In this document: positions 1-64,000 of the stretch, one piece after another
Layout of the letters: each line of letters opens with the position of its first letter
Numbering within the stretch: position 1 is the first letter of the stretch
Assembly (NCBI GenBank): GCA_963744715.1
Contig: CAVUUR010000007.1
Span: 104,770-168,769 of the forward strand
Source of the DNA: an uncultured bacterium
GTDB lineage: Bacteria > Babelota > Babeliae > Babelales > JACPOV01
Direction: 5' to 3'
DNA length: 64,000 nucleotides
Made by a program: the position numbers and the translations under genes
Notes under the pieces: model-generated
What the model saw: the letters and a program-made list of their open reading frames with translations, nothing else
What the model was told of the DNA's origin: nothing
Database searches by the model: none

Positions 1-468
1 CGATGTTCAGAATTGGTAATGATCAAATTTTCTGATCTTGACCTTGAACATAAAATTATTCGCATCATCGGTAAAGGGAAAAAAGAACGCATTGCTCTTT
101 TCGGTCAAAAGGCCAAAGACATTTTGTTGGCATATTTATCACATGAACGAATACCCATGAAAGATCCTCATGAGCGTCTTTTTATTAATTATCGTAACGA
201 ACCACTCACAACACGATCCATTCAACGTATCATCGAAATGTTCAGAAAGTTTTTAAAGATAAAACGCATTATCACGCCACACAAAATAAGACATTCTTTC
301 GCAACGCATCTATTGCACCAGGGAACTGATCTTCGTATAGTACAAGAATTGTTAGGGCATAAAACATTAGCGAGTACTGAAAAATATACTCATGTGGAAA
401 ATCAACAATTAGCAGAATTATGCGATACATTACATCCTTTTAATACTTTTAATAAAGTAAAAAAATAA
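1..468 (+). CDS. xerC: XerC/XerD-family tyrosine recombinase, 5' end outside window
   Basis: Frame is open from base 1 (RCSELV, containing the catalytic R); IIGKGKKERI, TPHKIRHSFATHLL, LLGH and TEKYTH motifs; xerC versus xerD cannot be resolved. Confidence 0.85.
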   Translation, partial: RCSELVMIKFSDLDLEHKIIRIIGKGKKERIALFGQKAKDILLAYLSHERIPMKDPHERLFINYRNEPLTTRSIQRIIEMFRKFLKIKRIITPHKIRHSFATHLLHQGTDLRIVQELLGHKTLASTEKYTHVENQQLAELCDTLHPFNTFNKVKK

Positions 469-475
469 TGTATGA

Positions 476-2203
476 ATGAACAATATGCTTACCGCCACTG
501 ATTATAAAATAAAAATCATATGCTCTTGCTTTCTACTAAGCCTTATCTTAATTATGGGGCGACTTTTTTATCTTCAGATTTATTTGCATAATAACCTTAT
601 TAATCGCGCACACAAAAATTTTTATCGTACCGAAAAAATTTCCTCACGCCGTGGCAATATTTTTGATTGTAAGGGAAATTTATTAGCAACTAATAGACCG
701 GTTACCATGATTTATTGGCAAGGCATGGAACACGGTGCAAAGGATGATTACCTGGCAACCCTTGCGCAACTAGAACAAATTTTAAAAAAGCCGATTATTA
801 ATACGGATCTTCACAAAGCGATTAAAACTGCCCAGAAACGTGGGAAAAAAGTACTGCTTCACTGCGATACCACCTTTGAGCAGTTAAGTAAAATTAAAGA
901 ACTATTCAGCACAAACCCGCATATTATTGTTACTACTGACTTTAAGCGATATTACCCGCACCAAACATTGGCAAGTCATATTATTGGGTATATCAACACC
1001 TTTGATGAAAAAGCACATGGGAAAATGGGATTAGAAAAAATGTTTGAAGATACGTTAAAAGGGGAACATGGCACGTTAATAAAAACAATTAACTCAATGG
1101 GAACCAGTTTATTAGAAAAACAAACAAAACAAGCGCTTGCCGGGCAGGATATTATTACCACCTTAGATTTATCACTTCAACGCATTGCCGAAGACGCATT
1201 TCCTCATGATCAGGCGGGTTGCCTTATCATTATGGATCCAAAAACAGGAGCATTGCGCACGTTAGTTTCTAGACCAACCTTTGATCCAGATATTTTTCTT
1301 AATCGCATTTCCTTAGATACTTGGAATAGCTTACAAGAGAAAAAACCTTTCTTAAATCGCGCATTAAGCGCGTGTTATCCCCCTGCATCAATTTTTAAAT
1401 TAATTACGCTGAGCGCCGCTCTTGAACATCATATTATTGATTCCGATATGACATTTTTTTGTTGTGGATTTGTAGAATTTAAAGGAAGAAAATATTATTG
1501 TAATCGCAAACTCGGTCATGGCAATCTCTCTATTGCAGAAGTCATTGCACAGTCCTGTAATATTCCTTTTTTTGAAATAGCCAAAACAATATCCATTGAT
1601 ACCCTTGCTGATTATGCACAACGATTTGGACTTGGCATAAAAACAAATATCAATTTTCCTGAACTACAAGGACTCGTTCCTTCAACCCTATGGAAACTAC
1701 AAACATTAAGCGAAGATTGGTGGCCGGGAGAAACGCTTTCGGCCGCTATAGGGCAAAGCTACCTTCTTGCTACACCATTACAAATTGCACGCATGATAGC
1801 AAGTATTTTTACCGGCTATCTGGTCAATCCGCGCATAGTAGAAGATGAGCCAATAACACAAATTCCGTTACAGATTAAGGATGAAACAAGAAAATTTTTA
1901 AAAAAAGCGATGAAACTTGGGGTAATACACGGAACCTCTAAAGGCGTTAGCAACATTAATGATTTTAAAATTTATGCAAAAACTGGCACGGCCCAAGTAA
2001 TTTCATTATCAAAGCAGCAATCCAATGAGCACTACCGTGAACATGCTTGGTTTGTAGCCCACGTACAATATCAAGATGAAACCCCACTTACCATAGTAAT
2101 GTTGGTAGAACATGTAGGATCATCAAAAGAAGCAACCAAAATTGCTAAAAAACTATTAGTTAATTACCGCACCTTTATGCGTAAAAGTAAGATTTATACC
2201 TAA
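476..2203 (+). CDS. mrdA: Penicillin-binding protein 2 (class B transpeptidase)
   Basis: N-terminal TM, RGNIFD, RYYP, GKMGLE; SxxK (SIFK), SCN and KTGT motifs. Confidence 0.93.
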   Translation: MNNMLTATDYKIKIICSCFLLSLILIMGRLFYLQIYLHNNLINRAHKNFYRTEKISSRRGNIFDCKGNLLATNRPVTMIYWQGMEHGAKDDYLATLAQLEQILKKPIINTDLHKAIKTAQKRGKKVLLHCDTTFEQLSKIKELFSTNPHIIVTTDFKRYYPHQTLASHIIGYINTFDEKAHGKMGLEKMFEDTLKGEHGTLIKTINSMGTSLLEKQTKQALAGQDIITTLDLSLQRIAEDAFPHDQAGCLIIMDPKTGALRTLVSRPTFDPDIFLNRISLDTWNSLQEKKPFLNRALSACYPPASIFKLITLSAALEHHIIDSDMTFFCCGFVEFKGRKYYCNRKLGHGNLSIAEVIAQSCNIPFFEIAKTISIDTLADYAQRFGLGIKTNINFPELQGLVPSTLWKLQTLSEDWWPGETLSAAIGQSYLLATPLQIARMIASIFTGYLVNPRIVEDEPITQIPLQIKDETRKFLKKAMKLGVIHGTSKGVSNINDFKIYAKTGTAQVISLSKQQSNEHYREHAWFVAHVQYQDETPLTIVMLVEHVGSSKEATKIAKKLLVNYRTFMRKSKIYT

Positions 2204-2328
2204 TTCATAATAATTGAAGATTCAACATACACCGAACCCGATTTTTTTACCTTAAAACCACAGTAAGATATAACAATTTTTATCTTTATTTATCTATTTA
2301 TAAGCTAAATATATCATATCTTTTCTAA

Positions 2329-2356
2329 TTGACATTATTTTTAATACTGATATACT
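2329..2356 (+). promoter_or_regulatory. Sigma70-type promoter upstream of 2428 ORF
   Basis: TTGACA-16 nt-TATACT with extended TGn. Confidence 0.5.
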
Positions 2357-2427
2357 CAGTATTAATCAGGTTAAAAAAAAGGTTAATATTTGTGATTTAT
2401 AGATATTCACATGAAAGGTAAAAAAAT

Positions 2428-2979
2428 ATGAATAAAAACATACTAAAATCAGTATCAGCTCTATTGTTAATGAGCCATATTGCATACGTTGGCGCAAGCC
2501 AAGAGAGCAGTACTGGTGCAGAACAAGCAAAAGCATCTTACACTGATAACGAACAATCTGAATATACGGTTGATCAAGATGAGCTTGATAATTCTCACAA
2601 TCAGTTTTGGGATCAACTGCTGAATCAATCTCAGCAAAGTGAACTTGAAAGGGAACTTGTTCAATGGCAAGATGCTATTAAGAACAAAAAATTCCTAAAA
2701 AATATGAATAAAACAATGATCTTACAAGGCATTGGTCTTTGTAGCGTAGCTTTGGCACTTGGTGCAGGAGCTGTATGGATAATCAATGATATGTATCAAA
2801 CAATAACTAATGAACCTAATCTAGGATTTAATCAACCGTCTGCTGGACATGGCATGTGCGTTGCTTACGGATGCGCTGGAGCTTTTTTATTAGGACAAGC
2901 AGGTATTGAACAAGTAGTTAACGGATGGAATTATACTAAATATCTTACCCAAACTATTAATGATCGTAATAAGAATTAA
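2428..2979 (+). CDS. Hypothetical exported/membrane protein
   Basis: 183-aa ORF with RBS (AAAGGT), signal peptide, acidic region and two hydrophobic segments. Confidence 0.7.
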   Translation: MNKNILKSVSALLLMSHIAYVGASQESSTGAEQAKASYTDNEQSEYTVDQDELDNSHNQFWDQLLNQSQQSELERELVQWQDAIKNKKFLKNMNKTMILQGIGLCSVALALGAGAVWIINDMYQTITNEPNLGFNQPSAGHGMCVAYGCAGAFLLGQAGIEQVVNGWNYTKYLTQTINDRNKN

Positions 2980-3009
2980 ATCTAGAAAAAACTCCTAAGA
3001 AAACAAGCA

Positions 3010-3093
3010 GGGAAGCTTGTACAAGATAGTAGTGCTTTTTGCTGCTTCCTTTCGGACCTGACAAGTTAAACACGCTACCTTTACAAACTTCCC
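3010..3093 (-). ncRNA. ffs: Small bacterial SRP RNA (4.5S)
   Basis: Minus strand GGGAAGTTTGTA...TCAGGTCCGAAAGGAAGCAGC...TACAAGCTTCCC: conserved Ffh-binding domain IV motif with GNRA loop, and paired termini. Confidence 0.93.
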
Positions 3094-3116
3094 TTATTTT
3101 TATGACGTTTTTTAAG

Positions 3117-3208
3117 TGGCGGAGAGAGAGGGATTCGAACCCTCGATGCCCTTTTCAGGACATACATGATTTCCAATCATGCTCTTTCGACCACTCAGAC
3201 ATCTCTCC
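3117..3208 (-). tRNA. tRNA-Ser(GGA)
   Basis: GGAGAGA/TCTCTCC acceptor, CATGA-TTGGAAA-TCATG anticodon arm, long variable arm, TTCGAAT T-loop, G73 and encoded CCA. Confidence 0.97.
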
Positions 3209-3231
3209 AAATAATCATTAATTACGTAACG

Positions 3232-4152
3232 TTATTTTGTACGGGTTGTCTTAGAGCTTTTACCTTTTTCCTGTCTCCATTCTTTTCCAGGACCAGTCTT
3301 AGCTAATTTCCCCTCTTCTTCCTCTTTTGCCTTAATTAATTCTTTTTTCTTAGGGATTTTTTTTGTATCAACTTCTTCAACCTCTTCAGAAGCAATTACT
3401 TCAGGAACGATAATCTCATGTTCCAATTCTTTTTGTGCTTGAGCAGCTTGTGCTGCTGATTCTTTCTTTTGAACTGCTTTTTGTTGTCCTTGTTTTACCG
3501 CGTCAGCTAAATAATCAAGAACAACCTTAATTGAACTTGCTGCATCATCGTTGCAAGGAATAATATAATCTAACAATGAAGGATCACTATTAGTATCAAC
3601 TAAACCAACAACAGGAATACCCATGGCCGCTGCTTCTCTCAAAGCTGTTTGTTCTTTTTTAACATCAACAACAACAACGGCGCCTACTGGCATAGAAAAG
3701 CCTTTTATGCTGCCTACGTTTTTATTTAAACGGTCGGCCATCTTTTGGAACGTTACTAATTCTTTTTTGGTATACGAAAATTGATGCGCTTTGTTAATAA
3801 TATCTTCAAAATGCAATAATTTGGTAACTGATTTTCTTACTTGAGAATAATTGGTCAAGGTTCCGCCAATCCATCGATGAATAACATAGGGTGACCCAAG
3901 TTCTGTACCTACTTGTGCAACAAGTGCTTGAGCAACTTTTTTAGTTCCGACCCATAAAATTGTTTTGCGTTCAGCGGCAACTGATGTTAAAAATTGTGCT
4001 GCTTTTTCTAAATGTATCGCTGTTTTTGCTACATTAATTAAATGGATCCCATCCTTGAAACCCCATATAAATGGAGCCATCTTAGGATGCCAACGGGAAG
4101 CTTTATGCCCAAAATGAACATTAGATTCAATAAGTTTTTTAATTTCAATCAT
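3232..4152 (-). CDS. rpsB: 30S ribosomal protein S2 with long charged C-terminal tail
   Basis: VHFGH, WHPKM, VGTKK, RWIGGTLTN, VDTNSDP, IPCNDDA. Confidence 0.97.
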   Translation of the reverse strand: MIEIKKLIESNVHFGHKASRWHPKMAPFIWGFKDGIHLINVAKTAIHLEKAAQFLTSVAAERKTILWVGTKKVAQALVAQVGTELGSPYVIHRWIGGTLTNYSQVRKSVTKLLHFEDIINKAHQFSYTKKELVTFQKMADRLNKNVGSIKGFSMPVGAVVVVDVKKEQTALREAAAMGIPVVGLVDTNSDPSLLDYIIPCNDDAASSIKVVLDYLADAVKQGQQKAVQKKESAAQAAQAQKELEHEIIVPEVIASEEVEEVDTKKIPKKKELIKAKEEEEGKLAKTGPGKEWRQEKGKSSKTTRTK

Positions 4153-4167
4153 GAAAAATGCCTTTCT

Positions 4168-4230
4168 GGGTTATAACAACTACTTCTTGGTTGATCTTGA
4201 TAAGACCATACCACCCACAATAAGAAGTAG
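4168..4230 (-). promoter_or_regulatory. rpsB 5' leader (S2 autoregulatory, t44-like element)
   Basis: Minus-strand stem CTACTTCTT...AAGAAGTAG with internal GGGT able to pair with downstream ACCC just before the RBS, the pseudoknot pattern known for rpsB leaders. Confidence 0.6.
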
Positions 4231-4329
4231 GAATTCCTATTATTTGTAAAAAATTACGTTTGAATAAAAGTTTAACAAAAAACCAATAAAAAACAATACG
4301 TACGTTCTCTTGGTTTTTTTATATTCCCC

Positions 4330-5736
4330 TTATCCTATTACTTCATTATTAGCAATTGCTTTACTATACCTTTTGCCTAATAAAATTGCAGTTACCGTCC
4401 AAATAGCTACAACAACGGCAAAAAACACTGCGTGTAAAGACATGAAGAACGCGGAACCTAATAATTCAGCGAAAATATTAAACCCAGATGCTGTGGCGCG
4501 TGCCAATTTTGCACCAAAAGCATCAATCCATGATTTTGACTTAAATTTCATTTCTTTAACCGTAGGAATATATAAACTTTCACGTACTGGTTGAGCAAAT
4601 GCATAATTAATAGATTTAAATAAAGTATATACTACTGACAATGAAAACCAATCATACGCCAACATACAATAGAGCAATAAAAGACCGGTTGAAAGGGGAA
4701 CTAGTAATAAACACTTTTCTTCACCCAATTTTTTTAATAATGCTCGCGTACCTATGAGCGAAATCAAAAACCCAGATAAATGTAAAAAGAAGGATTGTTG
4801 AAACAGAAAACAACTTAAATCAGAAATGTTATTAGAAGATGAGTGCGCAACACCCAATCTTTGATAACTTAACACTTTATTGACCATCTCATAGAAAAAC
4901 AACATGCCAAAAATGCCTAAAATATAGGGCCATTTTATCATCATAGAAAGTCCTGAAAAAACTCCCATAGGCTGCTGGGATTCGGTACTTTCTTCACTGC
5001 GTTGTTTTTCAAATTGATATACGGCTTCATAACCATGCAAATTTTTTCCTGGTACCTTTTTAATAAGCATGTAAATCATAAAAGGTACAAAAAACGCTAA
5101 TAACGAGAAGAAAATGAGCAAAATCTGGTGATTCGTGACATCAGAAAAAAAACGTGCCCCGCCAAATTTAGGCGTTAATAAAATCCATGCCAATCCAGCA
5201 CTTAACATACCACCTATTTTGGACATAGCTACCATAAGACCATAATTATTTTTAGCAGCTTCTGGACTATTTATAGAGTTAGCAAAAGCCCAAAAAACGC
5301 TGACAACAAAAGGGGTAAAGCCTTCAACAAAAAAATAAAAAAACCACCCAAATAAACGAACAGGGCTTGTCTGCGTATTATGTAAACCGATTACCGGGTC
5401 ACCGAGCAAATAGGCACAGGCAAAACCAACAATACTATAAAAAAAGCTGTAAATATACAGCAACTGATAGCGCCTAACTTTATCAACAAGAAATGAATAA
5501 AAAAGCACCGCGGGTATTAAAACAACAAATTCTAATAAATTAGCCCAAGGAATATATTCTCTACCAACAATGGCGATAAAAAAGGAATCTCTAAGGTCTC
5601 TAATTATCGTGTATGCACCAATAACCAAAAAAAAGGTAGCCGATAATAATATTAATTTTAAATGTTCACCTTTGTCAGCCACTTTAAAGGCAGTAAGTTT
5701 TCGTGCAAAATTAAAACTCATATAGCTTCCTATCAA
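4330..5736 (-). CDS. NTT/TLC (ATP/ADP translocase family) nucleotide transporter, divergent copy
   Basis: About 12 TM; YTIIRDLRDS, FWAFAN, LYIPT and KFKSKSWID motifs. Confidence 0.88.
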   Translation of the reverse strand: MIGSYMSFNFARKLTAFKVADKGEHLKLILLSATFFLVIGAYTIIRDLRDSFFIAIVGREYIPWANLLEFVVLIPAVLFYSFLVDKVRRYQLLYIYSFFYSIVGFACAYLLGDPVIGLHNTQTSPVRLFGWFFYFFVEGFTPFVVSVFWAFANSINSPEAAKNNYGLMVAMSKIGGMLSAGLAWILLTPKFGGARFFSDVTNHQILLIFFSLLAFFVPFMIYMLIKKVPGKNLHGYEAVYQFEKQRSEESTESQQPMGVFSGLSMMIKWPYILGIFGMLFFYEMVNKVLSYQRLGVAHSSSNNISDLSCFLFQQSFFLHLSGFLISLIGTRALLKKLGEEKCLLLVPLSTGLLLLYCMLAYDWFSLSVVYTLFKSINYAFAQPVRESLYIPTVKEMKFKSKSWIDAFGAKLARATASGFNIFAELLGSAFFMSLHAVFFAVVVAIWTVTAILLGKRYSKAIANNEVIG

Positions 5737-5781
5737 TTCTTATGCAATATGCCTAGCAAATATTAATTTTGGTGTATCTAC

Positions 5782-5825
5782 AAAAAAAGCCTTCTAAACT
5801 CCTAGAATTTAGAAGGCTTTTTTTT
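5782..5825. terminator. Intrinsic terminator between the two NTT genes
   Basis: A7-GCCTTCTAAA...TTTAGAAGGC-T8 inverted repeat. Confidence 0.85.
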
Positions 5826-5854
5826 CATATATTCAGCTCGTTTTCATATAACGA

Positions 5855-7267
5855 TTAAACTACGATACGATTTTCGTCAACCGCTTTATTAAATTTCTTT
5901 CCTAGAAACAAGGTTATGGGGAACCAAACGCCAATGATTATTAATGAAGCAACCGTACAGGTAGTAATAAATTTATTCAATCCTGCTACAGCGCCATAAT
6001 TAGCCATATAGGTTTTACGCCACAAATTCACGGTTGATCCTAACGCTTTTGAACCACGTGAACCGTACGTTTCAATAAACGCTTGCGATTTATATTTAGC
6101 TTCTTTACTGGTTGGAATATACAGTTGCTTCATGGTTGGCTGATTTAAACCATAATTGATAGCCTTTGAAAGCACCATAATCCAGAATAAAACACTGATG
6201 AAAGGATATGCTTTAAAGGTCAATACAACACATGCTACTAGTATTGGTAAGGATGCTAATGCAGCACCAAGCCCTAAGTATTTTTGAATATTATTAATTT
6301 TCAACGAAATACTTAAAAGAGAAATAAGCCCTACCCATATACCGTAGTAACCTAGGTACACGGTTGCATCATGCGGATTAGGGTATACATCGTTAACAAA
6401 GGTCTTAAAATTGAAGTCGAGCACCGTAATAATTACCTCATACGAAGTAATTATGGCAAAAATACCAAGCAAATATGAAGAAGAAAGAATTAACCACAAG
6501 CCTTCAAAAAAGCCTGGTTCTTCATGATTTTTTTTATCATTTTTACCGTGATATCCTACTAACTGCTCCTTAGGGACTACTGAAACAAAATAACGAATTA
6601 ACGCAATGATAACAAACATCATAGCAGCAACAAAAACAACTGATCCTGCTAATACTGATGCGCTCGTTCTAGCAGCTTCTGCCGATAATTCTCCTTCAGG
6701 GCCAACCTCTATATGAAATAATTTTGTCATAATCAAGATTAATGACAATGGGCCAAAAATGTTTCCTAATTGTCCGCCAAAAGCTACAACTGGATAACCA
6801 CGCTCAGCTGATTCTGGTAACGTTGTATCACCAACAAATGCCCAAAATAATGCAACGATGAGTGAACCAAAACTTTCAACGTACACATACCATGCCCATC
6901 CCCACCATCTATAAAAATTTGCAGGCCCAGAACTTAATCCAAGTGATGGACTCCAGATAAGAAAGGCGAATAGCAATGCTATTGATCCGTAGATGGTACA
7001 TAATGCATAAAACATTTTTTCACGAGGAAAAATGTCTACCAACTTAGAATAAATTAAAATAAGAGGGAAAACGACAATCATCGAAAGAAATTTTGCTTGA
7101 GGAATATAGTTAGCCCCCACAACGTTCATAAATACTGAATCTTTAAGTGGACGCAAAAACCAGTACGATCCAATTACTAATCCAAATATAAATGATAAAA
7201 GTCCAAACTTTTTAAGTTCTCCTTCTTTAAAATCTCCCCACCACAAGCGAGTAATTTTGGCAAACAT
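5855..7267 (-). CDS. NTT/TLC (ATP/ADP translocase family) nucleotide transporter
   Basis: About 12 TM; YWFLRPLKDSVF, YVYVESFGS, LFWAF, LYIPT and KYKSQAFIE motifs. Confidence 0.9.
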   Translation of the reverse strand: MFAKITRLWWGDFKEGELKKFGLLSFIFGLVIGSYWFLRPLKDSVFMNVVGANYIPQAKFLSMIVVFPLILIYSKLVDIFPREKMFYALCTIYGSIALLFAFLIWSPSLGLSSGPANFYRWWGWAWYVYVESFGSLIVALFWAFVGDTTLPESAERGYPVVAFGGQLGNIFGPLSLILIMTKLFHIEVGPEGELSAEAARTSASVLAGSVVFVAAMMFVIIALIRYFVSVVPKEQLVGYHGKNDKKNHEEPGFFEGLWLILSSSYLLGIFAIITSYEVIITVLDFNFKTFVNDVYPNPHDATVYLGYYGIWVGLISLLSISLKINNIQKYLGLGAALASLPILVACVVLTFKAYPFISVLFWIMVLSKAINYGLNQPTMKQLYIPTSKEAKYKSQAFIETYGSRGSKALGSTVNLWRKTYMANYGAVAGLNKFITTCTVASLIIIGVWFPITLFLGKKFNKAVDENRIVV

Positions 7268-7700
7268 ATAATCCTCTCTGTTATACCATTATTTTAATAT
7301 ATTTTTACTTAAGTTATATTTTCACGAATTACTATATTAAAGATTAATCATTTGTAAAAATTCTGCAAGCATAGTCTACAAAAACCCTTTTTTCATACCA
7401 TTTTTTTAATTTCAATTATATACCATTCTAGCTTTTATACTATCAAAAATAGCTAATTTAAGGAATAATACCATAATTTTATTAATACTACCCATTATGA
7501 CATTTACTAACCATCTATTCTTTGATACAATTAAACTATCTTAAAAAAAATTATTAAGCAGCTTTCCTGAATGAAATAGGCAATAAAAAAGCTGTAGCTT
7601 TAATAATTACCGTAAAAAAATTAATTTAGAAAAATATATCGTTTTTCTATTATTTTTATTATCAAATAGAAATTGTTGTATCTTGAAATTAAGGCGACTT

Positions 7701-10152
7701 ATGACAGCAGATGAAATAAAACATCAACAAGAGGATTCACTTTCTGAAAAAAATAGCCTTTTGTTGCCACTTCTTCCGTTAAAAAATATTATTATTTTGC
7801 CAAAGAGCATACATCCCATTATTGTTGGAAGAGCTATTTCAATCAAAGCAGTTGAATATGCCTTAAATCATGATAAATCTATTTTTATTTCAACGCAAAA
7901 AGATCAAAAAGTAGAAAATCCAACCGAACAAGATGTTTTTGAATACGGCACCCGCGCTACTATTTTACAGATGATGCGCATGCCAAATGGATCATTAAAA
8001 ATTTTAGTTGAAGGCATTTGCCGAGCAAAAATAATCAAGGCTGAACAAATCAATGGTTTTTTGGCAGTGCATTGTCATGATTTACCAACTATAAATTTAG
8101 AAAAAACCATAGAAATAGAAGCATTATGGCGTCATCTAAAAAAGCTATATGAAGCTTACACAAAACTTAATGAAAAAGTGCCATTAGATCTTATGACCAT
8201 GGCAAAAAATGTTGAAGACATGGATGCTATAGCCGATACCTTGGCAGTGCATTTAAATCTTTCTTTTGACGAACGCCAAGACATTTTAGAAACCAATGAT
8301 TTACAAGAACGGCTTATTAAACTTAATAAATTTTTGTCTAAAGAAATCGAAATTCTTGAAACGGAACAGCGCATCAAGGGAAGAATTCAAACGCAAGTTG
8401 AAAAAAGCCAACGCGAATATTATTTGACTGAACAAATTAAAGCTATTCAAAAAGAATTAGGCCGCGAAGATCAACAAAGCAGAAATTCTACAAATACGCG
8501 CTAAATTAAAAACATTAGGTCTTTCACCAGAAGCTGCTGAAAAAGTTGATAAAGAGCTTCGCCGCTTGAACAAATGCCCCCGCTTTCATCAGAAGCGGTT
8601 GTTTCTCGCCATTATATTGATTGGATTATTTCATTGCCATGGAAAAAACAAAGTAAAGACACCATCAGTCTTCCGCAAGCAGAAAAAATTCTTAATAAAA
8701 AACATGCGGGGCTTATAAAAGCCTAAAGAACGTATTATCGAGTTTTTAGCAGCAAAAAAATTTTCTAAAACAATTGAACGATCTCCTATTATTTGCCTTG
8801 TTGGCCCTCCTGGTGTTGGGAAAACATCACTCGCACATTCTATTGCAGAAAGTTTAGGTCGAGAATTTGTACGAATTTCATTGGTGGTATTCGTGATGAA
8901 GCTGAAGTACGAGGACATCGAAGAACATATATCGGCGCACTTCCTGGCAAAATTATTCAAGCAATGAGAAAAGCAAAAACGCTCAATCCGGTCATTTTCC
9001 TTGATGAAATAGATAAGATCTCGCGTGATGTACATGGCGATCCGGCAGCAGCATTACTTGAAGTACTTGATCCGGAACAAAATAAAGCATTCGTTGATCA
9101 TTTTTTAGAAATTGAATACAATCTCTCAAAAGTAATGTTTATAGCTACGGCAAATATGATTGAAGGGATTCCTTTTCCACTTTTTGATCGAATGGAAATT
9201 ATCACGCTGCCTGGTTATACGGAAGCATGAAAAGGTAGACATTGGCCACCAATTTCTTATTGCCTAAAAATTTACAAGAATATGGCCTAACTTCAAGACA
9301 ATTCAAAATTTCAAATGACATTATTGCAGATAATTGTTTCACACTACACCAAAGAAGCTGGCGTCCGCCAACTTGAACGTATCATTGCGAAATTAATGCG
9401 TAAAACTATTCAAGTTTTATTAAATGATAAAGAAGTAAAAAGTGTTACTATCACTCATGACCTATTAAAAGAATGGCTTGGTCAACCTAAATTTAAAAAA
9501 ACAGTCCTTGATCAAACCAAAGAGCGCATTGGATTAGCAACAGGACTTGCTTGGACAGAATTTGGTGGCGATGTACTTGAAATTGAAGCAACGGTGATTA
9601 TCAGGCAAAGGCGCGCTTAACCTTAACTGGTCAACTTGGTGAAGTCATGCAAGAATCTGCTCACGCAGCTTTAAGTTATATACGTTCACGCGCAACAGAG
9701 CTTAGGACTTTCCAATGGCGTTTTATGCTTCAAAAGATATTCATATTCACATTCCTGAAGGAGCTACACCAAAAGATGGTCCTTCTGCAGGCATAACCAT
9801 GTGCGTTGCTCTCGTTTCAGCACTTACAAAAAATCCAACGTTACCTGATGTTGCTATGACTGGAGAACTTACCTTGCGGGGAAGAGTTCTTTCTATCGGG
9901 GGACTCAAAGAAAAACTTCTTGCCGCCCAACAACATGATATTAAAACAGTGTTGGTACCAAAAGAAAACGCCGATGACGTCGATGAAATCTTAAAAGAAA
10001 TTAAGATCAATCTTAATATTGTTTTTGTTGATAATATGGATGAGGTATTAAAACAGGCATTGTCACACGATCCATTCAAAAAAAATAATAGTAAAATAGC
10101 GCATGAAAAAAAACGCAAAGAACTGAGTAATAAGAAAAAATCACGTAAATAA
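7701..10152 (+). CDS. lon: Lon protease, split by about ten single-base frameshifts (probably assembly errors)
   Basis: N-domain (LPLLPL, QREYYL), Walker A GPPGVGKT near 8800, [26 protein letters not shown] and GGLKEK occur in order across successive frames. Confidence 0.92.
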
Positions 10153-10183
10153 TCACCAAATAAAATATAATATTCGCATATTC

Positions 10184-12712
10184 TCATCTGCTATTCTGTG
10201 CTTCATTATTGCGATATTTGTAATAGAGGCATTTAATGGTTTCCGATGTAACAAAATAGCAAACAACTAAGAAAAAAATAAAATAGAGATGTGCAAGAGG
10301 CATAGGAGTAAAGGTAAAAATTCTTTGCGCCCACTCGATATAAGGCAATATAACAGCCAATAAAGCCATACCCAATGAAAGCATTATCATTACATACGAT
10401 GGCCTTGGAGCTTTAAAAAAAAGACCTTTTGTGCGTATCGAAAAAATAAAAGCTAACCCACACAAAACACTAAACGTAAACCAGCCCGTTTGCACCATAT
10501 TAGGAATATTTTTTTTAAAAAATCCAAAGTAGATACTATCAAACACCGTACAAACAGTTCCTAATATTGTCGCAATGATAATAATATCACGTACATTCAT
10601 TACGGTTCGATGTTTGACTTCTCGTGTACTAACGGTATCGAGTGAAATAGAAATCATCGGCAAATCAGTTAATATATTTGCTAACAATAAATGAATCGGC
10701 AACATCGGCAAATAATCAATTATTAATGAGATCAGTGCAACTGAATAAAAATTACCAAACGTTGTTGAGATCGTAGTTCTTAAATATTTGAAGGTGTTAA
10801 TAAGAATAATACGGCCCTCTTCAATACCATTCACGATAACGAGCAAACTTTTTTTGAGTAAAATAATATCAGCAGTTTCACGTGCAATATCAACAGCATC
10901 CTGCACGGCTAAGGAAACATCCGCTATTTTTAAAGCAGGAGCATCATTAATACCATCACCCATATAACCAACTTCATGATTATGCTGTAACAATTGAATA
11001 ATTTCGTATTTTTGCTCTGGCAACACGCGTGCAAAAACGCTGTACTGCTCAACTAATTTTCTTTTTTCATGCATGCTTTTTTTAGAAAATTCAAATCCAG
11101 TTATTACCTCATTGCTATCTTCAATTAACCCAATATTATAGGCAACGGTGCCGCACACTTCTTTACTATCGCCACTTAATACTTTAATAATAATCCCTAG
11201 TTTTTTGGCCTTTTGCACCGCTTCAATCGCCGTAGGCTTTAACGGATCAACAAATGAAATAAAACCTAAAAACGTTAAATTCTTTTCTTCATCAAGTATA
11301 GAACTATTTCCAGGAATAGTTCTATGTGCAATGGCAAGAACACGGTTACCTTTTTGCCCTTCTTGATTAAGATAACGCTCAACCATATGATGATTTGAAA
11401 TAGTACATAAAGAAATTACTTCTTCAGGCATTCCCCGCACAACCAGTTCATAACTATGATTTTTTTTCACAACGACAGAATTTTTTTTGCGTAATGGATC
11501 AAAAGGAAGTTCTGTAACTCGTGTATATGATACTATTTTTTTTTGTTGTTCTTCGGTTAAATAATTCCATAAAACATGATCAAATCCTTTGGTTTGTTGT
11601 GGCAAAAAATCCCATGATGATTCTGCTCCTAATGTCGCATAAAAAACGGTTTTTTCAGGATTTTCACTTTCAACGTTTGCTATGGTTAACACATTCTCAG
11701 TTAAGGTACCCGTTTTATCGGTACATAATATTTCAACGCTGCCTAAACTTTCTATTGCAGATAACCGTTTAACAATAACTTTTTTCTTGGCTAACCGAGA
11801 GACTCCTTGTGATAAACAAAAAGTAACTACAACAGGGAGTGCTTCCGGAATAACCGTAATGGCTAACGCAGTAGAAAAAATAAATAAGCTAATAACATCA
11901 ATTTTTCCTTGCTTAATCCATACATTACCAATGAAGACAACTACCAAGGTTATGAGGATTAATTTAATAATAAACTTGCCCAGTTTACCTACATCTTTAG
12001 CAAAACTACTTTCACGCATCGTTGCTACGGTTAATGATGCAATTTCCCCCATAGCGGTATCTTTGCCGGTGGCAATGATGAGAGCTTGTGCCTTACCAGT
12101 AACAACGGTTGTACCAGCAAAACCTATATTGGAAGCTTCATACACGGTTAAATTTTTTTTTGACAATATAGTACTTATTTTTTTTACGGGTGCAGATTCA
12201 CCCGTTAATATCGATTCATCTACCAATACATTTTCTGTTTGGACAAACCTAACGTCGGCTGGAATTACCGTACCAGGTGTCAGCATAACAATATCACCAG
12301 GAACCAAATCATCATGCGAGATTTCTATCTCTTTACCATCACGAATCACACGTTCGACATGAATTAAATATTTTTTTAATAAATATAGCGATCGTTCTGC
12401 CCTATATTCTTGAAAAAATCCAAGACTTACATTAACCAATAAACATAGAAAAATAACATAACCATTATAGTGCTCACCCGCTAACAATGAGACAATGGCG
12501 ATTCCTAAAAAAATAAAAAAAAAGGGAGATTTTAACTGACGCCACAATACTACTAAGGCTGATGTTTTTTGCTCGCCAAGTTTATTTAATCCATATATTT
12601 TTTGACGATGTGCGACTTCTTTTGATGATAACCCATCATATGATGAATCCAATTTTTTTAGCGCTTCATCAACGGAATTATTACTATATAAAAGAAATGT
12701 ATTGTTACTCAT
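10184..12712 (-). CDS. mgtA: Mg2+-transporting P-type ATPase
   Basis: TGES, PEALP, DKTGTLT, LPFD, DPLK, GDGINDAPAL; TFGNFYS and LPMLPIHLL resemble MgtA. Confidence 0.85.
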   Translation of the reverse strand: MSNNTFLLYSNNSVDEALKKLDSSYDGLSSKEVAHRQKIYGLNKLGEQKTSALVVLWRQLKSPFFFIFLGIAIVSLLAGEHYNGYVIFLCLLVNVSLGFFQEYRAERSLYLLKKYLIHVERVIRDGKEIEISHDDLVPGDIVMLTPGTVIPADVRFVQTENVLVDESILTGESAPVKKISTILSKKNLTVYEASNIGFAGTTVVTGKAQALIIATGKDTAMGEIASLTVATMRESSFAKDVGKLGKFIIKLILITLVVVFIGNVWIKQGKIDVISLFIFSTALAITVIPEALPVVVTFCLSQGVSRLAKKKVIVKRLSAIESLGSVEILCTDKTGTLTENVLTIANVESENPEKTVFYATLGAESSWDFLPQQTKGFDHVLWNYLTEEQQKKIVSYTRVTELPFDPLRKKNSVVVKKNHSYELVVRGMPEEVISLCTISNHHMVERYLNQEGQKGNRVLAIAHRTIPGNSSILDEEKNLTFLGFISFVDPLKPTAIEAVQKAKKLGIIIKVLSGDSKEVCGTVAYNIGLIEDSNEVITGFEFSKKSMHEKRKLVEQYSVFARVLPEQKYEIIQLLQHNHEVGYMGDGINDAPALKIADVSLAVQDAVDIARETADIILLKKSLLVIVNGIEEGRIILINTFKYLRTTISTTFGNFYSVALISLIIDYLPMLPIHLLLANILTDLPMISISLDTVSTREVKHRTVMNVRDIIIIATILGTVCTVFDSIYFGFFKKNIPNMVQTGWFTFSVLCGLAFIFSIRTKGLFFKAPRPSYVMIMLSLGMALLAVILPYIEWAQRIFTFTPMPLAHLYFIFFLVVCYFVTSETIKCLYYKYRNNEAQNSR

Positions 12713-12839
12713 GCATCACCCTAAAATAAGGTAGAATTCAAAGTAACTATATCGGTTTATACTTCCATAAAGCAATAATAACCCAAATATATAGGAATTA
12801 TTACATCAACGAAAAACCCGAGACCTATGAAATTACAAA

Positions 12840-13397
12840 CTATGGTTTGCTATTCTGTGCCGCTTTCATCATTTTAACGAACTCTGAATAGGCCTTGAAT
12901 TTCATCGCACAGCGGTAATTACCAACATCATTAGTGCTCACTTGGGCATATGTTTGACAGGTTGTATGATCATCTGGATGTGAAAATCTTACACGTTCAC
13001 GAGAATCTGGTAACTGACCAAACACTTTAACAGAAACTTTAATTTCTGCAGAATCATCATTTTTGGAAATGCCTGGCGATTCGACAATACTAAAATCAGC
13101 AGCTATTGGGCCCTCTACAAGAGAAAAATTTTTCTTGTCATCGTTGTACCACGTAATATTGGTAGGCGATTTAAGGTTTTCATAGTACCTTATCCTAGCT
13201 TTTTTAGCAGCAGATGTATTGGGGAAAAGAAAAAAATATAACTGTTTCAGCTTTGAAACCTCATAAAATTTACCAGATGCGCATGCTGCATCCATTTTTT
13301 GCAATAAAAAATTAGTCAGCTCATCATTTGATCTGACTATACAAAAATTAGACAGGATCAGTAGCGATGCTATTAGTATTATGTGTTGTTTTTTCAT
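12840..13397 (-). CDS. Hypothetical exported protein
   Basis: 185-aa ORF with RBS (AGGA) and N-terminal signal peptide. Confidence 0.7.
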   Translation of the reverse strand: MKKQHIILIASLLILSNFCIVRSNDELTNFLLQKMDAACASGKFYEVSKLKQLYFFLFPNTSAAKKARIRYYENLKSPTNITWYNDDKKNFSLVEGPIAADFSIVESPGISKNDDSAEIKVSVKVFGQLPDSRERVRFSHPDDHTTCQTYAQVSTNDVGNYRCAMKFKAYSEFVKMMKAAQNSKP

Positions 13398-13600
13398 ACA
13401 TGGTTCCTATAATTAAAAAAATAAACCTAAAGTACTATATCAATAGTACCTTATAAATCACAAAATTTCAATCAGGATATTAAAATAAACGTTAACAAAC
13501 GCCCTATTGTGAATAAATATAAATCCTTTCTACGTATACCAAAATACCCTTTTGCACTATAATTTTTTACCTATATAATAGTAATAGTAATGTTTTTATA

Positions 13601-14002
13601 TTGATCATCTTAATGGAGATTATTATGAATCGTTTCTTAATCACAACATCAGCCCTTGCTCTGCTCACCTTACCAATCTATGGTACTCGCACAAACTCAA
13701 TCGATCTGGATGTGCGTGAATTGATTTATAATGCGCATAAAGCTAAAGCAGAGACTAACCGTTTGATTGAAACGTTGTATGTCTACAGCGAAAATAGAAT
13801 AGTAAAACTAACAAAAACTAGACTCGTACTTTTTGGTGACAACGCAATGTCCTATGCATGCGCAATTACGTTTATTAAAAATCTTGAAATAGATGATGAC
13901 CCGACTGCTCATACGTATGTGAAGTACAATGCATCACGAAAAGAACTTGAAGAATTATTTTACCTCGCTAGAAAATTTTACACAACGACCATTTCTATTT
14001 AA
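13601..14002 (+). CDS. Hypothetical exported protein (likely start about 13625)
   Basis: GGAG RBS before MNRFLI; signal-peptide-like N-terminus. Confidence 0.65.
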   Translation: MIILMEIIMNRFLITTSALALLTLPIYGTRTNSIDLDVRELIYNAHKAKAETNRLIETLYVYSENRIVKLTKTRLVLFGDNAMSYACAITFIKNLEIDDDPTAHTYVKYNASRKELEELFYLARKFYTTTISI

Positions 14003-14026
14003 ATAATACTAAGATAAAGGAATTTT

Positions 14027-14452
14027 ATGGATTTCACTTTTTTATCACAGATCAATTACCTAGCCGTAGCAGTATCATCAGTTATATTCTTTGTGCTTGG
14101 TTCTTTATGGTTTTCTGCATTATTTGGCTCTATCTGGGCAGAAGAATTAGAACGCCATAATGTTGTTATAAAGCAGCCTACAAAAAACTCATTATTTATG
14201 AAGATGTTGTTAACCTTCGCTACCAATTGTATAGCTTCTTTTGCAATGGCATGTTTAGTTGCTATGACCGGTTCAACAACCGTAATTTCCGGAATCATTC
14301 TTGGCATTATCGCAACGGTTGGTTTTGCTGCAACTACCCTTGCATCAGTTTTTAATTGGGAAAGCAGATCATTAAAACTCTTTTTAATTGATATTGGCTA
14401 TCCTGCACTTGGTATTATTACAGCAGCCATTATCCTTTCGGTATGGCACTAA
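14027..14452 (+). CDS. DUF1761-like membrane protein
   Basis: INYLAVAVS, LGSLWFSALFG and LFLIDIGY pattern; 4 TM. Confidence 0.75.
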   Translation: MDFTFLSQINYLAVAVSSVIFFVLGSLWFSALFGSIWAEELERHNVVIKQPTKNSLFMKMLLTFATNCIASFAMACLVAMTGSTTVISGIILGIIATVGFAATTLASVFNWESRSLKLFLIDIGYPALGIITAAIILSVWH

Positions 14453-14465
14453 TCACGCAAATCTG

Positions 14466-14501
14466 ATCAAGGAAAACATCTGTTATGATGTTTTCCTTGA
14501 T
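14466..14501. terminator. Perfect 15-bp hairpin after DUF1761 gene
   Basis: ATCAAGGAAAACATC-TGTTAT-GATGTTTTCCTTGAT. Confidence 0.65.
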
Positions 14502-14584
14502 TGCATAACGCTCTCACTATCAAATACCCTCGTTTCAGCATAATACTTGATTTCATTAAACCACTTATCTATATACTGTAATTC

Positions 14585-15229
14585 ATGTTTATTAACCGTA
14601 TAACAAAGGGTAGGGTAATGAATTATAAAAGGCTCTCGGCAGATTCTGCTGCAGTATTATTTATCGATCATCAAACAGGCTTAACGTCTTTAGTACAAGA
14701 TTTTCAACCGTATGCATTTCATAATAGTGTTCTTGCTCTTGCTAATATAGCGAAATATTTTAAGCTTCCTGCAATTTTGACCACGAGCTTTGAAAACGGA
14801 CCAAATGGCCCCATTATGCCTGAACTAAAAACACTATTTCCTGACGCCCCCTTTATTCCTCGCCCTGGCCAAATTAATGCTTGGGATAATGATGATTTTG
14901 TACACGCGGTCAAAAAAACTAATAAGAAACAACTCATTATTGCCGGCATCGTTACTGACGTTTGTGTTGCTTTTCCAAGCCTATCTGCAATAGAGGCCGG
15001 TTATGAAGTTTTTGTTGCCGTTGATGCTTCCGGAACACTCAATGAAGTAAATCGCTACAGCGCTTGGAATCGTATGGCGAATGCTGGAGCACAATTGATG
15101 AGTTGGTTTAGCATTGCGAGTGAATTACAACGTGACTGGCGTAATGATCCTCAAGGTTTTGGCAATCTTATCAATCAACATCTTCCTCCCTATAAAAATT
15201 TGACTGATAGTTATAAAGCTAAAAAATGA
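14585..15229 (+). CDS. ycaC: YcaC-like isochorismatase-family hydrolase
   Basis: LFIDHQ, TTSFENGPNGP, RPGQINAWDN, GIVTDVCVAFP, ELQRDWR. Confidence 0.92.
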   Translation: MFINRITKGRVMNYKRLSADSAAVLFIDHQTGLTSLVQDFQPYAFHNSVLALANIAKYFKLPAILTTSFENGPNGPIMPELKTLFPDAPFIPRPGQINAWDNDDFVHAVKKTNKKQLIIAGIVTDVCVAFPSLSAIEAGYEVFVAVDASGTLNEVNRYSAWNRMANAGAQLMSWFSIASELQRDWRNDPQGFGNLINQHLPPYKNLTDSYKAKK

Positions 15230-15320
15230 TCATATTCTATTGAGAAAAGGTCAGTATTTTTATTACACTATTTGTAGTATAAAATTTTGGTAGAAAACAA
15301 TAGCACCAGTAAAGGTTGTC

Positions 15321-15755
15321 GTGAAGAATGATGTGCCTCTTAAAAATGGTATTGTTATTCCTGGTTATGAGTTTGAAATAACAACCAGCAGATCTGGCGG
15401 CGCCGGCGGTCAGCATGTTAATAAAACAAGCACACGCATCACCATTCGTTGGAACGTTAATAAAACAACGGCATTAGATGAAGAAAGTAAAAAACGTATA
15501 CTTGAAAAACTTCAAACAAAGTTGACCAGTGAAGGCGATCTAATTGTTCACAACAGCGCATCACGCAGCCAACAACAAAATAAGAAAATGGCATTTATGC
15601 AGCTTGCCAGAGAACTAAATAAAGCTCTTTATATTCCTCAAGAACGAGTGGCAACCAAGGTAACAAAGGCTGCAAAAGAATCCCGTTTACAGAAAAAAAC
15701 GCATCGAAGCGCTATAAAAAAAATGCGCATTAAAAAACATTACGCGGATGATTAA
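15321..15755 (+). CDS. arfB: Alternative ribosome-rescue peptidyl-tRNA hydrolase ArfB
   Basis: SRSGGAGGQHVNKT, RSQxxN and basic C-terminal tail. Confidence 0.93.
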   Translation: MKNDVPLKNGIVIPGYEFEITTSRSGGAGGQHVNKTSTRITIRWNVNKTTALDEESKKRILEKLQTKLTSEGDLIVHNSASRSQQQNKKMAFMQLARELNKALYIPQERVATKVTKAAKESRLQKKTHRSAIKKMRIKKHYADD

Positions 15756-15758
15756 TTA

Positions 15759-16067
15759 TTATTTTGTAAGCCATTTTACAAAATCTTTACTAGAAACAAT
15801 AGTTTTCACACCTCCTGCTACAAAACAGAATGAGACGCAACTGCTTAAAAGATTCCCCGCACGCCCCGGACCTACTGCGAATCCCCTTAAACCTTTTTGG
15901 CAAAAATAAATACCCGTTGCTGCAGTGACAAATCCTAATCCTGTAACCGCTAACACGCGTGGATCATTGTTGCTTGGTCCTAGCAAGGAGTCCGTGAAAC
16001 TCCCCGCATGGATTATGCTGCTTGCGTATAAACTCGATATTATCATTATTTTTTTTACGATATTCAT
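15759..16067 (-). CDS. Hypothetical small membrane protein
   Basis: Signal peptide plus two hydrophobic segments; ATGA overlap with tsaC. Confidence 0.65.
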   Translation of the reverse strand: MNIVKKIMIISSLYASSIIHAGSFTDSLLGPSNNDPRVLAVTGLGFVTAATGIYFCQKGLRGFAVGPGRAGNLLSSCVSFCFVAGGVKTIVSSKDFVKWLTK

Positions 16068-16717
16068 ATATTTTTCTCACTATTAATTAATAACGTACCA
16101 GTTATTTTTTCTAATTTCTCAATAGAATAGGAACCTTTGCGAATAAGTTTAACCTTATTGCCTGAACAATCCAAAATTGTTGAAGCTTGCAATGATTGCT
16201 GTGCATCTTCACCATTGATGCAATATTCTACCTGTTGCAAAATTTCTGGATTAACTTGTTCAAAGCCTAATGGAATAGGTTCTCCCGATTGGTTAGCACT
16301 TGTGGAAAATAGAGGTCCAACACGTTGCATAAGTTTTTGTAAGCCGCTATGATCGGGAACGCGTACGGCAATGGTATCATTAGACCCTTTCATATATACC
16401 GGAATATGCTTATTTGTTTTAAGAATGAGCGTCACCGGCCCAGGCCAACATTGGCGCATAATGTTTCTTATGTTTTCAGGTAGAAAATTTTTATCAATAA
16501 ATTCAAAAATAAAGCTTTCTGACTGAAATAATGCAATATAGGGCTTATCAACTCTTTTTTTTATGACATTTAGACGATTTAATCCTTCCTGGCAAATAAT
16601 TGAAAATAATCCAAAAACAGTATCAGAACTGCCTATTGCAACGTTTCCACCCCTTAAATATTCTGCCAATGTATCAAGATCTTGATCGCAATTCCACCGT
16701 AGCCTTTTGTTATTCAT
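16064..16717 (-). CDS. tsaC: L-threonylcarbamoyladenylate synthase (YrdC/Sua5)
   Basis: SDTVFGL, KKRVDKP, WPGPVTLI, AVRVP, STSANQSG, STILD. Confidence 0.92.
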   Translation of the reverse strand: MNNKRLRWNCDQDLDTLAEYLRGGNVAIGSSDTVFGLFSIICQEGLNRLNVIKKRVDKPYIALFQSESFIFEFIDKNFLPENIRNIMRQCWPGPVTLILKTNKHIPVYMKGSNDTIAVRVPDHSGLQKLMQRVGPLFSTSANQSGEPIPLGFEQVNPEILQQVEYCINGEDAQQSLQASTILDCSGNKVKLIRKGSYSIEKLEKITGTLLINSEKNI

Positions 16718-16913
16718 TTTTAATCTTTTGTAAATAAACCTTTGGTTTTTAAACTATAATTCATTGTTTGACATTTTTAAAATATATAGTATCCTTTAAA
16801 ATAAAGTGTGTAAATATAAACACAAAAGATTGTTGTGAAAAACAATGAGTCTCATTTATACAGTACTATCCCTGAAGGCTCAATAAGAAATAAACGAATT
16901 ACATGGAGAACAT

Positions 16914-18344
16914 ATGATTAATCAAAACAAACAAACCCAGCCACAACAAAAAACCGTTGTTCCGGGAAATCAAAGAAACTACAATGAAGTAGTTGAGTTT
17001 CTTGACGCACGTTGGCAGTTAAAACTTAATGACAAGGAATTGCATAATATTAAAGCTTTGGATAAGGCCCTTGGCAACATTTCTAAGCAAATACCAACTA
17101 TTTTAGTTGGTGGAACCAATGGAAAAGGTTTAACTATTAATTTTGCCGCTACTCTTCTCAAAGAAGAAGGCTTAAAAGTTGGTGCTTTATATTCTCCGCA
17201 TATTCTTACGTACAACGAACGCTTAACCATCAATAATGAAACAATTTCTAATAAAGCGTTTACTGAAGTTGCTAATGAAGTAATTAATGTTGCCGAATCT
17301 AATAACATTAAAGCACATTCTCTTGAATTATTAATTATGATGGGATTGCTCTATTTCAAACAAAGCGGTGCTGATCTTGCTATATTAGAAATAACTGATG
17401 GTACCGTATATGAACCTTTAGCTATTTTTAGCCCTAATATTATCGCGATAACTCGTGTTGTTGATAATAATACCGTAGTGCCAAACCCGGCTGTTATGGA
17501 AAAAACCATTAAAGAAATCCTTACTATAGCCAAAAAGAATACCTACGTTGTTTCTGCTGATCAAAGCAAGGCAAACTTGCAAATTATGCTTGAAGAAACA
17601 AAGAAACATGATGGTGTTTGGTCTATGCCAATTCGTAAATTAGCACAATTAAGCTATCCTTTTGAGCAATTACACGGACGTTGTGCTGCACTTGCTGAAC
17701 GAATTTGCCAAATTTATATCAATCATGTTGCTAATAAAAATGCGGTTGTAGTAGAACATAGTTTATTAGCAAAACAACCGGGAAAACGTGGTCGTCCAAC
17801 GCTCAAACAAAAACAACAAGACGCCATGAACCCTAAGAAAACCGTTGATCAATTTTGGAAAGAAATTACAACATCGTTGCCAGCGCATTTCCAAGTTCTT
17901 GATAAAGAAAAACCAACCATATTATTGGATAATGCAAGCAATATCGATGCATTAGAAAATCTTCTTTTAGGGATTAGATTATTACATTATCGACGTCCAT
18001 TAAAAGGATTGACCTTCATTTTTGGTTGCGATAAAAATACTATAAATACTGAAGAATTTTTACGACTCCTTCGTTATTTTTCAAAGAAGAACTCAGGAAA
18101 TATTATTTTCTGTCCTATTAACAATAATATTACTGGCATCAAAACTGAATCATGGGATGTTGAACAAATTACCAATGATGTAAAAAGCTTGAAAATTAAA
18201 GCAAAATCAGCCAAAAACTTTGAAGATGCATTTGACCAAGCTAAAAAATCAAATGTTGATGAACGTTATGGTTTGATTGTTATTTCAGGTTCAAAGTCAA
18301 TTATTTCTGAATACTGGCATCTTAAAGGGATAAAAAAACTATAA
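16914..18344 (+). CDS. FolC/Mur-ligase-fold protein, divergent
   Basis: VGGTNGKG P-loop, SPHILTYNER and ILLDNA; lacks the canonical ExGLGGxxDxTN motif. Confidence 0.75.
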   Translation: MINQNKQTQPQQKTVVPGNQRNYNEVVEFLDARWQLKLNDKELHNIKALDKALGNISKQIPTILVGGTNGKGLTINFAATLLKEEGLKVGALYSPHILTYNERLTINNETISNKAFTEVANEVINVAESNNIKAHSLELLIMMGLLYFKQSGADLAILEITDGTVYEPLAIFSPNIIAITRVVDNNTVVPNPAVMEKTIKEILTIAKKNTYVVSADQSKANLQIMLEETKKHDGVWSMPIRKLAQLSYPFEQLHGRCAALAERICQIYINHVANKNAVVVEHSLLAKQPGKRGRPTLKQKQQDAMNPKKTVDQFWKEITTSLPAHFQVLDKEKPTILLDNASNIDALENLLLGIRLLHYRRPLKGLTFIFGCDKNTINTEEFLRLLRYFSKKNSGNIIFCPINNNITGIKTESWDVEQITNDVKSLKIKAKSAKNFEDAFDQAKKSNVDERYGLIVISGSKSIISEYWHLKGIKKL

Positions 18345-18620
18345 TTGATTATGATTAGTTTTTTCTCTTTTGTTTTATCAGTATTAGTTGGTATTACAAG
18401 TGGTAGTATTTATGGGCTTTTGTTTTTGCGAACAAAAGCCCTTCTCTTTTTAACGCAGAAATCATCAATATTTTTATCATACCTGATTCCGATAGTACGG
18501 TTTATAGTAATAAGTTGTTTTTTTCTCTATATATTGCGAATCTCTTCTATTCATTCTATACTCGTACTAATAATCTTTTTAAGTACATTTTGGTTTATAC
18601 TAATAAAAAAGGTCCTCTAA
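18345..18620 (+). CDS. atpI: Probable ATP synthase protein I
   Basis: Small hydrophobic ORF directly before atpB, with RF motif in TM2. Confidence 0.6.
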   Translation: MIMISFFSFVLSVLVGITSGSIYGLLFLRTKALLFLTQKSSIFLSYLIPIVRFIVISCFFLYILRISSIHSILVLIIFLSTFWFILIKKVL

Positions 18621-18621
18621 C

Positions 18622-19362
18622 ATGAAATCTTTTGAGGGATTAGAACAAACTACCTGGAATCCCTTAAGTATTTTTGGACTGCATTATGAATTAGCAGAAA
18701 TTAATATATCAACCATCATTAATACATGGGTAGTTCTAGGTATATTAATTACCTTATTAGTCCTGTGTCGAATCCTGATGCGCAACAGACGGGGGATTAT
18801 CCACTATCTGGTAACGTCAAGTATCGTATCATTTATGGATTTAGTAACACAGACCTTAGGATCTTTTATATATCCCTATTTCGCCTTAGTTCTTTCATTA
18901 TTTATTTTTATTTTATTATGTAATTGGGCCAGCATCATTCCTTGGATGTCAGAACCAACTAAAGATCTTAATACAACCTTGGCGCTCGGACTAATCTCAT
19001 TTTTTTATAAAGAAGTCGAAGGCATACGAGTACGTGGATTTAAAAATTATTTAAAAGAATTTTTACAACCTTTTTTCATAATGTTTCCCGTTAACATTAT
19101 TGGTCATTTCTCTAAAATAATTTCCATATCATTTCGTTTATTTGGTAATATTTTTGGCGGATCAGTAATTATGGAACTGTATCAACATGCAATGGCCAGC
19201 TCTATACTGGCACAACTAGTAGGACTTTTTTCAGGAATTAATTTTCTTATTATTCTTTTTTTTGGTGTTTTTGAAGGCCTTATTCAAGCATTTGTTTTTG
19301 CTATGCTTACCTTAACCTATTTAACTATAGCTGTTTATGATGAACATGCAGGAGAACTATAG
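18622..19362 (+). CDS. atpB: F0 ATP synthase subunit a
   Basis: PTKDLNTT, SISFRLFGNIFGG, EGLIQAFVFAMLT. Confidence 0.96.
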   Translation: MKSFEGLEQTTWNPLSIFGLHYELAEINISTIINTWVVLGILITLLVLCRILMRNRRGIIHYLVTSSIVSFMDLVTQTLGSFIYPYFALVLSLFIFILLCNWASIIPWMSEPTKDLNTTLALGLISFFYKEVEGIRVRGFKNYLKEFLQPFFIMFPVNIIGHFSKIISISFRLFGNIFGGSVIMELYQHAMASSILAQLVGLFSGINFLIILFFGVFEGLIQAFVFAMLTLTYLTIAVYDEHAGEL

Positions 19363-19364
19363 CA

Positions 19365-20321
19365 ATGACTGAATATATACATCTTTTTAATTATATCAGT
19401 ATTGCCGGCATCGTAGGATGTACCACACTGGGCGTTGGCATAGGCAGTGGAAAATCAAGTTTTGCTGCATTACAAGCAATGAATATACAACCAAGTGCAA
19501 AACAAGAAATAACAAAAGCTACCATTATTGGATTAGCATTAATTGAAACCGCAGCAATATTAGCATTGATCATTATTTTTTTAATATTTCCTTGGCAAGT
19601 TTCTTCTAATGAATATCAAGCACTTGCTAAAGTTGGCATAGCCTGTGCAATAGGCATAACAGGATTCATGTCGGGATTAGTTTCGGCGTATCCTCTTTCA
19701 CAAGCATGTTACGCATTAGCACGCCAACCATTTTTTAGTCAAAAAATTATAAATTTAATGCTCATAACGCAATCAATTATACAAACACCCCTCATCTTTG
19801 GATTTCTTGTTTCTCTGGCCATTATAGGGCAATTAGAATCTATCAACACACTTACACAAAGCCTTATGGTTATTGCCAGCGGCCTTGCCATAGGAGTTGG
19901 TTCAATAGGCCCGATTATTGGGTTAGCAAAATTTGCCCAAACCGCATGCCAAAGTATTAGTATTAATAAAAAAGCATATAATCAACTTATACCATTTACC
20001 TTTATGAGCCAGGCAATCATAGAAACACCTATTATTTTTGCCTTACTTATTTCTCTCATTATAATAGGAAGTTTACATCGCACTAATATAACATTATTAA
20101 CGGCTGTTCAGGCATTAGCAGCATCGCTATGCATAGGAATTGGCACTATTTCTCCGGGATTAAGCTCAAGCAAGACCGCCTCAAATGCTTGCAAACAAAT
20201 CGCCCTTAATCCGCAACACTACAGAAAAATTTCTCAGATAAGTCTCTTTGGACAAGGCCTTATTGATGCTGCCGCTGTGTATGCTTTACTCATTTCACTT
20301 TTTATAGTATTGCTTAAATAA
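19365..20321 (+). CDS. atpE: F0 ATP synthase subunit c, four tandem fused hairpins
   Basis: Four repeats of about 80 aa, each with a Gly-rich helix, a polar loop (NIQP, ARQP, SINK, ALNP) and an ion-site helix (LIET, IIQT, IIET, LIDA). Confidence 0.9.
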   Translation: MTEYIHLFNYISIAGIVGCTTLGVGIGSGKSSFAALQAMNIQPSAKQEITKATIIGLALIETAAILALIIIFLIFPWQVSSNEYQALAKVGIACAIGITGFMSGLVSAYPLSQACYALARQPFFSQKIINLMLITQSIIQTPLIFGFLVSLAIIGQLESINTLTQSLMVIASGLAIGVGSIGPIIGLAKFAQTACQSISINKKAYNQLIPFTFMSQAIIETPIIFALLISLIIIGSLHRTNITLLTAVQALAASLCIGIGTISPGLSSSKTASNACKQIALNPQHYRKISQISLFGQGLIDAAAVYALLISLFIVLLK

Positions 20322-20348
20322 AATACTGATTCCCTAAAAGAGTGGTAT

Positions 20349-21488
20349 ATGAAAAAGGAGATACAAGTTGTATACATTATCACTAAGTTAGAGCTTGGTG
20401 GTGCACAAAAAGTATGTCTTTCTTTACTTGAAGAACTTCAAAAAGCTGGGCAAATAACCATACTTATATCAGGCAATGAAGGAGTTCTTGTAAACGATAT
20501 AAAGCACAACAAAAACATTTACCTTTTTGATCATTTTAAACGCGAAATCTCATTAGCAACTCTCTACAGCGAATTAAAAATTTTTTTTACTCTTATAACA
20601 ACTCTTAAACAATTAAAAAAACAATATGCGCATCTTATCGTACATACTCATAGCACCAAAGCCGGATTAATTGGACGATGGGCAGCATTTTTTGCTGGAA
20701 TAAAAAATAGAATTCATACCGTGCATGGTTTTGGTTTTCATCCGTATCAAAATAAAATTGGCTGGATCATTAACTATATATTAGAATTATTAACCAATGT
20801 AATAACTACCCATTATGTATGTGTTTCTTCATATGATGTAAAAACAGGCATTGCATTATTACCCTCTTTTGCTCACAAACATTCTATCATTCGAGCTGCC
20901 GTTACCTTTGAATATCTACCCGCGTACCAATTGACGTCATTTCCTCCCGATGATGAACCATTTATATTTGGTACCGTTGCATGTTTTAAAAAACAAAAAA
21001 ATATTGTAGATTTATTAAAAGCATTTACAAAGGCTCACCAACACAATCCCCATATACAACTGCAAATAATAGGCGACGGTCATTTACGCCCCCTTATCGA
21101 ATCTTATATCGATGAACATGCGTTAACGGATGTCGTTACACTTCTTGGATGGCAAAAAAATGTTGTTCCTTTAATGAGTACATGGCATGCCTTTGTTCTG
21201 AGCTCATTGTGGGAAGGACTCCCATGCGCTATTGTTGAAGCGCGTCTTCTAAAACTTCCTATTATTTCTTACAAAACCGGCGGTATTGCCGATGTAATAT
21301 CAGATGGTGAAAACGGTTGGCTGTGTCACCCAGGCAATTGGCAACGTTTAGCACAATTAATGTTGGATATAAGCAAAAATAAACCGGTTTATGAACGTTT
21401 TAAATATTGTAATGAAGATTTAAGTAGTTTCCACACTACCACGATGATTAAAGATCACATTCAACTTTATCGCTCTTTATTAAAATAA
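20349..21488 (+). CDS. GT4 (GT-B) glycosyltransferase
   Basis: GGAQK, HTHSTKAG, KQKN, SLWEGLPCAIVEA. Confidence 0.92.
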   Translation: MKKEIQVVYIITKLELGGAQKVCLSLLEELQKAGQITILISGNEGVLVNDIKHNKNIYLFDHFKREISLATLYSELKIFFTLITTLKQLKKQYAHLIVHTHSTKAGLIGRWAAFFAGIKNRIHTVHGFGFHPYQNKIGWIINYILELLTNVITTHYVCVSSYDVKTGIALLPSFAHKHSIIRAAVTFEYLPAYQLTSFPPDDEPFIFGTVACFKKQKNIVDLLKAFTKAHQHNPHIQLQIIGDGHLRPLIESYIDEHALTDVVTLLGWQKNVVPLMSTWHAFVLSSLWEGLPCAIVEARLLKLPIISYKTGGIADVISDGENGWLCHPGNWQRLAQLMLDISKNKPVYERFKYCNEDLSSFHTTTMIKDHIQLYRSLLK

Positions 21489-21569
21489 TTTTTCAGTGAC
21501 ATCTGAGCTATTTTCCGTTATTTTCTATATACTTTTTAGACGTAGATTTCAATTAAAAAGGATCAACCT

Positions 21570-22481
21570 ATGACCTATAAAACGTTACTAGAAACAATAG
21601 GTAACACCCCATTGATTAAAGTTAATTTCGGAACACCTTCATTGGTTTTAGCCAAGCTTGATTATCTCAATCCTGGCGGCAGCCTCAAAGATCGATCAGC
21701 ATTATATATGATAGAAGAAGCTGAAAAATCCGGATTGTTAAAACCCGGAGGGACTATTATTGATGCATCATCAGGCAACCAGGGCATTGCAAGCGCCATG
21801 ATTGGTGCAATAAAAGGGTACAAGGTTATTATTACCGTTTCAGAAAAAATTAGCCAAGAAAAAATGCAAACCCTTAAAGCTTATGGCGCGCATATTATTA
21901 TTTGCCCATCTACTCAACATCTTGAAGATCCACAAAGCTATCATAGCCAAGCTGTTGCACTTCATAAAAAAACTCCTAACTCGTTCATGCCAAACCAATA
22001 TTTTAATTGTTCAAATAGGGATGCCCACTATCATTCCCTGGGCCCTGAAATTTGGCAGCAAACAAACGGTTCCGTTACCCATCTTTTTGCGGCCGCCGGA
22101 ACTGGTGGACACGTTAGCGGTCTTGGCCGTTATTTAAAAGAGAAAAATCCTGCCATCAAAGTAATTGCTCTTGATGCCTTAACCTCATGGCGATCAACGG
22201 GTGGCAACCCCAAACCGTACAAAATCGAAGGAATAGGCGTTGATTTTAAATCACCAGTACTGGATGAAAAGATAATTGATGAGTTTATTGGCGTTAGTGA
22301 TGAACAAGGATTAGGAATTCTTAAAGAACTCGCACATAACCATGGTCTGTTAGTTGGTCCAAGTAGTGGAGCTGTTGCCTATGCAGCGCGAGAGTATGCT
22401 AAAAATCTTTCTAACGATGCTGTTGTTGTTATGATTTTGGGTGATTCAGGTCGCGCATATCTTACGAAAAATTTTTACTAA
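21570..22481 (+). CDS. cysK: Cysteine synthase / cystathionine beta-synthase family PLP enzyme
   Basis: IGNTPL, NPGGSLKDR, SSGNQG, GTGG, IEGIG, GPSSG. Confidence 0.88.
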   Translation: MTYKTLLETIGNTPLIKVNFGTPSLVLAKLDYLNPGGSLKDRSALYMIEEAEKSGLLKPGGTIIDASSGNQGIASAMIGAIKGYKVIITVSEKISQEKMQTLKAYGAHIIICPSTQHLEDPQSYHSQAVALHKKTPNSFMPNQYFNCSNRDAHYHSLGPEIWQQTNGSVTHLFAAAGTGGHVSGLGRYLKEKNPAIKVIALDALTSWRSTGGNPKPYKIEGIGVDFKSPVLDEKIIDEFIGVSDEQGLGILKELAHNHGLLVGPSSGAVAYAAREYAKNLSNDAVVVMILGDSGRAYLTKNFY

Positions 22482-22539
22482 AAAAATGGCCTACACTACC
22501 TTGATTAAGCAAAAAAATAACTCTCTGTAAAAATAGAAA

Positions 22540-22571
22540 CCCCCATCCAGACAAAAAGTCTTGGACAGGGG
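22540..22571. terminator. Imperfect hairpin between convergent cysK and GT4 genes
   Basis: CCCCATCCAGAC-AAAAA-GTCTTGGACAGGGG with a T-rich tail on the minus strand. Confidence 0.5.
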
Positions 22572-22678
22572 AAATGGAGGTTATCTAGTTATTTTTTAAG
22601 TTATTAATTAGTAGGAGAATACAGTAACCCTTCATAAAAATCAAATTTTTTATACCACAGACCTGTTATTTTAAAAAT

Positions 22679-23779
22679 TCATTTAGAAATATATTCATAG
22701 AGTTTAACGTATTCATTAATCATTCGTTTACTATTAAATGACGTTATAACGCTCGCGTATGCTTCCTTCCCCAGTTGTTCAGCTAATGCGCTATCTTCAA
22801 TCAGCATTGTTAACGCTTGAACTAACGCATTAACATTTTCACAGGGCACTAACAATCCATTTTTTTTATTAACAATAACATCATGAAATAATTCTTGATT
22901 AGTAACAACGCACGGCAGTGAACAACTCATAGCTTCCAATAACGCCAGTGAAATTCCTTCTTTAAATGATGACAGTGCAAAACAATCAAGTAACGGATAA
23001 TAACTACATGCATCTTGACCTATAATAAAACTAACTTCCTCTTCTATGCCTAATTTTTTTGCTTGCATACGCAAGGCATGTTCCTCGGGCCCTGATCCCA
23101 TAAGCATCAAGCGAGCATGAGAATGTTGTTCATGTACTTGTTTAAATGCATTAATTAATAAAGGATAATTTTTAATTGGTACAAATCTACCAGCTGAACC
23201 AATAATAACATGTTCATCAGAACAATGAACATCTGCACGCATACGTTTGGTATGTTTTGCTTTTTGCACTACGTATTCATGATTAATACCATTCTTAATA
23301 ACCTGTATACTTTTTTTATTAATTGATGGATGTCGTTGAACTAATGAGTTTGCAACACCATCAGAAACCGGCACTATCCTTGTTGCAAGCCGATAAGAAT
23401 AGATATCGAGCGTATTGCGAATAAAACCATCATGGTCAATATGTAGGCTAGAAATCTGAGGAATTCTAAGTACATAAGCAATAATGCTGCTTGCAAAATT
23501 TGCAGCCCATAACCAACCATGAATGCAATCCGGGTTGATGCTTTTTATTAATCGATACAACCGTATAAAAAAAATTGGATCATATAAACAAACAAGACCT
23601 TTAACCTGATACAGTTTTATACCATGTTGTTGCAATGCTTGTATATGCAACCCTGCATGAAAATAAATAACATAATGCTGATTCTTTGTTGTATTTAACG
23701 TAGTTACTAGATCAACCAACAATGATTCTGCACCACCCATTTTCAAGCTAGAAATAACGTGTAGAATGCGCATGCGCAA
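22679..23779 (-). CDS. GT4 glycosyltransferase
   Basis: LHVISSLKMGGAE, GRFVPIKN, EGISLALLEAM. Confidence 0.92.
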   Translation of the reverse strand: MRMRILHVISSLKMGGAESLLVDLVTTLNTTKNQHYVIYFHAGLHIQALQQHGIKLYQVKGLVCLYDPIFFIRLYRLIKSINPDCIHGWLWAANFASSIIAYVLRIPQISSLHIDHDGFIRNTLDIYSYRLATRIVPVSDGVANSLVQRHPSINKKSIQVIKNGINHEYVVQKAKHTKRMRADVHCSDEHVIIGSAGRFVPIKNYPLLINAFKQVHEQHSHARLMLMGSGPEEHALRMQAKKLGIEEEVSFIIGQDACSYYPLLDCFALSSFKEGISLALLEAMSCSLPCVVTNQELFHDVIVNKKNGLLVPCENVNALVQALTMLIEDSALAEQLGKEAYASVITSFNSKRMINEYVKLYEYISK

Positions 23780-23783
23780 GCCC

Positions 23784-24110
23784 TCATTGAGTAGAAAGAA
23801 TATGCGTCAGTAATAAGACACTGCTAGAGCAAACTGCTAATAAACTTGAAACTGCACATGCCCTTGTTGTTGCCAAAGAGCCTTTTTGTCGCTTAACTTC
23901 TCCAGTTAGCATACCGATTGAATCTGTATTGATTCTCAAAACCTTAAAAATTTCTGCATCATAATGCTGCGCATCATATTGAGTAGGCCTAACTTCTTTT
24001 AAGGTATTTTCAACGTCGGCTTCGTTTGTAATTATTTTTACTTCAATGGTCTCCTTATCCATTCCTTGAAGTGCACTACACATTATAAAAATTAATATCA
24101 AACTTTTCAC
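23784..24110 (-). CDS. Hypothetical exported protein, paralog of 24232..24591
   Basis: AGGAG RBS; MKSLILIFIMCSALQG-MDKE signal; C-terminal hydrophobic helix. Confidence 0.75.
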   Translation of the reverse strand: MKSLILIFIMCSALQGMDKETIEVKIITNEADVENTLKEVRPTQYDAQHYDAEIFKVLRINTDSIGMLTGEVKRQKGSLATTRACAVSSLLAVCSSSVLLLTHILSTQ

Positions 24111-24177
24111 ACATTCTCCTTATTTTTTTACTTGCGAAAATTCATTCTCTGGCTACAAAAAAAATAACGTTACTATC

Positions 24178-24202
24178 ATCAGGGACGCAATGCGTCCCTG
24201 AT
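24178..24202. repeat. Perfect GC-rich inverted repeat between the paralogs
   Basis: ATCAGGGACGCA-A-TGCGTCCCTGAT. Confidence 0.7.
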
Positions 24203-24231
24203 CGCAGAATTCCTATGTACAATATTCTTAA

Positions 24232-24591
24232 CTACTTAGGCAAAAGTGTAGTATGCAGTACCAAAAGCGTAAAAGTACAAACCCCCACTAGAAAAGCTGC
24301 ATGCCCATCTCTTCTTAATAAATTCAATGATTCTTGTTGCTTATTAATCGATTGCGTATTTATATGGTGCATTGTTTTCAACATTACCGTAGTATCCCTG
24401 GCAACCTCAGCTGTTTTTAGTCGTTCTTCCCAATGCGTAACGCTATCACAACCCTGTAATGATTGTGGGTAACCCCATGCTAAACTTTCATTATTAATTG
24501 CATCGCTTGGAACTACCTTGATCTCAATAAGTTCCGTATCCATCGCATGCAGTGCACCACATACTATAAAAATCAGTAATAAACTCTTCAT
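24232..24591 (-). CDS. Hypothetical exported protein, paralog of 23784..24110
   Basis: AGGAG RBS; MKSLLLIFIVCGALHA-MDTE signal; C-terminal hydrophobic helix. Confidence 0.75.
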   Translation of the reverse strand: MKSLLLIFIVCGALHAMDTELIEIKVVPSDAINNESLAWGYPQSLQGCDSVTHWEERLKTAEVARDTTVMLKTMHHINTQSINKQQESLNLLRRDGHAAFLVGVCTFTLLVLHTTLLPK

Positions 24592-24611
24592 ACTTCTCCT
24601 TTTTATATTGA

Positions 24612-26189
24612 TTATGAAAAATATTCTTTACGCAGTCTTTTTTTATCAACTTTACCAAGTGCGGTTAACGGCATTTTTTCTAAAATAATAAATTGCCGCG
24701 GTATTTTATACGTAGCTAAATGTTGCGCACATAATGCTTTTAATACTTTTTCTGCATGCGCAAGCGGTTCTCTCAATACAATAAAAGCAACAGGAACTTC
24801 CCCTACCGCTTCATCTGGTTTTCCTACCACGCCAACTTGCAAAACAGCAGCATGAATAAGCAGAATATTTTCTATTTCTTGGGGATAAATCATAAACCCT
24901 TTGTTTTTGATAATATCTTTTTCTCGACCAGAAATAACAATTCTTCCTTGAGTATCAATATATGCACAATCACCGGTATTAAGCCACCCATCTTTTAATA
25001 TTGCCCGAGTACTGGTTGCATCATTGTAGTAGCCAAGCATTACGTTATCACCTTTTACCCATAAAATTCCCGTTTGGCCATGGGCAAGTTCGTTACCATC
25101 TTCATCACGGATTGAGCAGGTAATACCAATTGCTGGCTGACCGACCGTATTAGTTTCTAAAAGTTGATCATCAAAATTAGCCGCAATTAACGGAGAAGTT
25201 TCGGTCATACCGTAGCCATTGCATAATCTACGCCGATAAATCAATTCAACCGCTGAACGAATTTTATCCGGCAATGCATCACCACCCGAAATAAAATATC
25301 GTACGTTATCAAGAGGAGCACGTAATAAACAAAAAAGACCAAATAATGCCGGAACACCAATAATAATCGTTGGTTTATGTGTAAGCCCCTCAAGAATATA
25401 ACGGCGTTCTATTTTCGGCACTACAATAACGGTTGCCCCTAAAAAAAAGCTGCCCCAAACACAAATAAATTGAGCAAAACTATGAAATAAGGGCAATACA
25501 CCAAAAATTTTATCGGCTGGCGTTACCGGAATTAATACTAATCCCTGTACAATATTGGTTAAAATATTACGCGAGCTGAGCATGACACCTTTGGGCACAC
25601 CAGTAGTACCCGATGTATATAATAATGCGGCCATTTCATCAGGGTACAATTGAAAAATTTCAAACTCATCTGCTTGCTGAGCAGATGCGATAAGCGCCGT
25701 TAATTCTGCTTGATCGATAACAGAAGGTAAAATATCAGTTGCTATATCACGTATTTTATCGCGCAAAGTATCTGAGATTAGTAATGCAACTGGCTGTGCA
25801 TCTTTGATGATGTGCAGTAATTCTTTTTCATGTAAATAGGTGTTTAAAGGAACAACAACGGCACCGGTTTGCCAAATACCAAAATACGCATAATAAAATT
25901 CGATAGAATTTTCATATAACAAACATACGCGATCTCGTGGTTTTACACCAAGATCCTGTAACCGTTTGCTCACACCAACGGCATGATGGTACAATTCCTG
26001 AAACGTTACGGAAACTCCCTGGCATATTAAAGCTACGTTGGTTGGAAACAATTTTGATGCCCGTTGTAATAGGCAACCGGCAAAAAATATTGCATCATTG
26101 TGTAGTATAGATTGATAATACGTATCGAATAACCTTTGTTCTGCATCCGATACTTTTTTGCAATGGTAAACCATAGGATCCTTATTCAT
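24612..26189 (-). CDS. fadD: Long-chain fatty acid-CoA ligase (AMP-binding)
   Basis: YTSGTTGVPKG, LPLFHSF, GYGMTETSP, WLNTGD, GKVDKK. Confidence 0.88.
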   Translation of the reverse strand: MNKDPMVYHCKKVSDAEQRLFDTYYQSILHNDAIFFAGCLLQRASKLFPTNVALICQGVSVTFQELYHHAVGVSKRLQDLGVKPRDRVCLLYENSIEFYYAYFGIWQTGAVVVPLNTYLHEKELLHIIKDAQPVALLISDTLRDKIRDIATDILPSVIDQAELTALIASAQQADEFEIFQLYPDEMAALLYTSGTTGVPKGVMLSSRNILTNIVQGLVLIPVTPADKIFGVLPLFHSFAQFICVWGSFFLGATVIVVPKIERRYILEGLTHKPTIIIGVPALFGLFCLLRAPLDNVRYFISGGDALPDKIRSAVELIYRRRLCNGYGMTETSPLIAANFDDQLLETNTVGQPAIGITCSIRDEDGNELAHGQTGILWVKGDNVMLGYYNDATSTRAILKDGWLNTGDCAYIDTQGRIVISGREKDIIKNKGFMIYPQEIENILLIHAAVLQVGVVGKPDEAVGEVPVAFIVLREPLAHAEKVLKALCAQHLATYKIPRQFIILEKMPLTALGKVDKKRLRKEYFS

Positions 26190-26367
26190 TATACTTAATA
26201 ACAGAAACCGGACATGCTAATGCTGCTTCTTTAATCGCTTGTACATGCGCTTGAACATCTGCAGCCGGTTTAACATGGCAAATATCAGTTACCTCAAATA
26301 TTTCTGGCGCTATAAATTCACAGGCACCACAGGTTATACAACCGGGTTCTATAATAACTTTTTTCAT
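26182..26367 (-). CDS. Single-cluster ferredoxin
   Basis: CITCGACEFIAP...ACPV. Confidence 0.9.
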   Translation of the reverse strand: MKKVIIEPGCITCGACEFIAPEIFEVTDICHVKPAADVQAHVQAIKEAALACPVSVIKYNE

Positions 26368-26492
26368 AGATAACTTTCAATTAATGCGATACGGTAGCAT
26401 TTGTTTAAAGACAGTTATAATTTCTTAATCTATACTCTTATCATAAATAGTTTTCCCTCTTTTATCAAAAATTAAGAATTCGAGGTTTACTT

Positions 26493-27140
26493 ATGCAATC
26501 ATTAAAACGTGGTATACTCATCGCAATTGAAGGAATTGATGGCTCAGGGAAAACGAGTCTGAGTAATTCCTTATATCAGAAATTCACTAATAACGGATTT
26601 TCTGTGCTTATTACTAAAGAGCCGGGAGGATCGCTGTTGGGAAAAAAATTAAGAACAATTTTGCAAGAAGGATCAATACCGCGATGCCCAAAAGCAGAAT
26701 ATCTTTTATTTGCTGCCGATAGAGCTCAACATTTTCAAGAAGTGATTATACCTGCTTTGCAACAAAAAAAAATTGTCATTTCAGATCGATTATCCGATTC
26801 ATCATTAGTATATCAAGGTTATGGCAGAAACGTTGATCTTGCTATGATCAATGATATTAATCAGTGGACTATGGAGTATATTCAACCAGATTTAGTATGT
26901 TTCATTTCTCTAGATCCCACAACAGCGCGTGAACGACTTCATTCCAGACAGGAAGCGTTAAGCACCTTTGATCAGGAAACGTATGAATTTGTACAAAAAC
27001 TTATTGTAGGGTTTGAAACTGTTTTTAAAAACAATAAACTGGTAATTCGTCTTGATGGAGAACAATCACAACAACAGATAGCGCATTCCGCATTCGAGAG
27101 CATTCTACAATGGATAACAAAAAACAATATAATTGGCTAA
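26493..27140 (+). CDS. tmk: Thymidylate kinase
   Basis: EGIDGSGKT, KEPGG, LFAADRAQH, SDR, YQG. Confidence 0.96.
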   Translation: MQSLKRGILIAIEGIDGSGKTSLSNSLYQKFTNNGFSVLITKEPGGSLLGKKLRTILQEGSIPRCPKAEYLLFAADRAQHFQEVIIPALQQKKIVISDRLSDSSLVYQGYGRNVDLAMINDINQWTMEYIQPDLVCFISLDPTTARERLHSRQEALSTFDQETYEFVQKLIVGFETVFKNNKLVIRLDGEQSQQQIAHSAFESILQWITKNNIIG

Positions 27141-27886
27141 CTATTGCTCAACAAATACGCGCACATCCTGCTCATATATGGATTGGTGAATATGAAGCGG
27201 TTGCCAATTTCGTTCATGAACTGTTATCTGCACTCTTATGCTCTCAAAAAGCATGTAAACAGTGTGGAACCTGCTTGAATATACGCGAAAAACAACATCA
27301 TCTGGTTATGTGGTTAACGCCGGAAAAGCAATATACGCTTGATGTGCTTGAACCACTCATAGAAACAATAGCTTTTAAATTAGAACCCCATGAAGATTAT
27401 TTTTTTATTCTACAAAAAGCAGAAACCTTAACGCATGCGTGTGCAAATCGATTATTAAAAATTCTTGAAGAACCACCGCATGGTTATCATTTTATTTTAA
27501 CGGCTAATACTACCGAGGCAATCTTACCAACGATCAAATCACGATGTTTAATTAACTATTGGCATGACCAAGAGAAAACAACAAGTACATCTTCTTTGTT
27601 TAATTATTTTTGTACTCTTAATTTTCCATCGCCAACAACTTTTTTAACGCTGATTGAACAAGAAGATCTTCATGAGCGTGCCGCCTTTGAACTTATTGAT
27701 AACGTATTACGCCATTGGATGAATCTATATACTACAGCCATCGGCAACAAAACATTATCTGAGCAATCACATGCGCATGCTATCATCACGCTCCTAAAAA
27801 ATGCACTCAGCACCCCCCCAATGTCAGGAAGCAGTAAACTTTTTTTAAAAAATCTTTATTTACAACTCATGCATAAGAAGCAATAA
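27110..27886 (+). CDS. holB: DNA polymerase III delta' subunit
   Basis: C4 Zn motif, ANRLLKILEEPP, LPTIKSRC; tmk-holB synteny. Confidence 0.9.
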   Translation: MDNKKQYNWLTIAQQIRAHPAHIWIGEYEAVANFVHELLSALLCSQKACKQCGTCLNIREKQHHLVMWLTPEKQYTLDVLEPLIETIAFKLEPHEDYFFILQKAETLTHACANRLLKILEEPPHGYHFILTANTTEAILPTIKSRCLINYWHDQEKTTSTSSLFNYFCTLNFPSPTTFLTLIEQEDLHERAAFELIDNVLRHWMNLYTTAIGNKTLSEQSHAHAIITLLKNALSTPPMSGSSKLFLKNLYLQLMHKKQ

Positions 27887-27995
27887 TCTTTGTTGTCGAA
27901 GAGAAATTTGTTCATTGACTATAGTTTCAAGAATTTTACCCAACTCCGTAAGTTGAGATTTCTATCTATATTGAAAAAAAATAGTACTATTAACA

Positions 27996-28553
27996 CTAAG
28001 ATGGAACAGTTAAAAGTTGAAAAGTCTCAAGAGTTGAATACACAGGACCTTCTGCAGATGCCGTTGATGCTTGCAAATAAAAACGATCTATAGGAAAACA
28101 GACATCAGAAATTGATATTTGATCAATAATATTTTGTAACGCTACGATATCATGCACTTTTTTTATACGCACTAAGGTTATATGGCTCGCAAATGGGCGA
28201 CTTTCCGGCTTAGCCCACGGCAACAAAGCTTCTTCTATGTTCATTGCCAATTTTTTGAGCGGTGCACTATCAATATCAATCCATATCAAGTGCGCATTGC
28301 GTGAAGGTGGCTCGAGTGTTACTCGTTGCATACAAACATCAAATGGTTGTTGTTGCACGCTATGCAACGCTTGTTTAATATCGGCAAGAACATCTTCGGG
28401 CACATCACCTATAAATTTTAAGGTTAGATGCAGATGCTCAAGGCTGACAAAGCGCCCCTCAAATAATGCATCTTGTTTTTGCAATAGATTCTGAATAGTG
28501 TTAACCGTTTTGATAACATACCCAGGTAAAACAACACTAACGAATAAGCGCAT
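27996..28553 (-). CDS. thpR: RNA 2',3'-cyclic phosphodiesterase (2H family)
   Basis: MRLFV start; HLTLKFIG and HITLVR HxT motifs; GPVY. Confidence 0.93.
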   Translation of the reverse strand: MRLFVSVVLPGYVIKTVNTIQNLLQKQDALFEGRFVSLEHLHLTLKFIGDVPEDVLADIKQALHSVQQQPFDVCMQRVTLEPPSRNAHLIWIDIDSAPLKKLAMNIEEALLPWAKPESRPFASHITLVRIKKVHDIVALQNIIDQISISDVCFPIDRFYLQASTASAEGPVYSTLETFQLLTVPS

Positions 28554-28802
28554 TCAATTCCATTGCATTTTCATTACCGATACCCGTCCTTTTTTGTTCC
28601 CCTTTTGCGATTTATTCATTTTTATTTCTTTGTTGCGTTTCTCAAGCCCTTCATTTCGCAAAGCAATCAAATTTTGTACCGCTTCTTCTTTTTTTTCATT
28701 ATATAGATCCCATACTGATTTTTTTTCGATCTGAATATTTTCGCCTGCGCGCATTTGACAAAATGATATGCCAATGACAAATAAATAAACTATTTTTTTC
28801 AT
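28554..28802 (-). CDS. Small hypothetical exported basic protein
   Basis: GAGG RBS, signal peptide; stop codon abuts thpR start. Confidence 0.6.
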   Translation of the reverse strand: MKKIVYLFVIGISFCQMRAGENIQIEKKSVWDLYNEKKEEAVQNLIALRNEGLEKRNKEIKMNKSQKGNKKGRVSVMKMQWN

Positions 28803-28844
28803 GGTATTCCTCGCTATTACAACGAAAGATGTTCAATGATTTTT

Positions 28845-29840
28845 TTAGTAAAAATAATGCATGTAGCAAGTATATATAGGTTCATGGATTTTACAACGCA
28901 TTTCTGAGCATTTAAAAGGCGTATCGTCACGAACTGGTAATGATAATATTTTAGTACCACCAATTTTAAATAGGCCACCATGTATACCACCATTGCGCAC
29001 TACCGATTGCATAACATCGAGAATTGTTTTTTTTCGTACCAACACTGGTTTTGTTTTATCAGCAGCTACATATCCGAATATCATACCAACTACATCTTTT
29101 GGCAAAACTTTTTTATCAACGATACACGTTGAGTCACATAACTTATGTATATATTTTGTATAGATATTCGTAGTTTCATGCCCAAGCTCAATCAATTCTT
29201 TTTTCAGACGCTCACACGGCTCATTATAGCGCGGTAATGTAATTGCCTTTTCTGACAACGCGATAAGTTGCTCGATAAAAGTGCCACGGACTAACGCTTT
29301 CTGTGATTTTATAATTTTTCTATACCGGTTTTTTAATAGTTGTTGTACAGAAGTATAATCTTCGACCACCCTATCTATGGGCAACATTTTTGTATCACCT
29401 TCGTAGCCTTCTATGGTTGGATCTGCATTATGCTGTAATAATAACTCTACAATATCATAAAGATTCTTTTCATGCGGAATTTTTATCCCGCACAAACCAA
29501 ATAATACCGTGCCTTTTTCCTCAATTGAATCATTGGTTGCATTATCATAAATAACATTTGATATCATGATATTGGGGTTAACACGATTTTCAAGCAATTC
29601 TTTACTGAATTCAAAATTTCCCAGGAAAAAATTTTTCCTCAATAACTGTGCTGATTCAACGCCATAATTATCTTGTTCATGTTCACTCACTACAGCCAGT
29701 AGATCATTGGCATAAACAACAAATGACTTTTTTTTATCAGGTGTAATTAATTCTTTATCTTTCATACCATGGATAGAATTATTATTAATCAACAGCAATA
29801 ATAGTATCGTTAGGTATTCTCTAATAATCATGTTTTTCAT
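28845..29840 (-). CDS. Exported ankyrin-like protein with C-terminal F-box-like motif
   Basis: Signal peptide; ELLENRVNPN and IVELLLQHNADPT ankyrin-like helices; LPKDVVGMIFGYV. Confidence 0.7.
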   Translation of the reverse strand: MKNMIIREYLTILLLLLINNNSIHGMKDKELITPDKKKSFVVYANDLLAVVSEHEQDNYGVESAQLLRKNFFLGNFEFSKELLENRVNPNIMISNVIYDNATNDSIEEKGTVLFGLCGIKIPHEKNLYDIVELLLQHNADPTIEGYEGDTKMLPIDRVVEDYTSVQQLLKNRYRKIIKSQKALVRGTFIEQLIALSEKAITLPRYNEPCERLKKELIELGHETTNIYTKYIHKLCDSTCIVDKKVLPKDVVGMIFGYVAADKTKPVLVRKKTILDVMQSVVRNGGIHGGLFKIGGTKILSLPVRDDTPFKCSEMRCKIHEPIYTCYMHYFY

Positions 29841-29846
29841 CTATCA

Positions 29847-30770
29847 TCACCTAGAAAAATAGCCGCAATAACAATCATATATCCCTTTGTATATTTTCAT
29901 TTTTTTGTCACCCAATATTAAATGAGGGCTATCGCCATCTTCTAAAAAAACACCACAATGTTCAGTTATCAATCTTATAAGATCAAGAATCGTTATTTTT
30001 TTTACTAATACTCTTTTTTCATTAGACGTTACATATTCATATATTGTTCTAATTACATCGTTGGGCAAACCCGATCTGTGTTCTGTTTTGTTAGCTAAGG
30101 TATCAAACACCGTTTTTTCGTATATTTTCTTAGCTTCCTCTAGTTCTGCTTTTAAACGATCGTATGGCTCATTATAATACTTTCGTCCGCTGATTGCTTC
30201 TTGTGAGAAAGCAACGAGTGTATCAAGGTCATCCCGCCACATCCATACCCTGTGCTTTTTTATATTTTTTCTATATTGTTTTTTTAATAACTTTCCTACA
30301 GCATTATATCCATGTGAGACCACATGCATAGGAAAAAATTTTCCATTTTTTAGATGTTCTGCTATATTTAAATACCCTGCCATAGTTGGATCTGCACCAT
30401 GATCTAATAATAATTTTACACCACGATAAATTTTCTCTTCGGGTATATCTTCATCACGCGCAATTACTAATACATTAAATAATACGGTACCTTTTGCCTC
30501 ACATAAGACCCTACCGAATGCGTCACATACTACACTCTGGAGCTTTGTATTAGGATTAGCACCTTGGCCAAGTAACTCTTGAGCTTTCGTAAAGTTAAAC
30601 TCTGCGCAACTATTTTGCAATAATGTTGCTAATGTGATTTGTTCAGATCGCTTTTGTTTAGCTGAAACGATTGCAGAATTCTGAACTAATGATTTTTCTC
30701 CTGTAGCTTCCATGCCATACATATAATAAGTGCCAGCCATTGATATCAACATCATACATACTATTTTCAT
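29847..30770 (-). CDS. Exported ankyrin-like protein with C-terminal F-box-like motif (paralog)
   Basis: Signal peptide; ELLGQGANPN and VKLLLDHGADPT; LPNDVIRTIYEYV; shares KGTVLF, YNEP..RLK.EL and TILD with its neighbour. Confidence 0.7.
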   Translation of the reverse strand: MKIVCMMLISMAGTYYMYGMEATGEKSLVQNSAIVSAKQKRSEQITLATLLQNSCAEFNFTKAQELLGQGANPNTKLQSVVCDAFGRVLCEAKGTVLFNVLVIARDEDIPEEKIYRGVKLLLDHGADPTMAGYLNIAEHLKNGKFFPMHVVSHGYNAVGKLLKKQYRKNIKKHRVWMWRDDLDTLVAFSQEAISGRKYYNEPYDRLKAELEEAKKIYEKTVFDTLANKTEHRSGLPNDVIRTIYEYVTSNEKRVLVKKITILDLIRLITEHCGVFLEDGDSPHLILGDKKMKIYKGIYDCYCGYFSR

Positions 30771-30790
30771 AGCAATAACCTTTCTTATTT

Positions 30791-32254
30791 TTAGCCACCT
30801 TTAATAACCGCAATTGGTTCTAAACGCGCTACTTTATGTGCAATGTGCGTAGCATGTACCACGTCAACGACATCTTGTACATTTTTATATGCCGCCGGCG
30901 CCTCTTCTGCTAATCCTGCATCAGAATCGCAACGCACTACAATACCCCGCGCTTCAAGTTCTTGCCGCAAGGTTGATCCGCGTATTGTTTTTTTTGCTTT
31001 AATGCGAGACATTCTTCTTCCTGCACCGTGGCAACAACTACCTAATGATTTTTCCATACTTTCATTAGTTCCGACAAGTACATAGGATGCGGTCCCCATC
31101 GTTCCAGGAATCAAAACCGGTTGACCAACCGTGTGATATTTTGCTGGTAATTCAGGTCTACCTGGCCCAAAAGAACGTGTCGCCCCTTTTCTATGCATTA
31201 AAAGTTCTATCAAACTACCATTGATAGTATGTTTTTCTCGTTTGCCAATATTGTGTGAAACATCATACACTAAAGAAAGTTTTTCTTCTTGTCCAATAAC
31301 CTTGTGCCATGCCTGGCGCACGCAATGCCCGATAAGATGTCTATTTGCCCATGCAAAATTTGATGCTGCCTGCATTGCTGCAAAATATTCTTGTCCTTCG
31401 GGGCAATTAAACGGTGCGCATACCAATTCTTTATCAGGAAGAACGATCCCCCATGAATCTAATTTCGGCATCATCATGCGTACATAATCAGTACAGGTTT
31501 GATGGCCAAGCCCACGAGAACCACAATGAATCATAATAGTGACCATATCTTCTTTAATGCCAAAAGCTTGCGCGGCTGTTTGGTCAAAAATTTCTGCAAC
31601 CCGCTGCACTTCTAAAAAATGATTACCAGAACCAAGAGTTCCGAGTTGATCACGACCTCGTTCTTTAGCTTTTGCGCTAATTAAATCGGCATTAGCACCC
31701 GCCATCATTCCTTTTTCTTCACAATATTCAATGTCAGTACCAATGCCGTATTCAAGTTCTAGCATGTATTGCGCGCCCTGTTGCAAAACTTTATTCAGCT
31801 CCGGTATTTTTAATTTCAGCTTACCGCCTTGCCCAACACCGGAAGGAACCGCATGAAATAATGCCGTCGCCAATGATGCAAGATATGGTTGTATATCAGC
31901 AGTACTCATCGTAGAAGCCAATAAACGAACCCCACAATTAATATCATATCCTATGCCGCCCGGAGAAATAACACCATTATGTGCAATTGCAGTACCGGCA
32001 ACACCACCAATAGGAAAACCGTACCCTTCATGAATATCAGGCATAGCATACGCATGTTGCACGATGCCGGGCAACGTTGCTACATTTACTAATTGCTCAA
32101 GTGAGCGATCATCAAAAACCTCTTCAAGAATTTTTTCATCGGCAAAAAGACGCGCAGGAACTCGCATATCAGAACGATACGATTGTGGAATTTCATAGAT
32201 GTTTTCATCAACTTTTATAAGATCTTCTTTACGTACTTTTATTTTTTCTTCCAT
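30791..32254 (-). CDS. rtcB: RtcB RNA ligase
   Basis: MPDIHEGYGFPIGG, YDINCGVR, GSGNHFLE, HCGSRG, SHN, HRKGAT, HGAGR. Confidence 0.97.
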   Translation of the reverse strand: MEEKIKVRKEDLIKVDENIYEIPQSYRSDMRVPARLFADEKILEEVFDDRSLEQLVNVATLPGIVQHAYAMPDIHEGYGFPIGGVAGTAIAHNGVISPGGIGYDINCGVRLLASTMSTADIQPYLASLATALFHAVPSGVGQGGKLKLKIPELNKVLQQGAQYMLELEYGIGTDIEYCEEKGMMAGANADLISAKAKERGRDQLGTLGSGNHFLEVQRVAEIFDQTAAQAFGIKEDMVTIMIHCGSRGLGHQTCTDYVRMMMPKLDSWGIVLPDKELVCAPFNCPEGQEYFAAMQAASNFAWANRHLIGHCVRQAWHKVIGQEEKLSLVYDVSHNIGKREKHTINGSLIELLMHRKGATRSFGPGRPELPAKYHTVGQPVLIPGTMGTASYVLVGTNESMEKSLGSCCHGAGRRMSRIKAKKTIRGSTLRQELEARGIVVRCDSDAGLAEEAPAAYKNVQDVVDVVHATHIAHKVARLEPIAVIKGG

Positions 32255-32269
32255 TACTCTTCTCCTGCA

Positions 32270-32710
32270 TCAAATATCAAAGACAATATCAGTTTGCCAA
32301 ACGTTATTTATTTTTTTTATATCAAGATCATGATAGGTGACCGCTTTTATTTCAAGCTCAAAACGATCAATATGAATACCACAAACTACGGCATCTACGG
32401 TAGTTGATGTTACTGTTTTTATGTGCGCATCCAAGTATGCTTCATTATAAACATCCGAAAAATAGAGAGCTTCTGATAAAAAATCAACCAGTAACGACGA
32501 CAAATCCGCCGCTTCAAGTTGTATTGTATGTTGAATTTCTAATTTTTTACAGACCAGGCGTTCATTAATAAGTTCACACTTATTTGTTTGCGGCCCAATA
32601 CTTTGAAACATACCGATAAGTGCATTTTTAAATAATTCTCCGAGCGTTGATCCGTACACACGAATTTTCAGATCAGCAGTATGGGGAAGTGATTCAAAAT
32701 CAATAGCCAT
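32270..32710 (-). CDS. Archease
   Basis: HTADLKI, EIKAVTYH and C-terminal FDI; adjacent to rtcB. Confidence 0.93.
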   Translation of the reverse strand: MAIDFESLPHTADLKIRVYGSTLGELFKNALIGMFQSIGPQTNKCELINERLVCKKLEIQHTIQLEAADLSSLLVDFLSEALYFSDVYNEAYLDAHIKTVTSTTVDAVVCGIHIDRFELEIKAVTYHDLDIKKINNVWQTDIVFDI

Positions 32711-32811
32711 AATCTTTTAACTCTCGTAATGCATACAAATATACGCATACTATATCGATTATGGCTATAATGTAAATAACAAAAGATTCTACGTATAAAT
32801 TTCAATATCTA

Positions 32812-33108
32812 TCATGGATACCAAACATCATCTAGAGCACTATATTGATTAGTATCCTGCGTGTTATATGCCGGTATATACGTAACGCCGCCCCGACAAG
32901 GGGTGTCATAGTACATGACCGTTTGTGGTTCTTGTTTTTTTCCAGCAGTCTTATACTTTTCTTCAGCTGTTAACGTTGTTGCTACATGTGCCATTACGGC
33001 AACTTTATTAGTATTATCTTGTTGCTGAGTATTAGCATTCTCAACAGAATATACCGGTAATGGTACAAATCCCATTACTATAAGCATTAACGTTTTATGT
33101 ATAGTCAT
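32812..33108 (-). CDS. Hypothetical exported protein
   Basis: 98-aa ORF with GGGGA RBS and signal peptide. Confidence 0.6.
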   Translation of the reverse strand: MTIHKTLMLIVMGFVPLPVYSVENANTQQQDNTNKVAVMAHVATTLTAEEKYKTAGKKQEPQTVMYYDTPCRGGVTYIPAYNTQDTNQYSALDDVWYP

Positions 33109-33325
33109 AAAATCCCCAAAAAAACTTGTGTAATTAAAAAAATATATAAATAAAAAATAATTGAAATTTATAATCGTTTTTCAGTAATTTGTCAACGAGA
33201 ATCACTAGTTACATTAATGTTATAATGTTCTGTACATAAAAAATAAAAATAGATTGATCATACATCATTAACTTTTTACACTAACATTATTCACCTACTT
33301 AGTATAAAAAAAAATAAGAACATAT

Positions 33326-33763
33326 ATGGCTCTCCTTATTAAAGAAATTTTACCGTCACTTCTGCCATCTGAACGTCAATGGCAAATACAGTTACTACAA
33401 AAATGGGAAATCATTTTGGGTAATTTAAAAACACGTGTCGTTCTTGAAAAGATTCAGCATGATACCTTAGTTCTTGGGGTATATGATGCAAGTTGGATGC
33501 AGGAACTTTATCTACTTTCTCCACTTATTTTAGAAACTATTAACAAAAATCTAGATCAATCACCCATAAAACAATTACGTTTTAAACAAGCACACCGCAA
33601 AAAAGTAGTGCATAAAAAAAATATAGTAAAACATAAAAAAGAATATACAACAGAACCTATTATGAACTCGAAACAGCACGATGCCTTAAAACAAATTATG
33701 GATCCAGAATTAAAATCAGCATTATATAATTTTTTAATACGATGCTGTAAGGAGAATGTATGA
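33326..33763 (+). CDS. dciA: DUF721/DciA-like helicase loader
   Basis: W..I.G, TLVLGV.DASWMQEL and IKQLRF pattern. Confidence 0.72.
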   Translation: MALLIKEILPSLLPSERQWQIQLLQKWEIILGNLKTRVVLEKIQHDTLVLGVYDASWMQELYLLSPLILETINKNLDQSPIKQLRFKQAHRKKVVHKKNIVKHKKEYTTEPIMNSKQHDALKQIMDPELKSALYNFLIRCCKENV

Positions 33764-35403
33764 AATATGGTATTAACATCTTGCATCTCATGGTTCTCAT
33801 ATCATGTATAAGTACTATTATTGCTGATAATTATGATCAGCATTATCATCTTTATTTATGGGGTTATTATAACCAATTGCAAACAAACTTTAGCGTAGCT
33901 GAAGAATGCTATAATAAAATTTTTAATTCTTCTGGCTCCATATATGCTTATACTGGTTATTTAGATCTTTTGTTTGCGACCAAGCGTTATAACAGTATTG
34001 CTCAATTAATGCCGCGCCTGGAACATCATATTAATACTATACCAACACAACTCATTTTTATTAAAACATTAGAAAATATTGGCAACCAAGAAGAAGCTGA
34101 TAAAAAAATGATTGCACTAAGCGCACAAGGAAAACAAAATACAGAGATTATCTATAATACGGCACTTGCACAAGTTAGAATGAATGATCCGTTAAAAGCA
34201 ATTGCTACTATTGATGAATATTTACAAAACGTACCCGAAAAAATGGAAACCTTTATTTTCTATTTTCTTAAAGCACAAATTTACATGCGTATCTATAGAC
34301 AAAATGATGCAGCCGTTATGGTCAAAAAATGCCTAGAGCTTAATCCATTGTTTCAAGAAGGTTGGCTTTTTTCCGGCATAATTCATGAATTGCAAGGAAA
34401 TATTGATCAAGCAATTCGCGGTTATCAAAAATTTTTAACCTTTGTTCAGCATGATCAGGCTGTCGAGCAACAATTAATGCTACTGCTCATGAAACAACAG
34501 CAACAAAGTATTCACGCAACTGAAACCAATGCTTTCGAACACGCAATTAATCTCTATAAAGAAAAAAAATATGCCGACGCTTTAACTACAATTGATACTT
34601 ATTTAAAAAAAAATCCGATCGATGTGCAAGCACGTCTTTTTAAAATTGAACTACTCTGTACGCTTTCGCAATCAAGTAATGCACTCAATTTATTGAAACA
34701 GTGGATTAATAATGATCAAAAAAATGAGGTTTGGTTTCGAACCCTTCATCTGCTTTATTTAGCAGGAGTTAATCAAGATAAAATAATAGAACTATTACAA
34801 GAAATAGAAAAAAATAAATCCGATTCTATAATGCCATTATTATATTTGGCAGATATTTATCTAAAAAAACATGACACACAAAAATCACAAGAATATTTAA
34901 TTAAAGGATTATCGCTGACGGATAATGGAATGCTGAAAGCAAAAATAGCGTATCAGTTAATGATAATTTATCTTGAACAAAAAAATAGTGACGCATTAAA
35001 AGAAGTTATAGCCAAGCATGAGCATTATGCGAAAGATTTTCCTCCTCTCTTAAACTTACTTGCTTACTATTATGCAACAAAGGGGCACAATGTCCCAAAG
35101 GCTCAAAAATATATACAACAGGCATTAGTTGATAATGCAGAAAATGTACATTTTTTAGATACACAGGCATTAATTTTGTATAAAGAAAATAACTATCAAA
35201 AAGCAAAAACATTACTAACAACGTTATTAGATCAAGCTCCCGATGATTTTTTTATTATATATCACCTGAGCAAAACGCATTACAAAATGGGTGATACAGC
35301 ACAAGCAATAGATCTCATGGCAAAAGCATATAGCAAGGCACCTTCATATAAAAAAAATACTTGTGAAGCATTACTTAAACAATGGAAGCAACGTTCATCA
35401 TGA
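33760..35403 (+). CDS. Exported TPR-repeat protein
   Basis: Signal peptide and many TPR-like helical repeats (AEECYNKI, CLELNP, LDTQALILY). Confidence 0.85.
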   Translation: MKYGINILHLMVLISCISTIIADNYDQHYHLYLWGYYNQLQTNFSVAEECYNKIFNSSGSIYAYTGYLDLLFATKRYNSIAQLMPRLEHHINTIPTQLIFIKTLENIGNQEEADKKMIALSAQGKQNTEIIYNTALAQVRMNDPLKAIATIDEYLQNVPEKMETFIFYFLKAQIYMRIYRQNDAAVMVKKCLELNPLFQEGWLFSGIIHELQGNIDQAIRGYQKFLTFVQHDQAVEQQLMLLLMKQQQQSIHATETNAFEHAINLYKEKKYADALTTIDTYLKKNPIDVQARLFKIELLCTLSQSSNALNLLKQWINNDQKNEVWFRTLHLLYLAGVNQDKIIELLQEIEKNKSDSIMPLLYLADIYLKKHDTQKSQEYLIKGLSLTDNGMLKAKIAYQLMIIYLEQKNSDALKEVIAKHEHYAKDFPPLLNLLAYYYATKGHNVPKAQKYIQQALVDNAENVHFLDTQALILYKENNYQKAKTLLTTLLDQAPDDFFIIYHLSKTHYKMGDTAQAIDLMAKAYSKAPSYKKNTCEALLKQWKQRSS

Positions 35404-36422
35404 ATAACAAAAAAACACTGTGCCTAGTAGCCGGTAGATCTGGCGGACATATTATTCCCTGTTTAACACTTGCTGAAAAATATTTACAGCAAAAACAATA
35501 TACTGCTTTTATTTTTTTTACATCAAAAAAAAATCTTGATCACCGTATCATTGCTAACTACTCTTGTATTGATCAAATTATCTCATTATCTCTTGAAAAT
35601 ATTCCTTATAAGCAACCATGGAAGTATCCTTTATATATAATTTCTTTTTTATGGTCATGTTTTGTTAGTATTTATAGATTGTGGGAAATAAAACCTGAAA
35701 AAATTATTAGCACGGGTGGCTATATAGCACTTCCTGTTTGTATTGCAGGAAGGTTATTAAAAATACCTATTGAGCTTTGGGAATTAAATGCTATCCCCGG
35801 AAAATCCGCACTGTTATTAGCGCGTTTTTCAACAACTATTAACACCTGTTTTAAAGAAGCGCAACATTATTTTCCATTTGCTACCTGCACCATGAATGAA
35901 TATCCCATACGATTTGAAAAGCATAGTTCTCTTTCTAACAAAACCTTCACTAAGCCTATAATTATATTAATATTAGGTGGATCGCAAGGATCTCAATTTC
36001 TCAATACACTTATGCAAAAATGGCTTATTACTGCACATGATCTTTTTTCGCATATTCATATCATTCATCAAACGGGTAATAATTTTTTGGATGCAGTAAA
36101 AAAATTCTATCGTGATAACGATATTTCAGCAGATGTTTTTGACTTTGACGATCAACTCTATCAGTACTATCAGCAAGCTACCATCGTTATTTGCCGAGCC
36201 GGAGCGGGAACGTTATTTGAAACAGTTTTTTTTAAGAAACCTTGTATTACGATTCCTCTTGAGACCAAACAAACCAATCATCAATATGCCAATGCCTGTT
36301 CGTTGGCTGAGCAATACCCTAATATTATTACTGTTTTTCGCCAACACGATATCGATGTTAATTCTGCATCATTTTTTTCAACGTTACGAAATTACATCAC
36401 GAAAGCCATTGAGACGGCTTAG
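35382..36422 (+). CDS. murG: MurG glycosyltransferase (likely start 35400)
   Basis: GRSGGHIIP, STGGY, ELNAIPG, LGGSQGS, HQTG, CRAGAGT, HQYANA. Confidence 0.94.
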   Translation: MEATFIMNNKKTLCLVAGRSGGHIIPCLTLAEKYLQQKQYTAFIFFTSKKNLDHRIIANYSCIDQIISLSLENIPYKQPWKYPLYIISFLWSCFVSIYRLWEIKPEKIISTGGYIALPVCIAGRLLKIPIELWELNAIPGKSALLLARFSTTINTCFKEAQHYFPFATCTMNEYPIRFEKHSSLSNKTFTKPIIILILGGSQGSQFLNTLMQKWLITAHDLFSHIHIIHQTGNNFLDAVKKFYRDNDISADVFDFDDQLYQYYQQATIVICRAGAGTLFETVFFKKPCITIPLETKQTNHQYANACSLAEQYPNIITVFRQHDIDVNSASFFSTLRNYITKAIETA

Positions 36423-38340
36423 CGCCAAGCCCATAAATATAATAATTAATACCTGCTTTGCGTATAATAGGATAATTTTCGATACTAATCGGCCCAGAAA
36501 TAAACATATCGAAAATATGTTGTCCTTGACTTGAAAAAGTTCTTCCAGATGGCTGAGCAGTCGGATTAACAAATAATCCTTTATTGCCTTTTTGTTGCAT
36601 ATATTCTTTGATAGTAGCGGTAACGGCATTTTTATTAGTTGGATATGAGCTAATCCATTGGGGGATTTTTTCTGCTATTTCTTTCTGAACCGCATCTTGC
36701 AAGGTAATCTGGCCCGCAGAATTTTTTATGTAATAACTATCATCAAAATAAAATGCATTAATTAATTGATCAATTCTCAATTCAGCTGGCTCCACATAAT
36801 AATAAAACGTATCTTCCGTGATACCATGCGGTGTAAAATAATCGGCTAATAGCAGATACCCAATAACACCAGAATTATCTTTTCCCTTCGTATCATCAAT
36901 AATATTATTTTTTTTTGTCTCCATTAATCCATGTTTTAGCGATTGCGTAATAGCGGTAGAAATTGATTCCGGTGCTATTTTACCACTACTTAATCTATCA
37001 AGAAATTGTTGAGCTTTTTTATCATCTTGCGTATTTAATAGCACACCGTATAACCATGCTTCTTTTTCTGCAATTTGTGGGCGAATAAGTTCAAAATCGA
37101 GCACAGATCCCCGAGCAACTTTTTTTACTACCGTAAAATCATGTGTTTTATAGGTAACCCACAACGTTTCTGGCGTATCAAAAGGAATAGCAGAATAATC
37201 TTCTTTTGCTTGATTTTCTGACATTTTTTTATCAATTGCTTCTGCTTGCGCTGCCGATTGATACCAAATATGGCACTCAACTGGATTAATATCGCGAACA
37301 CGTTCAGTCGGCTGCTTAAAATTACCAACAGAAAGTCCCTGCATACCAATAGATAATGCGCCTTTATTATCGTATACCTCATAGGTATACATCATAGAAC
37401 CGGCAGGATCATATTTTTTTGTTTTTTCATCAAATGAAACATTGGCTATTCCCTCGGAAGCAATCGGTAAATAACCAATAACGTTGTCTTTATGTGCAAA
37501 CACAAATGCACGCTTTTCATCTTTTGCTGGCCTAATAGAAGTTGGCTTACCCGTCGTTGACTGTAATAAACTGAAGGATTCCGGCTCTAATGAGACCGTA
37601 TACGATTTTTCATCTTTTGAAAATGTTAAAGTAACATCATTGGCTGTGGAGCTATTATAAAAAGTGCCAATGAATTCTTGCGTTGTTGCTTTTATACCTA
37701 AGTACTCACCTTTAACCTGTCCTGCATCAGTATAGGTTCGATAATAATAAATATTATCATCATGAGCTGGCCATGGATAAATATCTTGGCGCAATAAACT
37801 ATATTTTTTCAATTTTTCTGTTGTAACGATCCCTCCAAAAAGTCCTTTAATTATTGCCTCGCCTCCACCACCAATATTCAAATTTTCAGTTCCTTTTGGG
37901 CTGGTAGAATATTGTTGAATATCAGCTCGTCCAGCATCAGCACAAAGCCACACGCTAATGTATAATTGTTGTTTATAAAAAGTTGTTCCGCTGGTATCAT
38001 TCGGCATAACAACCGCACTGTTTGCAAGATTTCCTGAAAAATCTGCCCCCAATACCGGTGTGACATGTTGAATAGCAACGAAAATAGGTGCCGGCGCATC
38101 ATTCCATGCTAGTAAGCTATAATGATAGTCGGCAGTAACAAAACCAAAACTTTGTCCCATTCCTTTAATAAAACCTGATGCACCATCCCATGTATTTTGC
38201 GCCGTCGTAACTACCTGATTTTTTATGTCATTCCATTTTTGATCCACATCACGAGAATAAATGGAAACACTGTGTATTAATAAAAAGAAATATAACATTG
38301 TTAATATTTGTTTCATAATAACTCCTTTTTGGGAAAACAT
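36397..38340 (-). CDS. Large hypothetical exported protein
   Basis: 647-aa ORF; AGGAG RBS before MKQIL; signal peptide; no recognised domain. Confidence 0.75.
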   Translation of the reverse strand: MFSQKGVIMKQILTMLYFFLLIHSVSIYSRDVDQKWNDIKNQVVTTAQNTWDGASGFIKGMGQSFGFVTADYHYSLLAWNDAPAPIFVAIQHVTPVLGADFSGNLANSAVVMPNDTSGTTFYKQQLYISVWLCADAGRADIQQYSTSPKGTENLNIGGGGEAIIKGLFGGIVTTEKLKKYSLLRQDIYPWPAHDDNIYYYRTYTDAGQVKGEYLGIKATTQEFIGTFYNSSTANDVTLTFSKDEKSYTVSLEPESFSLLQSTTGKPTSIRPAKDEKRAFVFAHKDNVIGYLPIASEGIANVSFDEKTKKYDPAGSMMYTYEVYDNKGALSIGMQGLSVGNFKQPTERVRDINPVECHIWYQSAAQAEAIDKKMSENQAKEDYSAIPFDTPETLWVTYKTHDFTVVKKVARGSVLDFELIRPQIAEKEAWLYGVLLNTQDDKKAQQFLDRLSSGKIAPESISTAITQSLKHGLMETKKNNIIDDTKGKDNSGVIGYLLLADYFTPHGITEDTFYYYVEPAELRIDQLINAFYFDDSYYIKNSAGQITLQDAVQKEIAEKIPQWISSYPTNKNAVTATIKEYMQQKGNKGLFVNPTAQPSGRTFSSQGQHIFDMFISGPISIENYPIIRKAGINYYIYGLGAKPSQWLS

Positions 38341-38556
38341 CAGTTAGTGTATCAAACTATATCAGGCAATTGTTATGATATTCGATAGTTCAATAATACT
38401 TTTTATATTATCTTCTAATACTTTAATTATTGTAAAAAAATTCTATCTAAAAAAATCTCTTTAAAAAAAATAATTTCTCTTGATTTGCTCAATCGTTGTG
38501 CTAGGTTCTAAAAAATAAAATGAAGCACAATGTTTAGTAAAAAAAGAGAGTGAGTA

Positions 38557-40590
38557 GTGATGAAGAGATTCTTTTTTGTATGCATGATACTTTTTACACC
38601 ATTCAGATTTTTTGCGCATTCCAGTACCGATTATATACCCAAGTATGGTAATAACAATTATCCACAAATAACTGGGCACACTTCTACATCTTATCAAAAA
38701 AATAATGGAAATGTTCTTTTACAAGCTCTTAAAAAAATAGCAGAGCCCGCAGCTGTTCTAGCTTTTTTAGTATGCTGTGCATACGAATGGTGGAAGGGAG
38801 AAAAAGAATTAAAAGATCCGTATAAAAAAGATCGGAATTATGATAAAGAACTGCGCAATCGGTTAGAGCAAGAATATCCTAAGCTGCTTGCACTTGCTCA
38901 TACATCTAACTATGATAGCGTACCCCCTCATGTAATCAAGCAGCGATTGAATAGTTTAATAGTGCATACTAATAATCATGCTACGTATGAAATCAGTACA
39001 AAAACATTCTTGTTATCTGCATCAGCACAACAACTATTAGGCGAACATAATCTTCCAATCAATACATACCAAACATTGCGAGGATCGACCTTGCAGCATA
39101 CTATCCATACGGAATGCTTGCAGGTTATTGATAGTATTGCAGGTACGAGCGTAACGCAAACCAATAATTTTCTAATGTCATTCGTTGAACTGAGCAGACA
39201 ACATAATTATGCCGGCATGGTTACCGATGCACTTAACCTCCTTGATGTGTGTTGGTCTTTTATGCGATCGACTGCGCTCGCCATCGGCGAAGGTATTTTG
39301 GAAGAAATCAATGCTACTAAAACTGCAATAAGCAACGCAATTACTAATCCACAAGGTGCTGTGATTGAATTAGTAACCAGTGCAAAAAATACTGCCTATG
39401 GTTTAATGCACGCTATTAAAAAATATCCAGCATTATTTTCTGTTGTAGTACTACCAGGCCATGAACCATTACTTGCTGCAGGTGAATTAGTTAACTTGGG
39501 AAATTCTTTTCGACACTATTCTATTAATAATTCTGAAGAATTATTAGGAATAATAGCATCGACACAACATACCCTTAATAATTACAAAAGTCCTCCTCTG
39601 GCATTTGCACAAAGCATAGAAAATACCGCGCATTGTTTAGTTCGTTTCATTAAACAACATCAATCACTTATTTCGATTTTACAAGAGAATTATAAGAAAC
39701 AAGCATTAACCCTCACTCAAGAAGTGAGCCGAACCGCACATGCATTACAATTGTATTGCGTCAATAATCCGTATGATGCACTCAAACAGAGTTCACGTTT
39801 GGTTACACAAACTGTTCTGTTGCCTGCAACAGCCCATTGTTTGAATAAAATTTTTACGGCTGCGTATCATAAGATTCCTGCCTATGTTGAAAAAATAAAA
39901 CAAGGCAGCAGCGCACTCACCGCACAAGAAGTACCGGTTGCTGTTGCATTGCAAACAACTGAAATTATTACACCAGCTGCATTACAAGAAGAATTTGTGG
40001 TGTTAGCAAATACGGTTCAAGAAGAAACCGCTGCTGGATCACTCGTCAGTAGTATTCCATTAGTTCAAGACCTTGTAACAAATTTAACGGTGCTTTTAGA
40101 ACCAGTGAGACAAAAATTGCCGCAGTTCAAACAAATGTTTGATAATACACGAAAAGGATTTGGTGAGTTTGCTACTAAATATATTAAAATTCCTTATAAT
40201 CATATTTTAGGTATTGATTGGACTATCGATGCAAAGGGCATAGCAAAGTGGTTCGGGTTTCATCATGACCTTATGGGCGCTATTGAAAAAAGTAAGCTTG
40301 TGCAATTCGTGAATAAAGTTGTACACAGTAACGGATTCTACACTGCAGATGTTATTATTAATGGTATTCAACAGCCTAAAACTTTTTTCCCGCAACATTG
40401 GTCGCACGAAAAGGTAATTAGTAAAGTTCTGGAGGCATATGACAATTTCATCAAGAATGGCGCTAAAAATTACAAATTAAATAAAGATGGCAAATATATT
40501 TTAACCGGATTCATTGAGGAAGGCATAGAAATCAAAATGTATATCACTAAAAAAGGTCAAATAACAACCGCTTACCCAATATTGACCTGA
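38557..40590 (+). CDS. Polymorphic toxin: signal peptide, unrecognised helical N-terminus and C-terminal bacterial EndoU nuclease
   Basis: C-terminal HILG...GFHH...KTFFP.HW...EAY...G..I......GQITTAYP EndoU signature with His-His-Lys triad. Confidence 0.85.
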   Translation: MMKRFFFVCMILFTPFRFFAHSSTDYIPKYGNNNYPQITGHTSTSYQKNNGNVLLQALKKIAEPAAVLAFLVCCAYEWWKGEKELKDPYKKDRNYDKELRNRLEQEYPKLLALAHTSNYDSVPPHVIKQRLNSLIVHTNNHATYEISTKTFLLSASAQQLLGEHNLPINTYQTLRGSTLQHTIHTECLQVIDSIAGTSVTQTNNFLMSFVELSRQHNYAGMVTDALNLLDVCWSFMRSTALAIGEGILEEINATKTAISNAITNPQGAVIELVTSAKNTAYGLMHAIKKYPALFSVVVLPGHEPLLAAGELVNLGNSFRHYSINNSEELLGIIASTQHTLNNYKSPPLAFAQSIENTAHCLVRFIKQHQSLISILQENYKKQALTLTQEVSRTAHALQLYCVNNPYDALKQSSRLVTQTVLLPATAHCLNKIFTAAYHKIPAYVEKIKQGSSALTAQEVPVAVALQTTEIITPAALQEEFVVLANTVQEETAAGSLVSSIPLVQDLVTNLTVLLEPVRQKLPQFKQMFDNTRKGFGEFATKYIKIPYNHILGIDWTIDAKGIAKWFGFHHDLMGAIEKSKLVQFVNKVVHSNGFYTADVIINGIQQPKTFFPQHWSHEKVISKVLEAYDNFIKNGAKNYKLNKDGKYILTGFIEEGIEIKMYITKKGQITTAYPILT

Positions 40591-40604
40591 AAATAAGGAA
40601 ATCA

Positions 40605-40985
40605 ATGAATAATTTTTTTAAACTAATGCTGACAGAAAACTATTATTGTTATGATGATGCCGATACCGTAGAGATGTGTATTTTAAGCCGCTTTTTAACA
40701 TCTGATGTTTACTGCTTTGGCTCACGGTATAAAGAATGGGCACTTTTTGATACTCAATATACTAAGTATGGAGGTAACATAACTTTTCTTGAAAAAAAAG
40801 ATGGATACATTATTATCAGTGATCAATATTCTGAAGAACCGGATGGGGGACCTTATTTTCCTATCGAACAACCGGAGTTTGTAAAACTTCTTGATGAATG
40901 GGAAAATATTTGCAAACAAAACCCTAAACCACAAGAAATTCTCATTACGTATGATGGCAAGCATTTCACGTTTGCTTGTAAATAA
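40605..40985 (+). CDS. Cognate immunity protein 1
   Basis: 126-aa acidic ORF right after the toxin with AAGGA RBS; two paralogs downstream. Confidence 0.8.
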   Translation: MNNFFKLMLTENYYCYDDADTVEMCILSRFLTSDVYCFGSRYKEWALFDTQYTKYGGNITFLEKKDGYIIISDQYSEEPDGGPYFPIEQPEFVKLLDEWENICKQNPKPQEILITYDGKHFTFACK

Positions 40986-40986
40986 T

Positions 40987-41202
40987 CCTAAAACTTTTTT
41001 CCCTCAACATTGGCCACGAGAAAAAGTGATCAGTAAGATTCTTGAAGCCTAGGACCATTTCATTAAAACTGGCGCAAAAAATTACAAATTACAACCTAAT
41101 GGTAAATATTTGGTGACAGGATTCACTGATGAAGGTATAAAAATAGAAATGTATATTACTAAAAAAGGGCAGATAACAACCGCTTACCCGGTACTAGAAT
41201 GA
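40987..41202 (+). pseudogene. Orphan EndoU toxin tip fragment 1
   Basis: PKTFFPQHWPREKVISKILEA*DHF...ITTAYPVLE*; no start codon; in-frame TAG at 41050. Confidence 0.85.
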
Positions 41203-41212
41203 GGATAATTTA

Positions 41213-41596
41213 ATGAAAAAAAATTATTTAAAAATTGTTACCCATGGTCTTTCTAGTTACGAACATACAGATACTAGGGAAATGTGTATACTTGGATGTT
41301 TTTTAACATCAGATGTTTATTGTTTTGGTCCATCAACGTATAAAGAATGGGCACTTTTCGATACTGAATATGCTAAGTATGGAGGCAATATAACTTCTCT
41401 TGAAAAAAAAGATGGATACATTATTGTCAGTGATCAATATTCTGAAGAACCTGATTGGGGACCTTATTTTCCCATCGAACAATCAGAGTTTGTAAAACTT
41501 CTTGATGAATCGGAAAAGATTTGCAAACAAAATCCTAAGCCACAAGAAATTCTTGTTACGTACGACGGAAAACATTTCACGTTTGCTTGCAAATAA
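41213..41596 (+). CDS. Orphan immunity protein 2
   Basis: Close paralog of 40605..40985 (FLTSDVYCFG, YKEWALFDT, YGGNIT, YDGKHFTFACK); GAGG RBS. Confidence 0.82.
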   Translation: MKKNYLKIVTHGLSSYEHTDTREMCILGCFLTSDVYCFGPSTYKEWALFDTEYAKYGGNITSLEKKDGYIIVSDQYSEEPDWGPYFPIEQSEFVKLLDESEKICKQNPKPQEILVTYDGKHFTFACK

Positions 41597-41627
41597 TTAT
41601 AAACCTACTTAACTATTAGGATTACCA

Positions 41628-41999
41628 ATGGGTAACGATATTTCTAGATGGTCAGGATTTTATCATGATTTTATGGGAACCGTTGAAAATAGTGGACTGG
41701 TTCAATTTGCTGAAAAAGTAGTAGATGAGCATGGATTTTACACGGCAAAAGTTACCATGGATGGTATAAAAAAAATGCGAACCTTTTTTCCTCAGCATTG
41801 GACACCCGAAAAAGTAATTAGTAAAATTCTGGAAGCTTACGACCACTTTACTAATAATGGTTCAAAAAATTATGAGCAGCTTCCTAATGGCACTTATCTA
41901 GTTACTGGATTAATTGAAGAAGGTATAGAACTCGAAATACATATAACTAAAGAAGGACAAATGACATTCATATATCCATTATTGTATAAGGGTAGTTAA
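41628..41999 (+). CDS. Orphan EndoU toxin tip 2, predicted catalytically dead
   Basis: Aligns to the toxin C-terminus; GFHH>GFYH, KTFFP>RTFFP, first His absent; AGGA RBS. Confidence 0.75.
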   Translation: MGNDISRWSGFYHDFMGTVENSGLVQFAEKVVDEHGFYTAKVTMDGIKKMRTFFPQHWTPEKVISKILEAYDHFTNNGSKNYEQLPNGTYLVTGLIEEGIELEIHITKEGQMTFIYPLLYKGS

Positions 42000-42523
42000 T
42001 GAAAAAAAATTATTTAAAAATAGCTCTTAAAGGAAATCGCTATAGTTATAAAGAAGCAAGTATTCAAGAAATGGCAATGCTTGGATGTTTTTTAACTTCT
42101 GAAGTCTTATGTTTTGGATCAACCTTTAAAGAATGGGCTCTCGATAATAATGACTTAGGTAGTTATGGAGGAAATATAATCGAACTTGAAAAAGAGGATA
42201 AATATATCGTTCTCAGTGAACAAATGTTTCAAAAAGTTAAAAAAGGGCCTTATTTTGCTATACAACAGTCGGAATTCGTTAAGCTTCTTGAAATATGGGA
42301 AAATATTTGCAATCAAAACCCTAAACCAGAACAAGTTTTTATTATCTATGATGGCCAACAATTAACGATTTCTCATAATGCAGAAATAATATGGACAAAC
42401 AATACACCTTCCAGGCAAAGGAGATTAACCGTAGGCCGTTTGTTAAATTGGCTACTCGTTGCTATGTTTTTTATGTATGAAGGAAAGCATATAATCCAAC
42501 GTTTGTTCTTCAGTCATGGCTGA
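41999..42523 (+). CDS. Orphan immunity protein 3, with C-terminal extension overlapping cmk
   Basis: Paralog (LGCFLTSEV, FKEWAL, YGGNI, EFVKLLE.WE); TAATG coupling to upstream tip. Confidence 0.8.
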   Translation: MKKNYLKIALKGNRYSYKEASIQEMAMLGCFLTSEVLCFGSTFKEWALDNNDLGSYGGNIIELEKEDKYIVLSEQMFQKVKKGPYFAIQQSEFVKLLEIWENICNQNPKPEQVFIIYDGQQLTISHNAEIIWTNNTPSRQRRLTVGRLLNWLLVAMFFMYEGKHIIQRLFFSHG

Positions 42524-43142
42524 ATTATCAACAACAATAGCATTGGTTGGAATAACCAATGGATCAATGGCACGATTACTATCGCGCTCATCACGCTCCT
42601 TAACTGCAGCGCAAGCTTCGTTGATGGATACAACAAAACCTCTGAGTTTTTGATCATGTTGCCATCTTAACGCACGCACTTGCAATGATGCTGTTAAAAA
42701 AAATTTTATCTGAGCATTGGGGAATACTACCGATCCCATATCACGACCTTCTACCACAATATCGTGACTATCGGCTATAGTTCTCTGTAATGCATATAAA
42801 GATTTTCTAACCAACACATTAGTAGCAATGAGTGATGATTGTCTATCAATTGATGCCGATTTTAAAAAAGGAGTAATTTCTGAATTATCAAAAAAAATCT
42901 TGCCGCCATGTGCACTATCGGGTAGATAAACAAAATGATCCGCTTGCAATACTTTTTCAATATCATCTGCAGTTACCTGCGTTAACCGTTCTTCTGTGTA
43001 CTGATAATACGTTGTAAAAACATACGGCCAAAGCTCGAAAAAGTAAACCACTGCTTAAATAATGTATATGCAGCACTCCCGCTAATCTACGAGCTATTGT
43101 CGATTTACCACTTGCGGTTGGGCCGTCGATAGTAATAATCAT
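42452..43142 (-). CDS. cmk: Cytidylate kinase (frameshifts near 43040-43080)
   Basis: [15 protein letters not shown] from 43142; [13 protein letters not shown] and [13 protein letters not shown] in the downstream frame. Confidence 0.9.
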
Positions 43143-44884
43143 TGCAATTCCTTGTGATTCTCAAGACCTGCAACATCTATGCCTAACAATTCTATATTTG
43201 ATTTCCCATTCCAATGATTTTCCGTAATATGCACTGCCAGATCAAACGGTTCTTCTCCCTGGGCTTTAAACTGCTCAAATAATTCAGGCGCATTAAAAAA
43301 AACCACGGGCTTTATAACGCCCTCAGAAAACACCATACATTTAACATGAAGATCTTTCATAAGAATTGGCGATTGCACTAACGTCACCTTTGGTATATAA
43401 AAAATAGGTTGTGGATTTTCATTACCGAACGGTTCTAAATATTCCATATCGGTTATCACTTTTTTAGTAACATCGAAAAGACTAACATTGGCATCGATGG
43501 TTAATTTTTGTTGTAATTCTTCAGGCGTTATTTTAGCAGCAAGTATCGCTTCTAACTTATCTTTTAACGGCTCAAGGTTTTCACGCAATAACGATAATCC
43601 TGCAGCTACCGAATGTCCTCCGAACGTTAACAATAAATCATGACATTCTGATAATGCGTCAAACATATTAAACGCAGCAATGGAACGACACGAACCTTTT
43701 GCAATACCGTCCTTAGTTATGTGCAGTAATACTACGGGCTTGCCATACGCACTCACTAAACGAGAAGCAACTAATCCTATAACTCCGGATGGCCACGCTG
43801 AACTTGCAGCAAAAATAATATTTTCTTGATCTAAATCAATCTTTTTTGTTGCTATTGCAGAAGAAATTTCTGAAAAAATAGCTTTTTCAATTTCTTTACG
43901 TGCTTGATTTAATTCCGCCAGTATCCTACCAACGTGTTCAACTTCCTGTTTATCATCACCAATTAAAAATTTCACTCCCTGGCGCGGATCTTGCAATCTT
44001 CCTAATGCATTAATTTGTGGGGTAAGTCCATACCCAATATCAGAAGCTGATAATTTGTCTTTCACAACCTTACCATTTTGTTTTAGCACTTTAAAGGCAT
44101 GGCTTTCTATCTGATTAATATACTGTAATCCATAGCGAACCCAGAAACGATTTTCACCGGTTAAAGGAACTACATCGGCAATGGTTCCTAAGAGCAATAA
44201 TTCGAATGCTTTTGATGGCATTTGAACTGCTAAATCTTCATACAGTAATGAAAGTACTTTAAACGTTACGCCAACACCTGCAAATTTTTTATATGGATAT
44301 TTGCAATCAGTTTGATGCGGATTGACCACCGCATATGCCACAGGAATTTCTTCATGCGGACGATGGTGATCAGTAATAATAAGATCAATTCCTAGTTCTT
44401 GCGCCTTTTTAGCTGGTTGAAAAGCTGTAATGCCATTATCAACGGTAATAATTAATGAATAACCGTTATGCGCAGCTCGCTCAACAACTTCAACAGAAAG
44501 TCCATAGCCATCTTTCATTCGATTTGGCAAGAAAAAATTGATCTGGGCACCCACTGGTTTTAGACACAACATCATTAACGCACTCGATGTAATACCATCA
44601 ACGTCATAATCACCAAATATTAGAATTTTTTCTTGATTATTAATTGCCCGTATAATCCGAGCAACTGCCTTCTGTGCATCTTTAAGCAGTGCTGGATGTG
44701 CAACATCTTTTTCTAATGAGGTAAAAAGATAATTTTCTACATCTTCTATAGTAGTAAATCCACGTGACACCAAGGTTTGAGCAACTGCTATAGAAAGATT
44801 AAATTTAGTTGCAATAGCTAGAATCCGTTGATGATCAATATCGGGTATATTCCAGAGATACTTTTGACCGCGTATGATACGCAT
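43139..44884 (-). CDS. recJ: ssDNA exonuclease RecJ
   Basis: [33 protein letters not shown]. Confidence 0.96.
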
Positions 44885-44966
44885 TAATGCCCTATGCCAT
44901 AAATATACTTAATTAATAACTGTTCTATTGTACAAAAAGTTAAGGAAAATTAACAGTACTAGCTTC

Positions 44967-46811
44967 TTAGCTTCCAAACTCGAATTTGTCTTGCTCTATA
45001 CGTTCTTCAATGAGTTCCAAAAACAAATCATTATGCATCATTACATTAAGTTGTCCCACTAATGATAGCTGCTCAAATTGGTTCAAAGAATAGTTAAAAT
45101 TAAAGGTACTGCAGTATCCCTCATCAAGACATTCTTGTACATTAAATTCCGAGAGATTTAATTTTTCAATTTGTGCAGCAAGTTTTGGATCCTCTTGGGC
45201 ACGCGTAATAAGATCATCATCTTTAAGGAAATTAATATATATAATAATTGGAGCATTATTACTAGATGATCGATATACCTGCACGGTTTTATCACTCTTT
45301 TCTTCATCTTTTGCATAGGTAATCTTGTACACACGTTCAAGGTCCGCGAATGCTTTTTTTAATTCATCAGCACTTTCTACATTGCTTGATCCATCACCAA
45401 CAAAAATAATATCTAATTGTCTATCGGGCCTAAATAAAGGTCTCAGTGGAATATTATAGGCTATTCCTGCATCGATAAAGGTTAAGAGATCACGATCATG
45501 CAACCAGCTTCCAACTCCTTCATAGCCTTTAAACGGATTATTAATCGACGCTGGCGCTGCACGTTTTTTTCCTATTCTTGTATCACCTAAACTGATAAGA
45601 ACGCGTTCTACCAATGCATTCTTCATCCTCTGAAAAATTGAAGGATTTTCGGACAGGGCAACGACTTTTTCTTCATCCCCCTCTTGCTCATCCTGTACAA
45701 CCTCAAGTAATAGCTCTGCACCTTTCTTATCGAGGCCATCTCCTAACATTATTCTTTTAAGATCGTTAAGATTAACCGCAAATGCAGATCCAAAAATACC
45801 CATTAAAAATCCAAAACTTTGTTCGGGAGCAAAATCTTGCGATTTTCCCGCATTAAAAGATCTACCAAATGCAAAAGCAGGTAATGCTATATCCAATTCC
45901 AGATTCCTGATTTCTTCAGGATTAAATTCGTACCAATTATACATATATACATGTTCCGCCAAACTATGCATTGAAACTGCTGTATAAATAGGCCAAGGCG
46001 CCGCACCTGATTTAATATGAAAATATTGATCAGAAAGATGTTTTCTCTGTTGATAAGCCCCAAAATCCGATAGTAAAGCATGCGCGAGTAGTGCGCCGTA
46101 AAAATCCACAGAACTTATCGGTTGTCCAAAAACAACTTTAGGAAAAATAATATCATTGGCTACACGATCTTTACTAAAAGATAAAATATTATTTTTACTA
46201 ACCGGGTTAAAAATATCGACTTCTATTTTTTGTTTGAGTTTATTATTAAATGCCTCAACAGATAATGACCGTTCAGCCGACTGCATAAATACATAAGGGC
46301 CAATCCACCAGGAAGAACCTGAAAGGCCAACCATATATTGTGCTGCATCAAAAATACCTAGCTCCTCAAACCCTTTTAGATAAGCGCTGGTTAATATCAT
46401 TGCTCTATAGCCACCACCACTAAATACAAAACCTATTCTTGGTATTGCATTATGGGGTATTTGCAATCCCGTATATTTTTGCAAAGCTATTCTCGTTTTT
46501 TCAAGGCGATTACTAAGGAATTCTCCTTCCAATGAATATCCTGGATCAAGTCTTTTTGTATTTGCATACAATGCAGCGGGCCTATTACGATTTGGGTCTT
46601 TTGCCATGAGCTGTTGTATGACATTTTCCTTGAATTTATATACTAATTGCAGTACGTGCTCAATGTCTTCTAAACGTATTTTACTAAGGCGTTCTAAACT
46701 ATTTTCAATTAATGTATCGCTAAGATCTTTTGAAATACTTTGTTGAATATAGGTCCAACGTACAAGAACAAAAAACGCAACACCGCTTAAAAAAATTATT
46801 CTCTTTTTCAT
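44967..46811 (-). CDS. cPLA2/phospholipase B-type (PLA2c) lipase with N-terminal anchor
   Basis: FSGGGYRAM, GLSGSSW, PWPIYTAV, WYEFNP, DAGIAYNIP. Confidence 0.85.
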   Translation of the reverse strand: MKKRIIFLSGVAFFVLVRWTYIQQSISKDLSDTLIENSLERLSKIRLEDIEHVLQLVYKFKENVIQQLMAKDPNRNRPAALYANTKRLDPGYSLEGEFLSNRLEKTRIALQKYTGLQIPHNAIPRIGFVFSGGGYRAMILTSAYLKGFEELGIFDAAQYMVGLSGSSWWIGPYVFMQSAERSLSVEAFNNKLKQKIEVDIFNPVSKNNILSFSKDRVANDIIFPKVVFGQPISSVDFYGALLAHALLSDFGAYQQRKHLSDQYFHIKSGAAPWPIYTAVSMHSLAEHVYMYNWYEFNPEEIRNLELDIALPAFAFGRSFNAGKSQDFAPEQSFGFLMGIFGSAFAVNLNDLKRIMLGDGLDKKGAELLLEVVQDEQEGDEEKVVALSENPSIFQRMKNALVERVLISLGDTRIGKKRAAPASINNPFKGYEGVGSWLHDRDLLTFIDAGIAYNIPLRPLFRPDRQLDIIFVGDGSSNVESADELKKAFADLERVYKITYAKDEEKSDKTVQVYRSSSNNAPIIIYINFLKDDDLITRAQEDPKLAAQIEKLNLSEFNVQECLDEGYCSTFNFNYSLNQFEQLSLVGQLNVMMHNDLFLELIEERIEQDKFEFGS

Positions 46812-47054
46812 TACAGTCCCTTATATCACCATAAATAGGCGAACTTGCTTTCTGTATTTACTGTAGAAAACTATAGCCCGCATGGTCAATAAATTGCAAA
46901 TATGCATAGAAAAGACAAGTTGGCATCGGCAATGCCACGGGTAAAACATACTTTAATGGTTCAAAACAAGAAGTAATTGATCATAAGATTTATTATTGAT
47001 ACTATAAACCTGTTTTTATGATTAATTGTTTATTATTAATAAAAGGAAGTTGAC

Positions 47055-47831
47055 ATGAATCATGGTTACAAAAAAAGCTTATTACTAACGATAGTTAATT
47101 ATTTTATGGTATCTCTTCATTGCTATGCAATACCGGAACATGCCGAATCAAAAGATTTTGTTTATCTTGACCAGATAGATCCAACAATTCTTGTTTCTCT
47201 ACGGTATAATACCGATGAAAATTTTGTGGGAACAGCTGTTGATGGTTATAAAAAATCAGTTGTAATTCTAACGAAAAAAGCAGCTGAGGCCTTAAAAAAT
47301 GTACAGGAAGAAGTTCGTAAGGATGGCTACTGTTTAGTTATTTATGATGCATATCGCCCACAAAAAGCGGTTGATCATTTTGTACGATGGAGCGCGAACG
47401 CTACGGAACAATGCAAAAAAGATAGTTATTACCCTTATGTAAATAAAGCTAAAACCTTTGAACTTGGATACATAGGGGAACGTTCAGGGCATAGTAGAGG
47501 AAGCACGGTGGACCTAACGCTTATTAAATACGGTGAAGTTCCTCATGCACTTCAAGAATCAAAACGTACCCTATTAGATGGCCGTTTAATTACATTCTTG
47601 GATGATGGCACGGTCGATATGGGATCTTCATTTGATTTATTTGATGAAGCTTCACATAGTGAAAACAATCTTATTGAAGAATCATACAAGGAACATAGAG
47701 TCTATTTAAAAACGGTTATGGAAAAGCATGGGTTTAAAGCTTACTCCAAAGAGTGGTGGCATTTTACCTTACAAGATGAGCCCTTTTGTGCCAATCAAGA
47801 TGCTAGTTACTTTAATTTTGACATAGAGTAA
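47055..47831 (+). CDS. ddpX: D-Ala-D-Ala dipeptidase (M15D, VanX/DdpX)
   Basis: YDAYRP, SGHSRGSTVD, DMGSSFD, EWWHF; signal peptide. Confidence 0.92.
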   Translation: MNHGYKKSLLLTIVNYFMVSLHCYAIPEHAESKDFVYLDQIDPTILVSLRYNTDENFVGTAVDGYKKSVVILTKKAAEALKNVQEEVRKDGYCLVIYDAYRPQKAVDHFVRWSANATEQCKKDSYYPYVNKAKTFELGYIGERSGHSRGSTVDLTLIKYGEVPHALQESKRTLLDGRLITFLDDGTVDMGSSFDLFDEASHSENNLIEESYKEHRVYLKTVMEKHGFKAYSKEWWHFTLQDEPFCANQDASYFNFDIE

Positions 47832-48276
47832 AGAATAAAAAAGTCACACCCTTTGTCAGAGACAATGTTACTTAAATTGAGATACATTCATGTATCTTAC
47901 ACTTTGATTATCCGCATATGCGTAATTGAAAGTTAAGATACCTTTTTTGTTAAATAGTAAGATGTACCATAAAGGGTATGACGATAGTTTTTATAAAGAT
48001 AAGATATAAATTAAATAAAAAATCTTTCATAATTACAGTATGCCAAATTTTTTTAAAAAAGTCAATCACAGAGAAATTGTTCCTAAAATAACACATTTTT
48101 ACCTTAAAAATTCTGGTGAACGTTCCCTGTAAGCAGATACATTCCAATCACCTCAATATATATACTTTTAAACTGAAAAATAGTTTGTATGCCAATGCTA
48201 ATATGTGCTATTATTACATTAGTTACTCGTAACTCTTTTTTACCGTTGATCAACTATATAAGGAGCCTATAATAGC

Positions 48277-49309
48277 ATGGAAAGGCTTTGCTAGCGATAA
48301 TTGCAGGTATTCATCCGGATATTTTAAAAGCCATTAGTGATGCAAACCAAGGACATAGCAAGGCATATGGCGCTGACAGCTATACCCAAGAGGCAATCGC
48401 CCTATTTAAACAACATTTTGGTGATAATATTGACGTTTACTTTGTATGCAATGGAACTGCTGCAAACGTACTCAGTTTAAATACCTTAATTAAATCCTAT
48501 CAAGGAGTAATATGCGCCGATTCAGCACATATTAACGTTGATGAATGTGGCGCGCCAGAAAATTATACCGGCTGCAAGCTACTCACAGTACCTACAAAGG
48601 ATGGTAAGCTTACTATTAAAGATATTAAGCACCATTTGATTAACCTTGGTGATCAACATAAAGTTCAGCCAAAAATTATATCGATTACACAAAGCACTGA
48701 ATTGGGGGGACCCTTTATACTCTTGAAGAAATCAAAACAATAACTGACTTTGCTCATGAAAACAATCTTTTCGTACATATGGATGGAGCACGTTTAAGTA
48801 ACGCTGTTGTCGGTTTAAACACAAGCCTAGCGGCTATCACAAAAGACGTTGGCATTGATGTGCTTTGTTTTGGTGGAACAAAGGATGGTATGATGCTTGG
48901 TGAAGCTGTAATATTTTTCAATAAAGAACTCTCTAAAGATTTTCAATATATTCGCAAACAAAGCATGCAGCTGATTTCCAAAATGCGGTTTATTTCAGCA
49001 CAATTTATTGCACTCTTAAGTAATAATTTATGGTTTAAAAACGCTCAGCATGCCAATGCCATGGCACAACTCTTAGCTAGCGAAATAAAAAAAATTCCCC
49101 AAATCAAAATGAGCAAAAATGTTGAAGCTAATGCAGTGTTTGCCTACATTGATAAAACATTGATTCCCTTATTGCAAAAAAAATATTATTTTTATGTTTG
49201 GGATGAAACAACGTCCGAAGTTCGTTGGATGACCTCATGGGATACCACCAAAGAAGATATTTTAAATTTTGTTGCACATATAAAGGAAATTCTAGCAGCA
49301 AAGAACTAA
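48277..49309 (+). CDS. ltaE: Low-specificity L-threonine aldolase (frameshifted near 48280, 48300 and 48710)
   Basis: FASDN..GIHP, AYGAD, NGTAAN, HINVDECGAPE, MDGARL, FGGTK, SKMRF. Confidence 0.88.
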
Positions 49310-49353
49310 TCGGCAACCATACAGCTTGACACAAATGTTTTTACATTAGGCAA

Positions 49354-50001
49354 TTAAGCATGTTTTCCATTCATTGCATCATACCAATTATTTTCTAGCT
49401 CTTCCGTTAGCTTGCCTTCTTTTTTTAAATCATCCCAGATATCTTCAAAACGATCACTAATCAATTCTTCTTTATAGATTAGATAAAGAAGGGCTGCTTG
49501 AAGATTTTCGGTTCTAGCTTTTTGCCAAGCTTCTTCGGCAGAAAGTTTTTCATCTACACTTAGTATGGGGGGTAGATAATAGTCTTTAAAATTTATCTCT
49601 TCTTTAGGTTTGTTTAAATCCGGGGTTAGTGGTCCTTGCAAGATAAACTTTTTTTGAATAGCAATAGCGCGTTTTTGCGCCTCTTCAATAACTGTTTCAT
49701 TTTTTTTCAGTTTCTTAAGGCCCCGAGCCTTTATTATACCTAATATTTCCTTCTCCTGAGAATTTATATGTTTCCCCTTCAGAAGAAAATCTACTTGTTT
49801 GGCAAAAGACTCAGATTCTTGCGCTTCTTTTTCTTTCTTAGTGGAATCAATCTTATTAGTTGGTTCAAACCACATGCTAGGAAAACTGGCATTAACTATA
49901 AAAAATGCTAAACCAAGAAATAATCTCATAAAAATATTCATAACAAAAATCTCCTTACAAAGTCTCCAACCATATATTGAGTTGATTAGGTGATTGATCA
50001 A
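49354..50001 (-). CDS. Hypothetical exported Lys/Glu-rich protein (likely start about 49941)
   Basis: AAGGAG RBS before MNIFMRL; signal peptide. Confidence 0.7.
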   Translation of the reverse strand: MINHLINSIYGWRLCKEIFVMNIFMRLFLGLAFFIVNASFPSMWFEPTNKIDSTKKEKEAQESESFAKQVDFLLKGKHINSQEKEILGIIKARGLKKLKKNETVIEEAQKRAIAIQKKFILQGPLTPDLNKPKEEINFKDYYLPPILSVDEKLSAEEAWQKARTENLQAALLYLIYKEELISDRFEDIWDDLKKEGKLTEELENNWYDAMNGKHA

Positions 50002-50457
50002 CCCATTTCAAATTATTTTTTGCAAATAAACATTAGATTATCATTAAGATTTATTAAAAAATCAATAACTTTTCTTACACTATTTTTACAAAAAAATTGA
50101 ATTTCCATTCAGTAATTATTATATCTTATTTGAAATAAAAAATAAAAAGACTACTGATATAAATTTAAAAAAATTGATAATAAAAAGCTATTCACTAATA
50201 ATCCTTATTAAATGCATACAGAAAAATATGTACCTATATTAGGACAAATATAATTTATTAATTCTCTATTAAGTAATAAAAACAACAAAAAATCATATAA
50301 ATGATTGCAAATAATTAGAATTAGAATATAATAAAATGAAGTCGTTGTTTTTTTCTGCATAAAGAATAATATATAACTGGCTTTAAAATATTGCTTATTA
50401 ATGGTAACTACGCTATATAATACATAACACTGAGATCTTAGATAAGGTATTCTAATC

Positions 50458-51891
50458 ATGACAAGCCATAAAAAACTGTTTAATCGTTGTAGCATTACTC
50501 TATTGCTCAGTTTTTTTATTAGTTCAACTATTGATAGCGATTTTGATACTAAGGAATCATCGTTATATATATCACAATCAATCAATGAACCTGTGCATAA
50601 CGCTCAGAATATTGCTGAGGACGCTCTATCAACCACGGCGTCATCTAACAATGATACATCGCCGCAAACAGAATCCTGTCAAGAACCGGTGTGCATAACC
50701 ATTTTTGTTCATGGCATTATTAGCGTTAAACCTCATTTATCGTTTGGTAATGTTATACGGTTAATGCGTGATAAAATTGCAAATTCAAGCTACGCAAGAA
50801 CAGTAGAAATTATTCGAAAAAATCCATTTTTTTACCAACATCATCCAATGCAGGGACTTGGGTTAAAAGAAATAGACATGAATTGTATAGAAAAAGGTAC
50901 TGCTTCCACTGCATTTGCACGGTCATTTGATAGTATTTCTAATTATATAAAACCTTCTCCTATAAAAAATTTTTATTATACCTTTGGTTGGTCAGGATTA
51001 TTAAGCCCACGCATGCGTTATTTGGAGGCAAAAATATTCTACCAATCCATTGTAAAACTTATCGAAGAATTTCGTGCACGTGGTATGACGCCAAAAATTC
51101 GAGTCGTTGGTTATAGCCATGGTGGTAATGTCGCTTTAAGACTCGCTTCTGTACATGATAATAAAAAACATAATAATCCATTAATGAGCATTGATGAACT
51201 TATTTTGATTGGTGTTCCTATTCTTCCCGATACTCATTTTTTAGTAAGTAATTCTACTTTTAAACGGATTTATCATTTTTATTCTTTTGGCGATCGCATT
51301 CAAAATTTAGATTGCTTTGCACTTAATCGTTTTTTTTCTGATCGAGTTTTTTATGGAAAATCCGATCGAAAACTACCCGATAAATTAATACAAATTCAAC
51401 TAAAAATAAAAAGGCCTATGGCTTATTCTTATAAAAAATATACAGAATCAAAAAACTTAAGAAATTCTAGGTTACGCAATGCTGATCCAGGTCATTCTGA
51501 GTTTTGGTCATTTGGCTGGACACATGCCAACTATCGAGAAAATTTTCCTTTTTATCCATTACCTATGACCATTTTTACCCCGTTTATTATCCAAACGTTG
51601 GATAGTATAAACATAACTTCCGGTAGCGTTGTTGTGGAAATTCATCCACATCAAGAAAACTTTTTTATCGTCGATACATCAAATACCATCACCATGCCCT
51701 TTATTACCAGTTCGTATCTCAATGATCTAAAAAAATACGCTGAACAATTTAGGCCCGATAATTATTCAGCAAAAGAATATAATGCGCGAATACAGGAAGC
51801 AATAGTTGCAGGAAAAAAAGAATCTAGAAAAGAAAGAACTGAACAAAAGTCACCACGAAAAAGACGTCTCAAAAAACAATCATTAAAATGA
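50458..51891 (+). CDS. Exported alpha/beta-hydrolase-like protein
   Basis: Signal peptide; IFVHG, FGWSG, VGYSHGGN nucleophile elbow; PGHSE. Confidence 0.7.
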   Translation: MTSHKKLFNRCSITLLLSFFISSTIDSDFDTKESSLYISQSINEPVHNAQNIAEDALSTTASSNNDTSPQTESCQEPVCITIFVHGIISVKPHLSFGNVIRLMRDKIANSSYARTVEIIRKNPFFYQHHPMQGLGLKEIDMNCIEKGTASTAFARSFDSISNYIKPSPIKNFYYTFGWSGLLSPRMRYLEAKIFYQSIVKLIEEFRARGMTPKIRVVGYSHGGNVALRLASVHDNKKHNNPLMSIDELILIGVPILPDTHFLVSNSTFKRIYHFYSFGDRIQNLDCFALNRFFSDRVFYGKSDRKLPDKLIQIQLKIKRPMAYSYKKYTESKNLRNSRLRNADPGHSEFWSFGWTHANYRENFPFYPLPMTIFTPFIIQTLDSINITSGSVVVEIHPHQENFFIVDTSNTITMPFITSSYLNDLKKYAEQFRPDNYSAKEYNARIQEAIVAGKKESRKERTEQKSPRKRRLKKQSLK

Positions 51892-52678
51892 TGCGCGAAT
51901 TAAACTCCAAACCCGCAAAAAATCATCCATGTTCATTTGTTGCCCACGTAATGCCAATGTGGCTTCGGGAATAGTAGAAATATCAACTTTTGTTTGAACC
52001 AAATTATTTTTTAGCGTGCGCCTCGGTTGACGAAAAACAGAGTTTAATAAATTCCCAAAATTTTTCTTCATCGGGAATTAATACAGGATTTTCTTTTGGT
52101 TTAAAATATAATAAACGCGAATATACTTTAGGTGGCGGATAAAAATCTCCTGGCATTACTTTATTTAATTTCTTCCAAGTAAATATATGCTGAAAAAATA
52201 ATGAGGAAAATCCATACCCTTTGCCACCTGTTTTTACTATTTTTTCTGCCACTTCTTCCTGTACCATAATAACTCCCTCACGCAATAAATAACGGTTACG
52301 AGCTAACCAATGCAAAATAGGAAATGTTATTTGATACGGAAGATTTGAAAGCAATGTCCATGGCTTATAAGGTTCTAATAATTGTGGGTCAACGTCTAAA
52401 AAATTTTGTTCAAACATCGTAATACGTTTATCTGATATTGAATTTTTAATAAATGTTGCCCATTGATGATCAATCTCAAAAATCCACAAACGCTCTTGCG
52501 CAGCTTTTAAAATTGTTTTAGTTAAAAAACCATCACCACAGCCTATTTCAAAAACCGAGGATGAATTATTAAGAGTAACTGCTTGAACAATGGCATCAGC
52601 AACTGCTTGTGAGCGTAAAAAATGCTGGCCAAATTGTTTTTTTAACGGAATTCCTTCTGAGAAAACTGGCTTTGTCAT
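51883..52678 (-). CDS. rsmA: 16S rRNA dimethyladenosine transferase (one frameshift near 52035)
   Basis: KKQFGQHFL, EIGCGDG, EID, NLPYQIT, MVQEEVA, FYPPPKV; FRQPRRTLKNNL in the adjacent frame. Confidence 0.93.
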
Positions 52679-52682
52679 ATAG

Positions 52683-53729
52683 TTATTTAAATAACGCTTT
52701 CTTGTAAAAATCTAACTGCTCAAGTACCTTACCAGCTCCCATTACCACACACAATAATGGATTATCTGCAACACGCACCTTCAAGCCGGTCGCTTTAGAA
52801 ACTAATTTATCTAGTCCTTTTAACAAGGATCCTCCTCCAGCCATGGTAATGCCTCCTTTTTCTTGATCAAGAAGGTCTGAAGAAACTTCTGGTGGTGTAT
52901 TCTCCAAGGCAACGTGAATAACATCAAGAATCGTTGTTATAGTTTCAAGAAGCGATTCGTGCACTTCTAAGCTCGTTAATATAATTGTTTTAGGAACTCC
53001 GGTTATTAAGTCTCTGCCCCTCACTTCCATGCTTTCTGCATTGGCTTCAGGCATTACCGAACCAATTCTCATTTTAATTTGTTCCGCAGTTCGTTCGCCA
53101 ATTAACAAATTATATTTTCGTTTTACGTATTGAACAATGGCTCGATCCATTTCGTCACCACCAACGCGTATTGACCGACAAAAAACAACATCTTTTAAGG
53201 TAATAATCGCAACTTCAGTGGTTCCTCCTCCAATATCAACAATCATACTTCCGCAAGGGTCTTGTACCGGTAAGCCTGCCCCTATTGCGGCCGCCATCGG
53301 TTCCATAATAGTATACACTTCGCGCGCGCCTGCCTGTTTTGCTGAATCTTCAATGGCACGCCGCTCAACTTGCGTAATACCGGAAGGAACTCCGATAATC
53401 ATACGCGGACTTACCAACATACGGCGATTCCCATTAACTTTTCGAATAAAATAACGCAACATACTTTCAGTTAATTCAAAATTTGCTATAACGCCATCAC
53501 GCATGGGGCGGCAAGCAATAATACTTTCTGGCGTTTTACCGAACATATCCTTTGCTTCTTGGCCAGCAGCAAGAACTTGATTTGTTTTAGCATCAACCGC
53601 AACTACCGTAGGCTCATTTAAAACTATACCTTCATTGCGCAAGTATATTAACGTATTAGCTGTGCCTAAATCTATAGCAAAATCATTTGAAAAAAAACTA
53701 AACAATTTTTCAGCGGGAAAAAACTTCAT
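52683..53729 (-). CDS. mreB: Rod shape-determining protein MreB
   Basis: AIDLGTANT, RPMRDGVIA, EPMAAAIG, VDIGGGTTEVA. Confidence 0.97.
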   Translation of the reverse strand: MKFFPAEKLFSFFSNDFAIDLGTANTLIYLRNEGIVLNEPTVVAVDAKTNQVLAAGQEAKDMFGKTPESIIACRPMRDGVIANFELTESMLRYFIRKVNGNRRMLVSPRMIIGVPSGITQVERRAIEDSAKQAGAREVYTIMEPMAAAIGAGLPVQDPCGSMIVDIGGGTTEVAIITLKDVVFCRSIRVGGDEMDRAIVQYVKRKYNLLIGERTAEQIKMRIGSVMPEANAESMEVRGRDLITGVPKTIILTSLEVHESLLETITTILDVIHVALENTPPEVSSDLLDQEKGGITMAGGGSLLKGLDKLVSKATGLKVRVADNPLLCVVMGAGKVLEQLDFYKKALFK

Positions 53730-53748
53730 AATATTTACCCTTGCTTCA

Positions 53749-55005
53749 TTAAAAGTTTAAAACCATACCAAAGGATATTCTATTCGTTCTACTCACTCTT
53801 TTTGCTATTGCAAATTTTACCGGAACATCCCACATAAACCAGAAACTAGGCGCATAACAATTATCTCCTCTTACTTTAGCAAAATCATAAAAAACGTTAA
53901 GCGTTACATATTCCGAATTCCATGAATTTTGCCTATTAATTCTTTCTAAGGTTGCCATAGGTGATTTAATTTTTCGAGCATCTTCCCATAAATCATCAAA
54001 ATGACTTATCACGGTATAATTTACTTGCACTCCCAAGCCATCTCTAATGTCTTCCATCGAAAAATAGCCGGAGGCCGCAAACGTTGGGCCTTGATGTACA
54101 TCAATCTTACCAACCGTAACGCCAAATAATGATTGTTCACCATTTAATGGTATGCGTTGTTTTTGTCTTTTGCCGAATCGTTGGCTAAACCGAGCATATC
54201 CACCAACTTTCCAATCTTCTTTTATTTCAAATTCAAGATCGCCCTGAAAATAAATCCCGAAAAGACCATTTCCACCGTAAGGCAATGATGCTGGATTATC
54301 AATTTCGCGCGTAACTCCTGAGTTAATTAATAATCCACATCGCAAACCAGCATCGATATGTCGGAATTTTAAAAAATAATCCCACAGTCCACCCCAACGG
54401 AGGTAGAAATCGATATCAGATATCCCCGCTTGTGTTGCTTTTGGAGCTTCAATACCCGTTTCTTCATTCATAAATCGACGTATTTGATCCAGTTTAATAA
54501 TATCATCGGCGCTTAGCTCTAGGGTTGCAATTGTTTCCTGTGATAACCTAAAACCTATGTGAGAAAACGTATGCATAAAAAACCATGAAAATCCCATTGA
54601 AAGGTTAGCGTGATTTTTCTTTGATGCCCATAATGATTGATAATACGCAAAAGAAATACCTTCTCCCCGAATTCTACCATGCATATGCCAAGGAATAGGT
54701 CCTTGTAGATTAGGAAAATCAGTCGCTAAGGGATTTGGTTTACCCAATAATACAATAGCTTGCGCCACCTGATTTTGATTATATATACCGAAAATTTCTG
54801 GTATTCCACCCGAATCGTCGCTATTAATATATGCTTCGTGAGCTGTTACAGCAAAAATATCTACGTAAGCATTTGACATCTTGTTCGCCGTTCTTGAAAC
54901 GGTATGTGGCAATAATGGAAAAAATCGATTATCAACCACCATTGCAGTTATAACATTAACTGAACAAAACAACCCTACACATAAAACATATTGCAATCTA
55001 GGCAT
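53749..55005 (-). CDS. Hypothetical exported protein, possible outer-membrane beta-barrel
   Basis: Signal peptide, aromatic alternating strands and C-terminal ISFGMVLNF. Confidence 0.6.
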   Translation of the reverse strand: MPRLQYVLCVGLFCSVNVITAMVVDNRFFPLLPHTVSRTANKMSNAYVDIFAVTAHEAYINSDDSGGIPEIFGIYNQNQVAQAIVLLGKPNPLATDFPNLQGPIPWHMHGRIRGEGISFAYYQSLWASKKNHANLSMGFSWFFMHTFSHIGFRLSQETIATLELSADDIIKLDQIRRFMNEETGIEAPKATQAGISDIDFYLRWGGLWDYFLKFRHIDAGLRCGLLINSGVTREIDNPASLPYGGNGLFGIYFQGDLEFEIKEDWKVGGYARFSQRFGKRQKQRIPLNGEQSLFGVTVGKIDVHQGPTFAASGYFSMEDIRDGLGVQVNYTVISHFDDLWEDARKIKSPMATLERINRQNSWNSEYVTLNVFYDFAKVRGDNCYAPSFWFMWDVPVKFAIAKRVSRTNRISFGMVLNF

Positions 55006-55050
55006 AAGAAAGATCCTAAAAAATAACTTTGATCAGTATATTTGATTGAT

Positions 55051-55143
55051 TGGTGGAGAGAGGGGATTCGAACCCCCGATCCCACGTTAAATGGGATAAC
55101 CGCTTTCGAGGTAGCCCGCTCTAAACTTCTCGGCCATCTGGCC
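55051..55143 (-). tRNA. Degenerate tRNA-Ser(CGA), probable pseudo-tRNA
   Basis: CTCGAAA anticodon loop, paired long variable arm, TTCGAAT T-loop and CCA; acceptor and anticodon stems mispaired. Confidence 0.7.
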
Positions 55144-55364
55144 AGCATCCCATTCCTTTTTCTTCTAAGGCTTATATCAGCATACCGAATTCTCTTTTTT
55201 TTTAAAGACTTTTTGCTCGTAATAAAAAAAGAAATATAAAAAAATACTTTATAGTTTCTTTTTTCTGAATAGAATTGACAATACTAACGGGTCAATACTA
55301 AGCTTTTTTACATTAAATTTATGTACATTGATGAAAAAAGCACATTGCAAAAGGAGATATTATT

Positions 55365-56837
55365 ATGGCGCAACACAGTATACAAGCAGTTGTTTTAGCA
55401 GCAGGAAAATCTTCTCGCTTTAATACAGGAAATTCTAAGCTTTTGGAAAAAATTTGCGGTCAAGAAATGATTCTTTATCCAATTAATGTATTACAAGATT
55501 TAGAAATACCAATCATTGCGGTATTAGGATATCACGCAAGCGAAGTAAAAGAAGTTCTTGCCGCTCAACATCAAACGATTTCCTACGCCCATCAAGAGGA
55601 ACAAAAAGGCACAGGACACGCTTTGTTTTCCTCCCAACAATTATGGCACGCCGAACATATTCTCGTTATTAATGGCGATATGCCCTTAATAACACAAGAT
55701 ATTATACAACAACTAATACAGAAACATATTCAATCAGAATCTTCTGTTTCATTCGTTATCGCCCATAATGAAGATCCATCACTAACTGGTTACGGTAGAG
55801 TAATAAAAGAAGGTCAACACGTACATATCGTTGAGGCAAGAAATTTTCAGGGGAATGCCCACGAGCATTGTTGCGTTAATGCTGGTATTTATATTTTTAA
55901 ACGAACCTTTCTTGAAAAATATAGTACATCGCTTAATCCCAATGAAGAAACGCATGAATATTATTTGACCGATTTAATAAATATAGCAAGTCAGCATGGC
56001 AATAAAATCGAAACCATTTCAGCATATTTTGACAAAATTCGCGGTATTAATACCTTAAAAGAATTATGGACCGCCGAACAAATTAAACGTTCAGAATTAA
56101 TAACAAATTGGATGCATCAAGGAGTTCGTTTTTATGCTGCACAAGCAGTGCATGTTGATTTAGATATTAGCATTGGCCATGGCACGTATATTGGTTATGG
56201 TGTACATATTTCAAAGGGTACTCGTATCGGATCAAACTGTATCATTGAAGCGTTCACCATCTTAAACAATGCCGTTATTGATAATAATGTTACCATTCGT
56301 TCTCACTCAGTTATTGATAATTCAACTATCGCAAGCGGATCCCAAATAGGGCCATTTGCTCATATTCATACACAGTCAACGCTCAATGAAAAAATAGTCG
56401 TTGGTAACTTTGTTGAAATTAAGCAGAGCTCATTGGATAAGAATACTAAAGTTAAACATTTAACATATCTTGGCAATGCTATTATAGGAAATAATGTTAA
56501 TATAGGTGCAGGCACTATTACGTGCAATCATAACGGTATCTCAAAAAACAGTACAACCATTAAAAACAATGCGTACATAGGAAGCAATAATACTATAATT
56601 GCACCTATAACCATCGGCGAGCACGCTTTTACTGCTGCAGGGTCAGTAATTACCGATGATGTCCCTGATAATGCATTGGCTATAGCAAGAGCGCATCAAA
56701 TAAATAAAGAAGAATATGCGAAAAAATTAAGGCAACAAAAACAAGAACTCTATACTAATACTGAAACTGAAAGTAAATCTGAAATGTTATTTACGGGAGC
56801 ATTAAAAACACAAACCGATTCACTTGAGAATTTATGA
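55365..56837 (+). CDS. glmU: Bifunctional GlmU
   Basis: LAAGKSSR, QKGTGHA, NGDMPL, GYGRV, EYYLTD, hexapeptide repeats, GAGTITCN. Confidence 0.96.
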   Translation: MAQHSIQAVVLAAGKSSRFNTGNSKLLEKICGQEMILYPINVLQDLEIPIIAVLGYHASEVKEVLAAQHQTISYAHQEEQKGTGHALFSSQQLWHAEHILVINGDMPLITQDIIQQLIQKHIQSESSVSFVIAHNEDPSLTGYGRVIKEGQHVHIVEARNFQGNAHEHCCVNAGIYIFKRTFLEKYSTSLNPNEETHEYYLTDLINIASQHGNKIETISAYFDKIRGINTLKELWTAEQIKRSELITNWMHQGVRFYAAQAVHVDLDISIGHGTYIGYGVHISKGTRIGSNCIIEAFTILNNAVIDNNVTIRSHSVIDNSTIASGSQIGPFAHIHTQSTLNEKIVVGNFVEIKQSSLDKNTKVKHLTYLGNAIIGNNVNIGAGTITCNHNGISKNSTTIKNNAYIGSNNTIIAPITIGEHAFTAAGSVITDDVPDNALAIARAHQINKEEYAKKLRQQKQELYTNTETESKSEMLFTGALKTQTDSLENL

Positions 56838-58069
56838 TTAGATTTATTCATACTGCCGATATCCACTTCGGCATGGAAAACTATGGAAAAATAGATCCAA
56901 AAACAGGAATCCACACGCGCCTTTTAGATTTTGAAAAAGCGCTTAATTTTTGCATTGATTATGCTATTGAGCAAAACGTGGATTTCTTTCTTTTCGCTGG
57001 CGATGCTTATAAAACAACAACACCAAGTCCTACACAACAGCGTTTGTTATTAAAATGTTTTTTAAGGTTACAACAAGCTGGCATTCCATTAATTATTGTT
57101 ATTGGCAATCATGATAACCCGTTAAGTTTTGGCAAAACTAATACGCTCGATATTTTTGAACATTTACCATTGACCGGATTTCACGTAATTGCAAAACCAG
57201 CTTCTTTTGTATTACAAACAAAAAATGGCCCCATTCAAATTGTTGGTATGCCATGGCCTACACGTACTACCATCAGCATCTCGCAGCAACACAGCGCTAA
57301 ATCATGTTTTGAATTGACAGAATATATTTCACAAACTGCCGCTTCCATAATCCATCAATATGCGCAACAATTAAATGCAGAATTACCGGCAATTCTTACG
57401 GGACATTTAACCGTTAGTTCAGGTATTTTTTCTGGATCTGAAAAACGAGCCATTTATGGTAATGATCCAATTTTTTTGCCGTCACAGTTGGCAATTCCTC
57501 CCTTTGATTACGTAGGCCTTGGGCATTTGCATAGACATCAAAATCTTAATCCTCACGGGTATCCAGCAATTGTCTATTCTGGATCTCCCGAACAAATAGA
57601 TTTTGGTGAACGCAACGATCAAAAAGGCTTTTGTGATGTAACCATCGCACAAAAAGGTAATACTTCTTATAACTTTATTAAAACACCTACGAGAAAATTT
57701 ATACAAATTAATGCTCACTTACATGCTGAAACTTCACAAACGGAACAAATCTTGCACCATCTTGCCCAGCACAATATAATCGATGCAATAGTAAAAATAG
57801 TTTATTATTTACCACCCGATACAAAAGACAGTGTCGATTTAGTGGCACTTGAACGAGCATGCATACTCGCACTTGAATTAGTTGCAATCGTTCCTGTCTA
57901 TCAAATAAAAAACAGAGAAAAAAGAATTACCATGAATATCAATATGGATCTTACTGCTTTACTTGATACGTATTTTGAAAACAAACCGGAATTAAAAACA
58001 AAAAAGGAAATTCTTATAGCAAAAACTCATGCATTGCGCGACGAATTATCGCAACAAGAACTTGGATAA
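56834..58069 (+). CDS. sbcD: SbcD/Mre11 nuclease
   Basis: HTADIHFG, AGD, GNHD, LGHLH, YSGS. Confidence 0.93.
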   Translation: MIRFIHTADIHFGMENYGKIDPKTGIHTRLLDFEKALNFCIDYAIEQNVDFFLFAGDAYKTTTPSPTQQRLLLKCFLRLQQAGIPLIIVIGNHDNPLSFGKTNTLDIFEHLPLTGFHVIAKPASFVLQTKNGPIQIVGMPWPTRTTISISQQHSAKSCFELTEYISQTAASIIHQYAQQLNAELPAILTGHLTVSSGIFSGSEKRAIYGNDPIFLPSQLAIPPFDYVGLGHLHRHQNLNPHGYPAIVYSGSPEQIDFGERNDQKGFCDVTIAQKGNTSYNFIKTPTRKFIQINAHLHAETSQTEQILHHLAQHNIIDAIVKIVYYLPPDTKDSVDLVALERACILALELVAIVPVYQIKNREKRITMNINMDLTALLDTYFENKPELKTKKEILIAKTHALRDELSQQELG

Positions 58070-58081
58070 TAGTTTGCAATA

Positions 58082-60031
58082 TTACTGATGTTCACGTTTT
58101 ACTAGAATAGTGAGCGCATTAGAATTTTTTGATCCTGTTAATTGGCCATTTTTTCCATCAATTACTATTTCTTTAAGATTAGAATCATAGGCGAATGTTT
58201 TTTTATTATGTTGAAGATATCTATTTAACGCTAACCATATCGGAAAGACCGTTGTTGAAGGAAATATATTTTGACCCAATGATCTATTATCATCACACCC
58301 AATATAAATACCGGTGGTAAACGAAGGAGTAGAACCCGCAAACCAGCAGGTACGACAATCATTGGTTGTTCCCGTTTTTCCAATCGATTCGCTATCAATC
58401 CAATAATGTGGAAATCTCTTTTTTGCTCGTTCTATAGAAAGACTCAAGACTTTTGCCACTTGCCCGCTGACGTCAGCACTCATGCAGCGTCGTTGTATTA
58501 ACTTGTATTTCCATTGCTTAGTGCCCCATTCATCTTTAATCCATTTTAATAAATGCGGTTCGACATATACGCCATGATTAGCAAATACATTAAACATTCC
58601 AATAGCCTCTTTTAATGAAACATCAATACACCCCAATGCTAATGAAGGGTATCGGGGAATATCGCACTGTATACCACATTTTTGTGCCAATGCTATTACA
58701 GGATCATACCCAACTTGTAATAACGTTTTTATCGAAATAATGTTATTAGAATGCGAAAGTGCTTTGGCCAAAGTCATTACACCATGGTATTTTAAAGACG
58801 AATTACGCGGCGCCCAAATACCATGTGCCTGCTCAAATTCTATCGGTTCATCTATTTCGGTTTGAGCGAAATTCATTCCCTGTTCTACGGCAACCGCATA
58901 AATTAACGGTTTAAAAAGTGATCCCAACTGTCGCTTTGCTTGCAATGCACGATTAAACTGAGATTGTTTAAAATCGACACCGCCAATTAAAGCTTTAATT
59001 TCACCAGTCTGGACTTCTAAACATAGTAATGCGCCATCAACTGATGATGTCATTTTATTTTTTAGAACCATAAATTGTTTAGCAAATTCTTCTTGTGCGT
59101 ATCGTTGAATTGTTTGATTAATAGTTGTTTGAATGGTTAATCCGCCTCTGTACAGAGCATCCTTACCAACAATCTCCTCAAGCATTTGACGAACAGCTTC
59201 TCGGGCATAGAGAGCATAGGAGTCATCCTGTTGCTCAACAAAATCTAGTGTTTTTTTTCGCGCTTCTTGATACGTTTGTTCAGAAATAAAATCAAGTTGC
59301 ATCATAGAATGAAGAACAATATTACGCCTTCTTTGCGCAGATAATGGATACAATAAAGGATAATAATGCGCTGGTGCCTTTACAATAGCTGCCAGTAACG
59401 CGGCTTCATGTAATTCAAGATCGGTTGCATGCTTATTCCAAAATCTTTGGCTAGCCGCTTCAATACCATAAATTCCGCAGCCAAAACATACGTTATTCAA
59501 ATATGTTTCCATAATTTGCTGCTTAGTAAAATGATGCTCAATTAATAAAGCAAAAAATTGTTCTTTTAATTTCCTCCCCAATGTTTTTCGTGAATCAAAA
59601 AAAAGTAATTTGACCAACTGCTGCGTAATAGTACTGGCTCCTTGAACAAATTTACCATAGTACATATTCATCAAAAATGATCGAATCATGCACTTCCATG
59701 ATATGCCGTGATGATTAAAAAAATCATGATCTTCTGCAGCAATAAATGCTTGAATAATATTTTCTGGCAGTGATTCATAAGAAATCCGTTCACGGCGGTC
59801 AATTTTAAAACGAGCCCATTCATTACCTTTATCATCTAAAACAATTGAAGGTTTTCCTGGATTATATTGCTCAAGTGAAGAAAAATTAAGAAATTGGTTA
59901 TGCATGAAAAAAATAAGCATACCAAATAGTATTGAACTAATAGTAATAACAAAAGAGAATATTGCGCTATACGAAAAAAACACAGCGGACCACGTTATAG
60001 GGTCCGCTGTGTTTTTTTTATTCATACTCAA
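58082..60031 (-). CDS. Class A penicillin-binding protein (PBP1A family)
   Basis: AEDHDFF.H.G, GASTITQQL, RKLKE, YLN; SLFK, SNN, KTGT. Confidence 0.93.
   Translation of the reverse strand: MSMNKKNTADPITWSAVFFSYSAIFSFVITISSILFGMLIFFMHNQFLNFSSLEQYNPGKPSIVLDDKGNEWARFKIDRRERISYESLPENIIQAFIAAEDHDFFNHHGISWKCMIRSFLMNMYYGKFVQGASTITQQLVKLLFFDSRKTLGRKLKEQFFALLIEHHFTKQQIMETYLNNVCFGCGIYGIEAASQRFWNKHATDLELHEAALLAAIVKAPAHYYPLLYPLSAQRRRNIVLHSMMQLDFISEQTYQEARKKTLDFVEQQDDSYALYAREAVRQMLEEIVGKDALYRGGLTIQTTINQTIQRYAQEEFAKQFMVLKNKMTSSVDGALLCLEVQTGEIKALIGGVDFKQSQFNRALQAKRQLGSLFKPLIYAVAVEQGMNFAQTEIDEPIEFEQAHGIWAPRNSSLKYHGVMTLAKALSHSNNIISIKTLLQVGYDPVIALAQKCGIQCDIPRYPSLALGCIDVSLKEAIGMFNVFANHGVYVEPHLLKWIKDEWGTKQWKYKLIQRRCMSADVSGQVAKVLSLSIERAKKRFPHYWIDSESIGKTGTTNDCRTCWFAGSTPSFTTGIYIGCDDNRSLGQNIFPSTTVFPIWLALNRYLQHNKKTFAYDSNLKEIVIDGKNGQLTGSKNSNALTILVKREHQ
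59974..60018. terminator. Intrinsic terminator-like hairpin after 60047 ORF, overlapping the PBP1A 5' end
   Basis: A7-CACAGCGGACC...GGTCCGCTGTG-T8. Confidence 0.8.
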
Positions 60032-60046
60032 TAAAAAAAGTTAAGC

Positions 60047-60370
60047 TTATTTATTTTTTTGATTTGAATTGCTAGTGCTTGCAGAGAATATTCTGCTTGT
60101 GATAGCAACAGTTTTTTCTTCGGTCATACCTAGACATTTTTTAATCAATGGAAGCTTTGCTACACATACTGCAACAACGCCGACAACAGCCAAACCACCC
60201 AATGCTAATTTGTGATTAGAAACAAAATTAGTTACAGTTTCTTTGTTAAGAACTGAACTAACAGCACCGCTCATGCGAGAAAAAAAACCTAGGGTTTCTA
60301 CATCTGCACAGATTGAAACATTTGCAATCATAGCTACACTAAGGGCTACTAACAAAATATGCTTTTTCAT
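60047..60370 (-). CDS. Hypothetical membrane protein
   Basis: GAGGAG RBS, signal peptide plus one TM. Confidence 0.75.
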   Translation of the reverse strand: MKKHILLVALSVAMIANVSICADVETLGFFSRMSGAVSSVLNKETVTNFVSNHKLALGGLAVVGVVAVCVAKLPLIKKCLGMTEEKTVAITSRIFSASTSNSNQKNK

Positions 60371-60523
60371 AAATAAAACTCCTCAAAAAGTTAAAATTCT
60401 AATACCTTTATACAAATTACTTGAATAAGATCATTTGTCAATATAAAATCAAAAAAAACATTTTATGCGAAAGGGAATATCATTACCATTGTTTATAATA
60501 ATTTTTTTCTTTATTTCTATATT

Positions 60524-60952
60524 GTGGGATTATTTTTTTTAGACTTATGCAGTTTACATTTTATTGAACAATCGATAGTTCACCTGCTATTATGCGTCAC
60601 AGTAGTTAGCTTATTATCCAAATGGAACAATGGCGTTATTGCTATGCTCTTTTTTCTACTTTCACTTGAATATTTTTTATTGTATGGGCACGTTGTCTAC
60701 GCTATAATTGCTGTTTTAATGAGCATAGGGTGGCTTGTACCAATGAGTAAAATCATTAATCCATCTTTTCCAGGATTATTTTACAGTGTACTATGCTTCT
60801 GTATTCTAGGTGAACACCTAGCGTTTCATGTTATTAATAATAAGCCTGCAACCTTAAAGATCTATACTTTATACGAAATTTTTGCTAATATAATAGTGAT
60901 GTATTTTATATTGAAATATTATTCCAAAGGTAACCTAGACAATCGCTTGTAA
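60524..60952 (+). CDS. Hypothetical multi-pass membrane protein
   Basis: Highly hydrophobic ORF; true start may be ATG about 60465 with an indel; 3' end overlaps rnpB P1. Confidence 0.55.
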   Translation: MGLFFLDLCSLHFIEQSIVHLLLCVTVVSLLSKWNNGVIAMLFFLLSLEYFLLYGHVVYAIIAVLMSIGWLVPMSKIINPSFPGLFYSVLCFCILGEHLAFHVINNKPATLKIYTLYEIFANIIVMYFILKYYSKGNLDNRL

Positions 60953-61276
60953 ATTTTTTTACAAGAGGAAAGTCCGGACTCCCAACGAAAAAGTACCTTA
61001 GAAGGAAACAACTAAGGGGGGCGTAAGCCCATGGAAAGTGTCACAGAAAAAAACCGCCTTTTGTGCATTTTATGCATACGGGGTAAGGGTGAAAATGTGT
61101 GGTAAGAGCACACGGGTATTATCAGCAATGATAATGCAGAACAAACCCTACTTGGAGCAAGACAAAAAAGCATGTTCGGTATTCGTTCCGGTTTAAACAT
61201 GCGGGTATGTTGCATAGATAAATGATTGTCCTTTCAATACTATTGAAATACAGAATCCGGCTTATTGGTTATCTTT
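60926..61276 (+). ncRNA. rnpB: RNase P RNA (type A)
   Basis: GAGGAAAGTCC (60965) and ACAGAATCCGGCTTA (about 61250) P4 strands; AAGGGTGAAA, GGTAAGAGCAC, GGAGCAAG; P1 AAAGGTAACC/GGTTATCTTT. Confidence 0.96.
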
Positions 61277-62009
61277 GGAAATTTTTTATGGCGTTTTGTT
61301 ATCATTGAAGCTCTATTATTATCTTTCGATTTTACCTTTTATTGGTCTTCTTAGTGGATATTTTTTTCTGTATTGGCTTTTTTCCACCAATTCTATAGCA
61401 ACACCTCTCCTTATCGGAAAAAATCTCAATGAAGCAGTCAAAATAATTTCTGATCACAATCTAAACATTCGTATTTTAAAAGAAAAGGAAGATAGAGACT
61501 TACCAGAAGGAACTATTATTAGTCAAATTCCTATGGCACACCAAACAATACGCCCTAATCAAATAGTTTTTTGTGTTGTCTCCTCAAAGCCTCCTGTTAC
61601 TTATGCGCCGTATGTTATAGGAAAAAAAACAAAAGAAATGACTGAATTATTCATCAACAAAGCAATTTATCATAAAAGTTTCCCGTTACCCAGCCATTAT
61701 CCAGAAGGCTACTGCCTCACTCAAATACCAGCTCCGCATAAACCACTCACTGATAAAACAATGATTACGTACGTATCAGCAGGATCTTGCAACATTGTTA
61801 TCTTTCCTTCTTTAATAGGAAAAAAAATTACTGAGGTTCAAGAGCTTCTTGATCCTTATGGATTTAATATACAAGTTTTTCATAGTACATCACTTGCTAA
61901 AAATCATCAATGTACTTCCTGTGTTATTGCCGATCAAAAACCATTGCCCGGATCATTTATCGATCTAAAAAAAACCCTAACTCTTCATATTAACGTTGAA
62001 GAAAAATAA
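61275..62009 (+). CDS. Membrane-anchored PASTA-domain protein
   Basis: N-terminal TM plus three PASTA-like repeats (P.LIGK...GTIISQ.P). Confidence 0.8.
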   Translation: MEIFYGVLLSLKLYYYLSILPFIGLLSGYFFLYWLFSTNSIATPLLIGKNLNEAVKIISDHNLNIRILKEKEDRDLPEGTIISQIPMAHQTIRPNQIVFCVVSSKPPVTYAPYVIGKKTKEMTELFINKAIYHKSFPLPSHYPEGYCLTQIPAPHKPLTDKTMITYVSAGSCNIVIFPSLIGKKITEVQELLDPYGFNIQVFHSTSLAKNHQCTSCVIADQKPLPGSFIDLKKTLTLHINVEEK

Positions 62010-62180
62010 TCCATCATTTAAATATATTAAATATCATCCAGTTTCTTTTCACTTTTTGTTATCTTAGTAAAAATAAACATCTTTTTTTGAAAGATTGACA
62101 TAACAGATTCATCTTTTAAACTAAGACCAAGATGATAGTATCAAGGTATACTTAAACAATGCTTTTAGAAGGAATAAAGC

Positions 62181-62561
62181 ATGAAAAACCATCTATTGTT
62201 TTTGTCATATCTCTCTTAACCATCAAAATGAATGCAGATGAACCGGAAAATCCATTAATCTGCTGCACACCAAAAGAAATTGCAGAACAAACCAGAACCA
62301 TTGAAATTACATTCAGATGTCAAACCAAAGAACCTGCTACTGAGTGTGAAAGATCAATCTGGGAAAGAGTAGTTGCATGCGTTCTTGATTGCGTAAATCG
62401 CTAAAGAAATTCCTCAAGAAGCTTCCAACACCGCCTATGAATTAGTTTTAGAAACCATAGATATGGTGCATGATATATGTAGAGATTGCCCATCAACAGC
62501 AAATAATATTATGATTTCATTTCAAGGGCCAGAAGAACCAAGAATGTTACCAGAAAATTAA
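62181..62561 (+). CDS. Hypothetical exported Cys-rich protein (two frameshifts, near 62188 and 62396)
   Basis: AAGGA RBS plus ATG at 62181; restored frame MKKPSIVFVISLL...; continuation AKEIPQE...PEN* ends just before a terminator. Confidence 0.55.
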
Positions 62562-62575
62562 TAAGCTTTTTTTGC

Positions 62576-62610
62576 AATAAGAGAGGGATTTCCCCCTCTC
62601 TTATTTTTTT
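62576..62610 (+). terminator. Intrinsic terminator
   Basis: AATAAGAGAGGG...CCCTCTCTTATT followed by a T-run. Confidence 0.85.
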
Positions 62611-62680
62611 GCTTTGTTTTTATTTTCTTTACACAATCTCTTCAGTAGCTTGTAGTATGCACTAAAAAAAGGATACTATT

Positions 62681-63184
62681 ATGCTAAAAAAAATAAGTTT
62701 TTATTGTATACTAATGCTCTGCAATAAAAATTACACGATGCAATCCACATCTCAATTACCAGAAAAGATAGATCATCAATCAGATACAATCGTGGAAGTT
62801 AATTCATGGGTAAATGCAGTTCAGGCAATGGTGACACAGGCAGATACTATTTTAATGACTATGCGCGGTGACGTTAATTGGATTAATCAACCAAACTTAC
62901 AAACAGCATCTAACCAATTGGTTCAACGTTTTTCTCAAACGCCCCAGTATAAAGAATTAGTGCAAAATCCTGATGACAGCAAAACCTTTTTGACCTTTAA
63001 AGAGGTTTTTTTTACGGAGGTGCTTTCTCCTATTTTTCTCAATAATGTTAAGGAAGAGTCATATGCAGACTATCTCAAAACTATCTGTTTGGCCAATATC
63101 GCTCTAAAAAATAATATTTATCAAAAAGAAGAATTACAAAACTTGAATGCCCCAGAATATTTTGACATAGATCTACAAGACTAA
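62681..63184 (+). CDS. Hypothetical exported protein
   Basis: AAGGA RBS; signal-peptide-like N-terminus. Confidence 0.7.
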   Translation: MLKKISFYCILMLCNKNYTMQSTSQLPEKIDHQSDTIVEVNSWVNAVQAMVTQADTILMTMRGDVNWINQPNLQTASNQLVQRFSQTPQYKELVQNPDDSKTFLTFKEVFFTEVLSPIFLNNVKEESYADYLKTICLANIALKNNIYQKEELQNLNAPEYFDIDLQD

Positions 63185-63204
63185 AAAATAAAATATTAGC
63201 ATGC

Positions 63205-63236
63205 GTTGTTTACCGATAACATTACCGGTAAACAAC
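63205..63236. terminator. Hairpin between convergent genes
   Basis: GTTGTTTACCG...CGGTAAACAAC. Confidence 0.7.
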
Positions 63237-63244
63237 CTTTAATT

Positions 63245-64000
63245 TTAATCACGACGTAAGATAAAAAATCCACCGAGCGCTGCAAGAATAAGTGGCAATG
63301 AATATACAACACGTTCGAATGCTGTTGTTCCCAACAAAGACCAGCTATAGATGATCGAAAGCACTATAATACGTTGATCCAAGAATTGCTAATGGCGTCT
63401 TATAATAAGCACATTTTTTTCTTTCTTTAAAACAACCAATGATAACAAAGGTAAAAGAAAAGAAAGAACGCACCACATTGCACAACCACCAACGATGGAA
63501 ATATTAGGGATGAACATTGTTGATGAGAAAAATTACAATCCCCTGTACACAATGGTTACCCATGGTCTATTAATCTATTGACACCAACTCGCTGACCAAA
63601 ATGTGAATAATTTTTCTTCTCCATCGCATGTAAAATGGTAGCATTCCCATTAATCATTCCATTGGCTCCTGCAAACAAAGCAAGCACCGATGCCACGGGG
63701 ATGAGAACACTCAACAAATTTTTTAAATATGGTATAGGCAAGGTAATAAATAAGACAAAGTGCGGCGCACCCAAACGAGCAAGATTTTCCGAGCCCATTA
63801 CATTAAGTACCCCAAAATGGAAAAGGGTATAAATAACCATGGTTGTCATAAAACCTATTAAGAGCACACCAACGCATTACGCTGGCTGCTTTTTCAAATT
63901 ACTCATGCTCCAAGCATTCTCAAAACCAAAATAACCAAAGATGGCGAACGGTAATGAAAGTGGCAGAAAACTCAATTCTTGAGCAGTAACCGTAAAAGAA
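63245..64000 (-). CDS. APC-family amino-acid permease, 3' part, multiple frameshifts
   Basis: LPFAIFGYFGFE motif near 63920-63960 and hydrophobic segments across frames. Confidence 0.7.

Follow-up and report, generated by a model that had tools for sequence, protein, structure and literature searches.

A probable phylum-wide family of polymorphic toxin-immunity loci in the Babelota

Babelota (Dependentiae/TM6) have genomes of about 1 Mb and few cultured members. The toxin-immunity locus described here lies in a stretch of 64,000 nucleotides from an uncultured member of the phylum (the window) and is probably one copy of a polymorphic family that extends across the Babelota, with a proposed means of delivery and kin as proposed targets. 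Named relatives confirm that the DNA comes from the Ca. Babeliales. The open literature searched contained no paper describing an interbacterial weapon of Babelota, and none on polymorphic toxins of Dependentiae; four papers that mention Dependentiae were off-subject by title or abstract, and the word 'toxin' is absent from PMC12172432 and PMC6561590. This family of toxins with swappable C-terminal domains (tips) has apparently not been described so far.

Layout of the locus and its immunity array

The open reading frames listed in an earlier note on this DNA, of 677, 126, 127, 123 and 174 amino acids, are real and lie where it had placed them (Table 1). The EndoU domain that it had read at the C-terminus of the longest protein was confirmed by Pfam (EndoU_bacteria, aa 567-675, E = 4.6e-13, 50.1 bits against a cut-off of 25.3), with an intact His-His-Lys triad at H549, H569 and K608, as claimed, and T609 in addition. 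Among 20 EndoU tips of the family the Lys column of the triad varies. The same model matched the 123-aa frame with E = 3.6e-11. Sequence searches of the PDB with the tip, the core, the tip alignment and the immunity alignment returned nothing credible, the best matches being CFAP115 (E = 0.001) and glutamate dehydrogenase (E = 0.004), both judged to be chance.

Table 1 Features of the toxin-immunity locus (window coordinates).
Feature	Position	Strand	Basis
Full-length polymorphic toxin gene, 677 aa, GTG start	38557..40590	+	ORF
Sec-type signal peptide-like start, aa 1-~20, without lipobox	38557..38616	+	sequence inspection, hydrophobicity rule
Conserved family core, aa 90-288, helical domain	38824..39420	+	alignments, model
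Long amphipathic helices 3' of core, aa 289-454	39421..39918	+	alignments, model
Degenerate TPEG equivalent, aa 455-458	39919..39930	+	aligned to family TPEG motif
EndoU-type RNase tip, aa ~538-677, H549/H569/K608/T609	40168..40587	+	Pfam PF14436
Cognate immunity protein 1, 126 aa, no named family	40605..40985	+	abuts toxin
C-terminal half of EndoU tip, unstarted, in-frame TAG at 41050	40987..41202	+	
Additional immunity paralogue 2, 127 aa, with 78% identity to immunity 1	41213..41596	+	
Orphan EndoU tip, 123 aa, degenerate active site	41628..41999	+	Pfam
Extra immunity paralogue 3, 174 aa, homologous part to ~42376	41999..42523	+	

The Sec-type signal suggested earlier stands as a signal-like start, called by inspecting the sequence and applying a crude rule for hydrophobicity. 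Under this rule 80 of the 91 members of the family were positive, as were 159 of the 258 background ORFs and 8 of the 92 downstream proteins; the excess over background is modest (88% vs 62%). A lipobox-like pattern was present in a single one of the 91 members.

The three small proteins of the locus are paralogues with 52-78% identity, and dN/dS of immunity paralogue 2 is 0.19. The final ~48 residues of immunity paralogue 3 have no homology to the other two proteins, and its tail overlaps the 3' end of cmk on the opposite strand. Both catalytic histidines are absent from the tip fragment; in both paralogous loci, too, immunity 1 is followed by a fragment at this position. In the orphan tip the first His is missing, and Tyr and Arg stand in the H569 and K608 columns. 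Since the small proteins are paralogous and the tips are all EndoU, the cassettes here are not of different families, and since the downstream tips are degenerate, the downstream part of the locus is an immunity array and not a stock of new toxins. Of the orphan cassettes proposed earlier, the additional tips and immunity genes are thus present, but their role as a reservoir of different toxins was ruled out. As the earlier note had also stated, no secretion-apparatus gene is adjacent: no dedicated exporter or transporter gene was seen adjoining the locus.

A shared carrier with exchanged tips

The core was present in 107 of 261 genomes of Ca. Babeliales/Babelota, in 966 protein clusters at 50% identity and with up to 12 matches per genome. 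A single-protein search with aa 1-530 returned two paralogues only, and the family surfaced through genome searches and profiles. These paralogues of the toxin gene, ~87% identical, lie elsewhere in the same genome; the whole unit (~38467-41590) occurs there in three copies with 84-86% nucleotide identity and unrelated neighbourhoods. The site adjoining cmk is variable among relatives, and upstream ORFs are not conserved (65 ORFs fall into 58 clusters, the largest of 3). Short tails (<190 aa after the core) were found in 5 of 99 core ORFs. No RNA run carrying the sequence was listed, and two sequencing runs with 5-6% of the words gave short low-depth contigs only, from which no conclusion is drawn.

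The part of the toxin shared by the family, a core at aa ~90-290 plus helices to aa ~455, is narrower than the aa 25-530 originally delimited. The first 530 aa gave no NCBIfam match and two Pfam matches alone, both below the cut-off (E = 0.03 and 0.28). For the ~200-aa core, no Pfam, NCBIfam or PHROG model lay above its cut-off and no solved fold was matched; the best E-value of 16 cores against PHROGs was 0.053. The view that the carrier is not a known delivery domain was borne out in the libraries tried. That known delivery motifs are missing was confirmed for the window protein, but a few relatives carry a Hint domain; LXG, VENN, PT-TG, filamentous-haemagglutinin and RHS domains were absent by Pfam from 144 + 18 proteins.

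Residues R130, G176, Q180, H184, E186, N217, D230 and G246 of the core are kept in 89-96% of the aligned rows, and a model of aa 88-262 reached a pLDDT of 90.5 and a pTM of 0.82. Foldseek returned no match for this model at E <= 0.001, and VIA none at Z >= 8 (best Z 6.6, rmsd 3.0, 90 aligned residues). A 386-residue model likewise had no Foldseek match, and its best VIA match was a four-helix iron-binding protein (Z 8.7, rmsd 3.2, 128 aligned). Such missing matches to predicted models do not prove that the core fold is new. The post-core helices of the 677-aa protein include a subgroup-specific insertion and are modelled at pLDDT 40-79, and their similarity to the ClyA family (Z 6.0-6.6, rmsd about 6 Å) is within the helical-bundle background. 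They may be a membrane-entry region, but their hydrophobicity is moderate (19-residue Kyte-Doolittle maximum of at least 1.6 in 14 of 98), which lends that reading no structural support.

Carriers of the family bear about 25-30 unrelated tips, including EndoU, Ntox17, Ntox21, Ntox35, barnase-like and colicin-E3-like domains. The test set in the earlier note, that homologues should differ in their C-terminal domains, was answered by 32 tip clusters among 127 proteins; 92 loci gave 25. A Pfam-named C-terminal domain was found in 40 of 144 proteins (EndoU 16, Ntox17 8, Ntox35 7, Ntox21 5, DUF4258 2, Cytotoxic 1, Ribonuclease 1), and the C-terminus of the other 104, some of them truncated, had no Pfam name. 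Among 229 proteins there were 87 tip-swap pairs, defined as at least 70% identical over at least 250 aa and then divergent before both C-termini; in one example, carriers with 94% identity end in unrelated tips. The TPEG motif marks the boundary between carrier and tip, and in 83 of the 87 pairs the swap point lies 4-78 residues after it. Dereplication of the representatives at 50% identity makes nearest neighbours differ in their tips more often than they otherwise would.

Comparison of the genome's three paralogues gave a synonymous divergence of 0.20-0.32 for the core and 1.03-1.27 for the tip; the high tip values suggest that the tips are older than the carriers onto which they were recombined. 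The dN/dS of the paralogues is 0.13-0.25 in core and tip alike. The values for the 450-aa carrier (0.18-0.25) indicate purifying selection, and those for the tip (0.13-0.19) rule out positive selection on it among these paralogues.

Pairing of tips with immunity proteins

An abutting ORF on the same strand was found downstream of the toxin gene in 92 of 94 loci, compared with 100 of 258 background ORFs, in line with the small downstream gene anticipated for each homologue. The family of this downstream gene tracks that of the tip: 391 of 397 pairs of loci with a common immunity cluster also have a common tip cluster, against a shuffled expectation of 43 on average and 84 at most, a count that overstates the covariation because the loci are related. 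The immunity 1 family follows EndoU tips in 26 of 28 loci. Farther downstream, 49 of 89 loci have additional immunity-like sequence and 20 of 89 have additional tip-like sequence, the latter in some cases as the next full-length toxin.

The predicted complex of tip and immunity 1, proposed earlier for modelling, scored 0.86, and the best of three controls scored 0.00; of 157 solved complexes 116 attained the mark applied, compared with 2 of 215 mismatched pairs. Contact agreement between runs was at least 89%, with a partner pLDDT of at least 91. The modelled interface takes in H549, H569, K608 and T609, with N58 of immunity 1 facing K608, T609 and H569, and in this model immunity 1 covers the active site of the tip. 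Close cousins of a true partner also pass the mark, and the pass may stem from resemblance to solved EndoU-CdiI complexes.

Known systems, delivery and alternative readings

The closest parallels in design are toxins with lineage-specific N-terminal domains. MafB/MafI of Neisseria have in common with the Babelota loci a signal peptide, a lineage-restricted constant region, a variable tip, a downstream immunity gene and CT cassettes; passages of PMC4287609 describe signal peptide-dependent MafB secretion and one MafB with an EndoU RNase tip. Unlike MafB, the Babelota family has no conserved upstream MafA-like gene, places a variable region between signal and core, occurs as single, scattered copies or in small arrays, and belongs to obligately intracellular bacteria. 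The MafB domain PF06255 gave no Pfam match on the 677-aa protein and none above its cut-off in any of 261 genomes, where five weak matches (E = 0.02-0.08) were seen and no positive control matched. The design principle is shared with the Sec/T2SS class of Zhang et al. 2012 (MAFB-N, Microscilla-N, APD1/APD2), as are the tip families EndoU, Ntox17, Ntox21 and Ntox35, and part of that paper (PMC3482391) predicts a wider spread of the class. Of these domains, the Babelota core differs from those represented in Pfam. A lipobox and effectors of host type characterize the APD proteins, whereas the Babelota family has almost no lipobox and does have immunity genes.

The EndoU tRNase CdiA-CT of E. coli STEC_O31 (PDB 5HKQ) shares the His-His-Lys triad and the Thr, given as H187, H204, K261 and T262 in a portion of PMC9086364, and immunity proteins of its group also cover the active site. 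In contrast to CDI, the Babelota toxin has no TPS domain, filamentous-haemagglutinin repeats, VENN or adjacent CdiB, and its immunity family is unnamed, with neither tip nor immunity protein matching a PDB chain by sequence. TANFOR toxins of Bacteroidetes likewise combine a phylum-restricted marker domain with polymorphic tips, but phylum and domain differ, and they are linked to T9SS genes in the part of PMC7073777 concerned, whereas the Babelota family has no linked exporter. Features of Rhs/T6SS effectors (RHS core, PAAR, VgrG) had no Pfam match, nor did LXG, WXG or the MuF N-terminal domain in the window protein and 144 relatives.

Secretins were found in 258 of 261 genomes; being near-universal in the phylum, they say nothing specific about the toxin family. 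The T6SS protein VipB was found in 0 of 261 genomes, while the E. coli control matched. In the source genome (86% complete), VirB4, FHIPEP, TolC-type OEP and VipB had no match; ShlB had none either, but its control was blank too. In the mechanism we propose, the toxin would pass the inner membrane by its signal peptide, as its sequence suggests, and may leave the periplasm through the secretin/T2SS-like machine of the phylum or in outer-membrane vesicles. The core and amphipathic helices would then bind a target cell and carry the tip into its cytoplasm, the least certain step, where the EndoU tip would cut RNA, probably tRNA or rRNA, judging by its family. In the model, the cytoplasmic protein of the neighbouring gene would cover the active site. 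Comparative genomics shows that tips and immunity genes are exchanged by recombination just past the TPEG motif, and extra immunity paralogues may guard against EndoU variants of sister loci and related strains. The likely targets would be other bacteria, foremost kin, in the same protist cell or food vacuole. We infer toxicity, export route and target cells alike.

The proteins could instead be aimed at the host, with the carrier a secretion or anchoring pro-domain as in Amoebophilus APD1/APD2, the nucleases hitting cytosolic or mitochondrial RNA of the protist for free nucleotides or host shut-down, and the small genes protecting the producer before export. Babelota are obligate intracellular parasites; according to sections of PMC6561590, Chromulinavorax secretes numerous nucleases and proteases, and the mitochondrion of its host wraps around it; and the parallel copies with different tips per genome resemble the APD effectors as presented in part of PMC3482391. 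We nevertheless consider this unlikely: host-directed endosymbiont effectors, as far as the sources excerpted describe them, come without the immunity gene that nearly all loci have here, the extra immunity-like genes imply incoming toxins from relatives, ubiquitin-system or ankyrin tips were absent among the 144 proteins scanned, and the patchy presence across genomes suits conflict better than a core host function.

Somewhat less probable still is that the carrier is a very divergent form of a known pre-toxin region, such as the helical half of MafB-N or a CdiA/LXG-type entry region. The general layout equals that of MafB, and in the ESM Atlas aa 600-900 of the relative P0005 led to a MafB cluster scoring 0.88, which at below 0.9 counts as no more than a lead, and to two unnamed clusters of short proteins from Bacillota and Campylobacterota at 0.94 and 0.93; 8 of the ten best family-bearing Atlas matches had a common family or clan. 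Against it stand the PF06255 result with its unmatched control, the missing LXG-to-RHS domains, the lack of an Atlas match for the window's own core and of a clear structural match for its model, and the unconserved upstream genes. That the units are selfish toxin-antitoxin-like cassettes, never delivered, with the N-terminal part as a passenger, would fit the three copies in unrelated neighbourhoods and the variable cmk-adjacent site, but it is very improbable: without delivery, a costly carrier under purifying selection, the signal-like start and tip exchange at a fixed boundary go unexplained, and the gene order is toxin first.

Returning to kin-directed toxins, we put forward tentatively a bolder version, in which core and helices form an undescribed cell-entry module. 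This module would be the hallmark of the weapon on which an entire phylum of obligately intracellular parasites chiefly relies against other bacteria: a soluble, bacteriocin-like class of toxin, released by the twin-secretin machine or in vesicles inside the protist without a type V, VI or VII apparatus, which would serve superinfection exclusion among parasites competing for a host cell; the literature searched gave no account of how two intracellular parasites meet. The unnamed tip families and their paired immunity proteins are candidate new nucleases, and the core, whose fold is confidently modelled without a clear match among solved structures, is a new marker domain. The presence of toxin-immunity loci of this family in 41% or more of Babelota genomes, often in several copies, implies frequent conflict between bacteria in protists and opens this idea to testing.

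The toxin locus and its copies

The ORF layout described in the earlier note was recovered, with ORFs of 126, 127, 123 and 174 aa following the gene for the 677-aa toxin. An EndoU match (Pfam) was found at aa 567–675 of the toxin and again in the 123-aa ORF; the first 530 aa and the small proteins had no Pfam match over cut-off, and an NCBIfam search gave no match. The EndoU tip (C-terminal toxin domain) contains H549, H569, K608 and T609, the counterpart of the H187/H204/K261/T262 set of CdiA-CT STECO31 (PMC9086364). In the 123-aa tip the first histidine is missing and the remaining two triad positions are occupied by Tyr and Arg, and the tip fragment listed in the table is without either histidine. 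Because the three small immunity-type proteins are paralogues (52–78% identity), the region 3' of the toxin gene repeats a tip end plus immunity gene in tandem and the downstream tips have no intact triad, the tail of the locus is a series of variant immunity genes interspersed with decayed tips.

Features at and around the toxin locus (window coordinates)
Feature	Position	Strand	Remark
647-aa protein, signal-like start	36397-38340	-	No Pfam match over cut-off; divergent from toxin gene
Unstarted tip fragment, 72 codons	40987-41202		In-frame TAG at 41050; between first two small genes
Cytidylate kinase-like gene	42452-43142	-	Split between two frames (ORFs of 59 and 199 aa)
PLA2_B lysophospholipase-domain protein	44967-46811	-	Pfam; N-terminal hydrophobic stretch
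D-Ala-D-Ala dipeptidase	47055-47831	+	Pfam

The cytidylate kinase-like gene is a single ORF of ~229 aa in relatives, and genes on contig C3 of the same genome that we take to be eno, secF and rho are also apparently split, so the assembly may hold indel errors. The lysophospholipase-domain protein is a possible host-membrane effector.

The genome (1.26 Mb in 12 contigs, 86% complete) has two further copies of the toxin–immunity–fragment–immunity unit, with 84–86% nucleotide identity and unrelated neighbourhoods, one of them with a stop a few codons ahead of the tip end. Among the copies, synonymous divergence was 0.02–0.19 in aa 1–89, 0.20–0.37 in the core and helices, and 1.03–1.27 in the tip; because it is far larger in the tip than in the carrier, young carriers appear to bear old tips. 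The corresponding dN/dS was 0.13–0.25 in core, helices and tip, which places every part under purifying selection. Two distant members of 647 and 666 aa have unrelated tips; a frameshifted member has an EndoU-like tip at its end. Contig C7 holds two distant members with other tips (37987-42032 and 81040-83949). Several immunity-like genes lie downstream of each, and the last gene of the second array is related to the EndoU immunity family.

A carrier family in Babelota

Modelled alone (aa 88–262), the conserved carrier core gave a pLDDT of 90.5 and a pTM of 0.82, with a helical domain and two short strands. Polar residues make up its conserved positions: R130, Q180, H184, E186, N217, D230, and C232 in 79%. 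The 200 aa after the core form long helices at lower model confidence and are moderately hydrophobic across the family. A structural search with the carrier models gave no outstanding match.

A 16-row profile of the ~200-aa core, seeded by weak matches to aa ~83–287 in relatives, had matches in 107 of the phylum's 261 genomes, in 79 of the 189 that are of high quality and in 74 of 145 genera, with up to 12 per genome. Among protein clusters built at 50% identity it matched 966, of which 655 reached E ≤ 1e-10; the best 150 of the 966 were examined further. All 11 distinct family proteins whose source names an organism came from Ca. Babeliales. An all-GTDB-species scan with a closer sub-alignment yielded 12 loci: six titled Dependentiae/Babeliales, five 'uncultured bacterium' and one Pseudomonadota. 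This last contig has 35% GC and a typical family locus, and is probably mislabelled. As far as the closer sub-alignment used for the all-species scan can show, the family is likely restricted to the phylum. In the ESM Atlas, aa 600–900 of a relative matched two clusters of short proteins at 0.93–0.94, both unnamed and both from other phyla.

Variable tips and their immunity genes

The core is followed by at least 190 aa in 127 of 152 core-bearing proteins. Clustering the last 100 aa of those 127 gave 32 groups, a few of them consisting of truncated proteins. Of the 149 new representatives, the 144 with a length of at least 300 aa were scanned with Pfam, which gave no match over cut-off in the core and a named C-terminal domain in 40: EndoU (16), Ntox17 (8), Ntox35 (7), Ntox21 (5), DUF4258 (2), Cytotoxic (1) and Ribonuclease (1). 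Tip labels changed at least 74 times on a 125-row core tree (31 being the minimum possible and 96 the mean after shuffling). In 104 of 125 rows the nearest core carried a different tip, a figure inflated by the 50% dereplication. Among 229 proteins, 87 pairs shared a stretch of 250 aa or more at 70% identity or higher, beyond which they diverged; the break fell 4–78 residues (median 32) past TPEG, the motif marking the carrier/tip boundary, in the 83 pairs with an assigned motif. TPEG-like motifs occurred in 116 of 224 tails, and the equivalent in the window's protein is degenerate (aa 455–458).

The signal-to-core region is variable (201 regions in 60 clusters, the largest of 96), and six proteins have two cores. 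Long two-core members were seen in the DNA stretches L036 and L057 and the relatives' proteins P0003, P0004, P0007, P0016, P0020 and P0024. A Hint domain between signal and core in three sequences, two of them probably the same protein, suggests a self-processing subgroup; in L073, L076 and P0130 it comes directly after the signal peptide and ahead of the core. At L042:3572-6690 the tip of a member is apparently cut short and is followed by a 401-aa ORF that we take to be transposase-like, with a probable immunity gene further on.

Immunity genes were surveyed in a hand-picked subset of the profile and scan matches, mostly the strongest, comprising 106 core ORFs (99 unique, 94 after exclusion of five with short tails). 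A same-strand ORF of 55–420 aa starts −46 to +45 nt from the toxin stop in 92 of 94 loci, compared with an abutting small same-strand ORF at 100 of 258 long background ORFs. The downstream ORFs formed 32 clusters versus 25 for the tips, and of 397 locus pairs with the same immunity cluster, 391 had a tip cluster in common (after shuffling, a mean of 43 and a maximum of 84; related loci are not independent). Of 28 EndoU tips, 26 were followed by the window's immunity family. By a crude rule, a signal is apparent in 8 of 92 downstream proteins, versus 80 of 91 among the toxins and 159 of 258 among background ORFs. Additional immunity-like sequence lies beyond the first small gene in 49 of 89 loci, and additional tip-like sequence in 20 of 89. 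At L052:3272-8549, an Ntox17-tipped member precedes ~7 small genes of immunity-like type, three of which belong to one family.

In each of three runs the complex model of the window's tip with immunity 1, the 126-aa protein, scored 0.86, a mark that 116 of 157 solved complexes attain, as do 2 of 215 mismatched pairs; the best of three controls scored 0.00. Contact agreement between runs was at least 89% and partner pLDDT at least 91. The modelled interface spans H549, H569, K608 and T609, and at its centre lies N58 of the immunity protein, a nearly invariant residue. The model supports binding of the EndoU tip by immunity 1, and its score may echo solved EndoU–CdiI complexes.

Export, target and standing

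No linked exporter was seen, the 65 upstream ORFs falling into 58 clusters. The window's genome encodes two T2SSE ATPases, two Omp85 proteins and two secretins in one cluster, whose other genes presumably resemble GspC/L/M. The two secretins are long, at 816 and 875 aa, and their cluster on contig C3 (L113 and L114, 1883-10272) is T2SS-like. Secretins occurred in 258 of 261 genomes, most with two or three matches, and VipB in 0 of 261. According to PMC6561590, Chromulinavorax has two membranes and signal sequences on 44% of genes, and apparently sheds outer-membrane vesicles in the food vacuole. Given these secretins, the absence of VipB matches and these Chromulinavorax traits, a route in which the toxin would be exported by Sec and then by T2SS-like secretion or vesicles is plausible. 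PMC4287609 reports that MafB needs neither PilQ nor MafA for the outer-membrane step.

These proteins very probably constitute a polymorphic toxin–immunity family, whatever the target, and we consider it likely that they form an antibacterial, kin-directed polymorphic RNase system; most of the doubt about this reading concerns target and route. Host-directed effectors seem unlikely for proteins encoded beside immunity-type genes. Still less probable is a divergent form of a known carrier: the ESM Atlas gave a lead to MafB-N at 0.88, and none of the 261 genomes had a MafB-N match above cut-off. Selfish cassettes that are never delivered would be a very improbable account of genes in which every part of the toxin is under purifying selection.

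Zhang et al. (PMC3482391) describe the same combination of signal peptide, lineage-specific domain and variable tip (MAFB-N, Microscilla-N, APD) and expect further cases. No description of the Babelota carrier or its phylum-wide spread was found in domain libraries or in the main text of openly accessible literature. The feature is real and of a kind of design already known, with a carrier new to the libraries and literature searched, and the family is comparable in standing to the TANFOR class. The intracellular lifestyle of Babelota adds to the interest of this toxin family.
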